Made by a program: the position numbers and the translations under genes
Notes under the pieces: model-generated
Databases searched by the model: none
What the model was told of the DNA's origin: nothing
The model's input: the letters and a program-made list of their open reading frames with translations, nothing else
Assembly: GCA_012271015.1 (NCBI GenBank)
Contig: JAAXHD010000123.1
Span: 32,138-96,137 of the forward strand
Direction: 5' to 3'
DNA length: 64,000 bases
Source of the DNA: Candidatus Poribacteria bacterium
GTDB lineage: Bacteria > Poribacteria > WGA-4E > WGA-3G
Part shown: piece by piece, positions 1-64,000 of the stretch
Position numbering within the stretch: position 1 is the stretch's first letter
Layout of the letters: each line of letters opens with the position of its first letter

Positions 1-1
1 C

Positions 2-328
2 CAGTTAAAATATGGTAAACCGTGTCTTGCGCTCGACTTGATGGAAGAATTCCGCCCTATTATCGCCGACTCTGTTGTCATCACCTTGATCAACAACCGG
101 CGTATTAAGTCAGAGGATTTCACACAATCTCATGGCGGTTGGTATCTCAAGGACCATCGTAGGAAGGTATTCTATGCAGCTTATGAGGCGCGAAAGAATG
201 AGACAATCACACACCCTATGTTTAAGTATAAACTGACGTTTCGCCGTGTGATGGAACTACAAGTGCGCTTACTGGCGAAGTATCTGACAGGTGAAATTGA
301 GCAGTATACGCCATTGATAGTTCGGTAA
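2..328 (+). CDS. cas1: CRISPR-associated endonuclease Cas1, C-terminal part (5' end lies outside the window)
   Basis: The reading frame is open from the window edge (..QLKYGKPCLALDLMEEFRPIIADSVVITLINN..), which is Cas1 C-terminal-like. It lies directly upstream of cas2 and the CRISPR array. Confidence 0.75.
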   Translation, partial: QLKYGKPCLALDLMEEFRPIIADSVVITLINNRRIKSEDFTQSHGGWYLKDHRRKVFYAAYEARKNETITHPMFKYKLTFRRVMELQVRLLAKYLTGEIEQYTPLIVR

Positions 329-470
329 GACCAGAAACCTACAAGCGTGACAAAAAAGAGAATTAGGGAATGCCGGACTGGAAGAATAGATGGAACTTCC
401 ACCTCTCCATCTTTCTAATCTTCCAGCCTATATGGACTTTGGAAGTGGGCGCTTAATGAGGAGTCCCTAA

Positions 471-743
471 ATGCATTACACAGTTGCTTACGATATTACA
501 GATGACAAACGCCGGAACCGGGTCGCTAAAATCCTCAAAGACTTTGGTACTCGTATCCAATATAGCGTTTTTGAATGTGACACGGATCGCCGCGCCCTGC
601 TACGCTTGCAGAGCCGATTAGAGAAGGCGATTGATTTGCAAGAGGACACGATCACCTTTTACCATCTCTGTACGGCATGTGAGAAACAGATCGATCGGAT
701 CGGTCGAAAAAAAGGGCTTGATAGTCAGTCGTATATTGTGTAA
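471..743 (+). CDS. cas2: CRISPR-associated endoribonuclease Cas2
   Basis: 90-aa protein MHYTVAYDITDDKRRNRVAKILKDFGTRIQYSVFEC..; typical Cas2 N-terminus (YDI.DD.RR.RV...L...G.R.Q.SVFEC). It lies between cas1 and the array. Confidence 0.75.
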   Translation: MHYTVAYDITDDKRRNRVAKILKDFGTRIQYSVFECDTDRRALLRLQSRLEKAIDLQEDTITFYHLCTACEKQIDRIGRKKGLDSQSYIV

Positions 744-929
744 AATTATTTCTATGGGCGAAAGCGGATCAAAAAACCCTTGCTCCTCAAAGAGAGGTGG
801 AAACCGTTATGAGTCGTGCTTTGAACCAATTCATCATGTTTTTCTATGATCTCCATGCCCATGGAAAATTGTCGCGCGCGGAATTGCTGCGGGTTAAAGC
901 ACGTCCGGTAAGACCTCCCATCAAGCGGG

Positions 930-2622
930 GTTGAAATAAGAAGATTCTCGATTACGAGATTGAAACCATAGTCCTTTGCAGGTGCCGCCAACCCCCCAAC
1001 TCAGTTGAAATAAGAAGATTCTCGATTACGAGATTGAAACTCCGTGCGTGTTACTTCCGATGTCTGACCCGCGGCATTGTTGAAATAAGAAGATTCTCGA
1101 TTACGAGATTGAAACTGGGTCTGTGAACGTGGGGCCTCGGTCACCCTCGCGTTGAAATAAGAAGATTCTCGATTACGAGATTGAAACCTGCAGTAATCCT
1201 GCCATCCAGTCGAGGTGTCTTGGTTGAAATAAGAAGATTCTCGATTACGAGATTGAAACTGGTAATGGTAAATTAGGTTTAGTCGCAAGGTCTGGTGGGT
1301 TGAAATAAGAAGATTCTCGATTACGAGATTGAAACTTATAGGTATGACGCATCCTCTGGTGGTTGGGACTTTGGTTGAAATAAGAAGATTCTCGATTACG
1401 AGATTGAAACTTCGGTCATAAGGGTGTATCCAGATGGGATGCCCGCTATGAGAGTTGAAATAAGAAGATTCTCGATTACGAGATTGAAACTAAGTTATAC
1501 TATCCACACATTAACTTTTCTCTTTGGGTTGAAATAAGAAGATTCTCGATTACGAGATTGAAACTGTTCCTGGTGCCCGGCACGCAGGTCAGTCGCGACG
1601 GGTGGGGTTGAAATAAGAAGATTCTCGATTACGAGATTGAAACCTTGTGTGAGTCCGCCGCCACCGCCGCCACCGCCCGGTTGAAATAAGAAGATTCTCG
1701 ATTACGAGATTGAAACCTGCTACCATTGTAACGCCTTCTACGGTTGCCGAGAGTTGAAATAAGAAGATTCTCGATTACGAGATTGAAACTTTTTCAGCGA
1801 AATTCGCAGCAGCCGCCTCTTTAGTATTAGTTGAAATAAGAAGATTCTCGATTACGAGATTGAAACATACATTGAAGTGTAGAACCATCCTCAAACTCAA
1901 AGAGTTGAAATAAGAAGATTCTCGATTACGAGATTGAAACATACGTCAATGTGATGTTATCGCCCGCAGTCACCAAGTTGAAATAAGAAGATTCTCGATT
2001 ACGAGATTGAAACTTCTGGAGGCTCTGTTTCTGGAGGCTCTGCAAGCACGTTGAAATAAGAAGATTCTCGATTACGAGATTGAAACGGGGGTGACGGTGT
2101 AGACACAGTTGACTCTGGTAACGGTTGAAATAAGAAGATTCTCGATTACGAGATTGAAACTCCAGAAATGGTGTTATTGAATGGACACCTCGCGGGAATG
2201 TTGAAATAAGAAGATTCTCGATTACGAGATTGAAACCGATCAGGGTTGTTATCCGTATTGCAGACTAATCCTTTATAGATATGTTGAAATAAGAAGATTC
2301 TCGATTACGAGATTGAAACCTAAAATTAATGAGGGGTGGGGGTTGAAGATTCTCCGTGCCGTTGAAATAAGAAGATTCTCGATTACGAGATTGAAACGAG
2401 AGACAACCTTCCCAACCCGTTTTCGGCAATGCTGTTGAAATAAGAAGATTCTCGATTACGAGATTAAAACGTGCGACCCGAAGATCGCACCTACCTCTCC
2501 ATTTCTAAGTTGAAATAAGAAGATTCTCGATTACGAGATTGAAACATTCTATTTATCAACGTCCTGGTGGTAGATGTGAATGTCCGTTGAAATAAGAAGA
2601 TTCTCGATTACGAGATTGAAGT
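930..2622 (+). CRISPR. CRISPR array with 23 repeats of 37 bp (GTTGAAATAAGAAGATTCTCGATTACGAGATTGAAAC) and 22 spacers of 35-41 bp
   Basis: Direct enumeration of repeats at 930, 1004, 1079, 1151, 1223, 1299, 1374, 1454, 1528, 1607, 1680, 1753, 1840, 1904, 1977, 2050, 2124, 2210, 2283, 2361, 2434, 2509 and 2586. The repeat ends in ATTGAAAC, a type I-B / type III-like 8-nt handle. There is an internal variant at 2434 (..GAGATTAAAAC) and a degenerate terminal repeat at 2586 (..GATTGAAG). The leader (744..929) is on the cas2 side and the degenerate repeat is distal, consistent with transcription on the + strand. Confidence 0.95.
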
Positions 2623-2859
2623 TAACACAATATCATCAAAAAGCAGGTAATTCTAAAATCTACCATAGTTGCGTTCGGAGATGTACAACCATAGGGGTCA
2701 ATTTAGAATTTTCACGGCAGATAGGAGAAACTCTACAAATACCGCCCCTATGGGGCTTAGGTCTAGTGGGTGCCGCTTTTCTACAGAGATATCGTCCCTA
2801 CAGGACTGAAGAAGGGTTTTGGGTAGGCACGGTTTGGATCTAAGACTGGGGCGGTTAGG

Positions 2860-3111
2860 AAACCGCACCATAGGTGTCAATTTGAGAAAATGTGCGTATA
2901 TCTTGTTCCGAAAATCAAGGTATCCAGCAGAGATTTCCTTGGAGAGCATAGCAAAGATCCGGGGCATCTGTTAGAGGTCGTTTCAGTCCCGGAGGGGCGA
3001 CCTCTCTGTAGCAAATATCCTATAAATCCGTTGACCCCCGTAGGGGTGCCATCTCTGGTGGTGCTGCGACAACATCCGCACAAAGCCTTAAATTGACACC
3101 TATGGTGCGTT
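2860..3111. mobile_element. MITE-like element bounded by 21-bp terminal inverted repeats (CACCATAGGTGTCAATTTGAG ... CTTAAATTGACACCTATGGTG), with a partial third copy at 2662..2712
   Basis: The left arm at 2860-2880 and the reverse-complement arm at 3089-3109 match at 20/21 positions. A related direct copy (ataggggtcaatttagaa plus tgcgttcggagatgtacaacc) occurs at 2662-2712, and tgcgttcggagatgcacaacc again at 3109-3129. There is no convincing ORF inside. Confidence 0.4.
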
Positions 3112-3266
3112 CGGAGATGCACAACCTAACAGGTTATGCTACAAAGATAATAACTTGCGTTAAAACAGCAACGAAAACGTAGTCCGTAACGCAGTAGAGG
3201 ACGGCTCCAACGCGAAAATCTTGAAGTTTCAAACCACGTTACTTCTCCGCAAGGAATAATTAAAAA

Positions 3267-4148
3267 ATGAAAATACTTATAACCGGCGCGAGCGGTAGGC
3301 TCGGTGAGTTTGTAATCCGAGAATTGGTGTCAGATCACGCATTAGTGCTGATGTCACGCAGAACACCACCCGCTGAATTCTCGCACCTCCCATTCATCCA
3401 AGGCGATCTGAATACCTTTGAGGACTGCCAGCGTGCTGTTGAAGGTGTGGACGCTATCCAACATCTCGGTGCACAACCCGGTCCCGTCGATCATCCAGAT
3501 TTACGTGCCCGCGCCGCTGAGCAGGGGATCCCCTTCGACGCAACCTTCAAAACGAACATGCTTGGCACTTACTACCTCATGCAAGCCGCAATTGAAGCAG
3601 ATGTCCACACGGTTGTGATGTCCGGAAGCAATTGCGCCTTAGGACACGGCTTTCGGATTAGCAAAACCCACATTCCAGTAGACTACCTCCCTATAGATGA
3701 AGAACACCCGTGCTATCCTGAAGACTCCTATAGTTTCTCTAAACGGTGTGGCGAGGATTTGTTGGCAAGTTACACCCGCGCTTATGGCATCCGAACCTAC
3801 GTTACACGTCCTGCGGGTATCAGCCCAGAAGAACGGAGAAAACAGATGGCGGAAAATGCTAAACCGACAACGGCTTGGACACCGTGGCTCTGGTGTTGGG
3901 TTGGGAGCGAAGATGTCGCAAGTGCACACCGCCTGATTATGGAAAAAGCGGATACGTTACCCGCGCACGATGTCTACTTTTTGAACGCCGACGACACTTC
4001 AGCCTTGGAACCTTCTCAAGAGTTAGTCGAGCGTTTTAAACCCGAATTTCTTCTGAAGGTGAGAACGCTTGAAGGACATCAATCGTTTATTACTTGCGAT
4101 AAACTGAAAAACGCCGTCGGATGGCAACACAAAACATCGTGGCGATAA
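3267..4148 (+). CDS. NAD-dependent epimerase/dehydratase (extended SDR family)
   Basis: N-terminal Rossmann motif ITGASGRLG and catalytic YxxxK (YSFSK). It is preceded by the conserved leader CCGCAAGGAATAATTAAAAAATG. Confidence 0.7.
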   Translation: MKILITGASGRLGEFVIRELVSDHALVLMSRRTPPAEFSHLPFIQGDLNTFEDCQRAVEGVDAIQHLGAQPGPVDHPDLRARAAEQGIPFDATFKTNMLGTYYLMQAAIEADVHTVVMSGSNCALGHGFRISKTHIPVDYLPIDEEHPCYPEDSYSFSKRCGEDLLASYTRAYGIRTYVTRPAGISPEERRKQMAENAKPTTAWTPWLWCWVGSEDVASAHRLIMEKADTLPAHDVYFLNADDTSALEPSQELVERFKPEFLLKVRTLEGHQSFITCDKLKNAVGWQHKTSWR

Positions 4149-4592
4149 TTTCTAATTTTGCTTGCGCGCAGTCAAGGCTATTCGGTAAGAATCTCTTCTT
4201 GTTGGTGCCGCACGCGCCGTTGTTGCGTGCTACGATCTTTGGCTTTTAGAGGAAATATCTTTCTAATTTTGCTTGCGCGCAGTCAAGGCTATTCGGCAAG
4301 AATCTCTTCTTGTTGGTGCCGCACGCGCCGTTGTTGTGTGCTACGATCTTTGGCTTTTAGAGGAAATATCTTTCTAATTTTGCTTGCGCGCAGTCAAGGC
4401 TATTCGGTAAGAATCTCTTCTTGTTGGTGCCGCACGCGCCGTTGTTGCGTGCTACGATCTTTGGCTTTTAGAGGAAATATCTTTCTAATTTTGCTTGCGC
4501 GCAGTCAAGGCTATTCGGCAAGAATCTCTTCTTGTTGGTGCCGCACGCGCCGTTGTTGCGTGCTACGATCTTTGGCTTTTGGAGGAAATATT
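4149..4592. repeat. Four tandem copies of a 111-bp unit in the 5' leader of the downstream oxidoreductase gene
   Basis: Units start at 4149, 4261, 4372 and 4483 (tttctaattttgcttgcgcgcagtcaaggctattcggtaagaatctcttcttgttggtgccgcacgcgccgttgttgcgtgctacgatctttggcttttagaggaaatatc). Each contains the hairpin GCACGC-N9-GCGTGC and ends in an SD-like GAGGAAATAT. Only the last copy is followed by ATG (4593). Confidence 0.9.
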
Positions 4593-5675
4593 ATGTCAAA
4601 CAGTGACAGAGTACGCATCGGTGTTGTCGGTGTCGGGAGTATCTCCGTGCGCGGTATCCTGCCACACCTCACGCAAGACGATGTCCAAGATAGATTACAG
4701 GTAACGGCTGTCTGTGACCCTGTTCCCGGTAGAGCACAAGCGGCCTCTGAAAAATTTAACGTTCCGTATGCGTACGAAACTTATGAAGCCCTCTTAGCAG
4801 ACGGACATGTAGATGCAGTCAGCATCGCATCGCCTATCGGATTGCATTACGAACAGGGAAAACTCGCCATTGAACACGGTCTCCACGCACATTTCAACAA
4901 GACGATGACAACGACTGTCAATGAAGCGGACGCTCTGATCGAATCGGCGGCGCGTAAAGGTGTAAAATTAGTGGCTTCCCCTGGAGAGATGCTCCGTCCG
5001 ATCCATCAAGAAATTCGCAGTCTTATTGCTGACGGTGCTATCGGAACGTTGACATGGGCAGCTGCTGGTTCCGCCTTTGGAAGATACCACGAAAACGAAT
5101 CCGTTAGACATGGTGACGATCCCCTCTCCAATATCAATCCTGCATGGTATTTCCGCAAACCGGGTGGTGGACCTCTCTATGATATGACTGTCTACGGCTT
5201 GCATACACTGACGGGTATCCTCGGACCTGCGAAACGTGTAACGGCGTTCTCCGGTGTTCGCCTCAAGGAACGCGAATTTCGAGGCGAGATGCTTCCGTGC
5301 GACATGGATGATAACACCTTCATTCTCCTTGACTTCGGCGAAGCATTTTACGGCTTTGTCTACGGTGCTGCTGCCGGTTCTGTCGTCAGAGGTAGGCTGG
5401 CAATTCACGGCACCAATGGCACGATTGAAGGCAACTTGCTGAATGGTAAACCCATTGATGCCCCAGACGGGGAGCTCCCACACGTTGTGGGACCGCATCG
5501 TAGCATCCAAGAATCGCACGTTTATGAGGACATTATGCAGTTGATGGATTGGATTCGCGAGGGTAAACCGACGATTGTCACAGCGGAGCATGCCCGGCAT
5601 GTCATAGAGATCTTCGATGCGGGGTACCGATCCGCGCAAACGGGACAGGCACAAGAGTTACGCACCACATTTTGA
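4593..5675 (+). CDS. Gfo/Idh/MocA family oxidoreductase
   Basis: MSNSDRVRIGVVGVGSISVRG.. is an N-terminal Rossmann fold typical of Gfo/Idh/MocA. GGAGG lies 8 nt upstream of ATG 4593. The upstream part of the 4158 ORF is a translation of the tandem repeat and was rejected. Confidence 0.75.
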   Translation: MSNSDRVRIGVVGVGSISVRGILPHLTQDDVQDRLQVTAVCDPVPGRAQAASEKFNVPYAYETYEALLADGHVDAVSIASPIGLHYEQGKLAIEHGLHAHFNKTMTTTVNEADALIESAARKGVKLVASPGEMLRPIHQEIRSLIADGAIGTLTWAAAGSAFGRYHENESVRHGDDPLSNINPAWYFRKPGGGPLYDMTVYGLHTLTGILGPAKRVTAFSGVRLKEREFRGEMLPCDMDDNTFILLDFGEAFYGFVYGAAAGSVVRGRLAIHGTNGTIEGNLLNGKPIDAPDGELPHVVGPHRSIQESHVYEDIMQLMDWIREGKPTIVTAEHARHVIEIFDAGYRSAQTGQAQELRTTF

Positions 5676-5689
5676 AGGAACAATCCACT

Positions 5690-6640
5690 ATGCCAAAAGC
5701 TTTATGTATCGGTGAACTCCTTATCGACTTTGTCTCCACGACACCTGATGTGACACTCGCCGAAGCCCCAGGATTTGTTAAAGCCCCAGGGGGTGCCCCT
5801 GCGAACGTTGCTGTCGGCTTAGCGAAACTCGGTATGGATGCCGGGTTTATCGGTAAAGTGGGGTCAGATGCGTTCGGAGATTTCCTTCGTGAAACACTCC
5901 AACAAAACAGTGTTAATACCGACTATCTCATCGCAGGTGAAGGGACACGGACGACCTTAGCCTTCGTTGCCACCCGCTCTGACGGTATGAAGGACATCAC
6001 CTTCTATCGACATCCAGGTGCCGACATCCAGCTCGCCGCTGATGAAATCAATACCGATTATATCCAATCGGCGGACTTATTTCACTACGGCTCTGTCAGT
6101 CTTAGCCATTCGCCGAGTCGAGAAGCGACCCTTCACGCAATCCAGGCTGCAAAAGCGGGGGGTGCTATGCTCTCCTACGACCCGAATTTGCGGTTGATGC
6201 TCTGGGATAACGCCAACGATGCCAAGCACTGGATCTGGGAAGTGATACCTTATGCAGATATCGTGAAAATTTCGGAAGAGGAGTGGGAATTCATCACGGA
6301 CGAGGTCGAATTGGCAAATGGAATTGATCGCATTCTTGGACTCGGTGCGAAACTGCTCGTTGTCACGTTAGGCGAACGCGGGTGTTATTACACGAACGGT
6401 TCCGCTGAAGGTTACGTTGATGGTTTTGAAGTTGATGTCGTGGATACACTTGGGGCAGGGGATGCATTCGTCGCGGCGATGCTCACCCAACTGATGCCGC
6501 ATGCAGACCTTACATCGCTCGAAAGTGACCAACTTAACACTATTATGCGATATGCAAACGCCGCAGGAGCGTTGGCAACTCAAAAAGTTGGCGTAATTCC
6601 TGCGTTACCGACTCTTCCCGATATTGAACATTTTCTATAA
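5690..6640 (+). CDS. PfkB-family carbohydrate kinase (fructokinase/ribokinase-like)
   Basis: Contains the GG motif region and the C-terminal DTLGAGDAF anion-hole motif. ATG 5690 has GAAGGAA upstream. The ORF track starts at TTG 5672, overlapping the previous stop codon. Confidence 0.7.
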   Translation: MPKALCIGELLIDFVSTTPDVTLAEAPGFVKAPGGAPANVAVGLAKLGMDAGFIGKVGSDAFGDFLRETLQQNSVNTDYLIAGEGTRTTLAFVATRSDGMKDITFYRHPGADIQLAADEINTDYIQSADLFHYGSVSLSHSPSREATLHAIQAAKAGGAMLSYDPNLRLMLWDNANDAKHWIWEVIPYADIVKISEEEWEFITDEVELANGIDRILGLGAKLLVVTLGERGCYYTNGSAEGYVDGFEVDVVDTLGAGDAFVAAMLTQLMPHADLTSLESDQLNTIMRYANAAGALATQKVGVIPALPTLPDIEHFL

Positions 6641-6669
6641 GAGACGCCCTTCCAGAATCATTCAGTTTT

Positions 6670-7446
6670 TTATTTTCGCCTTGCTTTAACGGTGTACGTG
6701 GGCCAGGAAAAATAGAAGTCATCACCCTCTGGATGAACAGTGTAATATTCTCGTGCCTCATCAGGTGAGAGTTGTGCAAACGCATCACGGACCTCCTGCA
6801 CGACCTCGGGCGGGTTTTTCTCTGGACGTACCCACCAAAGAAACGACATCTGTGCATTTCGGGCATGTGCTGTCCTTTCAAGAGAAAATCCAGCATCCGT
6901 AATCATTGCGTCCCATTGTGACGGTGGATAGCCGTATACGTGCGAGTTATCTCGGAGTGTCTCTACGCGGTTCTGCCATGCTATCAACTTCTCTGATTCC
7001 GGTGAGACAGAATCCGTCATGCAGAAGAGTCCATCTGTCCTTAAAATCCGATGCACCTCGCTTAAGAATGCCCTGACATCCTGAAAGTGATGGGGTGCCA
7101 ATCGACAGGTTACTAAATCCAACGACGCGTCAGCAAACGGCAACGCTTCGGCAGCAGCGACGGAAAACGCAATATTTCTTATCGTTTGTTCTTGCGCCAG
7201 TTCAACCGCCTTCCCGACCATTTCCGGGGTTAGGTCCGTTGCCACAACATGTGCGACTTTCTGGGCAAGTGCGAACGCCGTAAACCCTGTTCCAGTAGCG
7301 ATGTCCAATGTCTGTTCCGTGCCTTTGGGGTCTGCAAAATCGAGGAGGACGTTTAGCGTATCCCCTTCGGCATGCACGCTACTCTGGGCATAGTAATCGG
7401 CATGTTGGCTAAACTGGTCTCGAACTACTGTGTATATGGATTTCAT
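6670..7446 (-). CDS. Class I SAM-dependent methyltransferase (Methyltransf_11-like)
   Basis: LDIATGTGFTAFALAQ motif I (glycine-rich SAM binding). Confidence 0.65.
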   Translation of the reverse strand: MKSIYTVVRDQFSQHADYYAQSSVHAEGDTLNVLLDFADPKGTEQTLDIATGTGFTAFALAQKVAHVVATDLTPEMVGKAVELAQEQTIRNIAFSVAAAEALPFADASLDLVTCRLAPHHFQDVRAFLSEVHRILRTDGLFCMTDSVSPESEKLIAWQNRVETLRDNSHVYGYPPSQWDAMITDAGFSLERTAHARNAQMSFLWWVRPEKNPPEVVQEVRDAFAQLSPDEAREYYTVHPEGDDFYFSWPTYTVKARRK

Positions 7447-7561
7447 ATATCAGTTCTCGGTTATCGGTTATCAGTTCTCGGTTAAAGAGGTTTCGCAAAA
7501 AACCGATTACTGAAAACCAGAACCTATCTCCGAGATACGATTTCAAAAATTTTTCCACTAA

Positions 7562-8665
7562 CTAATTGAAAACGATAACGCCGCGAGCGTTTTCTCCGGC
7601 TTCCATATCCGCAAAAGCCTCATTAATTTGCTCAAGCCGATAGTGGCGTGTAATGAGTTCATCCAGTTTCAATTTGCCTTCTGCGTACAGATTGAGAAGT
7701 TTCGGCATATCCACTCGCGGTTGGCAGGATCCGTAAAATGAACCAATTAATCGTTTCTCACTTGAAACGAAGCGCTGCGCTGGAATGCTAAATTCGGACT
7801 CATGATGTGCCATTCCAACAATGACGGCACTCCCGGCAGGTCGGACCATATCGTAAGCCTGCACAATCGTTTTCGGATTCCCGATGACCTCAAACGCGTA
7901 ATCTACTCCCAAGCCGTCTGTCAACTCACGAACGGCTCCAACCGGATCATTCTCAGCGGCATTGACAACATCCGTTGCCCCGAATTTTTTCGCAAAGTTG
8001 AGTTTCTTCTCAGCAATATCGACAGCGATAATCCGTTCTGCTTGCGCGAGCACTGCCCCTTGGATGGCGTTCAACCCGACACCGCCGGTCCCGATAACCG
8101 CTACAGTGCTGCCGGGCTCAACTTTCGCTGTGTTAAGCACTGCACCGACGCCTGTCGTCACACCACATCCCACGAGTGCGGCTTTCTCTAACGAATAATG
8201 TGGGTCAATTTTGACGAGATTCTGTTGCGGAACAACCATGTATTCCGACATCGTCGCGATCCGTGCCATCTGAAGAATTCCATCACCCGAACTGTTGTGG
8301 AGGCGGTAAGTGCCATCGAGTAGGAATCCGCGAGGCACATCATAACTCTGGCACAGACAGACCCGATCCATCTGGCACATCCGACAACTACCACAATAAC
8401 TCACAAAAGACAAAATCACCGAATCGCCGGGCTGAAAACCGGTTACGCTGTCCCCAACATGTTCAATCACACCAGCTCCCTCGTGCCCGAGGGCAACAGC
8501 CGCGTCGTAGTAGATGGTCCCAGTCACTACGGAAAGGTCAGAATGACAGACGCCACTTGCACCGGTCCGAACGAGAACTTCATTTTCCTTCGGATCATCT
8601 AATTCAAGTTCCTCAACAACGACAGGTTGATTATGTTCATACATGACAGCGGCACGCGTTTTCAT
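7562..8665 (-). CDS. Zinc-dependent alcohol dehydrogenase (MDR family, class III ADH-like)
   Basis: GHEGAGVIEHVGDSV zinc-ligand motif, Cys-rich structural-zinc region, and GxGxxG (IGTGGVG). Confidence 0.75.
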   Translation of the reverse strand: MKTRAAVMYEHNQPVVVEELELDDPKENEVLVRTGASGVCHSDLSVVTGTIYYDAAVALGHEGAGVIEHVGDSVTGFQPGDSVILSFVSYCGSCRMCQMDRVCLCQSYDVPRGFLLDGTYRLHNSSGDGILQMARIATMSEYMVVPQQNLVKIDPHYSLEKAALVGCGVTTGVGAVLNTAKVEPGSTVAVIGTGGVGLNAIQGAVLAQAERIIAVDIAEKKLNFAKKFGATDVVNAAENDPVGAVRELTDGLGVDYAFEVIGNPKTIVQAYDMVRPAGSAVIVGMAHHESEFSIPAQRFVSSEKRLIGSFYGSCQPRVDMPKLLNLYAEGKLKLDELITRHYRLEQINEAFADMEAGENARGVIVFN

Positions 8666-8692
8666 TTTTTACACCCTCTCAACGTAGTGCGC

Positions 8693-9493
8693 TTATAATA
8701 AAGATTCCAGATAATTTCTCGCCTTTCGCATCGAGTCAACCGGATCCGATTCACCTTCATAGACAACCGAGAGACATCCATTATAGTCAACGCCTCGCAA
8801 GATTTCTAAAACGCGAGGGTAATCCAACCATTCCTCTACACCGCTATCAATCTGATAAAATTTCGTACGGACATAGACGGCGTGCGGGGCTGTCTGTTCA
8901 ATACTTGCGTAGCAGTCGTAGCCAGGATGTGGAGAACCTCGATGTCCACTCGCGCCGGGGGACCCTGCATATTGTCCAGTGTCCAAGATATGTGTGAAAT
9001 AGGGATGATCTGTTTCATTCAGGGCGCGTAAAACAGCGGCACCATCGCGTGTAACGTTGTTATGGTTGTGATTCTGTAATCCGACGAGGATTCCTGATTC
9101 ATAGCCGTATTCAGCAACTTCCTTGAAGGCTTCAATCATCGGTGGCCATAAAGTCTCTTCATCCTCACAGTCCTCAGGGACATAAGCGGCAAAGACTCGG
9201 ACAAGCGGGCAACTCATAAAAGCCGCAACGTCAATCCACTGCTTAATATGCGCGACTTGTTCCTGATGTTCGGCGACAGGACGACCAAAGTTGTTGCTAA
9301 TCCCGATATAACCCAATGGTAACCCTTTTCGCGCAAGATCTTTCTTCAGGTCTCGTAGATAGTCTGCATCGGTGGACTCAAACGCACTTGAATGTAACTC
9401 AATAACATCAAAACCGAGATCGTACACGATTTGTGCGAAAGCAGAAGCAGTAGTATTTCTCACATTCAGAGACATCGTCCCTAATTTTATCAT
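8693..9493 (-). CDS. Sugar phosphate isomerase/epimerase (xylose isomerase-like TIM barrel)
   Basis: Length and composition fit the AP-endonuclease-2 / xylose-isomerase-like TIM barrel family (..VIELHSSAFESTDADYLRDLKKDLARKGLP..). Call made by family-level pattern only. Confidence 0.5.
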   Translation of the reverse strand: MIKLGTMSLNVRNTTASAFAQIVYDLGFDVIELHSSAFESTDADYLRDLKKDLARKGLPLGYIGISNNFGRPVAEHQEQVAHIKQWIDVAAFMSCPLVRVFAAYVPEDCEDEETLWPPMIEAFKEVAEYGYESGILVGLQNHNHNNVTRDGAAVLRALNETDHPYFTHILDTGQYAGSPGASGHRGSPHPGYDCYASIEQTAPHAVYVRTKFYQIDSGVEEWLDYPRVLEILRGVDYNGCLSVVYEGESDPVDSMRKARNYLESLL

Positions 9494-9547
9494 AGCGGTG
9501 CTCTCCCTTTTCGTCTTAGTGGTAGGAACACTTTCAAGTACGTTCGT

Positions 9548-10426
9548 CTAACTCTCGTCCTCTGTTCTATCAGCGGATTCTTGCAGGTATATCCGTGCCT
9601 GCTGATGTAGTCCTAAGAGGAATTGCCGTAAGTTTTGCTGAAGATTATGGAGTTGATGCCGGTCCGCCTCAAGGTCTTGGATTCGTGGATCGAAATGCTC
9701 CAAGCGGTTGAGTCGGTCGAAAATGTCTTCGATCAGATTCTGGATCTCGCTGAACCTCTGCTGTTCGTCTTCAACCTGTCGCCGTTCCCCTTCGAGTTGT
9801 AGAACCTTATCTGCCATGTCAGCGAGTTCTTTGCGTGTCTGCGTCAACTCTTTTTGAAGATTCTGCGTAAAATTTATTAGTTTTTCTAAAGTGTTCGTTG
9901 TTTTATAAGGCGGCTGTTCCGGATTACTAAAATTGATTTGCTCCTGAAGCGACGGGCTCTTTTCTGGTGAAAACGGTGAGGCAATTTCATCCGGTGGGTT
10001 AGCCAGTGCGGAGGCATCTGCCCCTCCAAAAATGCCTATTAACTTAATATGATACGAAAACAGGGTATAAGTTTCTCTGCGCTCGCTGTAGGTAACCTGC
10101 ACCCGTATCTCTTCATCAACCTTCAGGGCACTGAGACGAGAATGTATATTCCGAATAACTACCTCATTGTATCCGAATGAGTTATTTTTTTTTGGATTTA
10201 ATTGCCGGAGATACCGGTAGAGTTCCAGTCCATCGACGCTCTCGCGTTCCAACCCCTCGGTTGTTAAAACACCGACGACTTCAGGATTTTCAGGATCTGA
10301 CGCTCCATACTCGTCAGGTATGACAATATCCAGCGGCACCTCTCCGTGAAGAGCTTTCATCCCGAGAATCCACCCCGTTGTCGATGTTTTACTGCTGTAT
10401 ACAATGAAGTCGTAGGTAATTGCCAT
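9548..10426 (-). CDS. Hypothetical protein with an N-terminal globular domain, a Pro/Ser-rich linker and a C-terminal coiled coil
   Basis: 292-aa ORF. C-terminal heptad-like segment rich in Q/E/L/R (..LQKELTQTRKELADMADKVLQLEGERRQVEDEQQRF..). No recognisable motif. Confidence 0.35.
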   Translation of the reverse strand: MAITYDFIVYSSKTSTTGWILGMKALHGEVPLDIVIPDEYGASDPENPEVVGVLTTEGLERESVDGLELYRYLRQLNPKKNNSFGYNEVVIRNIHSRLSALKVDEEIRVQVTYSERRETYTLFSYHIKLIGIFGGADASALANPPDEIASPFSPEKSPSLQEQINFSNPEQPPYKTTNTLEKLINFTQNLQKELTQTRKELADMADKVLQLEGERRQVEDEQQRFSEIQNLIEDIFDRLNRLEHFDPRIQDLEADRHQLHNLQQNLRQFLLGLHQQARIYLQESADRTEDES

Positions 10427-10450
10427 AGTTTTCTCTTTTCATAAAAGCAT

Positions 10451-11320
10451 TTATTTTTGTAATCTCGACATGACCTCTTCCAGTTTCGGGATGCGAGTGG
10501 TGCCAACGCCCTCTACAGCGAAAGATGCAACACAATGTGCGAAGTTCAGTGCTTCCTTTACAGAATGACTCTGATAATAGTTAATCAAAAAGGCGGTTGC
10601 GAAAACATCACCAGCCCCCGTCGGATCTATTTCTGTAGCGGAGTACGCAGCGGATTCAAGCTGCGTTCCATTTTGAAAAAGGGTCGCCCCCTGTGCGCCT
10701 TGCGTCAGAACAACGATCGAGGTTAATCCAATATATTTTTCGAGTTCATCTGGATAACTGCGAAGATCCTCATCACTCAGGATTAATACATCAATATAAG
10801 GCAAGATATCTTTCGCTGTTCCCCATCGCTTTGCCTCGACCCTACCGCTGGCATCCCACTGTCGGAGCCAGCCTTGCGGTGTCGCTCCTATCAACGTTTT
10901 GTCGCTGAAACAGTGAACAACTTCAGAGGAGACTTCATCTGCAATCGGACACAAATAGGCTATATCACTCGCACGCCATTCGACAGGAATATCGTTACCC
11001 TTCAATTGCTGTGCGCTTCCAAGGATAAATTGCTGTCTGTGTCCCTTTGCGTCGTATTGGTTATCAAAAATTGTTGTCTCAGGAGATTCATGATAGACTG
11101 TCTTTATACCTGCTAAGAGTGGATTCTCCCGATCAAAGTTTGAGCCAACAGCCGTAACAGCTCGAGCATGGTGTCCGAGATTTCGTGCAGTTATTGTTGA
11201 GTACGAAGCGGACCCACCAAGGATATAACCGTTTGGTGAGACATCATAACAGAAATGGCCGACCGATAGAAAAGTCGTAGGCATTGGAGAGGGTGTATTC
11301 ATTTTCGCGTTATAACTCAA
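10451..11320 (-). CDS. PfkB-family sugar kinase (ribokinase-like)
   Basis: DPTGAGDVFATAFL C-terminal motif of the ribokinase/PfkB superfamily. Confidence 0.65.
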   Translation of the reverse strand: MSYNAKMNTPSPMPTTFLSVGHFCYDVSPNGYILGGSASYSTITARNLGHHARAVTAVGSNFDRENPLLAGIKTVYHESPETTIFDNQYDAKGHRQQFILGSAQQLKGNDIPVEWRASDIAYLCPIADEVSSEVVHCFSDKTLIGATPQGWLRQWDASGRVEAKRWGTAKDILPYIDVLILSDEDLRSYPDELEKYIGLTSIVVLTQGAQGATLFQNGTQLESAAYSATEIDPTGAGDVFATAFLINYYQSHSVKEALNFAHCVASFAVEGVGTTRIPKLEEVMSRLQK

Positions 11321-11642
11321 AGACAGGCTCCATCTGTGCCCACCATTCGTCTGGCTGTGCCTCCGCTACTGGTTCTTGGAAGGTTCTCATCAACTCATCC
11401 CAAACTTTGCATTTCGGATTCTCTTCGAGATAGCGTGGAAAATCGCGCTCTATATCAAAGGTATCAATCGTTTCCATTGCCATAAACAGACGGCATCCGA
11501 GCAGATAGATATTCATCTTCGTGATGCCAACTGTTTTCAGGGCATCAATCACTTCGGGCCATGCCTCTCGGTGATATGTTTTATATTTTTCAATAACAGA
11601 CGGATCGTTTTTAAGATTCAGTGTTAAACCGTAGTGTTTCAT
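11310..11642 (-). CDS. L-rhamnose mutarotase-like protein (RhaM/DUF718 family)
   Basis: 110-aa protein; its size and the YHREAWPEV..NIYLLG..LFMAMETID pattern resemble RhaM. It sits in a sugar-catabolic cluster with kinases and an isomerase. Confidence 0.5.
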   Translation of the reverse strand: MKHYGLTLNLKNDPSVIEKYKTYHREAWPEVIDALKTVGITKMNIYLLGCRLFMAMETIDTFDIERDFPRYLEENPKCKVWDELMRTFQEPVAEAQPDEWWAQMEPVFEL

Positions 11643-11837
11643 TTTAACTTTTTCAGTGCCTTTCGAATTATTTCAGCAGGGTCGAAGTTCTTTTTATTCA
11701 GTTTCTATATGATACCAAATTTTAACATTTTCGTCAACATCTTTCTTCACTTGCAGTAACAGTGGACATAGTGCTATAATAATTTCTGGACTCGCAGACA
11801 GTACCTGAAGACATTACCAAGGCAGGTAAAATCGAAA

Positions 11838-12914
11838 ATGAAGGTCCTCCTTAATAAAAACATCCCAAATGCCCTTCTCATTTCTATCGGGCTTCATATT
11901 CTTCTGCTGATGCTACTTGGGACCTTACATCGACAAAGGGTCGATTGGCAACCCAAACCGGTCACAGAGTTTGACATCGTCAAGATTCGAATGCGAAACT
12001 CCGTGCGTCCATTGAAAAAGGTTCGCCACCTTCCACTACAACCCTCTGCGACTCCTGAAAATATGCAACAGATGGAAACAATCGAGGTTCACCCCCCCGC
12101 ACTTCAGACCTCAGCAGCACTCGTAGCGCATCAAGACGCAACTGTCGAATTACAAACACCTGATCTCTCCTCCCTTTCAGGAGAATATGCTCACGGAAAG
12201 GGGCTACGGGCTAAGCCTGTTTCAGGATTAGGCAGTAGTGGTACAGGCAGCGGGTTGAGTTCACGTATATCCGGTAATGGGAAAGCCGGAGGTGCGACTC
12301 GCGGCTTTTTAGGAGGGACGGATGGGCAATCCGCCTCTGACATAGGAGGTCTCACGCTTCCTGATCTGGCACTCACCAAGGTAGGAAGACATATCATCGC
12401 AAACCGTGGGTCCGACCTCGTTGACATCGTTTTTGTTATTGACGGCAGTGGAAGTATGAAAAATGATGTTGACGCGGTACGCGAACACCTCAGTGCTATG
12501 ACAGATCTCTTCGACAGCGCAAACATGGACTTCACCATCGGCATTGTAACCTTCCGAACTGGAACGGGATACGGCTTACTCGGTTTGGACTTTGAGGTGA
12601 TCCCGCAAATGCGTTCCGTTTCTCAAGTTAAGAAGGTGCTGTCACAGTTGAAATTCCGCGGAGACGAAAACGGTCTGGACGCTCTCATCCGAGCCGCCGA
12701 TGAGGTTACGTTCCGACAGGACGCTGAGGTCCATTTCATATTCGTCACAGATGAATATGTAAGCGGGGCGTATTCTTCAATAGACGTGATGGTGAAGATG
12801 AAAACTGCTAAAATCAAGGTAGATGTTATCGGACGCGATGAACCGTTTCAGAAGTTCATCGCCAAAAGTACAGGTGGCTTATGGCTGCCAATTTCCAGTC
12901 TCACGATCCAATGA
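11838..12914 (+). CDS. Membrane-anchored von Willebrand factor A (vWA) domain protein
   Basis: N-terminal TM helix. vWA MIDAS start DIVFVIDGSGSM. Confidence 0.65.
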   Translation: MKVLLNKNIPNALLISIGLHILLLMLLGTLHRQRVDWQPKPVTEFDIVKIRMRNSVRPLKKVRHLPLQPSATPENMQQMETIEVHPPALQTSAALVAHQDATVELQTPDLSSLSGEYAHGKGLRAKPVSGLGSSGTGSGLSSRISGNGKAGGATRGFLGGTDGQSASDIGGLTLPDLALTKVGRHIIANRGSDLVDIVFVIDGSGSMKNDVDAVREHLSAMTDLFDSANMDFTIGIVTFRTGTGYGLLGLDFEVIPQMRSVSQVKKVLSQLKFRGDENGLDALIRAADEVTFRQDAEVHFIFVTDEYVSGAYSSIDVMVKMKTAKIKVDVIGRDEPFQKFIAKSTGGLWLPISSLTIQ

Positions 12915-12942
12915 AACAGTAATCAAAGAACGGTGATCACCG

Positions 12943-14481
12943 ATGCAGATAAAGGATAAACACTATGCCTTAGGGTTGACGTTTCTTTTTCTTGGCGTAA
13001 GCGCATTTACCGCCAGCCATCACGAAATGTGGCGCGACGAGATTCAGGCATGGCTGATCGCCCGTGACAGCGGTTCAATCTTCGAACTCTTCGCGCATCT
13101 CAAATATGAGGGGCATCCGGGCTTGTGGCACCTATTCCTTATGCCACTCACGCGTATCACACACTCCCCCGTCATCATGCAGATATTCCACCTACTGATT
13201 GCAGGTGTCACCGTATATCTTTTCGTTCGCTACGCGCCTTTCAACCTTCTCCAGAAATTTCTGTTCTGTTTCGGTTATTTCGTCCTCTATGAATACACTA
13301 TTCTTGCCAGAAACTATGCCTTCGGGCTTCTGCTAATAACCGTTTTCTGCATCCTTTTCAAGGAGCGTTACAAACGCTTTATTTTGGTGGGTTGCTTGCT
13401 ATTTCTTCTGGCACATACGAGTGTCCATGCTTTAATTCTCACCATAGCAATAGGAGTCGCGCTCTGCTGCGAATACGTTTGTCACTGTTGTCGTCTAACC
13501 CCTTTCATCCAAGAAGGTGAGACGACAGAGGATAAACGCGCCGTCTGGATCGGGTTCGTTCTCATTGGGATCGGTATCACAACATCGGTTTTACAACTCA
13601 ATCCTCCACCAGATACAGGGTTCGCTGTGGAATGGAAGTTTGCCTATGAATCGGAAGAGTTCAGTAAGGTTCTTCATCTCATCTCTCGTGCCTTTCTCCC
13701 CATTCCTGAGTTTTCGCTTAATTTTTGGAACAAGCACCAATTAGAAACGTACGCTTTCTACCAATCCATTCAAATTCTATTCTGCTGTCTTCTGATGCTT
13801 TGCAGTGTGCTGTTGTTACTCAAGCGTCCTACTGCGCTTCTGATGTATCTGATGGCAATATTTGGACTTTTAGTATTTTTTTACATAAAGTATTACGGCA
13901 GCATGCGGCACCACGGATTCTTGTTCATCACACTCCTGATGACGGGTTGGATTCATAAAGACTGCCCTGAGATAGATCTTCGATCAAAGATTTTCAACGA
14001 ATTACCGCAACGGTTGTTTTCCCCGTTTTTCACCTTCATCTTTATCTGTCATTTCATCGGAGGTATAACCGCCGTTGTATTGGAACATCGGCATGTCTTC
14101 TCTTATGGGAAACAGGTAGCTGAATATATCAGTGCGAACGATATGCGAGATATGCAGATGGTCGGTGAGATAGATTATGCCGCCAGCACTATTGTCGGGT
14201 ACCTCGAAAAAGATCAGATTCATTACGTACACGGCAGTCGTCCCGGCTCCTTTGTCAGGTGGGATAACGTCCGCATGCCTGACGTTGATATCCCGGACAG
14301 CCAAGTCGTTGAGGAGGCAAACGCCTTGCGGACCCAGACCTCTCAGGATATTCTCATTATTATGAATCGCGCTTTAGAACCGGAACTGATTGCCCAGCAT
14401 AACCTCAATCTCTTAACCGAATTTATAGGTTCAATCGTTGATGACGAAGGCTTCTATATCTATCTAATGCCAGCGCCTTGA
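12943..14481 (+). CDS. Polytopic membrane protein, GT-C-fold glycosyltransferase-like (ArnT/PMT family)
   Basis: Many predicted TM helices. N-terminal DE..aw followed by an EGHPGLWH-type loop, reminiscent of the ArnT/PMT (GT39/GT83) first periplasmic loop. Confidence 0.4.
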   Translation: MQIKDKHYALGLTFLFLGVSAFTASHHEMWRDEIQAWLIARDSGSIFELFAHLKYEGHPGLWHLFLMPLTRITHSPVIMQIFHLLIAGVTVYLFVRYAPFNLLQKFLFCFGYFVLYEYTILARNYAFGLLLITVFCILFKERYKRFILVGCLLFLLAHTSVHALILTIAIGVALCCEYVCHCCRLTPFIQEGETTEDKRAVWIGFVLIGIGITTSVLQLNPPPDTGFAVEWKFAYESEEFSKVLHLISRAFLPIPEFSLNFWNKHQLETYAFYQSIQILFCCLLMLCSVLLLLKRPTALLMYLMAIFGLLVFFYIKYYGSMRHHGFLFITLLMTGWIHKDCPEIDLRSKIFNELPQRLFSPFFTFIFICHFIGGITAVVLEHRHVFSYGKQVAEYISANDMRDMQMVGEIDYAASTIVGYLEKDQIHYVHGSRPGSFVRWDNVRMPDVDIPDSQVVEEANALRTQTSQDILIIMNRALEPELIAQHNLNLLTEFIGSIVDDEGFYIYLMPAP

Positions 14482-14715
14482 GATAATTCCTCCTTCTTGT
14501 AGGAGAATCCCGGCTCCTTCTAACCGCTGACAACCTCTTTGTAGGAGCGACTTTCAGTCGCGACCTTCATTTGTCGCTAAATCGCCCCACAAAAACTAAA
14601 CATCCGTCTTGACTTTTCACTCGATACATGGTAAACTTAAAGTAAGTTGTATTGATGGGAAAACTCTATCCTCAAGCCACTGCTACCCTAAATGAAATGA
14701 AGGTTACCATCCCCT

Positions 14716-16662
14716 ATGTCAAAAGAAAATTTCAATGAAAAACTGACCGCACTCCTCAAAACCCACCCTGACTTCCTTGACGATGCAGGCGAACTCATCC
14801 CCGCCGCCGTCAGAGACCACGCATGGCAACTCAACCACGATCTCATCAAATTATTGCTCACCGACGATCAGATAAAGACAGCCTTCTTTGACGAAATTGA
14901 CGGACATTGGGTTTTCAATCACAACACCTTCATCAACTACATCACCGACAAAAATTTTCTCGCCAACTCTTACACGCAATTCCGCAACAAAATCGGCTTG
15001 AACATCGGTGGTAAATTTTTACGCGAACGCGGTGAGGTCTCACTCGTTTGGCCCTACAAGGACTGCGTCTTGGAGGGCGGACAGACGAAGGAAGAGGAGA
15101 AACGCAAAGAGATATTCTTCAATGAAACGCTTGCACAGGACGAAATCAACCGGATGTTCGATCCGAAGGTTCTCACCAATTGGAAACGCCACACTGCCGA
15201 AGACGAACAAGACGTAACGGACATCCAACGAGACGAAAATGGAATCATTCTCGAAAACCTCATCATCAAAGGCAACAATCTCATTGCACTCCACACGCTC
15301 AAACAACAGTTTCGCGGGCAGGTCAAACTCATTTACATCGATCCGCCGTATAATACCGGCACTGACAGTTTCGGCTATAACGACAGTTTTAACCATTCCA
15401 GCTGGCTGACGTTCATGAGAAATCGGTTGGAAGTCGCGCGGGAATTTCTGAAGGATGATGGAGTTATCCTGATTCACATCGACGATCAGGAAATGCACTA
15501 TCTAAAACTCGTGGCTGACGATATATTCGGGAGAGACAATTTTATCGCCACTGTCCCAAGAAAAACTAGAAGTGGAAGAAGCAACGTACCTTACAACCTG
15601 TCTCAGGATTTTGACTGGATATTGATGTACTCAAACAAAGCGGTCAAAAAAAATAATATCTTCCAGCGGACAATTTCAAGAAAATATCATACAACCCCTG
15701 ATTTTCCTGACGATGAATGGAGATTAAGCGATATTACAGTTCAGGCTACAATTCATGAAAGACCGAATTGCAACTTCACATTAGTAAATCCGAAAAATGG
15801 GCAAGAATATCCGGTGAATCCTGATCGCTGCTGGGGCTTTCCGGGAAATTCATTTCATGACTACTACAAACGAGGGAAAATTGTTTTTCCTGGGGATTAT
15901 GATTTTCTCAACATAAGACAACCGGCATTGCGCGTTTTCAAATCTGAGGAGATTGAAAGAAAAGGGATAGATTACGATAAGGCTTTCGTCTCATCAGACT
16001 TTCTCAATCAGGCCATGGACGAATTACTGAAAAGTATGGTCAACAGGAAAGGCACGGACGAAATTGTAGAGATTTTTGGAAGAAAAGCATTCGCATATCC
16101 AAAAAATGAACTATTGATGCAACGCATTATTGAATATACAACAAAAGAAGGGGATATTGCTTTGGATTTTCATTTAGGCTCAGGCACAACTGCTGCTGTT
16201 GCTCACAAGATGGGCAGACAATACATCGGCATCGAGCAAATGGATTATGCTGAAACTCTTCCAGTTGAACGCGTAAACAAAGTAATCGCTGGTGAACAAG
16301 GCGGTATCTCTAAATCCGTCAAGTGGCAAGGCGGGGGTGATTTCATCTATTGCGAACTGATGCCATACAATCAAGCGTATATGGATAAAATCCAATCCAC
16401 CCAATCCTCCGAAGCACTGGTAGCCCTCTGGCGAGACATCGCCGAAGACGCATTCCTGAACTGGTACGTCAACCCTGAAGTCCCGGAAGAAGCCATAAAC
16501 GATTTCATCGCCATCGGCGACGTAGAGAAACAGAAACACCTACTCGCTGAATTGCTGGATAAGAATCAACTCTACGTCAACCTCTCCGAAATGGAGGATG
16601 CGGATTTTGAGGTGAGTGCAGAAGATAAGATGTTGAATAAGGCGTTTTATGGAGATTCTTGA
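14716..16662 (+). CDS. mod: Type III restriction-modification system methyltransferase (Mod), beta-class N6-adenine/N4-cytosine MTase
   Basis: Motif IV IYIDPPYNTG lies upstream of motif I FHLGSGTTAAVA (order IV-TRD-I). It is followed by a Res-type helicase-nuclease. Confidence 0.8.
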   Translation: MSKENFNEKLTALLKTHPDFLDDAGELIPAAVRDHAWQLNHDLIKLLLTDDQIKTAFFDEIDGHWVFNHNTFINYITDKNFLANSYTQFRNKIGLNIGGKFLRERGEVSLVWPYKDCVLEGGQTKEEEKRKEIFFNETLAQDEINRMFDPKVLTNWKRHTAEDEQDVTDIQRDENGIILENLIIKGNNLIALHTLKQQFRGQVKLIYIDPPYNTGTDSFGYNDSFNHSSWLTFMRNRLEVAREFLKDDGVILIHIDDQEMHYLKLVADDIFGRDNFIATVPRKTRSGRSNVPYNLSQDFDWILMYSNKAVKKNNIFQRTISRKYHTTPDFPDDEWRLSDITVQATIHERPNCNFTLVNPKNGQEYPVNPDRCWGFPGNSFHDYYKRGKIVFPGDYDFLNIRQPALRVFKSEEIERKGIDYDKAFVSSDFLNQAMDELLKSMVNRKGTDEIVEIFGRKAFAYPKNELLMQRIIEYTTKEGDIALDFHLGSGTTAAVAHKMGRQYIGIEQMDYAETLPVERVNKVIAGEQGGISKSVKWQGGGDFIYCELMPYNQAYMDKIQSTQSSEALVALWRDIAEDAFLNWYVNPEVPEEAINDFIAIGDVEKQKHLLAELLDKNQLYVNLSEMEDADFEVSAEDKMLNKAFYGDS

Positions 16663-17078
16663 TGGAAGCGGTCACGCATATTGACACCCTTGATGAAGAA
16701 AAAACGCAGCAGTGGCGGCGTGCAATTTTCTATCTGTATCTGCTGATTTTGCATCGCCGACCGACTGAGGAACACGACGAATTGAAAACGCTGGTTCACC
16801 AGCATATCCAAGAAAGTTCCCGTAGAGAGGAGGGAGAAACAATGGCACAGACAATGGCTGAGTATCTCATGGAACAAGGTGAAAGACGCGGTGAAAGACG
16901 CGGTGAAACGCACGCAAAACGTGAAGCGGTCCTCAAACTGCTGCGATTTCGATTCAATACCGTTCCTGAATCCATTACCAGTAGGATTACCTCAATACGG
17001 AGTCCATCGCGTCTCGATGCCCTCTTTGAGGCAGTCTTGACTGCCCAAACACTCGATGACATTGATTGGGGAAACTAA
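16659..17078 (+). CDS. Small DUF4351-like protein inserted between mod and res
   Basis: 139 aa. The C-terminal half (..AEYLMEQGERRGERRGE..LKLLRFRFNTVPESITSRITSIRSPSRLDALFEAVLTAQTLDDI) matches the G-rich triplet plus LL.RFG..P..i...I pattern of DUF4351 (C-terminal domain of Rpn/YhgA-like proteins). ATGA overlap with the mod stop; 23-nt overlap with the res start. Confidence 0.45.
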   Translation: MMEAVTHIDTLDEEKTQQWRRAIFYLYLLILHRRPTEEHDELKTLVHQHIQESSRREEGETMAQTMAEYLMEQGERRGERRGETHAKREAVLKLLRFRFNTVPESITSRITSIRSPSRLDALFEAVLTAQTLDDIDWGN

Positions 17079-19701
17079 GGTTACGATGCTTGAGCAATTT
17101 CTTCATGAACAACTCGAAATCGCGTTCAACTTTGGGATCCCCAAACCGGAAATGCCGGATAGCATTACGCAAAATCTGAATCCCACGTTTGAACTCCGTC
17201 CCTACCAAGAAGACGCGTTTGCGAGTTTTATTCACTACTTCAGTAACGACCTGCCGGGCAAAGAAAACCCCTTACACCTGCTGTTCAACATGGCGACCGG
17301 TAGTGGCAAGACGCTCATCATGGCAGGTTTGATTCTCTACCTTTATGAGAAAGGCTACCGCAACTTCCTTTTTTTCGTTAATTCCACCAATATCATAGAA
17401 AAGACGAAAGACAACTTTCTCAATGCGCGCTCCGCAAAATACCTATTCAGTGAAGATATCCATATCGACAGGGAGCACGTTGCGGTCACAGAAGTGGAAA
17501 ATTTCGAGGGAATCAACGAGAAATCTATCAATATTTGCTTCACAACGATCCAGAAACTCCACTCAGATCTAACAGCGGAAAAGGAGAACGCCCTAACCTT
17601 TGAAGATTTCAAGGAAAAGGAAATTGTTCTCTTGGCAGATGAAGCGCACCACATGAACGTGCAGACCAGAACTCAGCAGTTGGAACTGGAATTGGAAGAG
17701 CAGAAGCCGAGTTGGGAGAATACGGTTGAGAACATCTTTCGCGCGAACGCAAATAACCTATTGTTGGAATTCACGGCTACGCACGATTACGAAACCCCAA
17801 ACATTGTGGATAAGTACCGAAACAAGATTATCTATCGTTACGATCTCGTAAACTTTCGGAACGATCGGTTCTCAAAAGATGTTGTCCTTGTCCATTCCGA
17901 CTTGGAGCCAGAATCCCGCATCTTGCAGGCACTCATTCTGAATCAGTACAAAGAGGAGGTCGCGGCGGATAGTGGCATCAATCTAAAACCCGTCATTTTG
18001 TTCAAGGCACAACGAACAATCGCGCAATCGCAAGAGAACAAGGTAAACTTTCATAAACTCATTGATGAACTCACTGCCGACCAGATTGACAGTTTTCGAG
18101 GATCAGATCTTGAGATCGTTCAACGGGCATTCAGTTTCTTGGATAAAAAGATGACTACTGAAGAGTTGGTCCAACGTCTAAAATCGGCATTCCGTGAGGA
18201 GCACTGCCTCTCGGTTAACAATGACAATGAAAAGGAGACGTATCAACTCCGCCTTAACAACCTTGAAGACAGAAGCAATCCGATCCGTGCCATCTTCGCC
18301 GTGCAGAAACTCAACGAGGGGTGGGATGTGTTGAACCTCTTCGATATCGTCCGCTGTTATGAAGCCCGCGACTCAGGAAAGAGCAAAATCGGAAAAACAA
18401 CGATATCCGAGGCACAACTCATCGGGCGCGGCGCACGCTATTTCCCCTTCGTTTTGCCTGACCATACAGACCGGTTCCGCCGTAAGTTTGACGAAGACCT
18501 CGACCACGAATTGCGCGTACTGGAAGAACTTCACTACCATAGTATCCACGATTCGCGCTACATCTCTGAAATCCGCACTGCACTGATTGACGAAGGTATG
18601 ATGGACGAACGCCTTGAGACTCGCGAGCTCAAGTTAAAATCCGAGTTCAAGGACACCGATCTCTACAAACACGGCGTTGTTTGGCTCAACAAACAGGTGC
18701 CGAAAGATTATCAACACGTCCAATCTTTTGGAGATTTGGCGCAACTCAGTGTCCGGCAGAAAAACTACGAACATACCATCCATACCGGAACCGGCGGCGT
18801 GACGGCTGTCATGGAGAACAGTGAGACACCGGTGCAACAGGGCCATCCAAGCAGTCGGGATATTCAGGTAGTTGACATCGAACAGAATATCGTCAAATCC
18901 GCTATTGCTCGCAATCCGCTTTTCTCGTTTGCATCACTTAAACAGTATTTTCCGCACTTGGCATCCGTCCGAGAATTCATTACCTCCAAAAACTATCTGG
19001 GTGGCTTAGCAATCACTTTCAAAGGACACCTCACTGACTTGGAAGAGAATCGCTCTGCAAAACTGGCGGCGTGTGAGGGGCTGCTCAGTCAAATCGAATC
19101 CGAAATTCGCAAAGAGATTACTGAATACCAAGGCACGAAACACTTTTATGAGCAGCAAATTCTCGTTGTTTTCACTGACAAAACCCTGAAATTCAGTGTG
19201 GACACACCGCGTGCCGATGACAGCGACACGGCGTATCTGGTCAAAGTCAGCGACTGGTTCGCTTATGATACCTTCTACGGTACGAGTGAAGAAAAGGCGT
19301 TCGTACAGATGCTGGACAGATGGATTCAGGAATCGGAGAAAACCTACGAGGATATCTATCTGCTTCGCAATGAGGGGCATTTCTCACTCTATAACTTCTT
19401 CGATGGCAGCCCTTTTCAACCTGACTTCGTGTTGTTCTTGCGTGAGAAAAATGGAGAATCCCTAAGTTACCAACTCTTCATTGAACCCAAAGGTGAGCAT
19501 CTGGCGGAAATTGACCGATGGAAAGAGAAGTTCCTACAGGAGATCCGTGCGGAATTCCGCAGTAAAATCTTGACGGAGAACAGTAAATATCGCGTCATCG
19601 GTGTCCCCTCCTTCTATCACGAGAGATACGAGAATCAATTCAAGGACGACCTTAATGCGGCATTAACTGATACATCTCAAACACAAGAACACAATGACTG
19701 A
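17056..19701 (+). CDS. res: Type III restriction enzyme Res subunit (SF2 helicase plus C-terminal PD-(D/E)xK nuclease)
   Basis: Walker A MATGSGKT, DEAH box LLADEAHH, C-terminal FQPDFVLF...FIEPKG endonuclease motif. An alternative start is ATG 17086 (AAGG SD). Confidence 0.8.
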   Translation: MTLIGETKVTMLEQFLHEQLEIAFNFGIPKPEMPDSITQNLNPTFELRPYQEDAFASFIHYFSNDLPGKENPLHLLFNMATGSGKTLIMAGLILYLYEKGYRNFLFFVNSTNIIEKTKDNFLNARSAKYLFSEDIHIDREHVAVTEVENFEGINEKSINICFTTIQKLHSDLTAEKENALTFEDFKEKEIVLLADEAHHMNVQTRTQQLELELEEQKPSWENTVENIFRANANNLLLEFTATHDYETPNIVDKYRNKIIYRYDLVNFRNDRFSKDVVLVHSDLEPESRILQALILNQYKEEVAADSGINLKPVILFKAQRTIAQSQENKVNFHKLIDELTADQIDSFRGSDLEIVQRAFSFLDKKMTTEELVQRLKSAFREEHCLSVNNDNEKETYQLRLNNLEDRSNPIRAIFAVQKLNEGWDVLNLFDIVRCYEARDSGKSKIGKTTISEAQLIGRGARYFPFVLPDHTDRFRRKFDEDLDHELRVLEELHYHSIHDSRYISEIRTALIDEGMMDERLETRELKLKSEFKDTDLYKHGVVWLNKQVPKDYQHVQSFGDLAQLSVRQKNYEHTIHTGTGGVTAVMENSETPVQQGHPSSRDIQVVDIEQNIVKSAIARNPLFSFASLKQYFPHLASVREFITSKNYLGGLAITFKGHLTDLEENRSAKLAACEGLLSQIESEIRKEITEYQGTKHFYEQQILVVFTDKTLKFSVDTPRADDSDTAYLVKVSDWFAYDTFYGTSEEKAFVQMLDRWIQESEKTYEDIYLLRNEGHFSLYNFFDGSPFQPDFVLFLREKNGESLSYQLFIEPKGEHLAEIDRWKEKFLQEIRAEFRSKILTENSKYRVIGVPSFYHERYENQFKDDLNAALTDTSQTQEHND

Positions 19702-20002
19702 ACTCTTATGTAGAGTCTCTCATAAATCCTGGCTCAGCAGGGAAGCCGCCGAAGCCCATACGCGTGTCGCCCCGCTGGGCTTAGAGATCTGTGGTCAACA
19801 CGCAGCTACACATCTGTCGCCCCGCTGGGGCTTAGGGAGGGGTTAGAAACACCGTATAGAAGAGAAAGCGGAACGCCTAATGCCAAAAACTTTACATACT
19901 CAGTAAAAACTTTTTGCTTGACAGAATCTGCAATAAGTGCTAACATAATTAAATGTTTTTTTTGTCGGAGATACACCAAAAACGGAGAGTTTCCTAAGTA
20001 CA

Positions 20003-20601
20003 TGCCAAAACGTAGAAGAAAGCCCAGAAACGACGATGTTTCGGACGTGAATGGAGAAGATGATGTCGTCCTGCGTGAGACAACACCCCTGCAATTGCGC
20101 TACTACGGCGATCCAGTCCTTCGTAAAAGAGCTAAACCGATTGCAGAGATCACAGAGGCAGAACTCCAACTCGCTGAAGAGATGCTGATGACGCTGGAAG
20201 CTACAGGTAACGGTATTGGACTCGCCGCAACACAAGTCGGTGTTTTGAAGAGGCTCATCGTTGTCAACATAGGTGAAGTTGACGATGAGGTATACGAACC
20301 TCTGGTGCTGTTTAACCCCGAAATTCTCAGTTCTGAGGGAGAAATTGTTGTTGAGGAAGGATGCCTCAGTATCCCCGATGTAACCGCTGATGTGAAACGT
20401 CCAGAGCGAATTGTCGTTGAGGGGATTGATGTCCAGCGTGAATCTATTCGTATTGAAGCCGATGGCTTATTCGCTCGCGTTCTGCTACACGAAATAGATC
20501 ATCTCAACGGTGTACTTTTCATTGACCGGATCAGCGGATTAAAGCGCCGTTTGTTGAGTGATGAATTGCAGAGACTGCAACAGGCTCAGCATCCCTCTTA
20601 A
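20003..20601 (+). CDS. def: Peptide deformylase
   Basis: The three PDF motifs GIGLAATQVG, EGCLS and HEIDHLNG. TTGACA-17-TAACAT lies upstream (19916..19944). The ORF track starts further upstream at 19918. Confidence 0.85.
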
Positions 20602-20646
20602 AAGTAGTAGGCACGCTCTGACGTGCCGTTACATGTTGAGCAACAT

Positions 20647-21483
20647 ATGCAAAAACAGAAACTCGAACCTATCCTACAAACAAAACTGGACCATCTCTAT
20701 GCGTGCTTACGGGCTTATGAGAAGATCATCGTTGCCTTTTCTGGCGGTGTTGATAGCACATTTCTTGCAGAGGCGGCACAACACGCATTAGGTGATAACG
20801 CTCTTGCTGTTACTGCCATTTCAGACTCCTATCCGATCCGAGAAATGAGAGCGGCACAAGATATCGCCAAACAGATCGGGATTCGTTTTGAGACCGTCCA
20901 CACGCAAGAATTAGATCTGGAGGGTTACGCGAGCAACCCAACGAACCGATGTTTTTTCTGTAAGACGGAGTTGTTCGACAAATTACAGCCCATCGCTGAA
21001 AAATACGATGTGGGAACGATTGTCTATGGTGCAATCCCGGATGATGTCGGAGACCACCGCCCAGGGATGGACGCCGCGAAGCAGATGGGTATCCAAGCTC
21101 CCTTGATCGATGTTGACCTGACGAAAGCAGAGATTCGTAAGATTTCAAAGGTGTGGAACCTTCCAACATGGGACAAACCCGCGTTTGCCTGTCTCTCCTC
21201 ACGGTTTCCTTACGGCATGCGTATCACCCGTGAACTCCTACGACAGGTAGATGCCGCCGAGCAATTTCTCTATGACTTAGGCATCCGTCAATTCCGCGTC
21301 CGACACCATGGAGACCTTGCACGCATTGAACTCGAAGCGGAGGAGATCTCGCGGATGCTTTCAAAAACCGTGCGCCATGACATCAGCACACACTTCAAAA
21401 CACTCGGATATACGCATGTCGCGCTCGACCTGCAGGGGTATCGTTCCGGGAGCCTGAACGAGGGGATTGCTACTGATGTATGA
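20647..21483 (+). CDS. PP-loop ATP pyrophosphatase, LarE-like (TIGR00268 family)
   Basis: SGGVDS PP-loop plus the conserved FACLSSRFPYG C-terminal motif. The alternative GTG start is at 20623. Confidence 0.6.
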   Translation: MQKQKLEPILQTKLDHLYACLRAYEKIIVAFSGGVDSTFLAEAAQHALGDNALAVTAISDSYPIREMRAAQDIAKQIGIRFETVHTQELDLEGYASNPTNRCFFCKTELFDKLQPIAEKYDVGTIVYGAIPDDVGDHRPGMDAAKQMGIQAPLIDVDLTKAEIRKISKVWNLPTWDKPAFACLSSRFPYGMRITRELLRQVDAAEQFLYDLGIRQFRVRHHGDLARIELEAEEISRMLSKTVRHDISTHFKTLGYTHVALDLQGYRSGSLNEGIATDV

Positions 21484-21949
21484 AGTTAAACCTAATTGGT
21501 GCTATGGCTGTAACTCTGTGTTCGTTATTGACATTAATGGTCCGTATTCTGCCTGTTCGTGCTGATCGATATGAGTGGCGAGAGGCTTATGTTCCTGGTG
21601 TAAGCCTTAAACCTATCGGACATCTTCCGGCAAGACTGTGTGAGCGGTGTGCGATTGTTGATATGGAAAATGAGGATCAAAGCGAGGCCCGGCGGCGTAG
21701 TTAGCGTATAATTTATCAATGTCCGCGTTATCGTTGTGTATGGCGTTACGACGGTTACGGTGCTAGGCATCTCCGTGTCCGTAAAGGCACATGCACCTCC
21801 TACCGTTTTTATGAGGTTGAGTCATTAGGTACTAAATCCTCGGTTTGGAATCCTGTTAGCCGCTTATCTAAGTGTGTATGTCCAATTTGTAGTAAGAAAG
21901 AAGAAATGTTTGATAATATTGCTAATGAAGATCATCCTTATTAGCCCCC

Positions 21950-22300
21950 ATGAAATACGCCTATGCTTCCCTGTATAGTATTTCCAATATTATGACTGCT
22001 GCGGGAGGAAGTATTAAAATGTACAAAATGAGAGGTATTAACCTTAAGACCTACCGATCCACCCAAAAAATACAACGGCAGAAGAAGCGATCGAGTTCAA
22101 AGGAACTCTCGGTGAAAAAAAAGACACTCACACAAGCTGAAAAGGAATCGTTAGCAAGAAAAATTCAGGACGGTCACGACGAAAATATTAACAAAAGTTT
22201 TGTGGGAAAAGCGAATCCGATCTATTTAACGATAACCGCCATCGTGTTGATTGCCCTATTTTTCCTTTACGTTGCTTGGGTCGTTAGCACTTCATCATAA
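21950..22300 (+). CDS. Hypothetical small basic protein with a C-terminal TM helix
   Basis: ORF only. Lys-rich with a C-terminal hydrophobic segment. Sits in a low-GC, poorly coding region. Confidence 0.25.
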   Translation: MKYAYASLYSISNIMTAAGGSIKMYKMRGINLKTYRSTQKIQRQKKRSSSKELSVKKKTLTQAEKESLARKIQDGHDENINKSFVGKANPIYLTITAIVLIALFFLYVAWVVSTSS

Positions 22301-22317
22301 ACCGTAAACAATTTAAC

Positions 22318-23652
22318 ATGTCCAGTCAACAAACACAATCGCTTATCGGTGTAGAGACCTTTAGTTGGAAGAAGTGGGATGCCTGTACACACTGTGGACT
22401 CTGTTTACCCACTTGTCCAACCTACCGAGAATTAGGTTTAGAAACGGATTCACCAAGGGGTAGATTATATCTCATGGGGAGTGCCTTTAAGGATGAAGAT
22501 GCTACCCCACTCAATGAGGAATGGTCGGAATATATCTATAGATGCTTGGACTGTCGGGCGTGTGAAACCGCTTGTCCTTCCGGCGTTCACTTCGGAGAAC
22601 TGCTTGAGGAGGCACGCGCCATCTATGAACAGAACGCCCCTCGCTCAGCAGCCTACCGATTCTGGACGAACCTCGTCTTTAAACAAATTCTACCGAATAA
22701 GGAGCGGTTGGACCAGATCTTCGAGTTGATGTGGCTCTACCAACGACTCGGTATTCGATGGCTCGTTCAAAAAACGGGTATCCTGAAACTCATGGGGCAA
22801 CTCGGGCAGATGGAATCACTACTCCCGAAGATCCCACCACCACAATTGAAATACACAATACGCGACATTACACCCGCGGCAGGCGAAACTCGATATCGTG
22901 TCGGATTCATACCCGGATGTATCATGAACCAAGTCTTCACTGAGACGAACGTCGCAACTATTCGGGTCTTAGCGCAGAACGGATGCGAGGTGGTCACCCC
23001 CCGACAACAGACCTGCTGCGGTGCATTACATCTTCACAATGGCGTGCGAGATATCGCTTCATCTCTCGCTAAGCAGAACATAGACGCATTTGAAGCGGAG
23101 AACTTAGACGCGATCATCATCAATTCCGCTGGCTGCGGTGCGACGCTTAAGGAATACGAGGCACTTTTAGAACACGATACGGCTTACGCCGAGAAAGCGA
23201 AACGTTTCAGTCATAAGATGCGAGACATCAGCGAATTCTTAGCAGAGATCGAGATGGTCGCACCGAGAGGAAGCATCGAAAGGCGCGTTACTTACGACGA
23301 ACCGTGCCATCTTCTGCACGGGCAAAGCGTACAGGCACAACCTCGCAAGGTTCTTCAAGCGATACCCGGACTGGAGTTGATTGAGCTAACTGAATCCGAA
23401 TGGTGTTGCGGGAGTGCCGGGATTTATAACATCACACAACCCGAACTGTCACAGGAAATTTTAGAACGGAAGATGACGCACATCGCCGAAACCGATGCGG
23501 ACATCGTCGCGACTGGAAATCCCGGTTGCTTGCTCCAGATTCAACTCGGTATTCAAAAACACGGATTATCCATGAAAGCCATGCATCCTGTTAATCTCTT
23601 AGACTATGCTTATCGGGGTATCTCTCCAGAGGATTTTTTGCCTGAACAGTAA
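22318..23652 (+). CDS. (Fe-S)-binding oxidoreductase, GlcF-like (glycolate oxidase iron-sulfur subunit family)
   Basis: Two 4Fe-4S ferredoxin-type Cys clusters (CTHCGLCLPTCP and CLDCRACETACP) followed by CCG-type cysteine-rich domains. Confidence 0.6.
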   Translation: MSSQQTQSLIGVETFSWKKWDACTHCGLCLPTCPTYRELGLETDSPRGRLYLMGSAFKDEDATPLNEEWSEYIYRCLDCRACETACPSGVHFGELLEEARAIYEQNAPRSAAYRFWTNLVFKQILPNKERLDQIFELMWLYQRLGIRWLVQKTGILKLMGQLGQMESLLPKIPPPQLKYTIRDITPAAGETRYRVGFIPGCIMNQVFTETNVATIRVLAQNGCEVVTPRQQTCCGALHLHNGVRDIASSLAKQNIDAFEAENLDAIIINSAGCGATLKEYEALLEHDTAYAEKAKRFSHKMRDISEFLAEIEMVAPRGSIERRVTYDEPCHLLHGQSVQAQPRKVLQAIPGLELIELTESEWCCGSAGIYNITQPELSQEILERKMTHIAETDADIVATGNPGCLLQIQLGIQKHGLSMKAMHPVNLLDYAYRGISPEDFLPEQ

Positions 23653-23671
23653 GGGAAGGTTGTTAAAAAAA

Positions 23672-24250
23672 ATGTTTTTATCAGATAAAGATATAATCCA
23701 ATATATAAACAAGGGGAAAATCAAAATCTCCCCCGAACCCGATTTGAAAACACAACTTGGCAGTTGCTCTATAGACTTCAGATTGAGCAACACCTTTCGT
23801 GTGTTTGAGCATAGTAAATACCCGTACATCGATCTGCGTGCAGAGATTGATACCAATGACCTGATGCGGAGGGTTGATGTCCCTGACGGGGATGCCTTCA
23901 CGATGCAACCGGGTGAGTTTGTCTTGGCAGCAACACAGGAAACACTCGAATTAGCAGACGATGTGCTGGCACGGCTTGAAGGCAGAAGCAGTTTAGGGAG
24001 GCTGGGTATTATCGTCCACAGTACCGCTGGGCTTTTCGATCCGGGCTGGATCGGTATCCCTACCTTGGAGTTAGGGAACCTCGGTCGTATGCCGGTCAAA
24101 TTGTACCCAGGGATGCGGATCTGTGCGTTCACTTTTGCGCAACTTTCTTCGAGTGCCCATGTGCCCTATCAACTCAAACCGGCGAACAAATATGCGGGAC
24201 AAGACGGTCCAGAAACGAGCCGTTTTGCCAAAGACGTTGAATTCTTGTAG
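23672..24250 (+). CDS. dcd: dCTP deaminase
   Basis: 192 aa. MFLSDKDIIQYI N-terminus and the GRSSLGRLGI motif typical of dCTP deaminase/dUTPase-fold enzymes. ATG 23672 is in frame within the longer ORF 23606. Confidence 0.7.
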   Translation: MFLSDKDIIQYINKGKIKISPEPDLKTQLGSCSIDFRLSNTFRVFEHSKYPYIDLRAEIDTNDLMRRVDVPDGDAFTMQPGEFVLAATQETLELADDVLARLEGRSSLGRLGIIVHSTAGLFDPGWIGIPTLELGNLGRMPVKLYPGMRICAFTFAQLSSSAHVPYQLKPANKYAGQDGPETSRFAKDVEFL

Positions 24251-24472
24251 GAGCAACCTTTAGGTTGGGACGCTGCGCGCAAAAAACGGGCAATGCCATG
24301 CCTAATAATTTAGCAATATCTTGGGATTTGTAGTATTAGGCATGAACAATAAATCCGGCAGCAATTCGTTCTCGCTGCCTCTCTCGCTTTGCCCCTGTGT
24401 CTCGTGATTTCACACGAGAATTAATCACCTATTTTCGTCGACAAATGCTATCTTATGCCTATCAAAGTCGAT

Positions 24473-24488
24473 TGGCATAAATTTTGCT
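24473..24488 (+). promoter_or_regulatory. Candidate sigma54 (RpoN) promoter for glnA: TGGCAT-N5-TTGCT
   Basis: GG at 24474-75 and GC at 24486-87 have the canonical -24/-12 spacing, about 230 nt upstream of the glnA ATG. An 11-bp inverted repeat CATGCCTAATA...TATTAGGCATG at 24298..24344 lies about 130-175 bp further upstream, which is an enhancer-like position. Confidence 0.45.
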
Positions 24489-24718
24489 TAACCATTCAGT
24501 AAGACACTCGTCAAGTGGTATGAGTTGCACGTTCAGTTGACGGAGTTAGGATATTTTTTTGAATTATCGAAACGGGTTTTAGGATAATCCAGGCTTTCGT
24601 GCCGCGTTTATCCTATACCGTTTCATCAGATTATAGTCTCGGTCTTTGGATCGAGGAAGTTTTGGTTTTTGATAGCAAGTTTCGGCTATCAAGTTAGCCG
24701 AAATTAGGAGGATATGTA

Positions 24719-26134
24719 ATGACACCAAGCGAGGTGGTTGCACTTGCAAAAGACAATGATATAAAGATAGTCGATCTAAAATTCATGGATCTGCCCGGAA
24801 TGTGGCAACACTTTTCCATGATGGCAGACGAATTGACTGAAGACCTTTTTGAAGAAGGTGCTGGTTTTGACGGTTCGAGTATCCGTGGTTTCCAGGCAAT
24901 TAACGAGAGCGATATGTTGCTCTTCCCGGATCCAGCGACCGCCCTTGTCGACCCCGTCTGCAAGGTGCCGACGCTAAGCATCACGTGTAACATCAAAGAT
25001 CCGATTACGTTGGAGAACTATACACGCGATGTCCGGCATATTGCTCAGAAAGCAGAAGCGTATCTCCAAGCCACCGGCATTGCGGATACGAGTTATTGGG
25101 GTCCTGAGGCAGAATTCTATCTCCTCAACGACATCCGCTACGGGCAGGACCAACATTCCGGTTTCTATTCTGTCGATTCTGTTGAGGGAAGTTGGAATTC
25201 AGGTCGCGAAGAGAATCCGAACCTTGGATATAAACCGCGCTACAAAGAGGGTTACTTCCCAGTCCCACCTTCGGATACACTTCAAGACCTCCGTTCCGAA
25301 ATCTGTCTGAAGTTGATGGAAGCTGGCGTTGATGTGGAAGTTCACCACCATGAAGTGGGAACCGCGGGTCAAGGCGAAATCGACATCCGTTTTGGTGAAT
25401 TAACCGAGACTGGCGATAAGATTGCGTTGTATAAGTACATCATCAAGAACATGGCGCGCGCAAACAACCTCGTCGCGACTTTCATGCCGAAACCGCTTTT
25501 CCAAGACAATGGTTCTGGAATGCATGTCCACCAAAGTCTCTGGAAAAACGGCAAGAACGTCTTCTACGATCCACAGGGGTATTCGCTCCTGAGTGAGGAT
25601 GCGCTCTATTACATCGGTGGCTTGCTCACGCATGCCCGGTCACTCTGTGCAATCATCGCTCCGACAACCAACTCCTACAAGCGGTTGGTCCCAGGGTACG
25701 AAGCACCCGTGAACATCGCTTACTCACAACGCAACCGTAGTGCATGTGTCCGTATTCCCGTCTACTCAAAGAGCGAGAAGGCAAAAAGGGTCGAATTCCG
25801 GACACCGGATCCGTCTTGTAATCCTTATCTCGCTTTCAGCGCATTGCTGATGGCAGGACTTGACGGCATACAGAATCGTATCCATCCAGGTGAACCCCTG
25901 GACAAAGACCTCTATGACCTTGAACCCGAAGAACTCGCCGACATCGAGTCCACTCCAGTGTCCCTCGGTGATTCCTTGGATGCCTTAGAGGAAGACCACG
26001 AATATCTCCTCAAGGGCGACGTGTTCACCCAAGACGTCTTGGATGTCTGGCTTGATTACAAACGTGAAAATGAAGTCGATGCAGTCAACATGCGACCGCA
26101 TCCGTATGAATTCTTCCTCTATCACGACATTTAG
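24719..26134 (+). CDS. glnA: Glutamine synthetase type I
   Basis: 471 aa. GS-I N-terminal beta-grasp (..IKIVDLKFMDLPGMWQHF..) and catalytic-domain motifs. SD AGGAGG 8 nt upstream. Confidence 0.9.
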   Translation: MTPSEVVALAKDNDIKIVDLKFMDLPGMWQHFSMMADELTEDLFEEGAGFDGSSIRGFQAINESDMLLFPDPATALVDPVCKVPTLSITCNIKDPITLENYTRDVRHIAQKAEAYLQATGIADTSYWGPEAEFYLLNDIRYGQDQHSGFYSVDSVEGSWNSGREENPNLGYKPRYKEGYFPVPPSDTLQDLRSEICLKLMEAGVDVEVHHHEVGTAGQGEIDIRFGELTETGDKIALYKYIIKNMARANNLVATFMPKPLFQDNGSGMHVHQSLWKNGKNVFYDPQGYSLLSEDALYYIGGLLTHARSLCAIIAPTTNSYKRLVPGYEAPVNIAYSQRNRSACVRIPVYSKSEKAKRVEFRTPDPSCNPYLAFSALLMAGLDGIQNRIHPGEPLDKDLYDLEPEELADIESTPVSLGDSLDALEEDHEYLLKGDVFTQDVLDVWLDYKRENEVDAVNMRPHPYEFFLYHDI

Positions 26135-26259
26135 GTCGTGTGAACTCGGAAGTCGTGCGATCACAACGGTCGTGTTCTCACTGCGAAGCAGTGCTTCCAC
26201 AGAGGTTTGATAAATCACTCTATAGGGCGGACTCTCACATCCGCCCACCGCACTCGTAA

Positions 26260-26673
<414 letters not shown>

Positions 26674-26688
26674 TTTTTCATTCATGTA

Positions 26689-26721
26689 GGGGCGGATGTT
26701 CTCCATATCCGTCCCTTTTTC
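26689..26721 (+). terminator. Rho-independent terminator downstream of glnB
   Basis: GGGGCGGAT-gttctccat-ATCCGTCCC is a 9-bp stem (one G-U pair) followed by TTTTTC. Confidence 0.55.
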
Positions 26722-26930
26722 ATGTCATCCGTTCCAATTTATTGGAATACCTTCTCGTTATATTCTCTCGTCCCTATCCTTTCCGATCTCTACCTATTAC
26801 TGTTTTCTCCCTTTCCTCAAAATCAATTTCGCGACTTAAGGAATTTTATCGGATATTCACCGAATTTTGCAGAAAGAATCAATGTAAAACGATCCTTTTT
26901 CGTCAAAACCAGACTTTTTTTCAAATTCAC

Positions 26931-26958
26931 TTGACAAAAAAAAAATAAAGTTTAGAAT
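26931..26958 (+). promoter_or_regulatory. Near-consensus sigma70-type promoter (TTGACA-16-TAGAAT)
   Basis: -35 at 26931-26936, -10 at 26953-26958. It points into a roughly 150-nt leader before the small ORF at 27116. Confidence 0.5.
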
Positions 26959-27115
26959 GTATTAGAAGTTGAATAGAAAAAGATTTTTGATTGCAAGAAC
27001 TATTATCTATTCTACTACATAGAAATGTTAGAAGAAGTATTTGTACTCTGATAGAATAGTTTGGACCGATCCACATACTTTCACACTCCCTTATTTTCAG
27101 AAAGGACAACCTATA

Positions 27116-27298
27116 ATGCGGAAAAAGATTTTGATAATTGCTATCGCAGCATTTTTGGTGCTGGGATTTTTGCCAATATCGCCAGCTCCTGTATCCCCAC
27201 CTGAAGCTGAAGCAGACTCGTTCCACATTGAGTGCAAGTTGATAATTAGTACCGACTATATAGGTATATTCTGTTGGTGGGAATCCCACGATCACTAA
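27116..27298 (+). CDS. Small (60 aa) putative secreted Cys-containing peptide
   Basis: MRKKILIIAIAAFLVLGFLPISPAPVSPPEAEA is signal-peptide-like. Mature part DSFHIECKLIISTDYIGIFCWWESHDH has two Cys. AAAGGA SD. Hypothetical. Confidence 0.3.
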   Translation: MRKKILIIAIAAFLVLGFLPISPAPVSPPEAEADSFHIECKLIISTDYIGIFCWWESHDH

Positions 27299-27665
27299 TA
27301 GCGAAACTATGGTAGATTTCAGAATTATGGTGGATTTTAGAATTACCTGGACATTCTGCATCGGCGAGGTTAGGAAACCTCGCCTACCCGGGGATGAAAG
27401 TGTCCATGTATTTTCAGCATTTACCATAATTGGACCCTTTCAAATAGTGTGAATGCCTCCAACAGGCATTCACACTAGAAACCCAAACTAAAAGTTTATG
27501 CTACAAAGATGTCTACTTATTTATAGGTTTTACCATAGTAATAATCTGAAGGGTTTTGCATAGGTAGTGATATAGCACAGCTTTCATGATTGAGAAGCTG
27601 CGTCTTTAACGACTTGAGTTTTCATTAGGCCTTAGTAATACCCTTATAACTTGTATGGAGAAACA

Positions 27666-28277
27666 ATGCGATTTCTAATTATCTTCATCGGTCTTATTTG
27701 TTTGTCACACTTCACTTCTGGATGCATAGGCAATCAGGGGAAAATTCCGAATCAAGAGCACACACCTACAAAGGATGCACAAACTGCCACAGCTATTGAA
27801 GACGCGATAAACACCGGAGAAAAACCACCTCCCGAGGATAGTCAGGTAGAAGATCACATCCTTGGAGACGGTCAACAAGGAAGTACCCTGACTGACCTCA
27901 CAGTAGATGAGGCGCAAGAGCATTACCTTGCATTTTTTTCGCTTCTCAAGACGGACCAGGAAGCCGCGATTGCTGAGCTCTCCGAGTACGTTAAACTTCG
28001 GTTCGGGACGCACTCGCTTGCTGACAAATGGATCAGACTCGCCAATCGCCTCGTTCTTGATGAAAAAGGAACTTTTTTGGATATGAAACATTATACGGAA
28101 TGGCATCTTCAGATGCTAATAGATGTGGAACCTGAAAAGCGGACTGCGGCACATACGGATTTGCTTGAAATTCATCAGAATGCTATGAATCAGATTGAAG
28201 TGATGGGCAAAATGCTTGAGAAACAAGGCAAGAATCTGGAAACCTATGAAATGCCCGCTCAGTTTATTACACAATAA
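27666..28277 (+). CDS. Putative lipoprotein
   Basis: MRFLIIFIGLICLSHFTSGC has a lipobox (TSGC). GGAG SD 8 nt upstream of ATG 27666. The ORF track starts at TTG 27651. Confidence 0.45.
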   Translation: MRFLIIFIGLICLSHFTSGCIGNQGKIPNQEHTPTKDAQTATAIEDAINTGEKPPPEDSQVEDHILGDGQQGSTLTDLTVDEAQEHYLAFFSLLKTDQEAAIAELSEYVKLRFGTHSLADKWIRLANRLVLDEKGTFLDMKHYTEWHLQMLIDVEPEKRTAAHTDLLEIHQNAMNQIEVMGKMLEKQGKNLETYEMPAQFITQ

Positions 28278-28303
28278 TAGTGGCATTTCATTTGTTCTCA
28301 TAA

Positions 28304-29050
28304 ATGGAAAATGATATGAAGATACAATCTTATATTAAAGTATTAGGTATCGGGGCGATTCTGACTGTCCTAATTTGTAGTGGTCTTTTTTTCTACCTCC
28401 GCTGGGAGAATCAACGCTTTGTGGGGGAACTTCCAGCGTTACCCAAATTTGAAGATATTTCAGTCCCAGTTGAACAAAGGGGGTTGAAACTGAAAAAATA
28501 TCCAGCACAGATGCCCTCCGTAACAACTGTGGAACCTGAAGTTTTGGAAAACCCTTCCATAACTCCTGAAATATCCGATATCGAAACAGAAAAACAAGCG
28601 TTTCAAGAAACAGATACAGACGAGTTTGACTTGGAATTGGATCCACTTTCCCTTTCTATAATAGAACTTCCGGAAGCATTACCGGAATCACCTGTTGAGG
28701 GAATTGACTGGGTAAGGGTGAAGGCAGCCAGTCAAGATTACAACGACTTTCTTGAAGCCGATCCTGATTATGCTTATGATCGGCTTACGGACCGCTTTAA
28801 AGAGATGTTTGGAGACCGTCCTGAAATTGAGACACTGGTTGAGAATATCAGACGTTCAAATGAAGGCACCTTGACTCTTGATGACGCAATTGCCATGGCA
28901 GAAGCCTCTATAAGTCTTCTACCCGCGGAGGAAACTGAAGCGATAAGGCAGCTGTCGGAAAATCTTGAAGTCTTCCGAGAAATCAAGGCATTCCAAGAGG
29001 AAGGCGGACATGTGAATGTCGAATTCAACATCTCCGTGGGAGGAGAGTAA
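28304..29050 (+). CDS. Hypothetical acidic membrane-anchored protein
   Basis: N-terminal TM helix followed by a Glu/Asp-rich region. No recognisable motif. Confidence 0.35.
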   Translation: MENDMKIQSYIKVLGIGAILTVLICSGLFFYLRWENQRFVGELPALPKFEDISVPVEQRGLKLKKYPAQMPSVTTVEPEVLENPSITPEISDIETEKQAFQETDTDEFDLELDPLSLSIIELPEALPESPVEGIDWVRVKAASQDYNDFLEADPDYAYDRLTDRFKEMFGDRPEIETLVENIRRSNEGTLTLDDAIAMAEASISLLPAEETEAIRQLSENLEVFREIKAFQEEGGHVNVEFNISVGGE

Positions 29051-29163
29051 AACACACTCTATCTCCACTTTCCTCGGGTGCGGTATCTCCGCAGTGCTCT
29101 GTTTAACGCTTCTGTATCACGTCTACATGCTGTAGAGGTACCTTTCAAACCCGGCCCTACAAC

Positions 29164-30702
29164 GTGCCTTTTCTTCAAGTGAAGTCAGACCTGAATATAT
29201 CAAAAACTTTCAAAAAGCACTCGCCTATAGTCTTATTAGCCATTGTCTTACTTCTTTCGTTCGGACTGAAACTTAACAATCTCGGTCACCGAAGTTTTGG
29301 TAGTATTGATGAGTGTTGTCACGCCCTCGTCGCTAAAAACCTCCTCAAACATCCCCTTAAGCCGACACTTATTGATGTTCCGTATCTTCCTTACAGCGCA
29401 GCAACATGGAGTGAAAACCATATATGGCTCCACAAACCGATTCTTCCACTCTGGCAGATATGCGTTTCCTATTGGATCTTAGGTGTCAGCCCCCTCGCGC
29501 TCCGACTCCCCAGTGCCATCCTCAGCACCTTTGCTGCCGGACTCACCTATCTGATTGGCACCCAATTCTTAATGCGTCGTGCCGCGGTTATCGCTGCTGC
29601 TATTCAGGCATTCTCAGGGTTCATCATGCAGCTGACGCATGGTTACCAATTCAGTGATGCAATTGACATTTCACTGTTATTCTATTGTGAACTCGGTATT
29701 TATGGGCTTGTTCGTGTTATTAAGACTGGCAAGTGGCGTTTCGTTCTGCTAGCAGGAATATCCCAAGGGTTTGCCTTTCTTTCAAAAACCTATCCGGCAT
29801 TCATTATCACCGGAGTTGCTTTCGCAGTTTGGTTAGCCCCCAAATTTAGTTTCGGAAAAAAGGAGGCGTGTCACCTCCGTGGACAGCACATTTTAGGTAT
29901 GCTGATAACAACAATCCTTATCGCTGGCCCGTGGATGTTGTACACCGCCCTTCAGTATCCAATTGAGTTCAAAATTGAACATAATTACATTTTCAGGCAT
30001 TTAACAGAAAACGTTGAGGGGTGGCGTGCCCCCTGGTACAAAGTGTTTCTGTACAGTGCTCAGATATTGAACCTATTCACTATCCCTGTTGCTGTAGCAG
30101 TTTGTTGCTCAATTCCTCGTCTTTTTCAAGAGAAAAACATCAGTCTATATCTATTTTATGCTTGGGGATTCGGTGTTTTCATCCCTTTTTCGCTGGCGAC
30201 CACGAAAACGCCGAGTGCAACACTCATCAGTATGCCCGCGTTTCTATTGATACTCGGTGGCTTCATAGATCGAACTACACGCCATAAATCCAACGACTCC
30301 CCCTACAGACGCAGGACTCGTATTGCTTGGGCAACGCTGCTCGTGATCCTATGCCTTGGAGAGGGTATTCAGGCTTGGCGGGTCACCCAAACCCGCAATG
30401 AACATACGCTCTCTGAGATTTCGGCATTCGCGGAGGAACACCTTCCCAAAGATGCCGTCCTCCTTACCGAAATTAATCTAAGAAAAGGTGAAACCCACTA
30501 TGACTATCTTCGCCTGATGTTCTTCACAGGACATACTGCGCGTCCCTACTATTTAAAAAGTGCGTGGAAATCCCTCAGCCGACAAGTTAGAGAGCAAGGA
30601 GGCATTCCGTATGTTGTCACCTTTCGCGAACTCGACTTACCTTTACTCTTTAAAAGCGAAGCAGATAAGCGGACAATGTATTTGGCGGAACCCAGCGACT
30701 AA
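29164..30702 (+). CDS. GT-C glycosyltransferase family 39/83 (ArnT / dolichyl-phosphate-mannose protein mannosyltransferase-like)
   Basis: Polytopic membrane protein. DE-containing first loop plus HKPILPLW (matches the conserved hKPPL.yW motif of ArnT/PMT enzymes). Confidence 0.55.
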   Translation: MPFLQVKSDLNISKTFKKHSPIVLLAIVLLLSFGLKLNNLGHRSFGSIDECCHALVAKNLLKHPLKPTLIDVPYLPYSAATWSENHIWLHKPILPLWQICVSYWILGVSPLALRLPSAILSTFAAGLTYLIGTQFLMRRAAVIAAAIQAFSGFIMQLTHGYQFSDAIDISLLFYCELGIYGLVRVIKTGKWRFVLLAGISQGFAFLSKTYPAFIITGVAFAVWLAPKFSFGKKEACHLRGQHILGMLITTILIAGPWMLYTALQYPIEFKIEHNYIFRHLTENVEGWRAPWYKVFLYSAQILNLFTIPVAVAVCCSIPRLFQEKNISLYLFYAWGFGVFIPFSLATTKTPSATLISMPAFLLILGGFIDRTTRHKSNDSPYRRRTRIAWATLLVILCLGEGIQAWRVTQTRNEHTLSEISAFAEEHLPKDAVLLTEINLRKGETHYDYLRLMFFTGHTARPYYLKSAWKSLSRQVREQGGIPYVVTFRELDLPLLFKSEADKRTMYLAEPSD

Positions 30703-30839
30703 CATACTATTAGGGCATTTATAGCAGATTTTAGTAGAATTTGGACACTCTCAAAGAAGTTCTCCAAGGCTCACCTTAGCGTTCCTTCACGTCGCACAGA
30801 CTCACAGTCTATGCTACAATTCTCTCACATTCATCCGCA

Positions 30840-32192
30840 CTAATTTAGCAATGAATCCACGAGTGCCTCCATCGTTGGTACTGTTCCAACAGCCGGAAGT
30901 GAGGACTTCGCCGCCCATGTCTCGTATCCACCCTCCTCTATCAATGCCTTGTCCGTGCAGATGTAGCCGATATATCCATTCGCTAAGCTGACGAGAAACG
31001 TTGGATTCGCATCGGATTTCGACTTGATATTCATCCCCGTCTCAACGAAAACCTCTCCCGGCAATGCGACAATCGCGGCTTCACCGAGACGGACGACTTG
31101 AACCGGAGCGGTCATCTGCGCCGGTAACTTCGCCAACCGCTGGCATTCATGGGCGTAGACATCAACCAGTGCCTGCGGTATCGGCTCCCCGACGACCCAA
31201 CTGAACGGACCCGTTTCGTAAGCATCGTAAGTCCCTTGCGGCACAGACAACACCTGTTCAGCAACCTTAAGGTCTTCAGCAGTAATCTCTTTGCGTTGGA
31301 ACGTCAGGGTGGCAAGGTCTCCGCTGAGATCAAGCGTTTCGTGCATCTCCATGAGTTGCTTCTCAACGATAAAATGTCCCGCGAGAACGTTCGCCATTTT
31401 CACTGCCTGTTGATGTCCACTCGCCGTCCATTTTGTCCGTCCACTGAAGTCAGTATTGTTAATCTGCCCGGATGCGGCGTTCCAGAGGAGTGAGATACAC
31501 GTATCCCCCAGATAGTGTCGCATGAGCCGATCGAAATGTCCAAAATAGTCTGCCGAGAGCGCATTGCCATTGTCTGTCCCGATATAGTGGAGCGAAAAGT
31601 TAGCAACCGCCGAGATTGGCATCCCATCATCGGTAGCTTCAACGTACATCATCGCTAACTCCGGATCGATTGTACCGGTCGGTTTTACAAGATCTGGGTT
31701 TTCGATACCGGGATTAAAACGGACAGTACCATTTTTCATGTGCCACCGTCGATTGAAAGTGATGCGTTCTTCATCAACACTGGCGAATCCCACCCGTGCC
31801 GACTTGAGTCGCCACACTGCGAGTTCAACTGCATCGGCGATTTTCAGTGGCACCCATTCGGTATAACCTGGATCTTCATCGACACCGAGCAGATCGGCGA
31901 TTGCGACAGCGGTATGCGTATGCGTAGCGTTCACCATGACATGTGCTGCCGGAATATCGCATCTCTCAGCGATACGCGCTTTGGCAGCATCCGCTATTTT
32001 CTCGGGTATAGCGATGAGATCGCAGGTAACGATTGCAATACGCGTTGTTCCGTTATCAATGACGACTGCTTTGGCAAAAAGTTCATCGTCAACGTTCTCA
32101 GCGTATCTCGGTCGGAAACCGCCCGGTATTCTCGTGCCGAGCGGTGGCGTGATATTCGCGCTCGCGCTGCCTGCTTTAAGAGTTGTTTGCAT
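30840..32192 (-). CDS. Neutral/alkaline ceramidase-like hydrolase (N-terminal-domain family)
   Basis: The N-terminal segment ..SASANITPPLGTRIPGG..DDELFAKAVVIDNGTTRIAIVTCDL.. resembles the neutral ceramidase N-terminal domain pattern. Family-level call. Confidence 0.4.
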   Translation of the reverse strand: MQTTLKAGSASANITPPLGTRIPGGFRPRYAENVDDELFAKAVVIDNGTTRIAIVTCDLIAIPEKIADAAKARIAERCDIPAAHVMVNATHTHTAVAIADLLGVDEDPGYTEWVPLKIADAVELAVWRLKSARVGFASVDEERITFNRRWHMKNGTVRFNPGIENPDLVKPTGTIDPELAMMYVEATDDGMPISAVANFSLHYIGTDNGNALSADYFGHFDRLMRHYLGDTCISLLWNAASGQINNTDFSGRTKWTASGHQQAVKMANVLAGHFIVEKQLMEMHETLDLSGDLATLTFQRKEITAEDLKVAEQVLSVPQGTYDAYETGPFSWVVGEPIPQALVDVYAHECQRLAKLPAQMTAPVQVVRLGEAAIVALPGEVFVETGMNIKSKSDANPTFLVSLANGYIGYICTDKALIEEGGYETWAAKSSLPAVGTVPTMEALVDSLLN

Positions 32193-32204
32193 TGTTCAAT
32201 CTCC

Positions 32205-33671
32205 TTAATGTGAACCTCGTGAAACATTGAGGCTCACCTCACAGATAAGATCGCCTCGCAAACGGAATGGGATATGCACCCCTGTTTGCGTGAGATAAAG
32301 TGCCTCCGGTGTAATAGTATCTATGGTGCCGCGCAAAACAACGGACGAACCAATCCGATGTTCTGCGATAACATCCGCCAGCTTCTTGTGGAGTATAGTG
32401 AGCTGATCCTCCAACGGAAAGATGAGTTCCTCTTCGACCGCTGCTCGGAGGTCTGGAAAGAAACCTTCTCCGACGGCTTGCGCGATATCCAAGAGTAGGC
32501 TTCGCGTCGTTAGTGTGTAATCAAATTCAGTGACAGAAACCGCCATCGTCGTCGGATCATGTACAGGTGTCCCGAGTAGATAGAGTTGTCCCTCAGCACC
32601 CAACGAAGGCATGCTGAATTCAATCCCCGCGGCGAGTTGGGTCCCACTACCGTAGAGGGTCAAATTTTTAACAAATGTATCCATCCCTTTTAGTTTGTGC
32701 GTTTTTTCAACATGCGGCTTGGCGAAGTTTTCAACAGCGGCGTAGGTTATTTCAATCGGTGCCATAATCTGGTACCCAGATTCGAGAGCATCCACGAAGC
32801 CGATATTTGGCAAGCCGGTAACTGTACTATTGAAAGAATCGACCGCTATATTTCCCATATTTACTTGAATGTAAGTTTCTACACCGAAACTGAAGAAGAG
32901 TGTCTGCCCGTCACTCGACAGCTGCTGCGCGAGAATTTCCAGGGGTTCTATGATAAGAGCGATTGGCGGTTCCTTATTGAGAATTATCGGTTCGTAGAGT
33001 CTTGCCCATAAACCCGCGACGCGAGTCTTTAGGTCTATATTGGTGATGTATTTGACGATGAGGTTCTCTAATTTGGGGAGAACTGCTTCCCGCACCAATT
33101 CGGTAAGAATCCGACGGACTGAGATTGTAATCCCCAAAATTTCAATTTCCGCTCTCTGGACGGAAATATCAGAGGTTGTTTTGGCAGTAATCCGCCAATC
33201 CGAGTTAAGCGTTGGGGTAAGGGTTAGAGATGCAGTCGCTGCGCCTTCAATATCTTCACGTTTCTGAACGACTTGCCCGAAGATTTTTTTCGAGACGCGT
33301 GCCCACCCACTGAACTGGAAAGGAACGATTACCGACACGGTCCCGTCCATTCCGCCCATCATTGTGAGAGAAGTAGGGTCAAGCGTGATGGCGTACTCAA
33401 TCGCGCCATTTTTTCGTTGGATAGGTTTACTCAGATAATCTCTGAGTGCGGATTCTGCTAAACCTTTGACCTCGTGTATAGGCAGATTCGCCTTCACAGC
33501 GATAATTGAGCGGACTGGAGGCGGCAATGGAATAGGTGTAACTTCCCGAGGCGGTGCGGGTGCTTGGACGGCGAGATCAGAACCGCGCGGCATGAGGAGG
33601 AACAGCGTCATGCAGATGAACACAACGCCAACGGAAATCACACTGACAATTATTTTCGTCTGTCTCGTCAT
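32205..33671 (-). CDS. Hypothetical membrane-anchored protein
   Basis: A single N-terminal TM helix, then a roughly 450-aa soluble region with no motif I can identify. Confidence 0.3.
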   Translation of the reverse strand: MTRQTKIIVSVISVGVVFICMTLFLLMPRGSDLAVQAPAPPREVTPIPLPPPVRSIIAVKANLPIHEVKGLAESALRDYLSKPIQRKNGAIEYAITLDPTSLTMMGGMDGTVSVIVPFQFSGWARVSKKIFGQVVQKREDIEGAATASLTLTPTLNSDWRITAKTTSDISVQRAEIEILGITISVRRILTELVREAVLPKLENLIVKYITNIDLKTRVAGLWARLYEPIILNKEPPIALIIEPLEILAQQLSSDGQTLFFSFGVETYIQVNMGNIAVDSFNSTVTGLPNIGFVDALESGYQIMAPIEITYAAVENFAKPHVEKTHKLKGMDTFVKNLTLYGSGTQLAAGIEFSMPSLGAEGQLYLLGTPVHDPTTMAVSVTEFDYTLTTRSLLLDIAQAVGEGFFPDLRAAVEEELIFPLEDQLTILHKKLADVIAEHRIGSSVVLRGTIDTITPEALYLTQTGVHIPFRLRGDLICEVSLNVSRGSH

Positions 33672-34852
33672 GACTGCAGCCTTGGGATACCGCTTGAGAT
33701 TTTATGTTCTCGGTCAATACGAAATGGGTGAATGTCAAAACCGGTCTTACGGTTTCGGACGAGTTCGCTCATAATACGCCCGACGAGGGCACAAAACTTG
33801 AAGCCATGCCCTGAAAAACCTGCTGCAATCAGCAGATCTGGACAGCGCGGGTGAGCGTCAATGATAAAGTCTTCGTCTGGCGTTTCAGTATAGAGGCAGA
33901 CTTCGGCATGCGTGGCTTTTCCAAGTTCTGGGAGGCGTTCTTGCACGTAAGCATCTATATGGGCAATGTAATTTGCATCAGGTGTGCGTTCGGGTGTATC
34001 AGGGGAGATGATCTGTCCTCTCCCATGCCGTGCAATCTTTAACCCATGTTCACCAAAAGCCGGAACGGCATAGATGAATTCTCCATCAGGCGTTACTTCC
34101 GTAAAAACTGGAAACCGGTCGGGCTGGAAACGTTTGCCGTCTGTAGGCTGATAGTAGCACACCTGTTGTTTCGTGACCGTGAGTGGGAGATCCAACTCGG
34201 CGAGCAGGGTGCCAGCCCACGCCCCCGCTGTCACGATGACTTTCCTACCACGGAATTGGCTGTTTTCGGTCCGAACAGTTGGAACATCTGTTTGCCAATC
34301 AATGTTGGTTACCTTGGTCTCTTCCTTAATTTCCGCGCCGTGTTGCTCTGCCAACTGCAAGTGGGTGGAGACACACTCGGCGGCACGGAGAAAACCCGTG
34401 TCCTTCTGATAGAGGATCTCCATATTACCCGTCAATCGGAATTGCGGAAAACGTTTCGTTAACTGTGCCGCATCCCACCACTCGGATTCAACGCCTGCAG
34501 CATCTAAACTTTGCCGTGTCGCGCGTCCGTACGGGTTTCCCTTCGCGCCGATACCTACACTCCCTGTGATAAACAGCAACGATTTCCCCGATACTGATTC
34601 GAGGTCGCGCCATTCAGCATAGGCGGTTTTCATCAGTTCGGTGTAGAAGGGTTTATCGTAGAAGAAGCGGATGATACGGGTTTCGCCGTGCGAACTGCCG
34701 AACGGGTGTCCACGTTGGAACTGCTCTAAGACAAGTACGTCCGCGCCAGACTTGGCGAGGTGGTATGCGGTCGCACTCCCCATGCCGCCGGCACCGATGA
34801 TAATTGTATCGTAACTACGAGATCGCATTTTTTTCCTGGCTGTCGGTTGCAA
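33668..34852 (-). CDS. FAD-dependent oxidoreductase, sarcosine oxidase / N-methyltryptophan oxidase (MSOX/MTOX) family
   Basis: DTIIIGAGGMGSATAYHLAKSGADVLVLEQ dinucleotide-binding motif. Length and pattern fit monomeric sarcosine oxidase. Confidence 0.6.
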   Translation of the reverse strand: MQPTARKKMRSRSYDTIIIGAGGMGSATAYHLAKSGADVLVLEQFQRGHPFGSSHGETRIIRFFYDKPFYTELMKTAYAEWRDLESVSGKSLLFITGSVGIGAKGNPYGRATRQSLDAAGVESEWWDAAQLTKRFPQFRLTGNMEILYQKDTGFLRAAECVSTHLQLAEQHGAEIKEETKVTNIDWQTDVPTVRTENSQFRGRKVIVTAGAWAGTLLAELDLPLTVTKQQVCYYQPTDGKRFQPDRFPVFTEVTPDGEFIYAVPAFGEHGLKIARHGRGQIISPDTPERTPDANYIAHIDAYVQERLPELGKATHAEVCLYTETPDEDFIIDAHPRCPDLLIAAGFSGHGFKFCALVGRIMSELVRNRKTGFDIHPFRIDREHKISSGIPRLQS

Positions 34853-35030
34853 GAAGGTTTATGGTAAAATATATAATTACCTATACATCAGAAGATTGGC
34901 GAGGTTAGGAAACCTCACCAGCGAAGTGGTGGGTTTTCGCTTCTATTGAAATGTAAACCTATTTTCATAATTCACCATAGTTACACGAAAACTTCTTTAC
35001 CAAAAGCCGATGGCTGACTGCCGACTGCCA

Positions 35031-35849
35031 TTAAAAGGGATTCGGTACGGTAGTGAAATTCCGGTACCGGTCTTCGCCGCGCAGTAGAATCGGTTTCCAA
35101 GGACGCTTCAGCGAATTTTCCTCTGCCTGCTTTACCGATGGATCTATGTAGCGAATCGTCAGACCACATCTCCGACGTGTAGAATGATTCGGTAGGCTAC
35201 CGTGGATCATCTGTCCGTGGTGGATGGACATTTCACCGGCTTTCAGCACCAAATCTACGGCGGTTTCTGCTTCTGCTTCGGTGACGGGTACCTCTTGATT
35301 GATGCTCAGCAGGTTGCCTGCCTGGTCGGATGTCCCGTGTTCCTTGATGCCACGCTGATGGCTTCCCGGGATTACCTGCATACAGCCGTTCCCTGTATCG
35401 CTGTCGTCTATGGCATACCAAGCAGTAATCGCATCCGGTGGTTCAAGTCCCCAATACGTCACGTCTTGATGCCATGCCACGAACTTGTCGCGGGGACCGT
35501 ACTTGCAGAAGAAATGCGTAGCTAACAGCATCACATCGGGACCGATAAGTGCCTCGATGACATCTACAATTTTCGGATGCGTCGCGAGTTCCCAGATAAA
35601 TTGATAATCGAAATGCCAATCGACAAGACCAATTTCACATTTCTCTGCACCGACTTCCGCTTCCAATGCATCATAGGCTTGCCGATGGCGCGTTGCTTCA
35701 ACTTCACCGGAAACATGGATACCGGTCAAGAATCCGTCTTTTCGGTAATTTTCAGCAAGTTTTTTGGTTATACCTTGCGGTTCGGTAAAGGGGGTTTGTG
35801 CACTCACGGTTACCTCCGTATATCCGGAAGCTTGCATTGGCGGAACCAT
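35031..35849 (-). CDS. Phytanoyl-CoA dioxygenase (PhyH) family protein. The true start is probably just downstream of the in-frame conserved element at 35762-35790.
   Basis: PhyH-like core (..DGFLTGIHVSG.., HxD..H facial-triad context). The N-terminal 30 residues include the translated element TEPQGITKK. Confidence 0.6.
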   Translation of the reverse strand: MVPPMQASGYTEVTVSAQTPFTEPQGITKKLAENYRKDGFLTGIHVSGEVEATRHRQAYDALEAEVGAEKCEIGLVDWHFDYQFIWELATHPKIVDVIEALIGPDVMLLATHFFCKYGPRDKFVAWHQDVTYWGLEPPDAITAWYAIDDSDTGNGCMQVIPGSHQRGIKEHGTSDQAGNLLSINQEVPVTEAEAETAVDLVLKAGEMSIHHGQMIHGSLPNHSTRRRCGLTIRYIDPSVKQAEENSLKRPWKPILLRGEDRYRNFTTVPNPF

Positions 35850-36724
35850 TGTGAATCTTCCGGTGGCGATTCTTCTGGAGTTTTCATCGTCTCAAAGGTT
35901 TTCAAAGCGGGTGATACGGTTTCTGTCCATATCTGTTCGACTTCTTGAAAAGTTACAGGTTGGCGTTCGGTAATATTCTGTTGTTCGTAAGCCGTTAGCA
36001 ATTCCCGCATCTTGTTTCCGAGCCATGCGACTTCATCATCTACCATACGTTCACCGATACGTCGGTCTGATTCAAAGGCATTCGCCCCCATCGCAAAATG
36101 CGGTCCCTGTGTGTCCGCCGCAGGCATCCGCGACATGTCAACACAGTCTGGTTCCAACGCCCATAGCAATGAAGTCTCAACTCTACCGGCGTGGTCTCCA
36201 CCGTCACCCTGCTGACTGAACCCCGGTGTGTTTGCCTCAAAATCGGGAAGCCCATAGAGCCGCATCGCGAAGTGGGGTTGAATTAGAGATAGGAGGGTCT
36301 TAAGGTCCTGCCAATTCGGACCGTAGTGCCCTGTGAGGCAAATAGCGGCGTGGAATCCGAGGGCATCGGCGGCACGAACATGGTAGCAGACGTTTTTGAA
36401 GTGCTGCCATGCTGGCATAGCGGTGAGCCAACTGCGGACTTCTCCGACACTCCGATATGCCCAGTTCGCATACATACCGTGTTCGTGGATATGCCAATAG
36501 TCGGGAGGTGCAACGATACCACCGTGGGTTTGCGCTGCACGACAAGCGATCGCATGTGCTTTAAGCGCATCCAACCCTACAGTGTTCTGCGGACCATGTG
36601 GTTCGCAGAGTCCATAAGTGAAATAAACAGCGGGACAGTCGTTGAATGCGGCTTCCAATTGATCCGGGAACATCCGTTCCCAACGCACCTCTTTTTGCAT
36701 TCGTATTTCCTCTTGGATAATCAT
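35810..36724 (-). CDS. Creatininase-family amidohydrolase
   Basis: GLCEPHGPQNTVGLD resembles the creatininase E-x-HG-P..D metal-binding motif. Confidence 0.45.
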   Translation of the reverse strand: MIIQEEIRMQKEVRWERMFPDQLEAAFNDCPAVYFTYGLCEPHGPQNTVGLDALKAHAIACRAAQTHGGIVAPPDYWHIHEHGMYANWAYRSVGEVRSWLTAMPAWQHFKNVCYHVRAADALGFHAAICLTGHYGPNWQDLKTLLSLIQPHFAMRLYGLPDFEANTPGFSQQGDGGDHAGRVETSLLWALEPDCVDMSRMPAADTQGPHFAMGANAFESDRRIGERMVDDEVAWLGNKMRELLTAYEQQNITERQPVTFQEVEQIWTETVSPALKTFETMKTPEESPPEDSQWFRQCKLPDIRR

Positions 36725-36862
36725 CGGTTATCAGAAACGATCAGAAGAATGGTTTTGGCTATAAAAAGATTTTCTCGCTGACCCCTGATACCTGACTGCT
36801 GACGAACATCCTCTTCTGTAGGAGCGATCTCCTGATCGCGACTCTTAACTGACAACTGCCAA

Positions 36863-37768
36863 CTAATACCCCATATTTAGTGTTTGGCAGATTTTTTTGG
36901 CACCGGTAAGGCGGGGTTGCAATTCAAATGCCATTCTCAAAACGGTTCGTGCCTCTGGAAATCGATCAATTTCAACGTAGAACTCCGCAATCTTTTTGTA
37001 TATCCATGCGGTCTCGCGTTTCGAGAGTTTCAACTCACGAATTTTCGTCAACGGAATCGGGTGTGTTTGGTCGTATCCCTCAACACTGAAATGATAAAGG
37101 TAGATGAATTTGAGGCGGTCCTTGACTTCTCGGATAAAGTGTCTAAAGCAGGGACGCCTTGTTTCGGCAAACAATAGGGATTCATACATTAGCATTGCCT
37201 GCTCAATTTTTCGGTACCGATCCAAGACAGAAGACTGGTTGCCATTAGAAAACCCAAGTTTTTGGTATGCTTCGGCGATGAGGAATTCACAGTCCCGACT
37301 CTCTTCATAACTCAGGAAATCGTCGATGCGTAACTCCTTCCCAATCTCCTGAGAGTGGTGCTGCAACTGCTCATACATGGAAACGCCGGTTTCATAATTG
37401 TGGTGGAGCAACGCTTGCAACAGCAATTCCAACTTCGCATAGGTTTGATTGAGCCTACTCAGTCTGTCAAGATAGATTTCACGGGACTTCTGCTGCCGCT
37501 CAATCGTCTGTAACGTCCGATCATAGTCAGATTTCTGTTTTCTGTCTCGGAGTGTGTTATAAGCATTACAGACTTCGCGGAACATCTTTTCCGCGAAAGC
37601 AGTCCGCTCCGGATTTTTATCGGGATGGTAGCGTTTTGCGAGTTTCCGATAGGCACTCTTTATTTGGCGAGCGGTGGCATCCCGCTCGACCTCTAAGATC
37701 TGATAGTAATCTGGAATTTGCATTATGGATACGATATTTGAAATAGATACAGTATTATCATTCCACAT
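36863..37768 (-). CDS. J-domain (DnaJ-like) protein with a helical/TPR-like C-terminal region
   Basis: DYYQILEVERDATARQIKSAYRKLAKRYHPDKNP is a J domain with the HPD tripeptide. The start may be M16 (37723). Confidence 0.65.
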   Translation of the reverse strand: MWNDNTVSISNIVSIMQIPDYYQILEVERDATARQIKSAYRKLAKRYHPDKNPERTAFAEKMFREVCNAYNTLRDRKQKSDYDRTLQTIERQQKSREIYLDRLSRLNQTYAKLELLLQALLHHNYETGVSMYEQLQHHSQEIGKELRIDDFLSYEESRDCEFLIAEAYQKLGFSNGNQSSVLDRYRKIEQAMLMYESLLFAETRRPCFRHFIREVKDRLKFIYLYHFSVEGYDQTHPIPLTKIRELKLSKRETAWIYKKIAEFYVEIDRFPEARTVLRMAFELQPRLTGAKKICQTLNMGY

Positions 37769-37848
37769 ACTCCAGAATCTGTCAAGGTTTTTTAATGACT
37801 TGAGAAACGAAAACGGAAAGAAATTCGCAAGGGATAATAAACAATGTT

Positions 37849-40800
37849 CTACAATACCTCACGTAAAAAGCGCGCAGTGTGGGATTCCTGCACCGAGGCG
37901 ACTTCCTCTGGTGTCCCCATGGCAACGACTTCTCCGCCGCCTTTGCTTCCTTCAGGTCCCAAGTCGATGATCCAGTCGGCAGACTTGATAACGTCGATGT
38001 TATGTTCGACAGCGATAATCGTGTTGCCCGCATCAACGAGTCGGTTCAGTACCTTGAGGAGTTTCTGGATGTCGTCAAAGTGGAGCCCTGTCGTCGGCTC
38101 ATCCATGATATAGAGCGTTGAACCGGTTTGGCGACGTGCCAATTCTTTCGCAAGTTTGACGCGCTGCGCCTCACCACCGGAGAGGGTCGTCGCGGATTGT
38201 CCCAATTCTATATAACCGAGTCCAACATCTGTTAACATCTGAAGCGTCCGACAGATGCGTGGACTTTCACTGAAGAATGCGAGTGCTTCGTCCACTGTCA
38301 TCGCTAAGACTTCAGCAATATTTTTGTCCTTGTAACGGATTTCAAGGGTTTCCATACTATAACCGGTGCTATTACACGTCTCACACGGCATCCACACATC
38401 AGGAAGGAAATGCATCTCAATGCGATTGAAACGGTGCCCCTCACAAACATGACACTGCCCCTGTGCGAGGTTGAAACTGAATGTGCCCATACTATACCCA
38501 CGCATCTTCGCATCATGTTGCTCAGCGAAGAGTTCACGGATTTTCGTAAACAGGTCGGTATAAGTTGCTGGATTGGAACGCGGCGTCTCTCCGATCGCCT
38601 TCTGGTCTACATTGATGAGACGTTTGATATGGCTAACACCGCGGATGGTTTCATATTCCGGTAGACCATAGTCGTTATATATCGGTTCTCGGTGACCATC
38701 GCTGAAATAATGGGTATAACGACGGTCCTTGGGATCACCAGTTTTGATAGAACTACGACTTTCAAGAGCGGGTTTTAGTGTGCCTTCAACGAGCGAACTC
38801 TTTCCGCACCCTGAGACACCAGTGACACAGGTGAGTGTCCCAAGTGGAATCTCAACATCAATGTCTTTGAGATTATTCGTTTTCGCCCCGAATATTGTTA
38901 ATTGTTTTCCTATGCCTTCGCGCCGAGTGCTGGGAACAAGAATCTCCACTTCATTAGAAAGATAGGCTTGCGTCAAAGATTTTTTAATTTTACCTTGCGG
39001 GGACCTTTCGGGGGTTTGTGCTTTGACGTGCTTTTCTGTAGAGTCGCCCTCCACTTCGTTACGGGCTATCGGTTGCGTGCTAATCACTGATTGCTGATCG
39101 CTGACCGCTGATCGCTGAAATGTATCCGGCGTACCGATAGCGACAATCTCACCACCTCCCTTGCCTGCTTGGGGACCGAAGTCGATTACATGATCGGAGG
39201 CTAATATTGTATCGCGGTCGTGTTCAACGACGAGGACGCTGTTCCCAATATCGCGGAGTTCCTTGAGTGCCGCAATGAGGCGTTCTTGGTCGCGCGGGTG
39301 TAAGCCGATACTCGGTTCGTCAAGAATATAGGTTACACCGGTGAGACCGCTACCGAGTTGGCTCGCGAGCTGGATTCTGCGCATTTCGCCACCGGAAAGC
39401 GTTGGTGCTCCGCGGTCTAACGCCAGATAACCGAGCCCAATATCTTCCAAGAACTGGAGCCGCGTCCGGATTTGGTGTAGGACTTCGGCTTCAAATTCAG
39501 GTGAAGTATGAATGTGAAGTGACGGATGCGTCGCTCTTGAGGTTGACACGCCTGTTGCGATCAGGAAATCGTTCCTATCAGTCTCCGCGTCAGCCGAAAC
39601 GACCGCCGCTTCGATTCGATTTAACTGTGTGTCGAAGAACTCAATAATTTCGGTAATTGACAATGCCATCAATTCAGAGACAGTTACATTCTCAAATCTG
39701 ACACAACTTGGAAAGGGTTTCAGTCGTGTGCCGTGGCATTGTTTGCACGCCTCGTATGGTGGGTGCATGTTTCTTCCGCGTCCATCACAGAAATCGCAAG
39801 CCCCTATTTTGTTGTTAAAGGAGAAGTGGCGTGGTGTCAATTGCCCAAAATTGTTGCCGCAAGAACGACACATCGCGTGTTCACTAAAGAAATGTCGTTC
39901 CGTTGTTTGTCCGCGTTCTATTTTTTCTATGAGTACGAACCCACCACTTTGTAGGAGTGCTAACTCCACGGCTTCCGTAAAACGACTTTTTTCCTCGTCT
40001 ACAAGTTCGACGCGGTCGATGACGATAAAGATTTCATGGTGAATGCCCCTACTCAACTTCGGCGTTTCATCAAGTCGGTGAATCTCACCGTCAATTTGAA
40101 CCCGTACAAATCCTGCTCTTTGCAATCGACGAAATACATCAGCGTAATCCTCGTTCCCTTTCAAACCGTACGCTGACTCACTTGCATTTACATCAACAAT
40201 TTTACCCCTTGACACGCCTTCTTTACCTTCCGGAAGCAGCAAGAAGTTCGTGAGCGGTGCGAGGACATCCACCCGCTGTTCGCGGAGGATTTCAAAAACC
40301 TGCTCCGTTATTTCTTCCGCTGTCTGTGGCTGTACCTCCTTTTGGCAATCTGGACAGTAGGGCTTACCCCATCTGGCATAAAGTGTACGGAGTCCATCGT
40401 GTATCTCCGTAATCGTCGCGACAGTGGATCTTGGGTTTTGCCCAGCATTGGCGTGCGAAATAGCAATCGCGGGCGAGAGTCCCTCAATTTTTGAGACTTT
40501 GGGCTTTTCCATCTGCCCTATAAACTGACGCGCATAAGTGCTGAGTGTTTCAATATAACGACGCTGTCCTTCGGCATAAACAGTATCCAGTGCAAGCGAT
40601 GTCTTACCCGAACCGCTCACCCCAGTCAACGCGGTCATCTTTCGGTGCGGAATATCGATGTCAATATCTTTCAGATTATTTTCTGTAGCTCCTCGCACAA
40701 CAATGTTTTTAATTTTTCTTTGCGGTTCGTTCAAGTGAATTGGTCGTTCCACGCTCCGTTCCGTACATCCGCACCCCACTTCGTTACAGGCTACGATTTC

Positions 40801-43758
40801 GTCGGATTCTGCAATTATACCTTGTGGTTCATTCGGATCGGAAGAAGAGCAGATATCGAAATCCCCGCGAAGTGCCCGACCGGTGTAAGATTCCGGCATG
40901 TCCGCGATCTGTTCAGGTGTCCCCACGGCAACGATAGTACCGCCATCAATACCGCCCTCAGGTCCCAAATCAATGAGATAATCTGCGGAGTTAACGACTT
41001 CCAGATTATGTTCAACGACGACGACCGTATTGCCATCGTCTACGAGTCTATGAAGTATCGTCAACAGTTTATTTACATCGTCAAAGTGCAAACCGGTTGT
41101 GGGTTCGTCGAGGATATAGAGCGTTTTACCGGTGCCGCGTTTGGAAAGTTCCCGCGAAAGTTTGATACGTTGTGCTTCGCCACCTGAGAGCGTGGGGGCG
41201 GGTTGTCCGAGTTTAATGTAATCCAAACCGACATCATGGAGCAGTTTCAACCCTCTTGCGATCCTCGGAATATCGGCGAAATGTGCAAGTGCAGTCTCAA
41301 TATCCATTTCAAGGACTTCAGAGATGTTCTTCTCCTTGTATTTAATGGCGAGGGTTTCGCTATTGAAGCGTTTTCCCTCACACACCTCACACTCCACCCA
41401 GACATCAGAGAGGAGTCCCATATCGACTTTTTTTGCACCGTTCCCGCTACAGGCTTCACATCTACCACCAGAGACGTTGAAACTAAACCGTCCGGGTTTA
41501 TAGCCTCGCAATTTGGCATCGGGCAACCCCGCATAGAGTGCGCGAATATTGTCGAAGACTTTTGTGTATGTCGCTGCGTTGGAACGCGGTGTGCGTCCGA
41601 TAGGTGCCATGTCGATGTTGATAATTTTGTCTATGACATCGGAGACCGGAACGCTTTTCCCTTCAATGATGCCCCGAATATCGTCATAATCCCCCGGCAC
41701 AGTCTTCGCTTTCATGAGGTCGCGGGCGAGTGCTTTGTAGAGAATATCGTGAATTAAGGAACTCTTTCCAGAACCACTCACACCCGTTACACAGCAGAGC
41801 GTACCCATAGGTACTTTAGGACTGATACCTTGGAGATTGTTCTGGCGTGCGTTGCAGATTTGTATCCACCTATCTCCTGTTGGTCGGCGGGATTCGGGTT
41901 GAACGATCACCTGATCGCCTCGGAGATATTGGGCAGTGAGTGTATTGCTCTCCTTCATGAACTGTGCGGGTGTACCGATATCCGTTATATTCCCGCCCTT
42001 AATGCCAGCACCGGGACCGAAATCGACGATAAGATCAGCCACCAACATCGTTGCTTCATCGTGCTCAACGACGATAACGGTGTTGCCTTGATTCCGCAAG
42101 TTTAAGAGGGTCATGAGCAAACCGGCGTGGTCGCGTGGATGTAAACCGATGCTGGGTTCATCAAGAACATAGGTGACATCTCGTAACCCTGCTCCTACCT
42201 GACTCGCAAGGCGAATGCGCTGTGCTTCACCACCGGAAAGGGTCGGTGCGGGACGTGCAAGCGTCAGATACCCCAACCCTACGTCCATAAGGAATCCGAG
42301 TCGTCCTCGAATTTCTTTTAAGAGTTCTGACGCGATGAGCGTCTCGCGCTCTGGAAGTTCCAACTCGCCGAAGAATTGGGTGGCATCCTGAATAGACATC
42401 TCAAGAATGTCCGTTATAGAGGTATCGCCTATCGTCACGGCTTTTACCCATGGGGTAAGTCGGGTTCCTTCACATGTCCTGCAGGGCATTTTGACAAAAT
42501 AGTCCGGGAAGGTGTCTTCATCGGTTTCCTCGTCATCCTCAAAGCGATACTTCTGCTCTTCAGTTGGAATGATGCCGTGAAAACGGGCGCGATATTGCCG
42601 TCGTTGCTTTCGCCCTCTGTGTCTACCTGTACTGGGGGTGGTAATCGTAAGAATATCGTCCCCGGTGCCGTAGAGAATGGCATGTTGCTGTTCCGGTGTG
42701 AGGTCTTTCCAAGGTGTCTCAATATCGAATCCGAGGTGTTTTGCGAGTGCCTCAGCGATTACCTTTTCCTTGAGAGTATTTCGCGTATCAAGAGGTCCCC
42801 ATAGACTTATGGCACCTTGCATGATGGAAAGCGTCTCATCTGGCACGATCAACCTTGGCAAGATTCCCATTTCCACGCCTAAACCGCGACAATTCTCACA
42901 CATTCCATCAGGGTTGTTGAAAGAGAAGTGGCGTGGTTCTGGTTTCACGAAACTGATCCGGCAGTGCGCGCAGGTATAATCCTCGCTAAACAGCAGGTCG
43001 TCGTCCTCCGTCGCGAATGGAGATCCTTCGCCTTCAGTGGGAACAACGTGGACAAGGAGGCTTCCATCTCCACGCATGAGGGCAGTAGATACGGCTTGCG
43101 CAACACGAGGTTCAACTCCCTCCTTGATAACAATCCGGTCAATGACAACATCAATGTCGTGACGTTGATTGGGATTCAAGGTGAGACCGGGTCGGAGTTC
43201 GTATATTTCACCATCGATTCGCAACCTCGCGAAACCCGCTTTGCGTAAATCTTCAAGTTCTCTTTGGTGTGCGCCGCGGGAGCCTCTGATAATCGGTGCT
43301 AAAATGATAAGTCTGGTGCGCTCTGGATAGTCGATCAGAGCTTGGACGATATCTGCGGCAGTTTGTGAACCGACCTCACGCCCGCATTCGGGACAGTGGA
43401 ATTGCCCTGCGCGGGCATAGAGGACACGGAGGTAGTCGTAGACTTCTGTTACGGTTGCCACTGTGGAACGCGGGTTATGTCCCGTTGATCCCTGATCAAT
43501 GGCAATAGAAGGAGACAATCCGACAATTTCGTCTACATCTGGCTTGCCGAGTTGCCCTAAAAACTGCCGGGCGTACGCCGATAAAGACTCGATGTATCGG
43601 CGTTGTCCTTCGGCGTAAACGGTATCAATCGCCATCGAAGATTTGCCGGAACCGCTCACACCGGTGAAGACGATGAGTTTGTCTTTTGGAAGTTGGATAT
43701 CAATGTTTCTGAGATTGTGCTCGCGTGCACCTTGTACAAGAATCGACTCTTCTGTCAT
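37849..43758 (-). CDS. uvrA: Uninterrupted 1969-codon ORF containing two complete UvrA (excinuclease ABC subunit A) units in tandem. UvrA unit 1 is about 43758..40750. UvrA unit 2 is about 40699..37849 and is itself interrupted in frame at 38975-39120.
   Basis: Four ABC ATPase modules (Walker [33 protein letters not shown]; signature LSGGEAQRI x3 and LSGGEMRRI). UvrA zinc-finger cysteines. C-terminus ..[12 protein letters not shown]. The junctions carry the conserved repeat element (see findings). Confidence 0.85.
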
Positions 43759-43853
43759 TTTTTAATTATTCCTTGCGGTTCGGTCAGAGGGATTAAGACA
43801 TTCTTGTTTCTTTGCGTATATCTGCCTGCGCCGGTGTTGCAGGCTACAATTTC
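43759..43853 (-). promoter_or_regulatory. Full copy of the recurrent conserved element (motif B hairpin plus motif A ..CTGACCGAACCGCAAGGAATAATTAAAAA) abutting the uvrA ATG
   Basis: See findings. The same roughly 95-nt bipartite element is at 47304..47396, 40706..40840 and 38980..39072. Motif A alone is at 63902..63940, 3246..3266 and 35762..35790. Confidence 0.6.
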
Positions 43854-43986
43854 GGTTTAGTGTTTTTGCTTGGGTGTTTCCCCAGGAATCGGAGTTCCTT
43901 CCTACCGAGAAACCTGTACGTCATGGAATAGAGTGCAGTCCAGGTAACGGAAGAATTAAAAACCTATTTTTTGTTACAGGACGCAG

Positions 43987-44904
43987 TTAAACATCCGCAA
44001 AACCGCCTAACTCTTTGAGTTTGCGGGTGTCTTTGCGCCAATCGGCTTTGACTGTTACGTAGATTTCTAAAAAAACGCGAGCATCTAAGAATTTCTCAAT
44101 ATCACGCCGTGCAAGTTCGCCGACCCGTTTAATCAATCTACCGCCCTTACCGATAATAATTTGCTTTTGTGTCTGGCGTTCTGCATAGACAATGGCTCGG
44201 ATATAGATAATTTCACCCGCTTTATTATTTCGGCGTTTTTCAAACTCTTCAATAATGACAGCAGAGGCGTAAGGAACTTCACGTTGGGTCAGGAGCATAA
44301 TCTTTTCACGAACGGTTTCGGCGATGAAAAAACGTTCTGGGAGGTCGCTGAGTTGGTCCTCTGGAAAATAGCGGGGTCCGAGCGGTAGGTACGTTTCAAT
44401 CTGCTCAAGAAGCAGCGGTACACCATCGGCTGTTAATGCAGAAATAGGTATCATGTGTGCGAATTCAAATTTCTGACTGTAGTCCTCAAAAATTGGGAGT
44501 AAGGTTGGCTTCGACACGAGATCTACTTTATTGAGCACGAGAATTGTTGTTAGTTTACTGCGCTTGAGACGTTTCAGGATTCTATCCTCAATCTCAGGAT
44601 CTGGACGCGCGACATCAATCAGAAAAAGAACCACATCAGCATCCCCTAAAGCCCCATACGCGGTTTTGACCATCTCGCTTTGTAAACGGTACTTGGGGTT
44701 CATCAGTCCGGGTGTATCGACAAAAATGATTTGATGGGTGTCGGTGGTGACAATTCCGCGAATTTGGTTTCGAGTTGTTTGCGGCTTCGGGGTGACGATA
44801 GCGAGTTTTTGCCCTAAAATGGTATTGAGCAAGGTGGATTTACCGACATTCGGCGCGCCGATAATGCTAACGTACCCGGATTTGAAACTTTGATTTTCGT
44901 CCAT
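43987..44904 (-). CDS. era: GTPase Era
   Basis: GYVSIIGAPNVGKSTLLN (G1), DTPG (G3), NKVD (G4), and a C-terminal KH domain region. Confidence 0.85.
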   Translation of the reverse strand: MDENQSFKSGYVSIIGAPNVGKSTLLNTILGQKLAIVTPKPQTTRNQIRGIVTTDTHQIIFVDTPGLMNPKYRLQSEMVKTAYGALGDADVVLFLIDVARPDPEIEDRILKRLKRSKLTTILVLNKVDLVSKPTLLPIFEDYSQKFEFAHMIPISALTADGVPLLLEQIETYLPLGPRYFPEDQLSDLPERFFIAETVREKIMLLTQREVPYASAVIIEEFEKRRNNKAGEIIYIRAIVYAERQTQKQIIIGKGGRLIKRVGELARRDIEKFLDARVFLEIYVTVKADWRKDTRKLKELGGFADV

Positions 44905-45068
44905 AATTCCTGAAGATAGATGAATGTTGCGATATGTTTGGGTCGCGGAATGTCCTGATGTAGGGTCTTAACGCATGCAAGCAGAACCCGATCTCTCACA
45001 TTAATAAACTTAACATATATTATATCAAATCGGGTAACCAAAATCAAGGAAAATTTTTGAGAATTTCG

Positions 45069-45683
45069 TTAGGCATTCTGCTCTTCGATTTGGTGTAATG
45101 CCTCGCTGATGTAACGACGAATCCATTCACTCTCGGTGGTTTCCGCTAATGCATTCAGCGGGGAGATGGCTTGTGGATTACCAATTCTGCCCAAAGCAAC
45201 AATAGCGGCGGAACAGACGGCTCTGTCAGTGTCCGTTATACTGTTTACCAATGCCTCTATTATTTGCCTTGGTGGCGATGAGAACCTCTCTTCGCTAAGT
45301 CCCAATTCACCAAGAGCAACAACAGCGGCACAACGCATATCAGCTTCTTCGTCTTGTAGAAACGGGATGAGCACGTCAATAGCACGTTCATCGCGGATAT
45401 GTCCAAGGGAAGAAATAGCGAAGCGACGGACGGTTGAGTTGTTATCGCCTAAGGCATTGATGAGTGGCGCGACGGCATGTACATCACCAACGCCCCCTAA
45501 TCCTTCGGCGGCATAAGCCCGCATTTCAGCGGATTCCGATTGCAGTTTTCGTAGTAACACGCGGGTTGGAAGATATCGCCAATTCCTGAGAGGACCCTCT
45601 CGATGCGAGAGCCACTTGATGAACTTGCCGATTTTTTGCTGCAAGGACAGATTTGAAGCAGCGTCTACGGTTTCGCGCGCCAT
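45069..45683 (-). CDS. HEAT-repeat protein (PBS lyase HEAT-like repeats)
   Basis: Repeated ..VR..A..ALG.IGD..A...L...L.D.. units (x4-5). Confidence 0.55.
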   Translation of the reverse strand: MARETVDAASNLSLQQKIGKFIKWLSHREGPLRNWRYLPTRVLLRKLQSESAEMRAYAAEGLGGVGDVHAVAPLINALGDNNSTVRRFAISSLGHIRDERAIDVLIPFLQDEEADMRCAAVVALGELGLSEERFSSPPRQIIEALVNSITDTDRAVCSAAIVALGRIGNPQAISPLNALAETTESEWIRRYISEALHQIEEQNA

Positions 45684-46118
45684 GGTGCCACCTCGTCACT
45701 ATTTTTTTGGACTACGCGACAAAATTATACCACATCTCACAGTTAGATAACAATTTGTTTTTCAGTGAAAGTAGGAATGGATTAGAATCCGACTCTATAG
45801 CAACGCTGTCCTCTGTGATGTTTGAACGAATTATATGCCCCAATTTTCCCCATAGGTGAGTTAGGATTCTACAACCATAGCCGTCAATTTAGGGTTTTTC
45901 ACGGTATTTGGTAGCACCGTCTTTACAAATGCCGCCCCGCTGGAGCTTGGGTCTTTGAGTTAACATATGCTACACAAATGCCGCCCCGATGGGGCTAAAT
46001 CGGATAAATCGCGAGCCGGAGCTCGCTCCTACAGGGTGTAGCACCGTCTTTACAAATGCCGCCCCGCTGGGGCTTTAGATACACCCAACATTCTAATAGG
46101 GACTCTATCTTAATTGAC

Positions 46119-47399
46119 TTATAAGGCAGTACCCAATTCTTTCGCGATAGTGTAGACATCTTTGTCCCCGCGACCTGAAAGGCAGACAGCAATAATTTGA
46201 TTTTTACCAAGTTTAGGTGCAAGCTCACGCAGATAGGCAATGGCATGTGCGGATTCTAATGCGGGGATGATCCCCTCCGTCTCTGATAGCAATCGGAATC
46301 CCTCTACCGCCTCTGCATCGGTAATCGGCACGTATTCCGCTCTACCGGTTTCACGATAATAACTGTGTTCCGGTCCGACACCCGGATAATCTAATCCTGC
46401 AGAGATCGAGTGTGCGGGGGTTATCTGACCGTCATCCTCTTGCAACAGATAGCACTTCGCACCGTGAAAGACACCAACACTACCCGCAGTGAGAGGTGCG
46501 GCGTGTCGTCCGCTACGAATGCTGTCACCTGCGGCTTCTACACCGATAAGCCGAACAGATTGATCGGCATAGAAGGGATAGAACATACCGAGTGAATTAC
46601 TCCCACCCCCGACACAGGCGACGACACAATCAGGTAAAGTCCCTGCCGCCTCTAAAATCTGTGCTCTCGCTTCGGCACCGATGACGGATTGGAAGTCTCG
46701 AACGATCATTGGGTAAGGGTGTGCGCCGACAACCGAGCCGAGAAGCAGATAGGTGGTTCGGACATTCGTGACCCAATCTCGGAAGCAGGCGTTGATCGCA
46801 TCCTTGAGCGTCCGCGACCCAGAGTTAACCGGTACGACCTTTGTGCCCATCAATTGCATGCGGAAAACGTTGAGTGCCTGCCGTTCTATGTCTTCCTCAC
46901 CCATATACACTTCGCATTCCATACCGAACTTTGCGGCGACAGTGGCTGTTGCGACGCCGTGTTGTCCAGCACCGGTCTCGGCAATGATGCGTTTTTTGCC
47001 CATCCACCGCGCGAGGAGGATTTGACCGATTGCGCTGTTAATTTTGTGAGCACCTGTATGGTTGAGGTCTTCCCGTTTGAGATATATTTTTGCGCCACCG
47101 AGTGTTTCTGTTAAATGCTCGGCGTAATAGAGTGGGTTTGGTCGCCCGACATACTCACGGAGGTAGTACTGAAACTCTTGCTGGAATTCGGGATTGTCCT
47201 TGAGTTTCATGTACGCTTCTTCGAGTTCTAAAAGGGCGGGCATGAGTGTTTCGGGGACGTATCTGCCTCCGAATTGTCCGAAATGTCCTGTCGCATCAGG
47301 AAGTTTTTTAATTATACCTTGCGGTTCGTTTAGATGGACCTGGGATTGCATATTCATCTCCGTATATCTGCCTGCGCCGTTGTTGCAGGCGACAATCAT
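46119..47399 (-). CDS. trpB: Tryptophan synthase beta chain. The N-terminus is uncertain because the conserved element is in frame at codons about 20-32.
   Basis: ..[19 protein letters not shown].., the PLP lysine region ..[12 protein letters not shown].., and GGGSN. The first 32 codons ([32 protein letters not shown]) are a translation of the repeat element. Alternative ATG codons lie at 47357 and 47351. Confidence 0.85.
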
Positions 47400-47426
47400 G
47401 GAATGTAGAGGGAGCAGTAGCCATGG

Positions 47427-48425
47427 TCAAAAACTTGCGCGGAGGTTCGATTGTTCTAAAACAGATGGGTTCACGACGGATTCCGGCAGTTTTCCGGTCA
47501 GGACTTGCACGACACACGTGGCGGCGGCAATCTCTAAGTCAAGAATGGATTCTTCTGACATAAAAGCGGCGTGTGGTGTAACGACGACGTTGTCGAGGGT
47601 CAGCAGTCCTTCGTTCTGTTCAGGGGGTTCTGTTTCCAAGACGTCCACACCTGCCCCGGCGATATCAGCGTTCTGAAGCGCAGTAGTGAGCGCAGCAGTG
47701 TCTACGATACCTCCACGCGCTGAGTTAATCAGATAGGCCGTCGGTTTCATCGCCCGAAATTCTGCCGCCCCAAACATGCCCTGTGTTTCTGGTGTCAGTG
47801 GCGCATGGATAGTGATAAAATCAGAGGTTGCGAGGAGTTCTGAAAACGAAACCTTTTGCGCACCGGACTGCTGAATTAATTCAGGATCCGTACGCGGCGA
47901 ACAGACGTTGATTGTAAATCCAAACGCCTTCGCTTTCGGCACAATTGAGCGTGCAATCCGTCCGAAGCCGACGACACCGAGCGTTTTACCTCGGATCCTA
48001 CGCATCGATGGTCCGATATTTTGCTCCCATCTGCCTCCTTTGACAGCCCGATCATAGCGCGAAATTTTTCTCGCACACGCCAGCAGCAACCCCATCGCGT
48101 GGTCCGATACCTCATCGATACAATACGCGGGGACATTGGTGACAACGATGCCGTGTTCTGTAGCAACTTCCACATCAATGTTGTCTAACCCTATACCGCA
48201 ACGTCCGATAATCTGACAATTTTCAGCGGCAGCGATGACAGGCGCACGAACAGGTTTCCAACAGGTAAGGATGCCGTCCATCGTAGGAGCAAGGGTTAGG
48301 AGTTCTGCCTCGTCGCCAGTCTCCGCGGCGATGAGTTCCGCCCCGATTTCGGCAAGCACTTGTCGTTCAGGTTCTATAGAGGGCCAAGCGTAATCGGTAA
48401 TGAGGACTTTCCAGTTGTTTTGCAT
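47427..48425 (-). CDS. D-isomer-specific 2-hydroxyacid dehydrogenase (phosphoglycerate dehydrogenase-like)
   Basis: GxGxxG NAD-binding motif (GVVGFGRIARSI) and the catalytic R/E/H pattern of the D-2-hydroxyacid dehydrogenase family. Confidence 0.7.
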   Translation of the reverse strand: MQNNWKVLITDYAWPSIEPERQVLAEIGAELIAAETGDEAELLTLAPTMDGILTCWKPVRAPVIAAAENCQIIGRCGIGLDNIDVEVATEHGIVVTNVPAYCIDEVSDHAMGLLLACARKISRYDRAVKGGRWEQNIGPSMRRIRGKTLGVVGFGRIARSIVPKAKAFGFTINVCSPRTDPELIQQSGAQKVSFSELLATSDFITIHAPLTPETQGMFGAAEFRAMKPTAYLINSARGGIVDTAALTTALQNADIAGAGVDVLETEPPEQNEGLLTLDNVVVTPHAAFMSEESILDLEIAAATCVVQVLTGKLPESVVNPSVLEQSNLRASF

Positions 48426-48460
48426 ATTTTTCTTTAGTGTTACAGGATCGAAAAACGCGT

Positions 48461-49843
48461 CTACAAGAAGACCTTGCCGGGGTTCATCAAGTTTAGTGGA
48501 TCCAAAGCATGCTTGATAGCACGCATTAACTCAATTCCTGCCCCGTGTTCCTTTTCTAATGCCTTTCGTTTGCCAAGACCGACACCGTGTTCACCGGTGC
48601 AGGTACCTCCCATCTCTAAGGCGATGTCTACAATCTGATGGCTGAGGTGTTGTGCCTCTGCCAATTCATCCGCATTATCGGCTTCAAGCGGGAAGACGAC
48701 GTGAAAATTCCCGTCTCCAACGTGCCCGAGGAGGGACGGAACAAGGTCTGATTTCGTGAGGAGTGCTTTCGTTTTGGCGATACACTCGGCGAGTTCAGAT
48801 ATCGGGACACAGACATCGGTGACGTAGCCGACGGAACCGGGACGGCGGTTCAAGGCGGCATAGTAACTATCATATCGGGCTTGCCAAAGGCGTTTGCGTT
48901 CGTTTGCGTCTGTTGCCCACCGAAAATCACCCCTGCCGTGTTGTGCTGCGATGGTCCCAGCAATCTCAGAACTTTCTGCGACAGTGTGTTTGGAACCGTG
49001 GAATTCAAAGAAGAGGGTCGGTGCGACTTCATACGCCAATCCCGCATATTTGTTGACGGCATCCATCTGGAGTTCATCTAAAAGCTCAATACGAGCGATG
49101 CTAACCCCTGTACCTATCAGTTCAATAACGGTGTCTACTGCTGCAGTTACGGTCGGGAAAGCGCAGACGGCGGATGCGACCGCTTCCGGTAACCGTGTCA
49201 ATTTGAGCGTGATTTCAGTAATGATCCCTAATGTGCCCTCTGAACCGATGAAAAGACGTGTGAGATCGTAGCCTGCGGCAGACTTTCGAGCCCTACTCCC
49301 CGTCCGGACGATAGCACCATCAGCAGTAACCACAGTCAAGCCGAGGACGTTATCGAACATCGTGCCGTATCGGACGGCACTTGTACCGGATGCCCGCGTC
49401 GCTGCCATCCCACCCAGTGAGGCATCTGCTCCCGGATCAACAGAGAAATGGAGCCGTGTACCTATCTCCGCGAGATGCGTGTTCAATTGCAACCGCGTTA
49501 CCCCTGCTTGGACGGTGGCATCTCTGTCGTCTTGACTGACGCGGAGGATCCGGTTCATCTCGTTCAGTGCAATGCAGAGTACGCCTTCGGTTGTGACGAC
49601 AGCACCTTCAACCCCCGTACCCGTGCCGTAGGGGACTATCGGCATCTTATATTTTCTGCAGATTTTGACAATTTCAGCGACTTCAGCGTTGGTTTTCGGG
49701 AAAGCGACGGCATCCGGGAGTGCGCCACGGTGATAGGAGGCATCGCGTGCGTGTGCGTCCCGGACGGCACTATCCGTGCTGAAGCGTTTTCCGAGCAGTG
49801 TATGGAGTTCTTTATGGGCGTGTTTTAAGTCTTGCTGGTTCAT
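48461..49843 (-). CDS. FAD-linked oxidase (GlcD / D-lactate dehydrogenase-like, PCMH-type FAD binding)
   Basis: FAD-binding PCMH domain pattern (..IVPYGTGTGVEG..) and a C-terminal FAD-oxidase domain. Confidence 0.65.
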   Translation of the reverse strand: MNQQDLKHAHKELHTLLGKRFSTDSAVRDAHARDASYHRGALPDAVAFPKTNAEVAEIVKICRKYKMPIVPYGTGTGVEGAVVTTEGVLCIALNEMNRILRVSQDDRDATVQAGVTRLQLNTHLAEIGTRLHFSVDPGADASLGGMAATRASGTSAVRYGTMFDNVLGLTVVTADGAIVRTGSRARKSAAGYDLTRLFIGSEGTLGIITEITLKLTRLPEAVASAVCAFPTVTAAVDTVIELIGTGVSIARIELLDELQMDAVNKYAGLAYEVAPTLFFEFHGSKHTVAESSEIAGTIAAQHGRGDFRWATDANERKRLWQARYDSYYAALNRRPGSVGYVTDVCVPISELAECIAKTKALLTKSDLVPSLLGHVGDGNFHVVFPLEADNADELAEAQHLSHQIVDIALEMGGTCTGEHGVGLGKRKALEKEHGAGIELMRAIKHALDPLNLMNPGKVFL

Positions 49844-49891
49844 GCTATGGGTATTTTAGCATAATTCAGGGGTAATGGCAAAGGAAAAGTG

Positions 49892-50329
49892 TTAGGCCTC
49901 TTTGTTCTCCGTGTGTTTTCGTAATTGGCGGGTGTCTTCTCTGAGTTGGTCGGTCAAGGTTTTCTGGGTGTCTTCAAGAGCGTTGACTTCTTGGGGTGTG
50001 ATATTGAGGGGTTCCTCTTGTTGGTTGACGGCGTTGCATGCGGCGATGGTTTTGAGGATCTGGGCGGCTTGGGTGATGTATTTGAGGTCGCGCTTTTCGA
50101 TGACGAGTTCCTTTGTGAGACGGTATAGAAATTCCAATTCGAGGATGAGGTTTTCAGGGAGGCTGAGACTGGCACTGCGGTAACTCGCGAGGTATTGTTC
50201 ACGGGCTTCGTTGAAGAGGGTTCGATATTTCCGTGGGAACTGGGGGTGTGTGATGTTGAGTCTGCAGAAGTTATTTGCGCACTTTCCTTTGAGCATCTCA
50301 TTGTAGCGATTGATCCGTGCGATGATCAT
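49892..50329 (-). CDS. Hypothetical protein with a possible HEPN-like C-terminal Rx4H motif
   Basis: 145 aa with RQLRKH near the C-terminus. No other recognisable motif. Confidence 0.25.
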   Translation of the reverse strand: MIIARINRYNEMLKGKCANNFCRLNITHPQFPRKYRTLFNEAREQYLASYRSASLSLPENLILELEFLYRLTKELVIEKRDLKYITQAAQILKTIAACNAVNQQEEPLNITPQEVNALEDTQKTLTDQLREDTRQLRKHTENKEA

Positions 50330-50337
50330 TTCCCAGT

Positions 50338-50634
50338 TTACAAATACCTGTCTTCTTTGTTGGATGCCTTTTTTGTTGTTATGATTTTATACAAATCGCA
50401 TTGATAGATGTTAGGTTGGTGGCCGTTTAGGTAATGCTTTTCAGTAAAGTGTTCCTTTTTCCGTAAGATTTCTTCTACAAGTTCTTTTTCGAGTTTATCT
50501 GCGCTGTCTTCGAGGAACGCTTCGGCGATATGGGGTGCAAAAACAATCATGAAGTTTTCAAGGATCTCACTGGATTTCATAAAACAGGCGTATCCCTTAA
50601 CGACGAATTCTTTGTGTTCTTCTTGGAGTTTCAT
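50338..50634 (-). CDS. Hypothetical small protein (98 aa), adjacent partner of the 49892 gene
   Basis: ORF only. 8-nt spacing to the downstream gene suggests a two-gene module. Confidence 0.25.
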   Translation of the reverse strand: MKLQEEHKEFVVKGYACFMKSSEILENFMIVFAPHIAEAFLEDSADKLEKELVEEILRKKEHFTEKHYLNGHQPNIYQCDLYKIITTKKASNKEDRYL

Positions 50635-50830
50635 GGCAATTGCTCCTTAAAATGTTACGTTTTTATAACATTTTTAAATTGGTATTTCTGTATGGATTTT
50701 CGGTTGACAGCCCAGTGGGGACGTGGGGTTCTTGGGTGTTTCTCGGTTGCGATTTCGTGTTACAAATTAGGAAACCCAGTTGGAAAAACGAGCCAGGGTG
50801 ACTTGGAACAGATGGAATCGGAAATCGCTC

Positions 50831-53800
50831 CTATAATGGAGTGGAGTCGATATCCGAATCTTGGAAGATTGGTTTGAGATAGGCGGGATCGTCAGTGCGG
50901 AAAAGGATGTGCCATTTTTCTGCGAAAGTGTTTCTATCCTCGTCCGGATACCTTCCTATGAGATCGGACAGACTGGTTCTCGAAATTACAAAGGCATCCA
51001 TTTGGACATGTTCATAACGGAGTCGTTCATAAGAGATGTCCCGGAGTCGCTGGAAAAGGGTAAGTTTATCATTATCCTCGTTGATGTCCTCGTGGACCAT
51101 GCCGTGCGGTTCAATAAAGACGATGCGCTGTTTAACGCCGTCAAGGATCCAGAGGATAAAATCAGGGTAGAATCCTTCGTTCTCATAGAAGCCAACTCCT
51201 TTGCCACGACTCTGGTTACGTAAGAGGAAAACCTCTTTCTGACAAGGACGTTTCTGGTGGTGTTGACGGAGGTATTGATTTAAATCTTCCACGAAATCTC
51301 TTTCACTGTCTTCCAAGGCAGGGGGAGTGGTCCGCCATAAGTTGTTTCCAATGCCCATGCTTAGGAGGGATCGATAAAGATGTTCTTCGTTGGTTAGGAG
51401 GGGTTGATAGAGATGACGTTCGTTATAGACATTCGGTAGAACGGTTAGGCTGGGTCCATATATCTCTTCACTTTCCATGAGATTTTCAATCCGTGGTTGA
51501 ATTTCCTGCGCTTCGGTTCTTGGCACATGAACAATCCAGTCGGGAAAGTTGTTCTCATCTTCGGTTTCCTCACCTAAGCGGCGTATCCGAATCCTATCAT
51601 CGTTCCATCGTTTTTGAATAATACGGTAGTATTTAGCAATATATTTTCGGAGAAGCGTAAGGACTAATTCTTCTAAACGTTCAAGTTCTACTGTTGATGT
51701 CGGGACGACTTCGGATTCATCCATGACGGTAAGTTTATAGACGGGTTTGTTCGGGTTGAGGATCTCCTGAAGAGTAGTGGTATCAAAGATGAGGTTGTGG
51801 TATCCCTTTTCGTGTTTATATGCTAGGAGTTGCAGGTAAATTTTTTCCCAGTCTACAAGCGCTAAGCTTGGTTCTGGAATGTAGGTGGGAAGCGTTCCTT
51901 CGGCGTGTTCAGTATGGATACCGCGCTGTGAACTGCTTCCAACGATGCCAATACTTTGAGTGGTGTGAGTAATAATTGTGCCTGTGAGTACTTTAAGAGG
52001 TTCGCACTGCCCTTTCGCCCCTTCATGGTAGGGAGTAACTTTCGGGATGCAAAGCCGTTTCTCGTGGTAAACATCGTTTCGTCTGATTTCAATTGTCAGT
52101 TGGATAGGTTCATCAAGTTGTATGCCTTCGCGCAGGAGGTAATCTCGGAATTGTGCCATGAAGTTGGCACGGACAGCAAAAATGTTCAACGTTTCCAAAA
52201 GAGGGAGGTTGCGCGGATGCTCGCCATCCAGGGCAGCACTGCGTCTGAGACTCATGTTCTTGCCACGTAAGCGGACACCCCTACCGAACAATTGAATAAT
52301 CTGGGAGCCTTCCTGCCTGCCGATGTTGAGCAAACCCATGGCGGTGACGCGCCAACTGTCCCATCCTTCGATGAATTTTTTTGCACCAATGAGAATATGA
52401 ATTGAACTATCGGATTTGTTGATGTCATTGAAAAGGCTTTCCGTGAGTACATCTTCAGAATCTGTTTCAATGCCTGCATCATCGTTTTCAACGAGTTTTT
52501 TGAAGGCAGCGGTATCTCCAATGTAGATAAGACCAAAGTTTTCCCTGCCGTGAGTGGTTTTCAATGCGATCTCACCCTGAGCGTTTCGAACATCTTGTAG
52601 GTGTAACGCGCCGCTTGTGTTGGTGTGGAACACCTCGTCAAGAATGCCAGTATAGATTTGGGCTGATGTCTCGTCGAAAGTTTTGAGATAATTGAGCCGA
52701 GTGTGGAAGATATCCGTGTCGTTGTCATCAGATAAGCCTGAATTGCCATTAATAATTTTCTCAATAGCGTTAGTCGCCCAATTTTCTTCGTTTTTTACGA
52801 ACCAATGCAGGAAACGGATGACATTGAGGACATCAGAGCGGGCGCGGCGGTTTTCGGTATAGACAGCGTTGACTTTACTCCCCACAAATGCCCATAGCGG
52901 AGAGTCCAATCCATAGGCACGAACAGCCTTGGTGTTTTGTTTGAAATAGCGGCGTTGCTCGTAGAAGGTGAGTAGATTGGCTAAAAGCAGCATCTCAGTT
53001 TGGGACTCTTCATCTTGGCGAACGTTGAGGATGCGGAAGTTTTTTCCGTAACCATCTTCGTAGAAATACCGGTAGGAGTAATCAAAGACGATAGCTTTTC
53101 CGTATTCCTCGACGAGATCTGCATTTTTCGCGGCGGTGAGTGCCTGCCCGAAGGTGGCACTGTATTCAAAAGTAAAGCCGGTTTCGCCGAGTCTATCGCG
53201 GATTTTGCGCCAGACTTCGCCGCCACTCCCCTTATGTCCTTCATCAACAAGAATGAGATTGTTCCCCTCAAAAGCCTCAACCGGTACACTTTCGCCTACA
53301 CCTGTCTTTTCTTCCACCACCTTTGTGATTTCAATGACTTGCACAGCATCGTGATCACGAGCGTTCCGATTGCCATCAACGTTGAAACGTTGGCATCGGA
53401 TATCGGAGTTTGTGAGTTCACGGATATGTTGTTCACTTAAGCCCTCGTTGGATGTGATAAGAACAACATGGTCCAATTCCTCTTTGCTGTAGTGGAGATA
53501 CTGATGGTAGTTGATGTGCATGATGAGGGTTTTACCGGCACCCGTTGCCATCCAGAAGGCGAGTTTCTCAATATCTTCATTTGTGAATAGGGTGTCCATA
53601 GCATCGCCGGGGGCTCTCGCATCGTTCTGCGTTTGGACAAAATCGTTGAGTTGGCGTAAAAATTCACCGCGTCTATTGAGTTTCCAATCTAAAAAGATTT
53701 CGGTATAGAGAAGTGCTAAGTATTGAAAATAGCGGAGGACAATTGGCTGTGTGCGTCTGCTGTTTATGGCGGACAAGTGCTGTTTGATATTCGTATCATA

Positions 53801-54013
53801 GGTTGGGAGTTCGGCTTCGATCTCTGGTTTCAAATTTGGGCGGGACATCAGAAATTTGCAGATTGCGGAGTGTCCATCTGGGGTGAATCCCTCTTCTTCG
53901 TTTTTGACATCGTTGAGGAGAGCCCGCGTGGTTTTATACCCGAAGAGGTCATTGAGCCACGCATGAAGTATGAGGTGATTGTCAAGTTGGCGTTGTGAAT
54001 TGTTTCTGGGCAT
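50831..54013 (-). CDS. Type III Res-like helicase-nuclease, enlarged (1060 aa)
   Basis: Walker A MATGAGKT. DExH box LILVDEGH. Motif VI QLFGRGVRL. C-terminal FYPDFILW...FIEPHG paralleling the FQPDFVLF...FIEPKG of the first Res (His in the Lys position). Confidence 0.6.
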   Translation of the reverse strand: MPRNNSQRQLDNHLILHAWLNDLFGYKTTRALLNDVKNEEEGFTPDGHSAICKFLMSRPNLKPEIEAELPTYDTNIKQHLSAINSRRTQPIVLRYFQYLALLYTEIFLDWKLNRRGEFLRQLNDFVQTQNDARAPGDAMDTLFTNEDIEKLAFWMATGAGKTLIMHINYHQYLHYSKEELDHVVLITSNEGLSEQHIRELTNSDIRCQRFNVDGNRNARDHDAVQVIEITKVVEEKTGVGESVPVEAFEGNNLILVDEGHKGSGGEVWRKIRDRLGETGFTFEYSATFGQALTAAKNADLVEEYGKAIVFDYSYRYFYEDGYGKNFRILNVRQDEESQTEMLLLANLLTFYEQRRYFKQNTKAVRAYGLDSPLWAFVGSKVNAVYTENRRARSDVLNVIRFLHWFVKNEENWATNAIEKIINGNSGLSDDNDTDIFHTRLNYLKTFDETSAQIYTGILDEVFHTNTSGALHLQDVRNAQGEIALKTTHGRENFGLIYIGDTAAFKKLVENDDAGIETDSEDVLTESLFNDINKSDSSIHILIGAKKFIEGWDSWRVTAMGLLNIGRQEGSQIIQLFGRGVRLRGKNMSLRRSAALDGEHPRNLPLLETLNIFAVRANFMAQFRDYLLREGIQLDEPIQLTIEIRRNDVYHEKRLCIPKVTPYHEGAKGQCEPLKVLTGTIITHTTQSIGIVGSSSQRGIHTEHAEGTLPTYIPEPSLALVDWEKIYLQLLAYKHEKGYHNLIFDTTTLQEILNPNKPVYKLTVMDESEVVPTSTVELERLEELVLTLLRKYIAKYYRIIQKRWNDDRIRIRRLGEETEDENNFPDWIVHVPRTEAQEIQPRIENLMESEEIYGPSLTVLPNVYNERHLYQPLLTNEEHLYRSLLSMGIGNNLWRTTPPALEDSERDFVEDLNQYLRQHHQKRPCQKEVFLLRNQSRGKGVGFYENEGFYPDFILWILDGVKQRIVFIEPHGMVHEDINEDNDKLTLFQRLRDISYERLRYEHVQMDAFVISRTSLSDLIGRYPDEDRNTFAEKWHILFRTDDPAYLKPIFQDSDIDSTPL

Positions 54014-54033
54014 GGCAGTTTTCTGCTGCAGAT

Positions 54034-57000
54034 TTATTGTGAAAACATTAATCGTTTGAAGAGCGGATCTAAAGATTCTGCTTCTGGAACAATACTATCT
54101 GTGTTAACATAGACCTTGTCCGCTCCATCTGTGAGTTTGTGCCCTTCAACAAAGAAGAAATCTCGTTCCCAATCTTCTGGGCCCCAGCCTTCAGTATCAC
54201 GCCAGATAATGATGGTAGTTTTTTGTCCGACTATACCGCGGTAGATGAGATAACGTCTATCATCATCATCATACAAGCATTGGCGGGTTTTGACTGTAAT
54301 TCCAAGAAGATAGTTAAAAGTTTCGGGCAAGTCCACAGTCTGTGTCTGCGTCTGTAGACTTTCAGCGATGTTAAGTCGATAGTTAAACGGGTTTTGGAGT
54401 TTAGCAACGTTCAAAAATGTTGGACTTTCACGAGTTTCGCTACCGAGTAGGTAACTGAGTAGCGGCTCCTCAAAGAGCGAGTTTTCGCGTTCGGTGAATT
54501 CAACGTTATTGAGCGCATCTTCATAGGATTCAATACGTTGGTATTTGATGGTGTGGGAGAGACGGGAGTCGGGGTTAGAAACCCCTCCTACAAAGACAGG
54601 TTTCGCATCTTTCCACTTTTCGGCATAGACGGCTTTTTTGATACGTGGTTTGAGGACGGTGTCGAAATGATCTCCCATTTCAATGAGGATGTATTTACGA
54701 TTGCCATTATCTTTACGGTTGAGGTTGATAGTTGCGTGGGCAGTGGTCCCAGAACCCCCGAAATAATCAAGAACGATGTCCCTGTCGGTACAATTCATGT
54801 TAATTAGATATTTTAATAGTGAAGTAGGTTTAGGATAGTCGAATTTATCAGTGCCGAGGGTTTCTTCTAGTTCTGTGTTTGCGTCTTCATTGGTTCCTAC
54901 TTGACATTCTTTTTGTGTAATTAGATTTGAGGGGACTTTAACTCGTTTTTGCTGATTTCTTTCGTAACGGATAGAAAATTTATCACTCTTTATGTGAAAG
55001 AGCGTTCCAGCTTCAATTTCGTTTTGAACAGTTTCCTGCACCCATTTAAATCTGCCTTCCATAATCAGGTTATTTAGAAATTGGCCGTTCCTCACCTCTA
55101 TTTCTTCAACGAGTTTAATTTTGCCATACTTTTGGGCTTTATAAATACCATCTTTAAGGTTAACCCTACGAAATGCGTCTTTTGGAAACTCAAGCTGGCG
55201 AATAGTATTTGCTTCATTGAGTAACGGCATATCTCCGCCTTCTGTCTGTCCACCGAAGAGATTCAGCTTTTTCGATTTCCTATAGCAGATGAGCGGTTCC
55301 ATTTTTCTTCTAACTGTTTTTGATAGACTTGGAGGAGTAGCGGTCCGCATCCAAAAGAATTGTGCAGTAAAGTTCGACTCTCCAAAAATCTTATTCATTA
55401 ACATCCGTAAGTGATGCACTTCATTATCATCAATTGATATGAAGATCGCCCCTTCTTGGGATAGCAATTCGTGTGAAATTGCAATTCGATCTGCTATGAA
55501 GGAAAACCAACTTGAATGTTGATAAGAGTTTTTGTAAATAAAATCAGTCCCACCCGTATTGTAAGGTGGGTCAATGCAGATGGTTTTTAGGGATTCACGA
55601 TATTTCTTTGTCAGCAGATTTAGTCCTTGGAAGTTTTCTCCGTGGATTAACAAGCCATCTGTTTCGTTATCCAGATCGTCAAAATGTGACAGGAGGCGAT
55701 CTATGAAATCAGAACCAAAATGACAGGTGTCTAAGACGAGGTTTGGGTTTTCTTTGAGAAAGTCAATGGAGGGCGGTTCGGTATAGGTAGAATTAACGAG
55801 ATCAGCATCTATTTCGTGAATAGCAAAGAGACGTTTCCACTCTTCAAGCTGCGCAGTGTTTTGGACAATTTCAGAATAGAATTCTTCTGGAACTTGGTCA
55901 AGTGTGAGGCAGTAGTCGGTGGAGAGGACGAACTTCTTTTTAAGCCAGAGTGTCTTTTGGAATTCTTCAATGTGGGAGAGAAAATCAATGATTTGGGTGG
56001 CGATGTGGTGAACGAGTTTCGCGGTTTCAAGCCAATTATTAATATTTGTTAAACAAGGATTTACCCCCCCCCCCACTTTACTGATGTTAAGTATAAACTC
56101 AGAAAGTAGAAGAACTTCGTTTTTGATATAGACATCAAGTTCGCGGGCGAGGAACTGATTCAGGCCCTTATGAATGAAGAAGTCTGCAGTGTTGCGGCGT
56201 GTGTAGGTGCGGAGGTGTTTTTTGAGAGTAGTTTCACCTTCCGTTTGGTGTTCTAAAGCAGATAGGGCATTGTAATGACCTGTTAGGCATTTCATGATTT
56301 CAGGTTCAACAGCTTCAAGGATTTTATCCTGCTGTTTTTGTCCGCTGTAGCGTTTCTTTTCTGCATCGGTGAGGGGTCGGTATTCAAAAGGGATGCGGAT
56401 TTCATCAGTTTCCGATTTATAGGTTGTCTCGGCAGATAGAGGCACGAAAAAACGTTTCGTGCCTTTGACGTTATCCTTTTCAATATCTACATCACGAAGG
56501 TCAAAGGTAACGGTAATACCTTGGGATTTGAATCTGTAGGTAGAGAAATGCTCGCCGCTTTTGACATAATATTGGTCTCGGTTTGCCCAGTGGAGGTAGA
56601 CTTCCTCGCCGTTGTATGGAACAGCGTAGCGTTCAGTCTGCGAGTAGCGTCGGCGCGGGATGAAGTCGCCATTATCGTAGTAGCGGGAAAAGAAGGTATA
56701 GAGATGGTTAAAGACGGCATCTTCTCGCTGGTTTCGGGTTTGCGGGGAGCCGATTTGTTCTTTTGCCTCCAGGTATTTCTGAACAAGAGGTGTTGCTTTG
56801 TATGTTTCATTGATTAGGTTTCCGTCGGCATTTAGAACTCCATCGCCAAAGTTTTGGCGAATCTGTTGTGCAAGGTTCTCCATTTCTTGGTGCTCAGATT
56901 CAATATCAGTGTTAGCGTCAAGTGCCGTGTTAACGATAGTAGGAAGTTCTTCGTCGAGGAAGGCTTGGATTTGATCGCGTCGATAGTTGATGATACGGTA

Positions 57001-57081
57001 GATACCGAAGTCGAGGTCGGCGGCATCTGCGCGGAAGAGTTGTTGGAGGAGAGTTTGTAATTTTTGTTGGGATGTTTGCAT
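54034..57081 (-). CDS. Type III Mod-like beta-class DNA methyltransferase, enlarged (1015 aa, about 500-aa N-terminal extension)
   Basis: Motif IV ICIDPPYNTGGTD about 250 aa upstream of motif I DYFGGSGTTAHA. The block DPPYNTG..HSSW..F...R......L...G.I.I.ID..E...L is more than 50% identical to the first Mod. Confidence 0.65.
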   Translation of the reverse strand: MQTSQQKLQTLLQQLFRADAADLDFGIYRIINYRRDQIQAFLDEELPTIVNTALDANTDIESEHQEMENLAQQIRQNFGDGVLNADGNLINETYKATPLVQKYLEAKEQIGSPQTRNQREDAVFNHLYTFFSRYYDNGDFIPRRRYSQTERYAVPYNGEEVYLHWANRDQYYVKSGEHFSTYRFKSQGITVTFDLRDVDIEKDNVKGTKRFFVPLSAETTYKSETDEIRIPFEYRPLTDAEKKRYSGQKQQDKILEAVEPEIMKCLTGHYNALSALEHQTEGETTLKKHLRTYTRRNTADFFIHKGLNQFLARELDVYIKNEVLLLSEFILNISKVGGGVNPCLTNINNWLETAKLVHHIATQIIDFLSHIEEFQKTLWLKKKFVLSTDYCLTLDQVPEEFYSEIVQNTAQLEEWKRLFAIHEIDADLVNSTYTEPPSIDFLKENPNLVLDTCHFGSDFIDRLLSHFDDLDNETDGLLIHGENFQGLNLLTKKYRESLKTICIDPPYNTGGTDFIYKNSYQHSSWFSFIADRIAISHELLSQEGAIFISIDDNEVHHLRMLMNKIFGESNFTAQFFWMRTATPPSLSKTVRRKMEPLICYRKSKKLNLFGGQTEGGDMPLLNEANTIRQLEFPKDAFRRVNLKDGIYKAQKYGKIKLVEEIEVRNGQFLNNLIMEGRFKWVQETVQNEIEAGTLFHIKSDKFSIRYERNQQKRVKVPSNLITQKECQVGTNEDANTELEETLGTDKFDYPKPTSLLKYLINMNCTDRDIVLDYFGGSGTTAHATINLNRKDNGNRKYILIEMGDHFDTVLKPRIKKAVYAEKWKDAKPVFVGGVSNPDSRLSHTIKYQRIESYEDALNNVEFTERENSLFEEPLLSYLLGSETRESPTFLNVAKLQNPFNYRLNIAESLQTQTQTVDLPETFNYLLGITVKTRQCLYDDDDRRYLIYRGIVGQKTTIIIWRDTEGWGPEDWERDFFFVEGHKLTDGADKVYVNTDSIVPEAESLDPLFKRLMFSQ

Positions 57082-57105
57082 ATTTTTTTAATAAAGCGGA
57101 GGCAC

Positions 57106-57702
57106 TCAATTTTGATTGCGTGCGTTTATTTCCATCAGTTTTTCGCGAGCCAATATTTCAAAGACCGGCATCACTCTTTCGACGAGTTCGTCGTATCGTC
57201 CAGACAAGCGATCATGTGCTGTCTGTAGAGCTTTTAGTTCGCTTGTAACCGCATCTAACGCGGCGCGGAGGGTTGCATTTCCTTCCTGAAGCGTGTTATG
57301 CTGATCCAGCAGGATACTCTGGGATTCCTGAAGCGCGTTATGCTGATCCAGCAAGGAATTATATCTCCGATCAGCCGTGCTTTGGAAAGTTATAAGTTCC
57401 TGCTGTAGGGTGCTGTGCTGTCCTTGGAGGCTTTCATGTTCTTGCTGTAGGGTGCTGTGCTGTCCTTGGAGGCTTTCATGTTCTCGCTGCAGCGTGATGT
57501 GTTCCTGTCGTAGGCTTTCATGTTCTCGCTGCAGCGTGATGTGTTCCTGCTGCAGGGCGTTGCATCGCTTATCTAATTCCTCAGAGAGTGCTGTGTATCG
57601 ATCGACCTGGTTTTTCAACCACCATAAGCCGATAATACTGATACTCAGCACACCCATGTCTATTAAGCTGATAGTTGCCCAACTGAATTCTAAGAGTCCC
57701 AT
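57106..57702 (-). CDS. Membrane-anchored coiled-coil protein with tandem 17/18-residue repeats
   Basis: N-terminal TM segment, then HITLQREHESLRQE x2 and HSTLQQEHESLQGQ x2, encoded by nucleotide tandem repeats at about 57400-57560. Confidence 0.45.
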   Translation of the reverse strand: MGLLEFSWATISLIDMGVLSISIIGLWWLKNQVDRYTALSEELDKRCNALQQEHITLQREHESLRQEHITLQREHESLQGQHSTLQQEHESLQGQHSTLQQELITFQSTADRRYNSLLDQHNALQESQSILLDQHNTLQEGNATLRAALDAVTSELKALQTAHDRLSGRYDELVERVMPVFEILAREKLMEINARNQN

Positions 57703-57852
57703 TTTTCCCTTTGTGACTTATGTTTGTAACTGTTTCGAGAAGGCAGGTTTTTGCGTTGAGAAAAGTATAGCACTTTTATTTATGTATGTCAAACGTTTTT
57801 CTGAATGGGCAGGGTCATTTTGCAGTGTTTTGACAATAGCAGAAAACGGAGA

Positions 57853-58839
57853 TTACGGTGTTGGAATTATAGTATCGCGGACTTCGTTGACAATGGCATC
57901 GGGTTTTATGCCTTCGCCTTGTCCCTCGAAGTTAAGAAGGATGCGGTGACGGAGGGCAGGCAGTAACACGTCATCGATATCTGAAAAGGCAACGTTGTAA
58001 CGTTCATCGAGGAGGGCATTGATTTTGGCGGTGAGTGCTATCGCTTGGACGCTCCGAATCCCTGCACCGAGATGGACATAGCGTTTAACAATCTCCGGTG
58101 CGTCCTCAGAATTCGGATGTGTACCTCGGACAAGTCGGATGATGTGCCGTTCGACATGCTCAGCAATGATGACCTGTGGCACGAGTTGACGCATCTCGTT
58201 GAGCGTCTTGGCATCCGTCACCTTGCCGATAATGATCTCAGCACCGGATGTGGTGCGGTGCAGGATTTCGACAATCTCATCTTCACCCGGAAAGTCAATC
58301 AGGAGTTTGAATAGAAATCGGTCAAGTTGCGCCTCTGGAAGCGGATAGGTGCCTTCCATCTCCAACGGGTTTTGCGTGGCGAGTACACAAAAGGGTTCCT
58401 CTAATTTATGGCTGGTACGTCCAACGGTAACAGTCCGCTCTTGCATCGCCTCAAGGAGCGCGGATTGCGTGCGTGGCGTGGCGCGGTTAATCTCGTCAGC
58501 GAGGATGAGTTGAGAGAAAATGGGTCCCTGTTGAAATTCAAACTGTTTTCCGCCGTGTTCATCTTCAACGAGAAGTGTTGTGCCTGTGATGTCGGAGGGC
58601 ATCATGTCCGGCGTAAACTGGATGCGCTTGAAGGAGAGGTCGAGTGCCTCGCTGAGGGTATAAATGAGTTGCGTTTTGCCTAAGCCAGGGATGCCTTCAA
58701 GGAGGGCGTGCCCGTTGGCAAGTAAGCAGAAGAGTACACCTTCAATAATAGCGTCTTGACCGACAATGCGTTTCTGGACTTCGGCTTTGACATTGTAAAA
58801 GGTTTCACGGAACTGCTGGATTTGGGTTTCTAAGTTCAT
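57853..58839 (-). CDS. MoxR-family AAA+ ATPase
   Basis: Walker A GIPGLGKT, Walker B LLVDE..R, and the typical MoxR length (328 aa). Confidence 0.75.
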   Translation of the reverse strand: MNLETQIQQFRETFYNVKAEVQKRIVGQDAIIEGVLFCLLANGHALLEGIPGLGKTQLIYTLSEALDLSFKRIQFTPDMMPSDITGTTLLVEDEHGGKQFEFQQGPIFSQLILADEINRATPRTQSALLEAMQERTVTVGRTSHKLEEPFCVLATQNPLEMEGTYPLPEAQLDRFLFKLLIDFPGEDEIVEILHRTTSGAEIIIGKVTDAKTLNEMRQLVPQVIIAEHVERHIIRLVRGTHPNSEDAPEIVKRYVHLGAGIRSVQAIALTAKINALLDERYNVAFSDIDDVLLPALRHRILLNFEGQGEGIKPDAIVNEVRDTIIPTP

Positions 58840-58907
58840 GTCTTAGGTTGGTGGAATGGGCGGGTATGGGGACCCGCCCAAACGAGATGAAACGGGCAAG
58901 AGGTATT

Positions 58908-59957
58908 TTACCAGTTATCCCTGGTAACATAGAGAGAGCGGTTTTCCATGGGGAGCGTAATGTGCTTACCGCCGAGTCGATGCGACTCGATCATACCCAT
59001 AAGTGTCTCTTGGCTCCGACGCGCTAGGTGAACGGGTCCTTTGGTCTCTCGGTCTTCGTCGAGTGCCTCGGCGATGTCGGTAATCCCCATGACGGTGCCT
59101 GTCGCGCGGGATGTCTCTGGGAACGGCACTTCTTCAAAGAAGCTCCCGTCCTTTTTGCGGAATTGGATTTCTCTACTATTGTTTTGTATACGGATCTTGC
59201 CACCGGTGCCACAGACCTCATATTCGGGTCCAGTGCCAGCGGTGTTATAGCCGTGGACCCCGTTGGCATACCGGATGTAACCACAAGCAATACCCGGATC
59301 AACGTTGAGCCGGTTACCGTCCCAATCCGAATCTTTGCATATAATCGCGCCCACCACGAAATCTACCTCCGGGTCCCCCGCGAGGAAGAGGAGCATGTCT
59401 GCGGCGTGCGTCAAGCCCCAGAGGGCGGAACCGGCTCCGTATTGGGCGATAGAGCATTGGACATCGCCGATTTCGCCGGCATCCACGAGCTCACGCACTT
59501 TTCGATAGATCGGCATATAGCGGCGCTGCGTTCCGTAGTTGAACTTGACACCGTGCTTTTGAACGATGTCTACCATGATGTCTGCTTCTTCCATAGAGCA
59601 GCAGAGCGGTTTTTCACAATAGATACCTTTGACCCCATTTTCGGCGGCGAAGACAGTCATGTCGGCATGTGGTCCGGGACGCGTGGCGATACAGACGATG
59701 TCAGGTTTTTCCTTTTCGATCATCTCTTGGTAATCTGTATAGGCGCGCTCGGCTCCATAGCGTTGCCTGATGGTTTCGGCTTTTTCGGCAAAAACATCTG
59801 AGACTGCGACGAGGTCTGTCCGTTCACAGGCGACAGCGGCGGCTGCGTGTGAAAAGGGTTGCCAAATAAAACTATCGTCTCTGCCTTCGACTTCGTCGTC
59901 AATGGTCGCGCCCATCCGTCCGCATCCGATGAGACAGGCTTTGTATGTGCGTGGCAT
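58908..59957 (-). CDS. Gfo/Idh/MocA family oxidoreductase
   Basis: N-terminal CLIGCGRMG Rossmann motif and Gfo/Idh/MocA C-terminal alpha/beta domain. Confidence 0.7.
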   Translation of the reverse strand: MPRTYKACLIGCGRMGATIDDEVEGRDDSFIWQPFSHAAAAVACERTDLVAVSDVFAEKAETIRQRYGAERAYTDYQEMIEKEKPDIVCIATRPGPHADMTVFAAENGVKGIYCEKPLCCSMEEADIMVDIVQKHGVKFNYGTQRRYMPIYRKVRELVDAGEIGDVQCSIAQYGAGSALWGLTHAADMLLFLAGDPEVDFVVGAIICKDSDWDGNRLNVDPGIACGYIRYANGVHGYNTAGTGPEYEVCGTGGKIRIQNNSREIQFRKKDGSFFEEVPFPETSRATGTVMGITDIAEALDEDRETKGPVHLARRSQETLMGMIESHRLGGKHITLPMENRSLYVTRDNW

Positions 59958-60016
59958 AATTTTCTCCTTTGAGAGGCGTTAAGTTAGATAGATTCCAATA
60001 CCGGTATAGTTTTGAA

Positions 60017-60292
60017 TTACGGGGCATACACTTTCCCGCGCGTTCGGATTCCTCTGATGATGCATTTACGATGTTGCTTGTCTATCCTATAGATAATCCT
60101 ATAACGTCCAACACGATAACGATATAATCCGGCGTACCGCCCGTGCAATTTGGTTATATTAGGTCCAAATAACGGATTGTTCATTAAGATGTTAAGTGCA
60201 GTATTAACTCGCCGCTCCATATCAGCATCAAGCCTACCGTAATCAGCAATTGCCTCATTTGTGAATTGGACTTCAAACGTCTTGCTTAACAT
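60017..60292 (-). CDS. Type II toxin-antitoxin system RelE/ParE-family toxin
   Basis: C-terminal ..YRVGRYRIIYRIDKQHRKCIIRGIRTRG is typical of RelE/ParE toxins. Probable start MLSKTF. Confidence 0.6.
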   Translation of the reverse strand: MLSKTFEVQFTNEAIADYGRLDADMERRVNTALNILMNNPLFGPNITKLHGRYAGLYRYRVGRYRIIYRIDKQHRKCIIRGIRTRGKVYAP

Positions 60293-60503
60293 CAGCCCAA
60301 CTTTTGAGTCTGCCGGCCTTTTCATCGGCCTCCGCACGTTCTAAACTTTTCACAATCTCTGCGTTACTTGTCAGTTCGTGTGTTGCATTCCATGCTTCCT
60401 TATCGTAGAGATAGTTCATATAATCTATAGCAGCCTTGAGTTTTTTCTTTGGGAGTCGCTCTATTAACATCATAGCTTGTTTCTGCAGTTTTGAATTCTT
60501 CAT
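60273..60503 (-). CDS. Putative antitoxin partner of the RelE/ParE toxin
   Basis: 76-aa ORF (MKNSKLQKQAMMLIERLPKKKLKAAIDYMNYL...) with a GGAG SD. Overlaps the toxin start by about 20 nt. Confidence 0.45.
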   Translation of the reverse strand: MKNSKLQKQAMMLIERLPKKKLKAAIDYMNYLYDKEAWNATHELTSNAEIVKSLERAEADEKAGRLKSWADVKQDV

Positions 60504-60725
60504 TACAGAACTCCTTAAAGGATAATTTTCTCGAATTTTTGTTAATATGGTATCAGAAGTCTGAAGCGTTGTCAAGTTTGGGATGCGGTTGGGGGATTTA
60601 GTCTGGGAAGAGACTAAATCCGTAGCACCAGAACGGATGCGCGTGTGGCATCCGAGGACAACGTGTGGACTTGCGGGACAATGTATTACATTCCGCACCT
60701 ACCCTGATTGGGAAAAGTCTAAAAA

Positions 60726-62180
60726 TTACTCACCCGTGTAGAGTTTCCCGAAATAGGGTCGATACCCTGCAGGTCCAGGGAAACCGTTCCAGTAATGCGC
60801 ATCGGCAGGGAAAGCAGCCTCGCCGCCACTCCGAAGCCACGCCATGAGCGCGGGATCGGTGCCACGGCGTTCGATTTCATCAACAGCGGCGGCGTGCAGT
60901 TTCGCAACGATGTCGGGATGTTCATCGGCAACATCGTCTAATTCACCGAGTCGGACGAGGCTTGAATTTTCAGGTTTCGTGCCGACCTCTAAACTCCACT
61001 CACGATCAAAGATAGTGAAGAGGTTGAGATTCGGATTCTCTGTGCTATTCTCCCACCGCTCAATACTTCCACCAGAGAGTGCAAGCTGCCTTTCACCGGC
61101 TTCCCCGTTACGTGCTGGGGTTAAGATGTCGTGTCCTTCAATGCCGTCGGGACGTGCTTCCCCTAAGATATTGAGAATTGTCGGGAAGAAGTCCTGCGGT
61201 TGGACGATGACGTTACTTCTCCCTGTATCTCCTTCGGGAAGCCGAATAAAGAGCGGGACATGTGTCTCCTGCTGACGGACAGGTTGTCCCTTGCCGAACC
61301 TGCCGCGTTCACCGACATTTGTCCCGTGGTCAGCGGTGAAGATGACAGCGGTATTCTTGTCAAGCCCCGTGGATTCAAGTGCGTCAAGAAATTGTCCGAA
61401 GCAGTGGTCCATCCATGTCGTTTTCGCGGCGTATTGCGCTTTGATGTGCTGTTTCGCTTCATCTGAGAGCTTCGCATTACCCCTTGCGCCGAGACTGCGC
61501 GGATCAACGCGTCCATCGTAACCCGGGCGGGTATCGTATTTTTTCATGAACTCAAGCGGTGCATCCCAAGGTTCGTGGGGATCGAAGCAGTCTACCCAGA
61601 GGAAGAAATTGTCTCGCTTAGCATTGTCTTTGAGGAATTGCGCCGCGGTGTTGAAGAGTCTTGCGCAGTTCCAATCTTCAGGTTTTTTGCGGTTTCTGTT
61701 TGCGCGTGCGTAACTACGAAGCATCCCGGATTCAGCGGCTTTGTCATCGATACAATCGAAGAGAGGTTGATGGGTCCAGTTGTCGGGCCATACTACAGTA
61801 TCGGAAATCCAGTCTCTGTCTACTTCCGCACCGCGAACGAACGTCCATGCGTGGAAGGGCCAGTCGAAGTTATGCCCACCGTTGACGAGATGCGGTGTAT
61901 CGTGAATGAGCTGCGTCGCGTAGCCATTTTCTGCGAGTGTCCACGGCAAAGTTTGGCGTTCATGACGAAGCGGTTTCCACGGGTGGATGGGCGCGCCGTA
62001 TTGCCCAGTGATGACATCAGTCCGATAGGGGATAGTTGGGAAACTGGCGCAGAAAGCGTAGTCAAACGCCATGGCTTCGGAAGCAAACCGATCAATGTTG
62101 GGTGTTTCTATCCAGTCATTTCCGTTCGCGCCGATGTAGTCGTAGCGGAGTGTATCAATAACAATATAAGCGAGATTCAT
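60726..62180 (-). CDS. Sulfatase-like hydrolase (alkaline phosphatase superfamily)
   Basis: N-terminal ..IVIDTLRYDYIGANG.. and overall sulfatase-family pattern. The canonical C/S-x-P-x-R is not clearly identifiable (CASFPTIPYR). Confidence 0.5.
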   Translation of the reverse strand: MNLAYIVIDTLRYDYIGANGNDWIETPNIDRFASEAMAFDYAFCASFPTIPYRTDVITGQYGAPIHPWKPLRHERQTLPWTLAENGYATQLIHDTPHLVNGGHNFDWPFHAWTFVRGAEVDRDWISDTVVWPDNWTHQPLFDCIDDKAAESGMLRSYARANRNRKKPEDWNCARLFNTAAQFLKDNAKRDNFFLWVDCFDPHEPWDAPLEFMKKYDTRPGYDGRVDPRSLGARGNAKLSDEAKQHIKAQYAAKTTWMDHCFGQFLDALESTGLDKNTAVIFTADHGTNVGERGRFGKGQPVRQQETHVPLFIRLPEGDTGRSNVIVQPQDFFPTILNILGEARPDGIEGHDILTPARNGEAGERQLALSGGSIERWENSTENPNLNLFTIFDREWSLEVGTKPENSSLVRLGELDDVADEHPDIVAKLHAAAVDEIERRGTDPALMAWLRSGGEAAFPADAHYWNGFPGPAGYRPYFGKLYTGE

Positions 62181-62327
62181 TTTTTTAATTTTCCTTTTCT
62201 TGGCTTTCGGCTTTCAGGTCGCTGCGCTTTCGGCTATCAGTAGTGTCTATGGTAGTTGCTGAAGTTTTGTTCGCCGCAAATGCCTCTTGTCCGATTGCCG
62301 ATGGCTGACCCCCGATAGCCAACGACA

Positions 62328-63074
62328 TTACCACTTCGGAATTGCACCGAGTAAGAGCTGCTGTTGAGGTGTCCCCTCTTCTCGGAGTTTCGTGACTCGA
62401 GGACCGTCAAAGGGTTCGCGAGACTTCATCCACGCGTTCTGATAACACATGAGACAGACACGTCGACGTTGTGACGAAGTGTTAGCCGCGCCCCGATGCC
62501 ATGTCCATCCGTCAAACATAACCGCTTGTCCGGGGGAGACGAGCACGCGTTTTTCATCCGGCAATTCGACAGGTGTCGGTGGCGGACGGAAAGGGGCACG
62601 GTGGCTCCCGGGTTGGATAACCGTGGGACCGTTCTCGTCGGTGACTTCGTCGAGATAATAGCCGCAGTTAATCTGTGCCGGGAGACTCCCGTAAGGCGTT
62701 CCATTCGGCGCAACCGGCCACGGACCATCGCGATGCCAATGCTGATCAGGTGTTCCGGGTTCTGTAATGCGTGCGGTCGCGCTATGGAGTTGGACACAGG
62801 TGCCTAATACGGCTTCCATCCGCTTTAGAACGGGTGGGTTGTCCAACAGAAACGCGAACCGATCGTCTTCCTCAAGGAGTTCACCGATAAATTGGCTTTT
62901 GTCGTTGCGCTCGTAACTCTCATCGAGCGCTTCTCGCAGCGATTTAATCTGCTCCGGTGTTGCGGCGTTGTCAACGACGAGATACCCCCAATTGAGGAAA
63001 AAGTTAACCTCTTGTTGCAGTTGGTGATCCAGTTCGACGTTGAGTGTCGGTGGCACTACACTTGGATTTGCCAT
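62328..63074 (-). CDS. Phytanoyl-CoA dioxygenase (PhyH) family protein
   Basis: ..WGYLVVDNAATPEQI.., HWHRD and the downstream His are consistent with the 2-His-1-carboxylate triad. Confidence 0.6.
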   Translation of the reverse strand: MANPSVVPPTLNVELDHQLQQEVNFFLNWGYLVVDNAATPEQIKSLREALDESYERNDKSQFIGELLEEDDRFAFLLDNPPVLKRMEAVLGTCVQLHSATARITEPGTPDQHWHRDGPWPVAPNGTPYGSLPAQINCGYYLDEVTDENGPTVIQPGSHRAPFRPPPTPVELPDEKRVLVSPGQAVMFDGWTWHRGAANTSSQRRRVCLMCYQNAWMKSREPFDGPRVTKLREEGTPQQQLLLGAIPKW

Positions 63075-63076
63075 CG

Positions 63077-63901
63077 TTATGCCTCCTTAATTGCGTCGCG
63101 GTCGGCGGTTGCCCACTCTTCCCAGCGTTCTTCATCGGAACGGAGGAAACCGGAATTGCACCGGGGTTGAAGCTGCTCGTCCACACCGAGGAGTCGCATG
63201 TGTTGATGATTATTGGCGGCTTTCGCAGTCTCCAACAACTCTTGGGTATGTGGACCGGTGTGATGATCGGTGTGTTTTAGCCATGTGAGGTTATAATAGA
63301 TGCTAAAAAAATAACGTAAATTTCCAGAAGTGTTCGGGGTGCCGGAGTGGATCAGTCCGTTATGTGTGATGACAACATCACCGGCTCCCATGTGAACCAA
63401 TGTTTCGTCGGGATGCGGGACACTTCGTTGTGAATCTTCCAAGGTAATCGGTTTGCGATGCGAACCGACAATGACACGGAGGGGTCCGTATTCATCCGTT
63501 AAATCCTGTAGATAGGATATAGCGTTGATGGCGTTCGGGCGATGATAGGCATCAGTAAAAGGAACGTGTGCCCAGCGATCACGGTGCCACCCTGAGACTC
63601 TGCCTTCCGCTTTTTCCGCTTCCATGGATGGAAAGGCGGCAAGCGTGAGGTTATCTAATTGCACGAAGGGCCCCATCACTCTTTCTACAAATTCAAGGAT
63701 TGTTGGATGTGAGACAGCGGGCCACATCAGTTCAGGTGCCAATTCAAGCGTATTTCCGAACCATGTTTGACCGTCGTTGGCGGCAGAGAGTTCTTGATGT
63801 TTCTCTCGCCAATTTTGCATTTGCGGTTCGTCAAAGACTTTCTCAAAGATTGTGAAACCATCGGTTCTATAGGCTTCAAAGTGTTCGTCAAGCGTTGCCA
63901 T
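63077..63901 (-). CDS. Phytanoyl-CoA dioxygenase (PhyH) family protein
   Basis: ..YRTDGFTIFEKVFDEPQM.. and GWHRD. It is preceded immediately by the conserved leader element. Confidence 0.6.
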   Translation of the reverse strand: MATLDEHFEAYRTDGFTIFEKVFDEPQMQNWREKHQELSAANDGQTWFGNTLELAPELMWPAVSHPTILEFVERVMGPFVQLDNLTLAAFPSMEAEKAEGRVSGWHRDRWAHVPFTDAYHRPNAINAISYLQDLTDEYGPLRVIVGSHRKPITLEDSQRSVPHPDETLVHMGAGDVVITHNGLIHSGTPNTSGNLRYFFSIYYNLTWLKHTDHHTGPHTQELLETAKAANNHQHMRLLGVDEQLQPRCNSGFLRSDEERWEEWATADRDAIKEA

Positions 63902-64000
63902 CTTTTAATTATTCCTTGCGGTTCGGTCAGGCGGATTAGATATTCAACACGTTTCTCCGTAGACCTAAAGAAACACCCCGCTGAATGCCACACGCGCATT

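Follow-up and report, generated by a model that had tools for sequence, protein, structure and literature searches.

[quoted passage not shown] The original prediction described the ORF as DUF4351-like and saw in it either a translationally coupled accessory protein or the remnant of a nuclease fusion. In our reading, to which we give a probability of about 0.88, the small ORF is what a deletion left of an rpn gene, a gene-within-gene toxin-antitoxin that was once part of the Type III operon.

The identity of the flanking genes was predicted correctly. The mod gene (14716..16662, + strand) encodes, as judged from profile matches and alignment, a full-length Type III DNA methyltransferase of 648 amino acids, all of whose residues (1-648) align with relatives. 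It carries a Type III-specific N-terminal domain and an N6/N4 methyltransferase domain, matches PF12564 (E = 1.3e-20), PF01555 (E = 1.8e-43) and the PADLOC model MTase_III (E = 5.7e-182), and its translation has the expected motif order, IDPPYNT (motif IV, DPPY) preceding DFHLGSGTT (motif I, FxGxG). The product of res aligns over its full length with 80 relatives (60-93% identity). It matches PF04851 (E = 8.6e-32) and, over residues 17-862, PADLOC REase_III (E = 6e-138); the DEAH box of a superfamily-2 helicase (LLADEAHH) and the C-terminal PD-(D/E)xK nuclease motif (QPDF...IEPKG) are both legible. On these Pfam and PADLOC matches to both subunits, mod and res are a Type III R-M pair.

The predicted length of Res, 881 amino acids, did not hold as well as its motifs. 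The longest res ORF opens at ATG 17056, and the predicted 23-nt overlap with the small ORF exists only if this start is used. The Res proteins of relatives align from MLEQF..., which corresponds to ATG 17086, in 10 relatives the mod stop codon lies 2-6 nt 5' of the MLEQF-equivalent start, and gene callers chose 17086 in five of nine identical contigs. For these reasons res most likely starts at 17086 (17086..19701, + strand, 871 amino acids), 7 nt past the stop codon of the small ORF and without overlap. A putative res ribosome-binding site, AAGG (17077..17080, + strand), overlapping the stop codon of the small ORF, is suggested by conservation of this junction, which is kept in all loci with a full-length rpn and is approximately 80% identical even in the decayed locus L011. 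Between the mod stop (16662) and the res start (17086) there are 423 nt of rpn-derived sequence, thus the operon does not have the directly adjoining two-gene form.

The small ORF was found where it had been placed, on the same strand between mod and res (16659..17078). The ATGA overlap with mod was a misreading: the mod stop codon TGA occupies 16660-16662, which gives TTGA if translation of the small ORF is counted from the listed TTG 16659 (139 amino acids), and TGATG, with one shared base, if it is counted from ATG 16662 (138 amino acids). The ATG appears to be the more plausible start. The ORF has 102 homologues (E = 2.6e-67 for the closest that is not identical), so it must be derived from coding sequence and is not a chance frame. 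Nor is the junction an assembly artefact, since nine contigs that were assembled independently, from different samples, all show it. An HMM search agreed with the DUF4351 assignment: residues 81-135 match positions 2-55 of the 59 positions of PF14261 (E = 7.1e-6) with 26.4 bits, marginally above the gathering score of 25 bits, and the match recurs in many homologues, including Rpn of the related locus L014 (27.0 bits). The suspected link to the Rpn/YhgA family of PD-(D/E)xK nucleases was also substantiated, full-length orthologues carrying both PF04754 and PF14261. The small ORF (16662..17078, + strand) aligns in frame with the C-termini of the Rpn proteins of L014, L017, L020, L029, L065, L096 and L099 (94% identity with L029, 91.5% with L014) and retains the part from approximately codon 217 to the end of an rpn gene of about 354-361 codons. 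Rpn homology ends at 16659, and the frame upstream is unrelated. A Pfam search of the small ORF gave no match to the nuclease domain PF04754, and no rpnN-like nuclease-domain sequence was detected within the 64-kb window. By homology, the ORF derives from an RpnL gene but is no longer RpnL itself. The idea of a nuclease-fusion remnant was thus right with respect to the nuclease and wrong with respect to the fusion: what is left is the last (3') third of an independent rpn gene, not part of a Res fusion.

The likely ancestral arrangement can be seen in the closest Candidatus Poribacteria genome, whose locus L014 is syntenic with the window on both flanks. Its gene order is mod, X (coding for a 458-amino-acid HEPN-like protein), full-length rpn (361 amino acids; PF04754, E = 5.3e-28, plus DUF4351, PF14261) and res. 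Full-length rpn is the gene next 5' of res in L014, L017, L020, L029, L065, L096 and L098-L103, that is, in at least 11 poribacterial loci besides L014. At the syntenic and related loci full-length Rpn has 354-364 amino acids, and in the intact loci (at least 12) the rpn stop codon is located about 8 nt 5' of the res start. TIGR01784 is matched by Rpn of L014, L029 and L099 (56.2 bits for L099, cutoff 52.1). Comparison of the gene orders shows mod, X, rpn, res to be the probable ancestral order, with rpn inside the Type III R-M operon. The stand-alone 139-amino-acid ORF is confined to the window strain; elsewhere among the syntenic and related loci the sequence forms the C-terminus of Rpn, has been cut short at different points or is missing. 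Independent truncations left 113 amino acids in L032 and 86 in L030, and L011 and L012 have lost internal segments. The clade has many decayed rpn copies (L010, L011, L012, L097), and 5' truncations that keep RpnS, the DUF4351-containing C-terminal module, arose repeatedly (window, L030, L032, L097). Sister genomes of sponge symbionts have an intact rpn at the same spot.

The junction itself points to the mechanism. An 11-nt sequence, CTTGATGGAAG (16658..16668, + strand), spans the mod stop codon (TGA 16660-62) and an rpn-internal Met codon (ATG 16662-64). Comparison with L021 and L014 revealed that the same 11-mer is present both at the 3' end of mod in L021 (...TTCTTGATGGAAGGG) and inside rpn in L014 (...GCCTTGATGGAAGCAG). 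The window is homologous to the end of L014 mod up to 16667 and then to L014 rpn from 16658, with 2,137 bp of L014 skipped. These alignments show that about 2,137 bp bounded by two copies of the 11-mer were deleted, and with them X and the nuclease-coding two-thirds of rpn. The event took away the first ~216 rpn codons, the toxin part, and fused the mod stop onto an rpn-internal Met codon. That a start codon adjoins the mod stop is an accidental by-product of the microhomology through which the deletion occurred.

What remained appears to be a complete unit. The first 60 codons (16662..16841, + strand) are what is left of the linker that joined RpnS to the nuclease domain, and share 88% identity with residues 216-275 of L099 Rpn. 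They are followed by an RpnS-type module of 78 amino acids (16842..17078, + strand), a putative antitoxin/oligomerisation domain recognized by homology and by a conserved Met; the DUF4351 match lies within it (nt 16899-17063). This Met61 (ATG 16842) is invariant in 24 homologues, and many stand-alone homologues of 75-100 amino acids begin precisely there. Eight nt 5' of the ATG there is an internal Shine-Dalgarno (SD) motif, GAGGAGG (16827..16833, + strand), whose GAGGAG core is invariant in 11 of 11 rpn DNAs and which is fully conserved in 10 of them (GAGGAGA in L032), while the adjacent codons vary. In L099 the equivalent ATG of a stand-alone tandem duplicate 3' of the long gene is preceded by a separate GGAGGG. 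About 13 residues after Met 16842 the translation enters a tract of three four-residue repeats, GERR-GERR-GETH (16878..16913, + strand), encoded by the 12-nt units GGTGAAAGACGC (twice) and GGTGAAACGCAC. Across 27 related copies the number of GExx units ranges from one to five, always in multiples of four residues, and L099 and L100 are one repeat unit apart with a nuclease part otherwise 100% identical. An AlphaFold2 model of the module (mean pLDDT 84.5) has three helices, the first one long. By these features the remnant keeps a complete RpnS gene-within-gene antitoxin module and is to be classified as an orphan RpnS.

We propose that the ancestral rpn encoded RpnL, a PD-(D/E)xK nuclease whose C-terminal DUF4351 domain would also have been made separately as the antitoxin RpnS. 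The remaining 138 codons would then represent 60 linker codons and the complete RpnS with its SD, ATG 16842, three GExx units and predicted three-helix fold. The remnant is probably transcribed along with mod and res. A consensus scan, in a phylum whose promoters are uncharacterised, found one promoter-like site (TTGACT-17-TAAACT, 14609..14637, + strand) 5' of mod, the sole + strand match upstream of mod or inside the block from mod to res, and another 3' of res (19918-19946, + strand). The same scan detected no + strand promoter-like or terminator-like sites between mod and res, which fits, as weak evidence, with one mod-to-res transcript. The 138-amino-acid product could be made by re-initiation at TGATG, and the 78-amino-acid RpnS, perhaps more efficiently, from the internal start. 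With the toxin lost, the product would be an orphan antitoxin, which most likely plays no part in restriction. It may be neutral, or it may neutralise an RpnL paralogue of equal repeat number encoded elsewhere in the genome.

The proposal that the ORF is a third, translationally coupled component that modulates Res or Mod has some appeal, as the small ORF is packed tightly between mod and res, and the ancestral rpn is also closely coupled to res (~8 nt in at least 12 loci). A survey of 60 related loci makes it very improbable. The three-gene arrangement with the 139-amino-acid ORF is not conserved, occurring in the window strain only, and in 10 loci, all non-poribacterial, mod and res are directly adjacent (2-6 nt). 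In the other 50 the gap is between 92 nt and 5.6 kb, the upper value being reached in related Poribacteria, and in 47 of the 60 it is at least 528 nt, enough to accommodate the unrelated cargo genes that occupy it (Rpn, HEPN-like, TIR, Dsr1-like). Moreover, the coupling to mod arose from the deletion microhomology, and the domain is that of a toxin-antitoxin family already known. The same counts contradict, for this Res family, the expectation that a third gene is foreign to Type III systems; judged from these loci, the space between mod and res is a slot filled by defence and toxin-antitoxin genes that vary from locus to locus. An even more remote explanation is that a mobile DUF4351 mini-gene landed between mod and res. 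Rpn proteins were formerly annotated as putative transposases (Pfam Transposase_31), but the ORF starts mid-protein, where every full-length relative has an internal codon, it lacks the repeats and ends of a mobile element, rpn is complete at the sister syntenic locus, and the junction bears the marks of deletion through microhomology.

Within the preferred reading, an rpn remnant left by deletion, it can be asked whether the remnant is of use to the cell. That it is an inert pseudogene, a spacer in the operon transcript whose peptide, if any, is unstable or functionless, seems to us about an even bet. Such a sequence would persist through the recency of the deletion and because its 3' end serves as the res ribosome-binding site. 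Its origin by deletion, its confinement to the window strain, the decayed state of other rpn copies in the clade and a Leu to Pro change that the window copy alone has, at a near-invariant helix position, agree with this, whereas 138 codons free of frameshift or stop and the strong internal SD and ATG, still intact, do not. The functional sub-case, a selected orphan antitoxin with an anti-addiction or immunity role, kept for neutralising RpnL toxins from the genome or from mobile DNA, we regard as possible but doubtful. It is favored by the intact ORF with two usable starts, by the repeated RpnS-keeping truncations, by the stand-alone DUF4351/RpnS genes common in the clade and in E. coli, and by low pairwise dN/dS. 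It must be noted that retention of the 3' end is expected even in the absence of selection on the peptide. The last codons probably carry the res ribosome-binding site, which would partly account for the survival of truncations of this kind, deletions into res or this site being eliminated, and loss of the antitoxin ahead of the toxin would be lethal. The pairwise dN/dS of the remnant (0.10-0.13) is the same as that of intact genes, and would mostly mirror the history preceding the deletion. Changes unique to the window copy, five amino-acid versus six synonymous (3 versus 12 and 3 versus 7 in intact sisters), hint at relaxed constraint, although the difference is not significant. An RpnS of the E. 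coli kind would also need a partner of equal repeat number, and the 64-kb window contains no RpnL.

It is instructive to compare the locus with known systems. Like canonical (EcoP15I-type) Type III operons it has mod 5' of res on one strand, a Mod with Type III N-terminal and N6_N4 methylase domains and a variable central region, and a Res, here of the HI_1054-like family (PF27159/PF27365), with DEAH helicase and C-terminal PD-(D/E)xK motif; unlike in those, 423 nt of foreign, rpn-derived coding sequence split mod from res. PrrC and RloC in Type I R-M loci are 'guardian' abortive-infection genes, PrrC being an anticodon nuclease of the Type IC locus that is silenced by the R-M enzyme and activated by a phage inhibitor (reviewed in PMC12707154). 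The ancestral poribacterial locus similarly had a toxic effector gene between R-M subunit genes, but in a Type III operon, with Rpn, HEPN-like, TIR or Dsr1-like cargo, and the window has lost the effector, keeping only the non-toxic part.

The closest parallel is E. coli RpnL/RpnS, an antiphage gene-within-gene toxin-antitoxin (Zhong et al. 2023, PMC10400941). E. coli RpnS contains four-amino-acid repeats that are hypervariable and start 8-20 residues downstream of the initiating Met; it acts solely on a partner whose repeat number equals its own, and also exists as separately encoded RpnS/DUF4351 copies, e.g. ypaA (PMC10400941). The poribacterial genes share the combination of a PF04754 domain with a small C-terminal helical DUF4351, an in-frame internal SD and ATG (here read from sequence), repeats from about residue 13 whose number varies between near-identical strains, and, in L099, an extra stand-alone small-domain copy 3' of the long gene. 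The three-helix model fits the description of E. coli RpnS (PMC10400941), and RpnA-S (7TH0) is a compact, dimerising three-helix bundle with a long first helix, although Foldseek against the PDB did not recover 7TH0 or anything significant, and a profile search of PDB sequences found nothing. Further differences are that similarity to E. coli Rpn is remote (29-31 bits with the RpnA model, cutoff 583), that the poribacterial gene is part of a Type III R-M operon, directly coupled to res, and that the window lacks the nuclease, which was deleted, and retains no more than the small part and 60 linker codons. The locus also resembles other orphan antitoxins and toxin-antitoxin remnants, in which the toxin is lost and the antitoxin-coding part kept. 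Loss of the toxin first is the sole viable order of decay for a toxin-antitoxin locus. The difference is that here toxin and antitoxin were encoded in one reading frame, so that a single 5' deletion can turn the gene into an antitoxin-only ORF.

The region 14716-19701 is occupied by three ORFs on one strand, the outer two of which carry the domains of a Type III pair. The mod gene (14716-16662, +) codes for 648 amino acids with PF12564 (Type III methylase N-terminal domain) and PF01555 (PADLOC MTase_III, E = 5.7e-182), and res (+) for a protein with PF04851 (PADLOC REase_III, E = 6e-138), whose translation shows the DEAH and PD...EPK motifs. Between them lies the small ORF (+), which starts at TTG 16659 or ATG 16662 and ends with TAA 17078. 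This layout agrees with the original prediction, but the overlaps had to be corrected: mod ends with TGA at 16660-16662 and overlaps the small ORF by TTGA or TGATG, not by ATGA, and a res start at ATG 17056, which would overlap the small ORF by 23 nt, was ruled out by comparison with relatives. Relatives and gene callers favour ATG 17086, 7 nt past the small-ORF stop, as the most likely start of res. In 80 relatives the alignment begins at MLEQF..., which corresponds to this ATG (the mod stop being 2-6 nt ahead of it in 10 of them), and the gene callers picked it in five of nine identical contigs. These nine contigs were assembled independently from several samples, so the locus is not an assembly artefact. 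Two of them, L003 and L002, had gene calls hinting at frameshifts in mod and res (phase variation), which turned out to be scaffolding N runs. A promoter and terminator consensus scan from mod to res found no internal signal, a result of little weight for the poribacterial phylum; since no such site lies between the two genes, the small ORF is presumably part of the operon transcript.

Searched against Pfam, the small ORF matches DUF4351 over residues 81-135 with 26.4 bits (E = 7.1e-6; gathering score 25), thus the DUF4351 assignment held when checked with the HMM. The suggested link to Rpn/YhgA nucleases was also borne out: among the 102 homologues found by protein search several contain the YhgA-like nuclease domain PF04754, and Rpn of L014, the syntenic locus of the closest Candidatus Poribacteria genome, has both PF04754 (E = 5.3e-28) and DUF4351. 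The NCBIfam Rpn-family model TIGR01784 was passed by the protein of the related locus L099, those of L014 and L029 staying just under the cutoff, and PADLOC has no model matching Rpn. In the alignment the small ORF equals the C-terminal ~138 residues of the longer proteins; the Rpn homology ends exactly at 16659 and the frame upstream is unrelated.

Scanning species-representative genomes with Res identified 80 loci; Candidatus Poribacteria, a group of sponge symbionts, account for 56. The Res of L014 is 93% identical to that of the window. In L014, L017, L020 and L029 a full-length rpn gene (354-361 codons) adjoins the 5' side of res; L065 has rpn in the same position, but 5'-truncated, with a longest ORF of 313 codons. 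In all five loci the rpn stop lies ~8 nt before the res ATG and the Rpn C-terminus is 77-94% identical to the small ORF. The order mod-X-rpn-res, where X is the HEPN-like gene downstream of mod in L014, recurs in L096 and L098-L103. Metagenome contigs scanned with the small ORF yielded two short ones only (L094 and L095), which added no context, and there are no further rpn copies elsewhere in the window. The small ORF is a decayed member of the known RpnS/DUF4351 family. It had been proposed to be the remnant of a nuclease fusion; it is a nuclease remnant, but its source was a separate rpn gene and no fusion was involved.

The event that created the small ORF can be read from the comparison with L014, both flanks of which are syntenic with the window. 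The window is homologous to the L014 mod end up to 16667 and to L014 rpn from 16658 on, while the 2,137 bp lying in between in L014 are taken up by gene X (458 aa) and roughly the first 216 codons of rpn. The 11-mer CTTGATGGAAG, located at 16658-16668, occurs both at the mod 3' end and within rpn (the mod-end copy is exact in L021 and altered in L014), a pattern characteristic of a microhomology-mediated deletion. Neither X nor the nuclease domain has left any sequence in the 64-kb window. The original prediction took the small ORF for an accessory protein translationally coupled to the Type III enzyme. Because the 11-mer includes both the mod stop TGA and the rpn-internal ATG codon, the apparent coupling is a by-product of the deletion. 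An accessory role is not supported. The 11-nt microhomology deletion turned a gene-within-gene toxin-antitoxin into an antitoxin-only ORF in a single step, and the window is a clean natural case of such decay. The small ORF is the deletion remnant of a known toxin-antitoxin/defence gene, and annotating it as an accessory subunit of the Type III enzyme should be avoided.

The E. coli rpn genes are gene-within-gene toxin-antitoxin and antiphage systems, in which RpnS, the small C-terminal domain made from an internal start, blocks the toxic full-length nuclease; RpnS can also have a gene of its own, annotated as DUF4351 (Zhong et al. 2023, PMC10400941). At the level of sequence, the remnant retains all hallmarks of RpnS. 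ATG 16842 (Met61) is invariant among 24 aligned homologues and follows a GAGGAGG motif at a distance of 8 nt. All 11 DNAs compared share GAGGAG, and 10 of them the full GAGGAGG (L032 has GAGGAGA), while the adjacent codons vary, and dozens of stand-alone homologues of 75-100 aa begin at Met61. In E. coli, four-residue repeats start 8-20 residues past the RpnS Met, and their strain-variable number must match for neutralisation (PMC10400941). Here GExx units begin 13 residues past Met61 and number 1-5 in 27 copies, the length changing only by multiples of four residues; between L099 and L100, whose nuclease parts are 100% identical, the difference is a single unit. RpnA-S is a three-helix bundle dimerising via its long first helix (PDB 7TH0; PMC10400941). 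The AlphaFold2 model of residues 61-138 (mean pLDDT 84.5) has helices at 5-38, 43-51 and 55-67; a PDB-sequence profile search with the RpnS alignment gave a chance match only (E = 0.19). In L098-L103, at about 3754-4270, full-length rpn with 3 or 4 GExx units is followed by a separate 89-aa RpnS copy, which has its own Shine-Dalgarno motif and 5 GExx units, overlaps the rpn end by 20 nt and lies upstream of res. This tandem is like E. coli rpnE-ypaA.

From the remnant a 138-aa product could be made, starting at ATG 16662, which abuts the mod stop and is preceded 7 nt upstream by a weak GGAG, and a 78-aa RpnS could be made from the strong internal site. We infer that the small ORF is an orphan antitoxin without a role in restriction, and it is about equally likely to be inert or to be useful against a paralogous RpnL. 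Pairwise dN/dS (0.10-0.13) equals that of intact-gene pairs, and the unique synonymous to nonsynonymous changes are 6:5 in the window copy, 12:3 in L014 and 7:3 in L029; in both comparisons the changes are too few to decide on selection. The unique nonsynonymous changes of the window copy include a Leu to Pro replacement at a nearly invariant position. Decay of rpn has occurred in other lineages, independently of the window deletion: rpn is 5'-truncated in L032 (113 aa) and L030 (86 aa), truncated by an IS element in one copy (L097), internally deleted in L011 and L012, and frameshifted in L010. L011 has lost most of res, yet the rpn-3'/res-5' junction is kept. That the 3' end survived repeatedly is to be expected without selection as well, because deletions reaching into the res ribosome-binding site would be lost, as would those removing the antitoxin before the toxin.

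Two further observations concern the restriction genes. The central third of the window mod (15487-16118) does not align at the DNA level with its L014 counterpart; identity is 83-84% at both ends, and 63% between the whole proteins. Strains seem to have exchanged the target-recognition domain here, which would imply different methylation specificities. At 51101-51304 (-) the window encodes a 68-residue segment with weak similarity (27% identity, E = 2e-4) to the nuclease region at the Res C-terminus; it may belong to another PD-(D/E)xK nuclease gene.

Type III systems had been said normally to have no third gene. This does not apply to the present Res family: in the 60 related loci (39 poribacterial) for which both mod end and res start could be located, the gap is at least 528 nt, and up to 5.6 kb, in 47, leaving room for cargo genes (e.g. 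L032:2131-5629, L027:4953-5756, L029:1054-4765). Three loci have gaps of 92-221 nt and ten, all non-poribacterial, of 2-6 nt; direct adjacency of mod and res was seen in none of the 39 poribacterial loci whose gap was measured. When the gap ORFs were clustered, the cargo families comprised X (455-525 aa, directly downstream of mod, 13 loci), a Dsr1-like protein (12 loci; 960-1,200 aa, similar to Dsr1 outside its SIR2 part), its ~211-aa partner (6 loci), Rpn (8 loci), a DUF1883-TIR protein matching PDC-S66/ThsB and a DUF2971/PDC-S31 protein. Other cargo, by reading of the sequences, looks like DUF3800, HTH-ImmA with a partner, MNT/HEPN, PIN and Uma2 proteins and IS elements. The mod-res gap in this Res family is a slot whose defence and toxin-antitoxin cargo varies. 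The Rpn C-termini of the window and L065 are more identical (77.5%) than the Res proteins (62%), which suggests cargo exchange between paralogous loci.

X (L014:3445-4821, L099:1455-2849) usually lies upstream of rpn where rpn is present and belongs to a large family (>530 matches). Pfam gave nothing credible for it at E <= 10 and PADLOC no matching model; its C-terminus has an RSAVVH (Rx4H) motif, and NCBI applies the name "HEPN domain-containing protein" to two homologues of 45-47% identity. One poribacterial locus encodes a 340-aa RRXRR-domain protein (PF14239, E = 1.5e-28; L030:1451-2470) upstream of the Dsr1-like cargo. In the orthologous Type III locus L012:1-5158 (Res 79% identical) the DUF1883-TIR gene lies between mod and res, mod is called as two pieces, and the decayed rpn is downstream, not upstream, of res. 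Small ORFs between mod and res in Nitrospinae, Nitrospiria and Clostridia (L047:5244-5989, L069:5257-6008, L077:2136-2561) look like a nucleotidyltransferase/HEPN toxin-antitoxin pair; if so, slot cargo is not confined to Poribacteria.

In our opinion it is the cargo-slot pattern of the poribacterial Type III operons that is worth following up. A far-reaching reading would be that in Poribacteria (and some other phyla) this Type III family has, between mod and res, a dedicated slot of co-transcribed toxic effectors, which may include RpnLS, HEPN-like X, TIR, Dsr1-like, MNT/HEPN and PIN proteins, functionally wired to the restriction enzyme like PrrC to EcoprrI; in that case the RpnS-only remnant would be a selected immunity factor against RpnL of incoming or paralogous Type III cassettes. 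We consider this unlikely, giving it roughly one chance in eight. If the cargo were functionally coupled to restriction, the PrrC-type idea of a "guardian inside an R-M operon" would come to include Type III systems as well as abundant sponge symbionts. In gene arrangement, the cargo slot resembles the location of prrC inside a Type IC locus (PMC12707154).

Follow-up and report, generated by a model that had tools for sequence, protein, structure and literature searches.

The described systems closest to the repeat treated here are the GTAG-tagged REPs and BIMEs (Di Nocera et al., 2013, PMC3733652; Nunvar et al., 2010, PMC2817692). They combine an unpaired terminal GTAG tag (variants GYAG, GTRG) with a stem-loop whose short G+C-rich stem has 5-13 bp, show complementary stem changes between sub-families, reach high copy numbers and are reiterated in clusters with flanking segments, the hairpin standing in a mosaic with other motifs. 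BIMEs form regularly spaced mosaics of alternating orientation. GTAG-tagged REPs are extragenic and lie mostly downstream of genes, often as inverted dimers (REPIN-like HH/TT pairs), and go with a cognate RAYT (Y1/HUH) transposase gene that has the repeats on its flanks (PMC3733652; PMC2817692); they have intragenic copies as well, with inserts inside uvrA of Opitutus and Thioalkalivibrio (PMC3733652). Other small repeats are associated with coding sequence more directly. MIRUs (mycobacterial interspersed repetitive units), as summarised in PMC12548453, are short, often tandem repeats between co-oriented genes that are inserted at start codons, and a repeat-internal ORF may terminate at an ATGA overlapping the start of the gene. 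The Rickettsia RPE and the enterobacterial RU/ERIC are small, in-frame intragenic repeats which add peptides in linkers or termini (PMC3733652; PMC2759123), and putative mobile promoters, or promoter reuse, have been described from highly similar upstream regions before non-homologous genes of one genome (PMC3575422).

The repeat of this study was encountered in a window of 64 kb, the whole stretch of DNA that was analysed, at the 5' end of a PhyH-family dioxygenase gene. A 30-mer referred to as motif A, ACCGAACCGCAAGGTATAACCAAAAAACTT, has an exact match at 35757-35786 on the minus strand. The original prediction had placed its translation, TEPQGITKKL, at codons about 21-30 near the N-terminus of the PhyH ORF; this is borne out, the peptide occupying codons 22-31 of the longest ORF, 35031..35849. 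In the family alignment, motif A at PhyH differs from the consensus ..ATAATTAAAAAA in having CC instead of TT.

The recurrence of motif A in the window is not due to chance. A near-copy of the 30-mer with 3 mismatches is found at 47301-47330, where dinucleotide-preserving shuffles lead to an expectation of 0.00, and a degenerate 24-mer matches 6 times in the window against 0.00 expected. A repeat search of the window placed six 65-nt copies in one group (family D5), and an nhmmer profile, built from related copies, recovered 7 strong copies and 1 partial copy:

3177..3269, plus strand: copy of the ..TTCTCCGCAAGG subfamily that immediately precedes the gene for an NAD-dependent epimerase (ATG 3267); nhmmer E 4.6e-16.
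About 35758..35826, minus strand: 5'-truncated element copy at PhyH, from CGGATATACGGAGG to AAAAAA; nhmmer profile positions 28-96, E 1.5e-14.
38978..39068, minus strand: in-frame element copy inside the uvrA ORF, within the segment that links the two ABC halves of the second UvrA module; nhmmer E 6.1e-14.
40705..40797, minus strand: in-frame element copy at the junction of two UvrA modules; nhmmer E 6.2e-18.
40813-40841, minus strand: partial motif A inside the uvrA ORF; nhmmer E 0.006.
43756..43850, minus strand: full element copy immediately preceding the uvrA ATG (..AAAAAATG; ATG 43758); nhmmer E 2.4e-22.
47302..47395, minus strand: full element copy fused in frame to trpB (putative start ATG after GGAG; ORF 46119..47399); nhmmer E 1.1e-21.
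63899..63965, minus strand: element copy immediately preceding a second PhyH paralogue (ATG 63901), its 5' part missing where the window ends or where a motif-B-type insert interrupts it; nhmmer E 2.6e-15.

PhyH had been counted as the fifth gene whose 5' end carries motif A, and the count is correct: the genes are those for the epimerase, PhyH, uvrA, trpB and the second PhyH paralogue. Besides these five gene 5' ends, three further copies lie inside the 1969-aa uvrA ORF.

Motif A is the 3' block of a repeat of about 95 nt. In a full copy the G(T/C)AG-tagged hairpin comes first, a middle region of variable sequence next and ACCGAACCGCAAGGWATAATTAAAAAA last, and an alignment of 43 copies defines the ~95-nt unit as (A)CGTAGCCTGCAACAACGGCGCAGGCGGATATACGGAAAGGCACGT-variable-AACCCACCTSACCGAACCGCAAGGWATAATTAAAAAA[ATG]. 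The hairpin is followed in order by GGATATACGGARAGG, a variable stretch of ~25 nt and ACCYSACCGAACCGCAAGGWATAATTAAAAAA, with the ATG of the co-oriented gene coming next in roughly half of all copies. The 5' hairpin is G+C-rich and of REP type, GCCTGC-9 nt-GCAGGC with compensatory variants, its stem measuring 4-6 bp and its loop 9-13 nt. Columns 5-8 of alignment A1 read G-(T/C)-A-G, with G5, A7 and G8 each at 90% or more, and the last G of this tag can pair with C33 (95%). Covariation of the hairpin, assessed by RNAalifold and explicit pair counts, amounted to 87.5% of cells paired with 24 double-change cells, as high a result occurring in 0 of 500 shuffles, and CG and UA are exchanged at three pairs. 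RNAalifold retains only the 5' hairpin and an invariant CC-GCAA-GG. Long-range helices (GGCGGAT/ATCCACC), an inner hairpin and CGGAGAGG/CCTCACCG were also tried, and were rejected with pairing or covariation no better than in shuffles or slid controls. Within subfamily 2 (..GTTCCTCCGCAAGG), only some of the copies carry a GAGGAAC/GTTCCTC hairpin. At 4038-4702 a 111-nt tandem repeat represents a diverged relative, whose stem GCACGC/GCGTGC is a further compensatory variant.

The element is modular, a GTTTTTGCTTGGGTGTTTC module often being inserted between the hairpin and the ATATACGG block. Arrays run head-to-tail with 2-7 units at periods of about 106-144 nt; 56 of the 208 profile hits hold the 3' part only; and a single hairpin with motif A at most 130 nt downstream accounts for 66 of 80 hairpins, inverted hairpin pairs being occasional only (for example at 6150-6520 of locus L020). 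In the alignment the two element ends are unrelated to each other, with no terminal inverted repeats.

A conserved hairpin ahead of genes could belong to a structured cis-regulatory RNA leader of riboswitch, thermometer or protein-binding type, which would put many genes under one post-transcriptional regulator and be decayed in the PhyH copy. We regard this as unlikely. The hairpin covaries, but it is the one short hairpin with support, three other helices pairing no better than shuffles. Some copies fold well (z -3.8 and -3.3), whereas the z-scores of single-copy folds lie mostly between -1.3 and +1.6, most of these folds being no more stable than shuffles. Rfam returned 0 matches at gathering score over the window and only noise at E about 10 over the uvrA copy; no match was obtained even at E up to 10. 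The copies are consistently 5' UTR in position and co-oriented with their gene, CCGAACCGCAAGG is conserved beyond the needs of a Shine-Dalgarno (SD) sequence, the hairpin and motif A of the full trpB copy are unchanged in three species (two of these copies having been found via the exact 22-mer described below), and the hairpin-less PhyH copy is decaying. However, the genes that carry the element have no relation to one another (uvrA, trpB, proC, PhyH, epimerase and others), and tandem arrays of 2-7 units, the 5'-truncated copies (56/208) and in-frame intragenic copies are traits of a dispersed repeat, not of a regulon leader.

Across genomes, the motif is a lineage-specific dispersed repeat of Poribacteria. 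The 22-mer GAACCGCAAGGWATAAYYAAAA was scanned in 185,579 species, one genome each, and yielded at least 111 stretches, 108 of those listed coming from Candidatus or uncultured Poribacteria (about 35 MAGs). The window itself is accordingly Poribacterial. Running the profile over 0.88 Mb of these motif-selected loci gave the 208 hits mentioned above. Estimates of motif A conservation are biased because the copies were gathered by the exact 22-mer; the CCGAACCGC upstream of AAGGA is about 90% conserved even in 81 non-exact copies. A literature search on Poribacterial repeats found nothing relevant within the library it covered.

Placement of the copies is tied to start codons. An ATG that opens an ORF of at least 60 codons lies at most 5 nt away from 67 of 131 exact copies, 53 of these 67 ending exactly ..AAAAAATG, against a rate of 3.1% for trials at randomly chosen positions of that DNA. 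The rest read in frame into a long ORF (24/131), are followed by another copy (16/131), precede an ORF start 6-80 nt downstream (10/131) or show some other arrangement (14/131). The strand of the repeat is that of the downstream gene, and the upstream neighbour is co-oriented as well in 40 of 42 evaluable cases, usually at a distance of 40-400 nt. Motif A has a sole open frame, GAA CCG CAA GGW ATA ATT AAA AAA, and every fusion uses this TEPQGIIKK frame because the other two frames meet TAA.

Motif A could also be read as a promoter, with (T/A)ATAAT as a -10 box 7 nt before the ATG of leaderless mRNAs. TATAAT or AATAAT does end exactly 6 nt ahead of the ATG's first base in the 53 ..AAAAAATG copies, but a consensus scan of the uvrA copy found no -35 partner and no sigma-70 site, and the putative box is not constant in its first base (A 80 times, T 48 times). 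Furthermore, 40 of 42 copies stand behind a co-oriented gene, some just 41-69 nt past its stop codon, and at one locus, L117, the stop falls inside the motif. Promoter-like TGnTAnAAT boxes occur upstream of the hairpin in several copies, which would make the element itself a transcribed leader, and a leaderless transcript would leave the fused genes, PhyH and trpB, with no start codon. A promoter role is accordingly judged very improbable.

Least probable of all, and barely credible in our estimation, is that the element encodes a short peptide, either as a uORF or leader ..TEPQGIIKK with its stop over the gene ATG, in the manner of MIRU, or as an N-terminal tag. The frame GAA CCG CAA GG. is the only open one of the motif, it ends at a TGA overlapping the ATG (ATGA) in 25 of the 53 ATG-adjacent copies, and the fused genes carry TEPQGIIKK-type residues. 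Yet a start codon at the position used in fused genes is present in just 6 of the 53, and any in-frame start at most 60 nt away in 22/53. The frame stays open for 15 codons upstream in 33/53 copies, compared with 34/53 for another frame, substitutions in the middle region ignore the frame, and the PhyH residues change freely between sister strains (Q25K, T28S). A conserved uORF or peptide was rejected on these start-codon and open-frame counts.

The features of the PhyH locus are as follows:

35031..35807, minus strand: PhyH-family dioxygenase gene in its revised, predicted extent; Pfam PF05721, E 1.3e-27.
35805..35807, minus strand: GTG, candidate PhyH start, with the product MSAQTPFTEPQGITKKLAENYRKDGF.. 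of 258 aa; kept in sister strain L118.
35810..35812, minus strand: TAA, creatininase stop inside the element, between SD and GTG; from the sequence, ORF and orthologue alignment.
35813..35817, minus strand: GGAGG, Shine-Dalgarno-like and supplied by the element, 5 nt upstream of the GTG; kept in L118.
35847..35849, minus strand: ATG of the longest ORF, lying in creatininase C-terminal codons; from the orthologue alignment.
35810..36724, minus strand: creatininase-family gene, given as its longest ORF with the N-terminal start unrefined; Pfam PF02633, E 3.2e-20.

Residues 67-213 of the 258-aa product match PF05721 with 97.9 bits against a cut-off of 22. The synteny DnaJ-creatininase-PhyH-DAO-DUF4403 is conserved in other Poribacteria. 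Close PhyH orthologues were absent from the at least 111 motif-selected loci, which gave paralogues only, and orthologues were fetched by protein search. They measure 249-253 aa with the N-terminus METKNGQLAENYRKDGF, and in the element-free orthologous loci creatininase and PhyH are separated by a gap of 13 nt (7 nt in L117). In the DNA alignment the window and the orthologues part after ..TTCCGGA and agree again from CTTGCTGAA on. Between these points the native 44 nt, ACTCCC TAA GAGAGGACATCAC ATG GCA ACG AAA AAT GGA CAA, have been lost, which removed the final codons of creatininase with their stop as well as the SD, ATG and first seven codons of PhyH. Their replacement is about 63 nt of the element, running from TATACGGAGG to AAAAAA with the hairpin absent. 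The left junction, CCGGA-TATACGG, has only CGGA as shared bases, a 4-nt microhomology, and there is no target-site duplication. A milder state is seen in the L117 orthologue, where only the last ~20 nt of the motif (CTGCAAGGAATAATTAAAACATG) stand ahead of the native ATG and the creatininase stop codon is located within the motif.

Sister strain L118 is 98% identical over the junction region and keeps GGAGGTAACCGTG. Its motif A has 3 substitutions, including the change of the otherwise near-invariant CCGCAAGG to CCGAAAGG. The PhyH body differs between the two strains at 29 synonymous and 8 non-synonymous sites; PhyH is therefore under purifying selection and functional. Over codons 1-30 of the long ORF the counts are 0 and 3, respectively. 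Judged from this strain comparison, the N-terminal extension is unconstrained as protein, and motif A in the hairpin-less copy is decaying.

No ATG, GTG or TTG start codon is found between motif A and the conserved PhyH core. Since no start remains 3' of motif A and the body is under purifying selection, translation probably starts inside the element. The GTG at 35807-35805 is the most probable PhyH start, for a product of 258 aa whose predicted N-terminus is MSAQTPFTEPQGITKK.., motif A then presumably coding for residues 8-17. That the ATG at 35849 is the true start, with a 272-aa PhyH overlapping creatininase by 40 nt, is improbable. The long ORF is open from 35849 and the ATG has a weak GGAAG 7 nt upstream, but GGAGG-5 nt-GTG is a far better initiation site, situated 2 nt past the creatininase stop. 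Gene callers did pick the long start in the sister strain (P0001, 272 aa), whereas the orthologue N-termini read outside this strain pair all begin about 7 residues before LAENYRKDGF. The codons ..SQWFRQCK.. near ATG 35849 are the conserved creatininase C-terminus of element-free loci, and CAATGGTTCCG around the ATG is present in orthologues too, in the creatininase frame and out of frame with PhyH. At this ATG the sole difference from L118 is silent in the creatininase frame and gives M->V in the long PhyH frame. The ATG at 35849 is hence probably spurious as a start.

The original prediction, that the annotated start probably represents a translated 5' leader, stands in part: the extension is leader-derived and the ATG at 35849 probably spurious, but motif A is coding here and the native start has been overwritten. 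As for the suspected overlap of the creatininase gene (35810..36724) with the PhyH start, the 40-nt overlap is an artefact of longest-ORF calling given the GTG start; the genes do not overlap because the stop TAA at 35812-35810 sits 2 nt upstream of the GTG.

The same kind of event has, by sequence comparison, evidently befallen trpB. Its ORF in the window, from 47399, runs through the full element, and a plausible start is the ATG 6 nt after GGAG. Among the top 120 of 8000 TrpB hits, whose taxonomy is mostly unlabelled, almost all relatives start M(N/V/Q)Q(N/D)LPDATG, and the N-terminal extension occurs only in a small clade comprising the window, P0121, L005 and L039. Three orthologous trpB loci have no element and carry GGAG/AAGGAG 6-8 nt before ATG/TTG, which indicates that ordinary Shine-Dalgarno initiation operates in the phylum; native Poribacterial trpB and PhyH together show GGAG, AAGGAG or GAGAGGA 6-8 nt before the start. 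The junction AAAAAA-CTT is identical in both fused window genes, where element-free orthologues read ..GGA(A)CAA-CTT, and net length changes are 2 mod 3 in the three fusion cases seen. proC exists in three states across species, with an ATG after the motif, fused, or with a new ATG just before the motif. In-frame copies in L036 proC and in L019 have no canonical start codon upstream.

Within uvrA the element has become part of the reading frame. One copy and a motif remnant join two complete UvrA modules in the 1969-aa ORF, the alignment of module 2 with solved UvrA beginning at the residue that immediately follows motif A. The copy at 38978..39068 adds about 41 residues, relative to the solved UvrA 2r6f, between GTPDTF and SLTQAYL.

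The explanation we favour, and hold to be somewhat better than even, is that a Poribacteria-specific, REP/BIME-like mosaic repeat with a portable RBS, of which motif A is the 3' block, left a truncated copy that overwrote the PhyH start. The 3' block would form a portable translation-initiation region, an AAGGA SD-like core with an A/U-rich spacer. AAGGA, 11 nt upstream, would be the only candidate RBS for the 53 ATG-abutting genes, and the TAA in two of three frames would halt ribosomes coming from upstream. Copies that land on or replace a native RBS could consequently be tolerated and kept. Where the gene's ATG is lost, initiation inside the element may rescue expression, by way of the open frame and a second purine block, GGAG/GGAGG, followed in some copies by GTG/ATG. 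PhyH would then be translated from the element's GTG, with motif A read as TEPQGITKK in a tolerated N-terminus that is 9 residues longer. The hairpin may serve propagation, as for REP and RAYT, or mRNA stability, by analogy with REP/BIME elements. The AAGGA-to-ATG spacing of 11 nt is longer than the 6-8 nt in the native genes read, and the RBS role leaves the conservation of CCGAACCGC upstream of AAGGA unaccounted for.

A bolder version has the element as an active, orientation-specific mobile translation-start cassette, in which motif A (CCGAACCGCAAGG..) is a site for a recombinase or RNA-binding factor, hundreds of genes per genome share an initiation region, and new N-termini, the double UvrA and in-frame inserts are the products; this is possible but doubtful. 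Two motif scans of about 1 Mb, window and loci combined, found no RAYT/HUH transposase ORFs, RAYTs being single-copy genes. Nor was a convincing autonomous parent, with a gene between hairpin and motif A, found among the 80 hairpins.

Set against the described systems, the Poribacterial element shares with GTAG-tagged REPs the tag and stem-loop, the complementary changes between sub-families, the high copy number, the clusters reiterated with flanking segments, the mosaic context of the hairpin and the intragenic copies, notably in uvrA, here three in the one ORF. It is unlike them in lying upstream of and abutting start codons, and in having, instead of inverted dimers, one lone hairpin joined to a 3' extension of ~65 nt and co-oriented with the downstream gene. 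Compared with BIMEs, the Poribacterial element is clearly a mosaic, of hairpin, optional GTTTTTGCTTGGGTGTTTC module, ATATACGG block and motif A, and its tandem units run head-to-tail and do not alternate. The resemblance to MIRUs, as PMC12548453 describes them, extends to short, often tandem repeats between co-oriented genes at start codons, 53/131 copies abutting the ATG here and 25/53 forming ATGA. Unlike MIRUs, to which it has no sequence relation, the Poribacterial element has its own SD-like core and a REP-type hairpin, and its internal ORF lacks a conserved start (6/53); repeat-ORF coupling is therefore not general in it.

RPE and RU/ERIC likewise insert in frame, whereas intragenic copies are a minority in Poribacteria and the open frame is a by-product, with TAA in the other two. 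Putative mobile promoters resemble the element in their highly similar sequences before non-homologous genes, but the Poribacterial block is without a promoter consensus and equates to a 5' UTR/RBS region, the promoter-like boxes lying outside it. A MITE was ruled out on the element's unrelated ends and the lack of a target-site duplication at PhyH, where 44 nt were replaced. The element is best read as a mosaic repeat of the REP/BIME kind that is associated with start codons and bears an RBS, and it is no confirmed member of a named family.

The element is a clear example of a repeat capturing translation starts, within the known range of bacterial interspersed repeats. In Poribacterial MAGs, longest-ORF calls through the element lead to false N-terminal extensions and false overlaps, as at PhyH (35849) and trpB (47399), and a profile of the element would let such gene calls be corrected systematically. 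More generally, a REP-type repeat family is here tied to start codons, may provide the only candidate RBS for many unrelated genes, and can take over start codons (PhyH, trpB, proC) or turn into a linker within a protein (UvrA). Were motif A truly a factor-recognition site, it would constitute a phylum-wide layer of control on translation starts in these uncultivated sponge symbionts.

Two complete UvrA modules are encoded in one long reading frame, recognised by ORF translation and comparison with solved UvrA, and copies of the element (the ~95-nt Poribacterial interspersed repeat, made up of a hairpin, a variable middle and the 3' block motif A) lie within it and beside it.

37849-43758, minus strand: 1969-aa ORF with both UvrA modules
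38990-39104, minus strand, also in the comparison loci L043 and L072: CAGCAATCAG-type microrepeat before the hairpin (sequence and translation)
43860-43885, minus strand: module GTTTTTGCTTGGGTGTTTC, as the reverse complement GGGAAACACCCAAGCAAAAACAC, upstream of the full element copy that directly precedes the uvrA ATG (sequence)

In the translation, the in-frame join between the two UvrA modules consists of an element copy and a motif-A remnant (40705-40871, minus strand), while the inter-domain linker of module 2 holds a further element insert of ~41 residues (38978-39068, minus strand). Judged from sequence, the arrangement may represent either a real fusion or a second module with its own candidate start, a GTG in ..AAAAACATTGTTGTG. 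The microrepeat, translated ..SAISNQQS.., stands 5' of the hairpin in some element copies, including that inside module 2. Many loci carry module GTTTTTGCTTGGGTGTTTC, frequently as an insertion into the element whose site is constant, in the interval from the hairpin to ATATACGG. In some cases the module itself is tandem.

Tandem arrangements involving the element or a relative of it were also found.

4038-4702, minus strand: 4 to 5 tandem 111-nt units (repeat and profile search)
L020 (another comparison locus) 6150-6520: tandem ~203-nt units (sequence of the locus)

The 111-nt units are related to the element but have diverged from it; they have a GCACGC..GCGTGC hairpin and the 3' block TGACTGCGCGCAAGCAAAATTAGAAAG, and are oriented against the flanking genes, which are on the plus strand. 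The oxidoreductase gene downstream starts at ~4594 with GGAGGAAATATT-ATG, which comes from the opposite strand of the last unit. In the ~203-nt units, two element hairpins belonging to different sub-families point towards one another, and fragments of motif A run both ways, an arrangement closer to a BIME than are the element's usual single-orientation copies.

Repeat search of the window returned further families.

920-2645, plus strand: CRISPR array
2845-2869, 27360-27384 and 34895-34919: second hairpin repeat
2721-2758, 19796-19833 and 45911-46075: third short repeat
57382-57564: tandem 21/42-nt coding-type repeat, TTGGAGGCTTTCATGTTCTTGCTGTAGGGTGCTGTGCTGTCC..
3115-3148, 27477-27510 and 30790-30823: block ..ACAACCTAACAGGTTATGCTACAAAGAT

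In the CRISPR array the 37-nt repeat GTTGAAATAAGAAGATTCTCGATTACGAGATTGAAAC occurs about 23-24 times, with spacers of 35-46 nt. The second hairpin family (GGCGAGGTTAGGAAACCTCGCC in the window, GTAGGTGCGGTTTCCTAACCGCACC in other genomes; many loci) also carries a GTAG tag, and the PhyH stop is closely followed by one of its copies. The third repeat, ..CTACAAATRCCGCCCCNNTGGGGCTT, has a GCCCC/GGGGC hairpin and five copies, three clustered at its last location. The coding-type repeat is unrelated to the element at the PhyH start.

Within the ..ACAACCTAACAGGTTATGCTACAAAGAT block, a TGCTACAAA/TGCTACAAT box looks like an extended -10 by its sequence, and similar boxes, TTGTAGTATAAT, precede element copies in L017, L040 and L098. 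The block copy at 3115 precedes the element's hairpin by ~30 nt, a placement under which the element would be a transcribed leader.

Follow-up and report, generated by a model that had tools for sequence, protein, structure and literature searches.

A tandem UvrA of Candidatus Poribacteria with a dispersed GTAG-tagged repeat in its polymorphic inter-unit tether

The 64,000-nt stretch of DNA analysed here (the window) comes from the genome of a sponge-symbiont Candidatus Poribacteria and contains a single long ORF predicted to encode two UvrA units in one polypeptide (Table 1). The ORF list, Pfam, NCBIfam and motif counts all agree with the earlier note, which had read this ORF as two UvrA units with four ABC modules. 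Pfam places UvrA_inter in unit 1 and unit 2 alike, together with ABC_tran and UvrA_DNA-bind; the latter matches unit 1 only (residues 301-412), and the place of this insertion domain is taken in unit 2 by a short CxxC..CxxC stretch. Taken alone, unit 1 passes the NCBIfam cutoffs of both NF001503 (1317 bits, cutoff 1147) and TIGR00630 (1274 bits, cutoff 730), and unit 2 passes that of TIGR00630 (1046 bits, cutoff 730) and scores below that of NF001503 (1083 bits, cutoff 1147). The Walker A motif GVSG[SC]GK[ST]S, the TLSGGE signature and (L/M)DEP each occur four times in the translation. The two units are ~43% identical to each other, and among PDB entries UvrA 2r6f matches best, over residues 4-964. 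Structure prediction for a segment of the protein gave a poor model.

Table 1. Features of the tandem uvrA locus and element copies in the window (positions within the window)
Feature	Position	Strand	Evidence
ORF, single, 1969 codons, tandem UvrA-UvrA, four ABC modules	37849..43758	-	ORF list, domain/equivalog matches, fused homologue clusters
UvrA unit 1, residues 1-969, complete, class-I-like, with UvrB-interaction and insertion domains	40852..43758	-	domain and equivalog matches
Inter-unit linker, residues 970-1018, 49 codons, derived element allele, hypervariable tether	40705..40851	-	allele and DNA comparisons
Partial 3' tail (motif A) of preceding element unit	40813..40835	-	repeat family D9; profile positions 76-98, E = 0.12
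Full-length copy of dispersed ~100-nt element: GTAG hairpin, TACGGA box, CCGAACCGCAA(A/G)G..AATTAAAAA tail	40706..40806	-	nhmmer E = 9e-23, profile positions 3-103
In-frame GTG (V1003), candidate weak internal start, 13 nt after TACGGA	40750..40752	-	sequence comparison and inference only
ATT GTT GTG (I1019-V1021), candidate internal starts of the earlier note	40696..40704	-	position comparison
UvrA unit 2, residues 1019-1969 plus stop, UvrB-interaction domain kept, without insertion domain	37849..40704	-	domain and equivalog matches
Heptanucleotide tract (GCTGATC) x 5.7, inside unit 2, adjoining second element copy	39079..39118	.	repeat scan
Second in-frame element copy, linker between unit 2 ATPase halves	38981..39079	-	profile match, relatives' alignment
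Element copy ending ..CAAGGAATAATTAAAAA directly at ATG of tandem uvrA ORF, 5' leader / RBS	43759..43857	-	profile match
Element copy at trpB	47403..47305		profile match
Element copy at phyH	35849..35761		profile match
Further element copy	63992..63903		profile match
Further element copy	3168..3266	+	profile match

The linker between the units is built in frame from a genuine dispersed element, as the earlier note had proposed, and further copies of the family were found elsewhere in the window with a profile made from copies within the window itself. What had been described as two copies of motif A plus motif B corresponds, in the profile search, to one full copy and a partial 3' fragment. 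The span first assigned to the element (40697-40840) overlaps the linker but is slightly short on its 5' side, and the two internal start codons named with it are present but shifted by one position (ATT at 40704-40702, GTG at 40698-40696). In the window allele, ~75 nt of native linker are replaced by 1.3 element units between GATAT(C/T)TG and AAC ATT GTT. The insert looks as if it was copied from a tandem element array, because a partial unit precedes the full copy and the related locus L001 carries 2.3 units at the same position. The GTAG end of the junction copy reads GTAGCCTGTAAC, and both of its SD-like boxes are weakened (GGAAC for GGAG(G) and CAAAGA for CAAGGA).

All 120 homologue clusters among the matches listed are fused. 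These belong to Candidatus Poribacteria, share 69-100% identity with the query and are 1891-1999 aa long with nearly always full query coverage, the exception being the truncated P0099 (1593 aa). The element is present in the linker of 19 of the 120. A tree of the conserved protein parts separates outgroups (73-76% identity), a mid clade (81-88%) and a crown clade (at least 89%). Outgroup linkers are short (23-40 aa) and free of the element, and ~60 mid-clade clusters have a uniform, conserved, element-free 27-aa linker (IWRDAKQRLIEPELADAFEQAQEKRTA). In the crown clade, four alleles occur side by side, all in frame: the native linker, the element, a GGAAGG repeat and a heptamer composite (allele D). 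The element allele is found in the crown clade and in one mid-clade cluster (P0051), with length variants of 50, 57, 58 and 84 aa, every one of them in frame. Across alleles the tether measures 28-84 aa, and the rest of the protein is ~90-96% identical.

Comparison at the DNA level gave the same picture. L003 and L005 have in common a homologous, coding native linker, and the window, L001, L002 and L004 each carry a different replacement between shared conserved flanks. Native linker alleles matched orthologous uvrA loci only. The element, in contrast, is dispersed, and so is the heptamer part of allele D, which in L004 contains a tract related to the GCTGATC heptamer. These comparisons show that the fusion preceded the element and that the tether is polymorphic. 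The earlier note had held that the element took over a former stop, intergenic and start region and so made the fusion, and had named an element-free natural fusion in related genomes as the observation that would speak against this; such fusions are what the relatives have. A recent joining of two adjacent uvrA genes by the element would fit its usual location exactly at gene 5' ends, which is how it abuts unit 2 as well, and in deep time the tandem must indeed derive from two genes. Nevertheless, we consider recent joining extremely improbable: the listed relatives are all fused, including outgroups at 69-88% identity, the L005 and L006 loci are fused although the element family is absent from them, the clades share a homologous, coding native linker, and tandem UvrAs exist in other phyla. 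Bridging of two genes by the element was therefore rejected, as linker alleles, DNA comparison and tree show fusions without it.

In these searches the element itself is a dispersed, structured repeat specific to the Poribacteria lineage. There are eight copies in the window and 5-7 per 16 kb in L001-L004, with none in L005 and L006. An exact 23-mer from its core occurs in 113 or more stretches; wherever the title was informative, the source was a Poribacteria MAG. The consensus of 142 copies is GC-GTAG-CCTGCAAC..GCAGGC, and its conserved positions include GTAG. In the stem, positions 6-26 to 9-23 are paired in 94-96% of copies (shuffle maxima 84-91%), the stem extends to 11-21 in one subfamily, and the loop is 9-13 nt. 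Double changes between CG and TA at 7-25, 8-24 and 9-23 exceed the shuffle maxima, pair 9-23 being TA in 72 copies and CG in 54. The element lacks terminal inverted repeats (its ends are GCGTAGCC.. and ..AATTAAAAA), and neither the junction nor the comparisons of phyH, trpB and DAO showed a duplicated flank.

These properties resemble those of GTAG-tagged REPs, which are short GTAG palindromes with compensatory stem variants, many copies and patchy occurrence between strains (Di Nocera et al. 2013, PMC3733652), and which are known from the PVC superphylum (PMC3733652). That family is defined by GTAG at one end of the palindrome, a stem of 5-13 bp with alternative complementary residues, a loop of 2-20 nt, and a high copy number that is uneven among related genomes; the Poribacteria element agrees in tag, stem and loop, and in copy number and uneven distribution. 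It differs in lying mostly at gene 5' ends, whereas classical REPs are mostly downstream of genes, and in coupling its hairpin to a ~65-nt tail that ends in an RBS mimic. GTAG-tagged REPs are further characterised by association with a RAYT gene (IS200/IS605-like tyrosine transposase); in the loci compared here, the one observation bearing on this is an OrfB_IS605/TnpB gene in L006, which is not a RAYT. The terminal inverted repeats and target-site duplications of MITE-type elements are not visible.

Among 164 copies examined, 63 end at the start codon of a long ORF and 41 read in frame into one, and no copy (0/164) adjoins an ORF in a different reading frame with no start codon present. In those 63 the start codon immediately follows ..AATTAAAAA, where the junction has C-ATT, one nucleotide away from the ATG site of the other copies. 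The tail CAAGGAATAATTAAAAA resembles native RBSs such as TAAGGAATAAAAA-ATG. In-frame N-terminal copies are found in TrpB, PhyH, DAO, ProC, CoaBC and others, and the element abuts unit 2 in the same manner as the N-terminal cores of other proteins. In trpB and phyH no start codon is available outside the element; those inside it lie 13 nt after TACGGA. Several genes behind an element lack a canonical start altogether, a hint that initiation in the element tail may be non-AUG.

These observations raise the possibility of dual output, in which the tether copy restores an internal start, at GTG 40752-40750, at ATT 40704-40702 or at the ATT that belongs to the element itself (40713-40711), and both the fusion and free unit 2 are made. 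The junction GTG lies at the same offset as the trpB and phyH starts, C-ATT occupies the usual start site, the second junction unit of L001 contains GGAG-N6-GTG, and the genes without a canonical start point the same way. We nevertheless regard dual output as unlikely. The SD-like boxes are weakened in the window copy, ATT is a poor start codon, and no sigma-70-like promoter, nor any other promoter- or terminator-like site, was predicted at the junction. Furthermore, a conserved internal start is missing from the other linker alleles and from the outgroups: the DNA comparison found no start codon or SD common to all linker types, and the junction V codon is GTA in L003 and L006. The internal initiation suggested earlier is not conserved, and might still occur as a weak side product in element alleles. 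A broader and quite unlikely form of the idea is that the element is a portable start cassette, made up of hairpin, SD, start codon, short leader and RBS mimic, that has overwritten the 5' ends of many unrelated Poribacteria genes and re-creates an internal start in the UvrA tether. If so, some genes would be left with only a non-AUG (AUU) start, and through the linker-allele polymorphism the population would switch between a repair sensor that is fused and one that is partly split.

The second in-frame copy, inside unit 2, bears on the same question. Here too a native linker (19-25 aa) alternates with a repeat, the element being present in L002-L004 and patchy in the crown clade. In this older copy the SD and start signals have decayed (GTC, ACAGAAAAG), which argues against dual output, as loss is expected if the signals are unused or selected against. 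Of 207 copies, in a sample biased towards uvrA loci, only 9 lie inside long ORFs and 8 of these are at the two uvrA sites, the ninth being L079_4123. Because in-ORF copies are this rare, simple tolerance may fall short of explaining why UvrA was hit twice.

One might then ask whether the segment has a function in the protein or mRNA, either as a ribosome-pausing hairpin that aids co-translational folding or by tuning the tether. Hairpin stems show covariation between copies, many lineages have retained element alleles, and the alleles differ in tether length. In the window's junction copy, however, the hairpin is only partly intact, and shuffled controls fold as well as the region itself (z = 0.49); the four unrelated alleles are interchangeable in an otherwise near-constant protein, and the ancestral state lacks the element. 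Such a function is therefore very improbable.

Repetitive linker DNA can be collapsed by assemblers, and in one related contig (L120) the gene is broken in the linker by frameshifts, as might be expected if the junction were a repeat mis-assembly or the gene were decaying around a junk linker. L120, however, has at least four breaks spread over the whole gene, which is typical of an error-prone assembly. An identical protein is recorded from four contigs (NCBI and ENA), and element-type linkers occur in 19 independent clusters from different samples, multi-megabase long-read contigs among them, so an assembly error at the junction is very unlikely. The syntenic uvrA loci of relatives include contigs of 1.5-6.6 Mb, and several of the fused homologue clusters lie on megabase long-read contigs. 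Both units are ~90% identical between relatives and keep all ATPase motifs, with variation confined to the linkers. We thus give artefact or pseudogene hardly any credence.

We consider it probable that the locus encodes a single-chain tandem UvrA of ~220 kDa, an ancestral fusion whose tether later acquired the element as a passenger. The tandem architecture is ancestral in this Candidatus Poribacteria lineage and is present in many other bacteria. Its tether would be flexible and under little sequence constraint, needing only to be open, in frame and long enough, and in the crown clade the native ~27-codon tether has been replaced by several alleles made of short dispersed repeats. The window allele is 1.3 units of an element that combines a GTAG-tagged REP-like hairpin with an SD-like TACGGAG box and an RBS-mimic tail. 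At its usual site, a gene 5' end, the element would provide the adjacent ATG with an RBS or, after small in-frame deletions, contribute the start codon itself and some 16 N-terminal codons. Within the UvrA tether and the unit 2 linker it would merely be translated as a passenger peptide, with purifying selection on the downstream UvrA unit retaining only in-frame, stop-free variants. We infer that a tandem array was the source of the insert, which arrived by illegitimate recombination or by gene conversion, with AAAAC microhomology on the 3' side, and that alleles have spread between lineages by homologous recombination. The tandem UvrA may work as an intramolecular pseudo-dimer. As far as sequence can tell, the full-length chain, the same ~220-kDa fusion that the earlier note had considered, is most likely the product. 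Some initiation at the junction is conceivable given the in-frame GTG at the trpB/phyH start position and the ATT one nucleotide from the usual ATG.

In-frame insertion has a precedent in the Rickettsia palindromic elements (RPEs), selfish small repeats found within unrelated housekeeping genes (review PMC10969869). Both RPEs and the Poribacteria element add peptide at positions compatible with protein function, here at two polymorphic uvrA sites, at the N-termini of several proteins and in L079_4123. RPEs are CGTC-tagged, rickettsial and nearly half intragenic, whereas the Poribacteria element is GTAG-tagged and seldom within long ORFs (9/207). The Correia element of Neisseria, which has been shown to drive uvrB, and other 'mobile promoter' repeats also lie directly upstream of many unrelated genes and supply expression signals, but those of Correia are sigma-70 promoters and IHF sites, accompanied by terminal inverted repeats, and the clear signal of the Poribacteria element is translational (SD mimic, start and leader codons).

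Double-length UvrAs are widespread: ~140 of the best 150 representative clusters at 50% identity exceed 1200 aa, a Planctomycetota example has 1962 aa, and databases label such proteins simply 'UvrA'. The 1809-position NCBIfam model NF001885 / PRK00635 ('excinuclease ABC subunit A'), which we take to be the chlamydial UvrA, likewise has two UvrA units and four ABC ATPase modules in one polypeptide. The window protein scores 1251.6 bits against it (cutoff 3054; best stretch, model positions 6-916) and is therefore not its equivalog; on sequence grounds it has the same architecture in a different lineage. The literature searched yielded no functional study of any tandem UvrA. Like the class IIa/IIb paralogues (UvrA2, DrrC, Ecm16; PMC9328131), the window protein departs from the canonical domain set. 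Class II proteins are without the UvrB-binding domain (PMC9328131), whereas the window protein has it in both covalently joined units and lacks the insertion domain in unit 2. Among other tandem UvrAs, the insertion domain is present twice in P0134 and P0121 and in unit 2 only in P0124.

The minus-strand ORF 37849..43758 has 1969 codons and two UvrA units, as translation and domain searches confirmed for the earlier note. In its product Pfam recognises ABC_tran, two UvrA interaction domains and a single UvrA DNA-binding (insertion) domain at residues 301-412, and all four sets of Walker A, signature and Walker B motifs are legible in the translation. Against the NCBIfam UvrA equivalogs, unit 1 by itself scores above both curated cutoffs and unit 2 above the TIGR00630 cutoff; the best solved relative is UvrA 2r6f (residues 4-964). 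The units are about 43% identical to each other, and unit 2 is without the insertion domain. Compared with unit 1, unit 2 has another insert of about 35 aa (window 39400-39560, about residues 1400-1445), the C-terminal portion of which is conserved in 45 of 45 aligned homologues; judged by this conservation, the insert seems to be fixed in unit 2, in contrast to the linkers. With a mean pLDDT of 38.7, the AlphaFold2 model of a junction segment (421 aa) was poor, so the featureless linker in it is no evidence.

The linker between the units contains copies of a dispersed repeat of about 100 nt (hereafter the element) with a GTAG-tagged hairpin, a TACGGA box and an RBS-like tail, and the earlier note had proposed that this element caused the fusion by bridging two separate uvrA genes. 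That proposal is refuted, because homologues, tree and linker DNA all show relatives that are naturally fused without the element. Among the 120 clusters listed by a whole-protein search (69-100% identity, 1891-1999 aa), nearly all have full query coverage, the sole exception in length is a truncated entry (P0099, 1593 aa) and all named clusters are Candidatus Poribacteria. The fused ORF is not an assembly artefact, since six related loci (L001-L006), contigs of 1.5-6.6 Mb included, are syntenic (2-Hacid_dh, trpB, HEAT, era, uvrA-uvrA, dnaJ, creatininase, phyH, DAO). We rejected the 907-aa homologue cluster P0274 as a naturally split allele: on its contig (L120) the gene is interrupted by at least four frame breaks, and the apparent split is most likely an assembly error.

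Both units are highly conserved in the homologue alignment; the linker differs, in length as well as sequence, even between proteins with about 90% overall identity. We read allele polarity on a neighbour-joining tree of conserved columns. Outgroups (73-76% identity) have linkers of 23-40 aa, and the mid clade (81-88%) has one conserved 27-aa linker, IWRDAKQRLIEPELADAFEQAQEKRTA, common to about 60 clusters. Only the crown clade (at least 89%), which includes the window genome, shows a patchwork of four linker alleles (see table). At the DNA level, L003 and L005 have a homologous native linker; the same flanks, GATAT(C/T)TG.. and ..AAC ATT GTT, enclose a different replacement in each of the window, L001, L002 and L004. 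In 1.05 Mb of Poribacteria DNA the native alleles match orthologous uvrA loci only, whereas the element and the heptamer part of one composite allele (allele D) are dispersed. The fusion thus predates the element. A repeat lying in frame at a domain boundary is not necessarily what caused a fusion; here the inference was turned round by comparative data.

Features of the tandem uvrA ORF, crown-clade linker alleles and other palindromic repeats in the window
Feature	Position or length	Strand	Remark
Inter-unit non-UvrA linker	40851..40705, residues 970-1018	-	begins after ..GDFDI
Partial 3' element fragment in linker	40835..40813	-	same window-copy profile
Full-length element copy in linker	40806..40706	-	profile from the window's own repeat copies, E = 9e-23
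Second in-ORF element copy	39079..38981	-	preceded by heptanucleotide tract
Heptanucleotide tract, (GCTGATC) x 5.7	39079-39118		inside uvrA unit 2
Crown allele: native-type linker	28 aa
Crown allele: element	50-84 aa		19 clusters, including one mid-clade cluster, P0051
Crown allele: GGAAGG/CCTTCC repeat	33-36 aa
Crown allele: heptamer-composite (allele D)	41-48 aa
Two other palindromic families	36816-36841 / 46009-46034; 14536-14564 / 54568-54596; 2721, 19796, 45911, 45960, 46038

Non-sister lineages share identical allele boundaries, and P0051, which is 86% identical to the window protein, has a crown-type element linker while all its relatives have the native 27-aa linker. These patterns suggest that linker alleles moved between lineages by homologous recombination. 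The conserved product would be a single chain with two UvrA units and, because UvrA works as a dimer, plausibly forms an intramolecular pseudo-dimer. The tether between the units probably has to be open, in frame and long enough and nothing more, and repeats landing in it would survive only if it stays so. Such a requirement would explain why all alleles, and the length variants of the element allele (50, 57, 58 and 84 aa), have coding lengths divisible by three and contain no stops.

The earlier note's description of two copies of one motif plus a second motif in the linker agrees with the profile matches, a full element copy and a 3' fragment. The insert starts with one unit's tail followed by a full unit, and the L001 linker holds 2.3 element units, which suggests that the window insert was copied from a tandem element array of the kind that precedes trpB in L002 and L004. 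The two codons named earlier as candidate internal starts exist, each displaced by one nucleotide from the position then assigned to it (ATT at 40704-40702 and GTG at 40698-40696). A minor product consisting of unit 2 only, initiated within the element-bearing tether, remains conceivable because the junction copy keeps an in-frame GTG (40752-40750), offset as in the starts used by the trpB and phyH copies, and because its ATT sits one nucleotide from the ATG position of other element copies. However, both SD-like boxes are weakened in this copy (GGAAC for GGAG(G), CAAAGA for CAAGGA), and the linker types have no conserved start codon or SD in common; in L003 and L006 the V of I-x-V-R/Q-G-A is encoded by GTA. 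A promoter and terminator scan of 40400-41100 gave no sites, with neither a sigma-70-like promoter nor a terminator predicted at the junction. We consider such a product improbable, and a single two-unit chain is the reading we prefer.

The 41-aa insert that unit 2 has relative to unit 1, between its ATPase halves just before SLTQAYL, is another element copy. Across homologues this second linker is native and 19-25 aa long in most lineages; in the crown clade its alleles are a heptamer tract, the element or both. The heptamer tract may be prone to slippage, and one unit more or fewer would put the last ABC module out of frame. Tracts related to it occur dispersed at other loci and as part of allele D.

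There are eight element copies in the window and five to seven per 16 kb in L001-L004, and none in L005 or L006. An exact 23-mer, GAACCGCAAGGWAWAATTAAAAA, matched at least 113 stretches, and all informatively titled matches listed are Candidatus Poribacteria MAGs (more than 25 genomes). The consensus of 142 copies is GC-GTAG-CCTGCAAC..GCAGGCGGATATACGGA..(about 35 nt)..CCTGACCGAACCGCAAGGTAAAATTAAAAA. Compensatory changes are seen in the GTAG-tagged stem (TA in 72 and CG in 54 at pair 9-23; pairs 7-25 and 8-24 alternate between CG and TA), and its positions pair in 94-96% of copies, where shuffles reach at most 84-91%. From the raw alignment RNAalifold retrieved no more than the 4-bp core, and the folded junction and a canonical copy were no stabler than shuffled controls (z = 0.49 and -0.21). 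No Rfam family matched the element, or anything else in the window, at the gathering threshold. The element-encoded peptide was not an informative query, as a protein search retrieved a single 69-aa ORF with it and none of the UvrA linkers. Seven tandem copies at 142-nt spacing, which is not divisible by three, lie in an apparently non-coding stretch (L053 2651-3525). Window 4149-4591 consists of four 98%-identical tandem 111-nt units, which on the minus strand are a diverged element variant with a GTAGCACGCAACAACGGCGCGTGC hairpin, compensatory stem changes and a tail ..GCAAGCAAAATTAGAAA. These units lengthen the N-terminus of ORF 4158..5675 artificially; its true start probably lies near MSNSDRVRIGVVGVG.

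Usually the element lies at gene 5' ends. Sixty-three of 164 copies terminate at the start codon of an ORF that is at least 90 codons long, and in 41 the ..EPQG(K/I)IK(K/N) frame continues directly into such an ORF, often abutting a conserved N-terminal core (TrpB, ProC, CoaBC, DAO, an ABC ATPase); none of the 164 abuts an ORF out of frame without a start. Copies within long ORFs are rare (9 of 207), and eight of these are at the two uvrA sites. The only other one found, at L079 ~4123, is open for 175 codons upstream and 173 downstream. Native genes without the element have RBSs such as TAAGGAATAAAAA-ATG, which the element tail mimics. A TATAAT-like GGTATAATT in the tail was dropped as a sigma-70 promoter, given that the tail fits the native RBS context and in-frame copies are clearly translated.

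Orthologues of phyH occur in two states, with the element followed by ATG and seven codons (L003 12338-12433, L004 12846-12884) or in in-frame fusion with it (window 35761-35849, L001, L002), the fused state having lost the ATG and about seven codons (about 21 nt) downstream of the element. On sequence grounds, fused phyH depends on GGAGG-N5-GTG within the element for its start, which makes the protein about 22 residues longer at the N-terminus. In several genes behind the element, the stretch from the upstream stop to the conserved core is devoid of in-frame ATG, GTG and TTG codons (L004 3826-3922, L038 ~7667, L067 ~5016, L045 ~6182); the genes are era (the L004 case), a MurQ-like gene, proC and a homocysteine-methyltransferase-like gene. 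The only candidate start common to them is the element's own ATT (..AAGGnAnA ATT AAA AAn), and AUU initiation, A-run frameshifting or homopolymer errors could account for them. In L120 era is called at 238 aa. The element emerges as a Poribacteria-specific repeat that rewrites gene 5' ends, and may deserve its own study.

Tandem UvrA architecture is not new. Of the best 150 listed representative clusters (50% identity), about 140 are longer than 1200 aa, and in many a single alignment crosses the junction; a Planctomycetota example has 1962 aa. Domain complements vary between tandem lineages, and the window protein falls below the cutoff of the 1809-position NCBIfam UvrA model NF001885 / PRK00635 (1252 vs 3054 bits). 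We take PRK00635 to be the chlamydial UvrA, and an older review reportedly named a 'class III' of duplicated UvrA. A search of the paper library found no functional study of tandem UvrA, and searching for duplicated or 'class III' UvrA likewise yielded nothing usable; the reviews found distinguish classes I, IIa and IIb only (PMC9328131). Tandem UvrA proteins appear widespread yet functionally unstudied.

With its GTAG-tagged stem and compensatory changes, the element fits the published GTAG-REP class, although classical REPs are mostly found downstream of genes and the element at their 5' ends. Those who described GTAG-REPs noted intragenic units too, many in replication and repair genes (PMC3733652), an observation now extended to a new phylum. 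In-frame selfish repeats are known as Rickettsia RPEs (PMC10969869) and as REPs in other phyla (PMC3733652), and Neisseria Correia elements supply expression signals, including at uvrB (PMC10969869). The present locus is a clean case of repeats colonising the flexible linkers of a conserved tandem repair protein, together with a lineage-specific 5'-end cassette repeat. It amounts to a natural linker-swap experiment in an essential repair protein, in which four unrelated tethers of 28-84 aa are tolerated between the UvrA units, and the second linker behaves likewise; this tolerance is of use to those who model or engineer UvrA dimers as single chains.

REP-like repeats seem abundant in this genome, and the window has further short repeats, a GTAG-type palindromic family (TGTAGGAGCGA..TCGC) and a GCCCCnnnGGGGC hairpin family. 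A stretch at 57402-57555 repeats in tandem with a 42/21-nt period (3.4 copies, 91% matches), and a CRISPR array at 920-2645 consists of 23 copies of the 37-nt unit GTTGAAATAAGAAGATTCTCGATTACGAGATTGAAAC, separated by spacers of roughly 36-46 nt. The most distant relative has an OrfB_IS605 / Cas12f-like TnpB gene close to its uvrA locus (L006 51-1262), a hint that IS200/IS605-type machinery exists in the phylum.

Follow-up and report, generated by a model that had tools for sequence, protein, structure and literature searches.

The DNA considered here, hereafter the window, is a stretch of 64,000 nt from a Candidatus Poribacteria bacterium (assembly GCA_012271015.1, contig JAAXHD010000123.1, positions 32,138-96,137 of the forward strand), and it harbors a gene in which two UvrA units are fused in tandem. 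The second unit contains 41 residues that are found neither in the first unit nor in solved UvrA structures, which raises the question of where these residues come from and whether the protein has any use for them. They are very probably the product of a tolerated insertion of selfish DNA, a Poribacteria-specific repeat of ~105 nt, translated as a functionless loop. The host gene, the inserted copy and the parts of the latter are located as follows.

37849..43758, minus strand: tandem UvrA-UvrA fusion of 1969 aa (ORF and translation; orthologues in Candidatus Poribacteria)
Roughly 37852-40704, minus strand: UvrA unit 2 (match to 2r6f, E=1e-248)
38974..39081, minus strand: inserted near full-length copy of the ~105-nt element (nhmmer profile, E=2.2e-17; alignments with six window copies and with 80 copies)
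39045..39069, minus strand: GTAG-type hairpin head of the inserted copy, ATAGCCCGTAACGAAGTGGAGGGCG, termed motif B (stem covariation, conservation)
38980..39000, minus strand: A-rich tail of the inserted copy resembling a Shine-Dalgarno (SD) region, CCGCAAGGTAAAATTAAAAAA, termed motif A (20-mer matches, conservation)
39079..39118, minus strand: heptanucleotide array (TRF; comparison with the related loci L001 and L002)

The ORF runs unbroken over 1969 codons and encodes two complete UvrA units. Unit 2 aligned end to end with the solved UvrA of B. stearothermophilus (2r6f) in five collinear stretches, and it possesses the two ABC ATPase modules and the inserted domains specific to UvrA; in its translation, Walker A, signature and Walker B motifs are intact in both ATPase halves. 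The AlphaFold model of unit 2 had a pTM of 0.73 and a mean pLDDT of 79.9. An exact look-up of the 1969-aa protein returned no record. Among the loci retrieved by a metagenome scan for orthologues, only L119 and L120 were close relatives; ordinary UvrA with ~47% identity accounted for the remaining 78.

Comparison of the two units by BLASTP showed a single gap of 41 residues in unit 1, directly before NTLTAQYL. In the alignment with 2r6f, residues 530-574 of unit 2 (window 38983-39117) stand in place of residues 599-602, i.e., of the four residues present at this site in canonical UvrA. The first-pass annotation had described an in-frame insertion of about 42 codons of a dispersed element; the open frame and the gap in unit 1 confirm the insertion itself, but the net gain is 41 residues, of which ~36 derive from the ~105-nt element and the remainder from the adjacent heptamer array. 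The added residues lie in the loop immediately preceding the short SLTxxYL helix, through which the chain enters the NBD-connecting loop. AlphaFold modeled residues 533-572 as coil with pLDDT <50, flanked by helices at 526-530 and 577-582, and the insert is hence predicted to be a disordered surface loop at the end of NBD-I, between two confident helices. The proposed location in the inter-domain linker thus holds in so far as the loop is near the end of NBD-I, but it lies ~10 residues upstream of the connecting loop proper. Continuity of the ORF suggests that the insert is read as protein.

The nucleotide identity of the insert was assessed with an nhmmer profile built from 117 copies of the element from other Poribacteria genomes, the window and UvrA sequences being left out. 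The profile matched 39081-38974 (minus strand) with 59 bits over model positions 8-115 of 125. The 20-mer CCGCAAGGWAWAATTAAAAA was found seven times in the window with up to two mismatches, including 38981-39000, against zero expected from 100 shuffles. Together with the copy alignments, these results bear out the earlier view that the insert is the same dispersed element at the nucleotide level, motif B being the translated GTAG hairpin and motif A the translated SD-like tail. In the inserted copy the GTAG tag reads ATAG, and the tail is followed by the codons TCT TTG (the S and L of SLTQAYL) and not by a start codon as in canonical copies.

A unit of the family consists of a GTAG-tagged hairpin at the 5' end, a variable middle of ~45 nt and a conserved tail, ACCGAACCGCAAGGWATAATTAAAAA(ATG). 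We counted 232 copies in ~1 Mb of loci, a lower bound obtained from a biased sample of loci. An exact 25-mer of the tail occurred in at least 115 genome stretches, all but one of them titled Poribacteria among the matches listed; no copy was present in the viral contigs searched, and the whole window had no match in Rfam at gathering thresholds. Judged by these matches, the family appears to be abundant and restricted to Poribacteria. The SD-like tail ends 0-1 nt before an ATG in at least 99 of the 232 copies, with a spacing of 11 nt from AAGGA to ATG in canonical copies. In most copies the tail supplies the Shine-Dalgarno region, and often also the start codon, of the next gene. A sigma-70 promoter and a terminator were sought in the inserted copy and in a canonical copy and neither was found, which leaves the idea of the element as a portable promoter unsupported. 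A role as leader peptide in translational coupling, by a short ORF ending in EPQGIIKK* whose TGA overlaps the ATG, was also dropped: the ATGA overlap occurs in only 36 of the 232 copies, not clearly above chance given A-rich second codons, and many copies have no in-frame start.

The 5' hairpin is the only palindromic part of the element, which as a whole is non-palindromic. Among 81 copies, 88.7% of the cells in the stem alignment were paired and all seven pairs had changed on both sides; none of 500 shuffles reached this level, and slid controls were 30-49% paired. Two subtypes were observed, CCTGC/GCAGG with a 6-bp stem and a 9-nt loop, and CCCG/GGGC with 4 bp and an inner pair. The GTAG tetranucleotide stands directly before the stem or overlaps it, its T, A and G (columns 19-21) being conserved in at least 90% of the 81 copies and its leading G (column 18) in at least 70%. 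Thermodynamic folding was no better than that of shuffled sequences (z=+0.57 for the inserted copy, z=-0.41 for a canonical copy); it is covariation that supports the short stem. A repeat architecture in which a GTAG hairpin is followed by a Shine-Dalgarno tail terminating at start codons is undescribed.

The window holds seven copies of the element and one array. Besides the copy inserted in unit 2, the following were found.

40699..40804, minus strand: second in-frame copy within the gene, serving as the linker that joins UvrA units 1 and 2 (profile E=1.7e-21)
40813..40838, minus strand: additional incomplete tail motif (NEPQGII) immediately upstream of the inter-unit copy (repeat family D10; weak profile match)
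43751..43859, minus strand: canonical copy, 5' leader of uvrA-uvrA, with its tail ..AATTAAAAAATG at the start codon at 43758 (E=7e-25)
47300..47403, minus strand: copy fused in frame to trpB (profile, locus comparison)
35756..35861, minus strand: copy with a degenerate 5' head, fused in frame to a PhyH-family N-terminus (..TEPQGITKK-LAENYRKDGF) (alignment, profile)
63892..63998, minus strand: canonical copy with its end at the ATG (63901) of a further PhyH-family gene (alignment, profile)
3168..3276, plus strand: canonical copy with its end at the ATG (3267) of an epimerase-like gene (alignment, profile)

More distant orthologues have an unrelated inter-unit linker (WRDAKQRL..). The partial tail at 40813..40838 appears to be what is left of a tandem copy, L001 having two full tandem copies in this linker. 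In L002 and L003, REP-B is nested in the inter-unit element.

The ~105-nt unit behaves as a mobile or duplicating whole. Besides the pair in L001, a head-to-tail array of 5-7 copies is present in L021. At the start of the DAO gene, L001 differs from the window and L002 in the presence of the element; at the start of trpB it is present in the window and L003 and absent in L001 and L200, and the trpB copy of the window replaces the native ATG CAA CAA, giving an N-terminal extension. A downstream ORF with 60 or more codons is fused to 47 of the copies, and 11 copies are flanked on either side by at least 60 open codons; one such case, seen in two genomes, is a kinase-like gene with the element between its DAGK_cat and YegS_C domains. 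A profile search with the element-encoded peptide identified 54 unannotated ORFs of 39-72 aa, the candidate collection favouring short proteins. The element does not have inverted repeats at its ends (..AAAACGTAGCC and ..AATTAAAAAA), and comparison of three filled/empty pairs (DAO, trpB, uvrA) showed A-rich microhomology but no target-site duplication. In the GTAG-tagged REP superfamily a cognate RAYT gene, which encodes a Y1 transposase, is flanked by the repeats; such a gene is usually single-copy. A tblastn search of ~1.5 Mb of loci with an E. coli RayT sequence as the query gave no match better than E=2.5.

The heptanucleotide array sits at the 5' junction of the inserted element, with units CAGCGAT/CAGCGGT/CAGCAAT on the coding strand (TRF period 7, 5.7 copies, 78% matches). 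A short tandem repeat had been reported near 39090-39115; it is part of this array, in which GCTGATCGCTGA occurs twice (39093-39104 and 39107-39118). The window array is longer than that of L002 by 21 nt, or three units, and the reading frame is therefore kept. The array is a dispersed repeat type separate from the ~105-nt element: similar heptamer arrays were scattered in Poribacteria loci (11, vs 0 in other loci), and one is present directly 5' of the element inside the DAGK-like gene.

The site was compared among relatives. Those with at least 91% identity share the insert, and the window, L001 and L002, three independently assembled contigs from different samples, have the full element. 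Orthologues with 85% identity or less do not have this insert, in line with the earlier interpretation. At the site, L003 carries only the last 24 nt of the element and a different GTAG palindrome; in L119, L200, P0002, P0009 and P0011 the place is taken by a third repeat, GTAGGAGCGATCTCCGAATCGCGAC, whose translation is VGAISES; and L199, L120 and others have short unrelated linkers. Relatives with 53% identity and 2r6f have no insert. The same loop has been colonised by at least three, possibly four, repeat types across sister lineages.

Protein-level evolution of the insert is neutral. The dN/dS was 1.04 against L002 and 0.42 against L001, compared with 0.07-0.08 in the 620-nt upstream flank, the L001 downstream flank being left out as alignment gaps shift its frame. 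Orthologues do not carry the extra residues as a conserved peptide lacking DNA likeness to the other copies; with dN/dS ~1, it is two DNA motifs that are conserved. In the hairpin block, 30 of 30 positions were identical between the window and L001 and 29 of 30 in L002, and in the tail block 21 of 21 in both and 20 of 21 in L003. For the two blocks combined this amounts to 51/51 (L001) and 50/51 (L002), whereas the 39 nt between them were 69% identical to L002. The coding flanks, 87-92% identical to L002/L001, are below both blocks, and their synonymous sites (pS ~0.38 vs L002) are far less conserved; dS was 0.16 in the insert and 0.54 in the flank. Since the conservation of hairpin and tail exceeds that of the flanks, a neutral loop is not enough to account for it, and recent gene conversion or nucleic-acid selection is needed.

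In the favoured account, an ancestor of the lineage of the window would have acquired one sense-oriented copy within the second UvrA unit, between the last NBD-I helix (..GTPDTF) and the SLTQAYL helix. The copy would have survived because the consensus has one stop-free frame and the loop tolerates extra residues. Today it would contribute ~36 residues of translated disordered loop, a peptide presumably devoid of function, which in-frame expansion of the adjacent heptanucleotide microsatellite would have lengthened further. The insertion may have been mediated by a RAYT-type tyrosine transposase or by recombination at A-rich microhomology, and the insert probably has no effect on repair.

The pattern of conservation also suits a different explanation, which we consider unlikely, namely that the intragenic copy is kept as a nucleic-acid element, at which translation could start internally or the mRNA be processed. 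Separate synthesis would then be possible for ATPase half II of unit 2, as well as for the whole of unit 2 by way of the inter-unit copy, and slippage in the upstream 7-nt microsatellite might switch the full-length frame off. Precisely the two family-wide motifs are conserved, dS is low in the insert, and the tail of canonical copies ends 0-1 nt from a start codon; the frame of L001 is interrupted within the heptamer array, with a 412-aa ORF starting again 8 nt ahead of the stop, and gene calls for L003 and L199 split units 1 and 2 into two overlapping genes. However, no ATG follows the inserted tail, and the nearest start-like codon, a TTG that encodes the conserved Leu of SLTQAYL, is 16 nt after AAGG and not at the 11-nt spacing of canonical copies. 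The element has no sigma-70-like promoter, its folding is no more stable than that of shuffles, and L001, L002 and L003 come from low-coverage long-read assemblies whose frameshifts split other genes too. Gene conversion among hundreds of copies could equally give the conservation. An extended form of the same idea, likewise improbable, regards the element as a mobile "gene-start cassette" (a REP-type hairpin with a ribosome-binding site and sometimes a start codon) serving or parasitising Poribacteria genomes at hundreds of genes, both copies in the double uvrA being kept as internal initiation sites under nucleic-acid-level selection. If so, the 1969-aa fusion could also be expressed as separate modules and the 7-nt microsatellite would be a slippage switch (phase variation of a repair protein). 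Should the conservation of the intragenic copy reflect function, a regulatory RNA or DNA element would be living in a linker-coding segment.

Selection on the extra residues as protein is very unlikely. The repeats would then be merely the raw material of a longer flexible tether linking NBD-I to NBD-II and aiding folding of the single-chain double UvrA or its head-to-head closure, an arrangement that two subunits normally form. All Poribacteria unit-2 orthologues with at least 67% identity indeed have an extended loop of 10-45 residues, whatever its origin, which is missing from unit 1, the 53%-identity relatives and canonical UvrA, and the inter-unit linker is long too. Yet the sequence, length and origin of the loop vary between close lineages, its dN/dS is ~1 and the region is predicted to be disordered. 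The element also occurs between the domains of the kinase-like protein and at the N-termini of unrelated enzymes, which suggests permissiveness rather than a specific need. That no insertion took place at all, the resemblance being due to chance or convergence, to an assembly chimera or to a UvrA segment that gave rise to the family, is hardly credible. A second gene that was once separate could in principle have had the inter-unit copy as its 5' leader, but the match to the independent profile and the existence of insert-free orthologues defeat the no-insertion account; the same insert is moreover present in the three independent contigs, and at least 232 copies exist elsewhere, most of them at gene starts.

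We thus retain the tolerated insertion of a selfish repeat, for which precedents are known. GTAG/CGTC-tagged REPs have been found inside both uvrA genes of Opitutus terrae and inside uvrA of Thioalkalivibrio (PMC3733652), and Di Nocera, De Gregorio and Rocco (2013; PMC3733652) proposed flexible linkers or loops as the seats of intragenic REPs. Similar to these REPs, the Poribacteria element has GTAG at the end of a palindrome, a maintained short stem-loop (stem 5-13 bp, loop 2-20) and a high dispersed copy number, and it lies inside an intact ORF and encodes extra residues. In contrast to REPs, which are palindromes of 20-40 bp found downstream of genes and typically as inverted dimers (BIME/REPIN), its hairpin makes up no more than the head of a unit of ~105 nt whose tail is unique, SD-like and non-palindromic, its copies are single or head-to-tail, and it usually lies directly upstream of a start codon. 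The survey in PMC3733652 includes neither Poribacteria nor this family.

The likeness to Rickettsia palindromic elements (RPEs) pointed out earlier is apt for the behaviour of the element, but only its 5' head is palindromic, and the intragenic REPs in uvrA are a closer precedent. RPEs are dispersed repeats inside Rickettsia genes (Ogata et al., 2000, as reviewed in PMC10969869). Both are dispersed repeats of ~100-150 bp situated between as well as inside genes, always with the one open frame translated as a family-specific peptide (here judged from ORF continuity), and both insert where the protein fold permits, including as N-terminal decorations. The Poribacteria element has no sequence relationship to RPEs and is not palindromic over its length; with no Rfam match, and with all but one of the listed genome matches titled Poribacteria, it does not belong to RPE-1 to RPE-10. 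Its tail resembles a ribosome-binding site, its orientation is strongly tied to that of the downstream gene, and its host phylum is free-living or sponge-associated with genomes of ~5.5 Mb, not a reduced intracellular one. MITEs are likewise short, non-autonomous and multi-copy and can make in-frame fusions (PMC10969869). The present element resembles them in its short multi-copy in-frame fusions and differs in having neither terminal inverted repeats nor target-site duplications.

Mycobacterial interspersed repetitive units (MIRUs), reported by Supply et al. in 1997, are units of ~50-100 bp between co-directional genes, oriented with these and often head-to-tail, and they contain an open frame that may overlap the following start codon at its end. 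The Poribacteria element shares the oriented head-to-tail intercistronic units, whereas its ATGA overlap is confined to the 36 copies given above. To our knowledge, MIRUs have no GTAG hairpin and have not been reported as in-frame inserts within enzymes. Cyanobacteria, too, reportedly have heptanucleotide STRR arrays (attributed to Mazel et al., in 1990) and small dispersed palindromic repeats (attributed to Elhai et al., in 2008). Likened by description, dispersed tandem heptamers and tiny palindromes nested in repeats and genes with the frame preserved are common to both, although the sequences and the phylum are different.

The absorption of selfish repeats into proteins would with this case extend to a phylum beyond the Rickettsia and the Proteobacteria/Verrucomicrobia examples, and it supports an observation made earlier and left unexplained, namely that REP-type repeats recur in uvrA and in other repair genes. 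Native start codons can be displaced by the element, from which proteins can also gain an N-terminal extension (TrpB, PhyH, DAO). The annotation of start codons and the alignment of protein families in metagenome-assembled genomes of Poribacteria are affected by its architecture, and "hypothetical proteins" of 39-72 aa derived from the element are already among the output of public gene callers.

Analysis of the minus strand of the window revealed a single unbroken ORF of 1969 codons (37849..43758) encoding two complete UvrA units in tandem, and the nearest database relatives of the protein carry the annotation Candidatus Poribacteria. The double-UvrA gene, which could possibly encode a 'single-chain dimer', is unusual in itself and has orthologues across Poribacteria; in the assemblies of loci L003 and L199, units 1 and 2 are called as separate overlapping genes. 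The extra in-frame residues that the first-pass annotation had reported in unit 2 were confirmed by BLASTP, which showed one 41-residue gap in unit 1 at the end of ATPase half I, flanked by a ten-residue stretch and NTLTAQYL. In the structural alignment proposed there as a check, unit 2 matched the solved Bacillus stearothermophilus UvrA 2r6f (E=1e-248), with unit-2 residues 510-529 on chain residues 579-598 and unit-2 575 onward on chain 603 onward; hence, 45 unit-2 residues (window 38983-39117) stand against four in 2r6f. The short tandem repeat claimed at the insert was also recovered by Tandem Repeats Finder (39079-39118, period 7, 5.7 copies). That the insert is translated is inferred from the unbroken reading frame of the window gene and of protein P0015.

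Tertiary structure prediction of unit 2 using AlphaFold2 (32-sequence alignment, mean pLDDT 79.9, pTM 0.73) gave pLDDT <50 for residues 533-572, which lack secondary structure and are flanked by helices at 526-530 (PDTFQ) and 577-582 (LTQAYL). The second helix is followed by a coil at ~583-600 (pLDDT ~85-91 over 581-600) and then by the first strand of ATPase half II. In Mycobacterium tuberculosis UvrA, a conserved flexible loop connects the two halves (PMC3167621). On the basis of the model and this description, the insert is predicted to occupy the turn that leads into the short helix ahead of the flexible inter-half loop; the earlier placement 'precisely' in that linker was thus close, but not exact.

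At the DNA level, the inserted block was found to be the same element as the dispersed ~105-nt Poribacteria repeat. The repeat search grouped 38980-39044 with five further window sites (repeat family D5), and MAFFT alignment of the seven window copies showed collinear similarity over ~100 nt. The 20-mer CCGCAAGGWAWAATTAAAAA had seven window matches at ≤2 mismatches and none in 100 shuffles. An independent nhmmer profile, made from 117 copies all taken from other Poribacteria genomes against circularity, matched window 39081-38974 (E=2.2e-17, model positions 8-115 of 125). Of the two peptide motifs named earlier, motif B corresponds to the hairpin head of the element in translation, and motif A to its tail. 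The observation of an element copy inside unit 2 is confirmed, and its interpretation as a repeat inserted in frame and translated is supported.

The 5' head of the element consists of GTAG and a short stem-loop, the pairing of which is kept in two subtypes (CCTGC..GCAGG and CCCG..GGGC) and in many single variants. Among 81 copies, 88.7% of cells were paired and all seven pairs had changed on both sides; 0/500 shuffles scored as high, and slid controls gave 30-49%. Such a covarying GTAG head is characteristic of the GTAG-tagged REP (repetitive extragenic palindrome) superfamily (PMC3733652). The census yielded 246 profile matches in ~1 Mb of fetched loci, 232 with the tail anchor, well-preserved tails being over-represented as the loci were picked by the exact tail 25-mer. 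The tail, ..CCGCAAGGWATAATTAAAAA, is followed after 0-1 nt by ATG in at least 99 of these 232 copies, others having GTG or TTG instead, and AAGGA usually lies 11 nt upstream of the start codon. Hence, the element usually forms the 3'-terminal ~105 nt of a 5' leader. The tail 25-mer was present in at least 115 stretches of genome contigs representing many species, and among the matches listed, all records but one were titled Poribacteria. No copies were found in the viral contigs searched, no Rfam family matched the element, and the best-ranked literature matches contained no published description of the family. As a whole, the element does not fold as a stable palindrome (z ~0), and no sigma-70-like promoter was found in it. 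The consensus has exactly one stop-free frame, open in 79/133 near-full copies. At least 54 unannotated 'proteins' of 39-72 aa in the public collection (P0121-P0174) are the bare open frame, likely a systematic annotation artefact in Poribacteria MAGs.

Comparison of the same loop in relatives showed several states.

State of the unit-2 loop in relatives (L, loci; P, proteins; identity to window unit 2)
L001, L002 (96%, 91%): same element in the same place; heptamer array in L002 three units shorter than in the window
L003 (88%): last 24 nt of the element only, downstream of another GTAG palindrome, GTAGGGGCGAGGGCCCCTCG (REP-B)
L119, L200, P0002, P0009, P0011 (~80-83%): a third repeat in frame, GTAGGAGCGATCTCCGAATCGCGAC (REP-A), peptide VGAISES
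L199, L120, P0004, P0006, P0016 (73-85%): short unrelated linkers
L201 (67%): GTAG..CTAC-like sequence
P0012, P0017, P0035 (52-53%): canonical short loop

The independent profile detected no element at the unit-2 loop of L119, L120, L199, L200 and L201; the orthologue comparison suggested earlier thus showed its absence from more distant relatives. As the full element was present only in the window, L001 and L002, the insert is lineage-specific, and the occurrence of the element, REP-A and REP-B across relatives indicates that different repeats have moved into this loop in sister lineages. The linker that joins unit 1 to unit 2 follows the same pattern. In the window it holds a single element copy (40699-40804), and in L001 two in tandem; the copies of L002 and L003 enclose an in-frame REP-B, and more distant relatives have unrelated sequence (WRDAKQRL..).

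The insert also differed from its flanks in Ka/Ks, another comparison proposed at first pass. Between the window and L002 (like L001 and L003, a low-coverage long-read assembly), dN/dS was 1.04 for the 108-nt insert (12.5 non-synonymous, 3.5 synonymous changes) vs 0.076 for the 620-nt upstream flank (dS 0.54); the values against L001 were 0.42 and 0.066. Therefore, the peptide is not under purifying selection. The hairpin block was identical at 29/30 positions to L002 and 30/30 to L001, while the tail block matched both relatives at 21/21 positions and L003 at 20/21. Identity to L002 was 69% over the 39 nt separating the two blocks and 87-88% in the flanks. By rough calculation, ≤1 change in 51 sites has a probability of ~0.01 at the flank rate and a far lower one at the synonymous-site rate. 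Either gene conversion from other copies or selection on DNA/RNA motifs within the gene could account for this conservation.

Elsewhere, the ~105-nt unit acts like a module that moves or duplicates, and it is frequently read as part of a protein-coding frame. Forty-seven copies continue in open frame into a downstream ORF of ≥60 codons, 11 have ≥60 open codons on both sides, and head-to-tail arrays exist. Three N-terminal fusions have the element in place of the native start codon.

Window 47300-47403: TrpB
Window 35756-35861: PhyH-family protein
L001:19067-19175: DAO-family oxidase

These fusions add extensions of 16-30 residues, the start codons lying inside the element downstream of a GGAG-like motif, and the presence of the element at these genes varies between close relatives. 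In trpB, it replaces the native ATG CAA CAA in the window and L003 and is absent in L001 and L200; at the DAO gene, it is fused in frame in L001 (..EPQGIIKN-IYDTIVIGAGG), L002 carries ATGAACGGTCAT and the window unrelated sequence. Internal copies were inspected at the two UvrA sites and in a kinase-like protein of two different Poribacteria genomes (L030:4066-4219 and L046:679-769), where an in-frame copy separates the DAGK_cat and YegS_C domains and again has a heptamer array, (CAGCAAT)n, ahead of it. Neither target-site duplications nor terminal inverted repeats were apparent at the DAO, trpB and uvrA junctions examined, which share only A-rich microhomology.

The best-supported reading is that of a selfish repeat carried as translated filler in a permissive loop. 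A REP-related composite repeat would have entered a disordered loop of UvrA, a host gene otherwise under strong purifying selection, and the adjoining heptamer array would have gained three units or a multiple thereof. In-frame repeats in uvrA are not without precedent: REPs have been reported within uvrA genes (PMC3733652). Rickettsia palindromic elements (RPE) are likewise translated inside genes (PMC10969869), and the likeness drawn at first pass is apt as behaviour. Unlike the known REP and RPE kinds, the Poribacteria element combines a hairpin head with a Shine-Dalgarno-like tail ending at start codons, and it can displace native starts and add N-terminal extensions. In the main rival reading, the intragenic copy would serve as a signal for internal initiation or for processing, with slippage of the heptamers as a possible switch. 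The conserved hairpin and tail motifs of this copy favour such a signal, as does the broken frame in L001; however, the relatives' assemblies are poor, DnaJ and creatininase genes being split there too, no well-placed start codon follows the intragenic tail, and the element contains no promoter. Specialist attention is merited by the element family itself, by the fact that one loop has been colonised three times over, and by the conservation of DNA motifs within coding sequence.

The other repeats also form families. REP-A, a second GTAG palindrome (GTAGGAGCGA-loop-TCGCGAC) with covarying stems, gave 12 matches across 1.07 Mb of Poribacteria loci and none across the 0.48 Mb of other loci; REP-B is a third (GTAGGGGCGAGG-N3-CCTCGCCCCTAC). 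The (CAGCRRT)n heptanucleotide arrays are a dispersed repeat type (11 in Poribacteria loci, none in others), often with RTAGC at the start and CAGCAAGA at the end.

REP-A: window 14541, 36818, 46009; L119:3601; L200:9232; L199:8760
REP-B: L003:11164, L003:9480, L002:4486, L052:2831, L060:7930, L105:2964
(CAGCRRT)n arrays: L017:2358, L019:5943, L027:4382, L048:439, L070:7971, L075:6639, L102:6824, L119:1843; window 34970-35000

In the window, a related heptamer array, GGCAGTCGGCAGTCAGCCATCGGC, directly follows the stop codon of PhyH. Four tandem 111-nt units (4149-4591, 98% identical), in antisense orientation, lie between two genes of the plus strand and are traversed by a mechanical ORF (4158..5675); their relationship to the element is weak (GTAGCACGCAAC..GCGTGC hairpin, ..GCAAGCAAAATTAGAAA tail; nhmmer E ~1e-3). 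The window also harbors a short dispersed repeat (family D8, ..ACAAATGCCGCCCCGCTGGGGCTT, GCCCC..GGGGC hairpin) at 2721, 19796, 45911, 45960 and 46038, a 42-nt tandem repeat at 57402-57543 (3.4 copies, 91% matches) and a CRISPR-like array at 929-2632 with 23-24 copies of the 37-nt repeat GTTGAAATAAGAAGATTCTCGATTACGAGATTGAAAC and spacers of ~36-46 nt.
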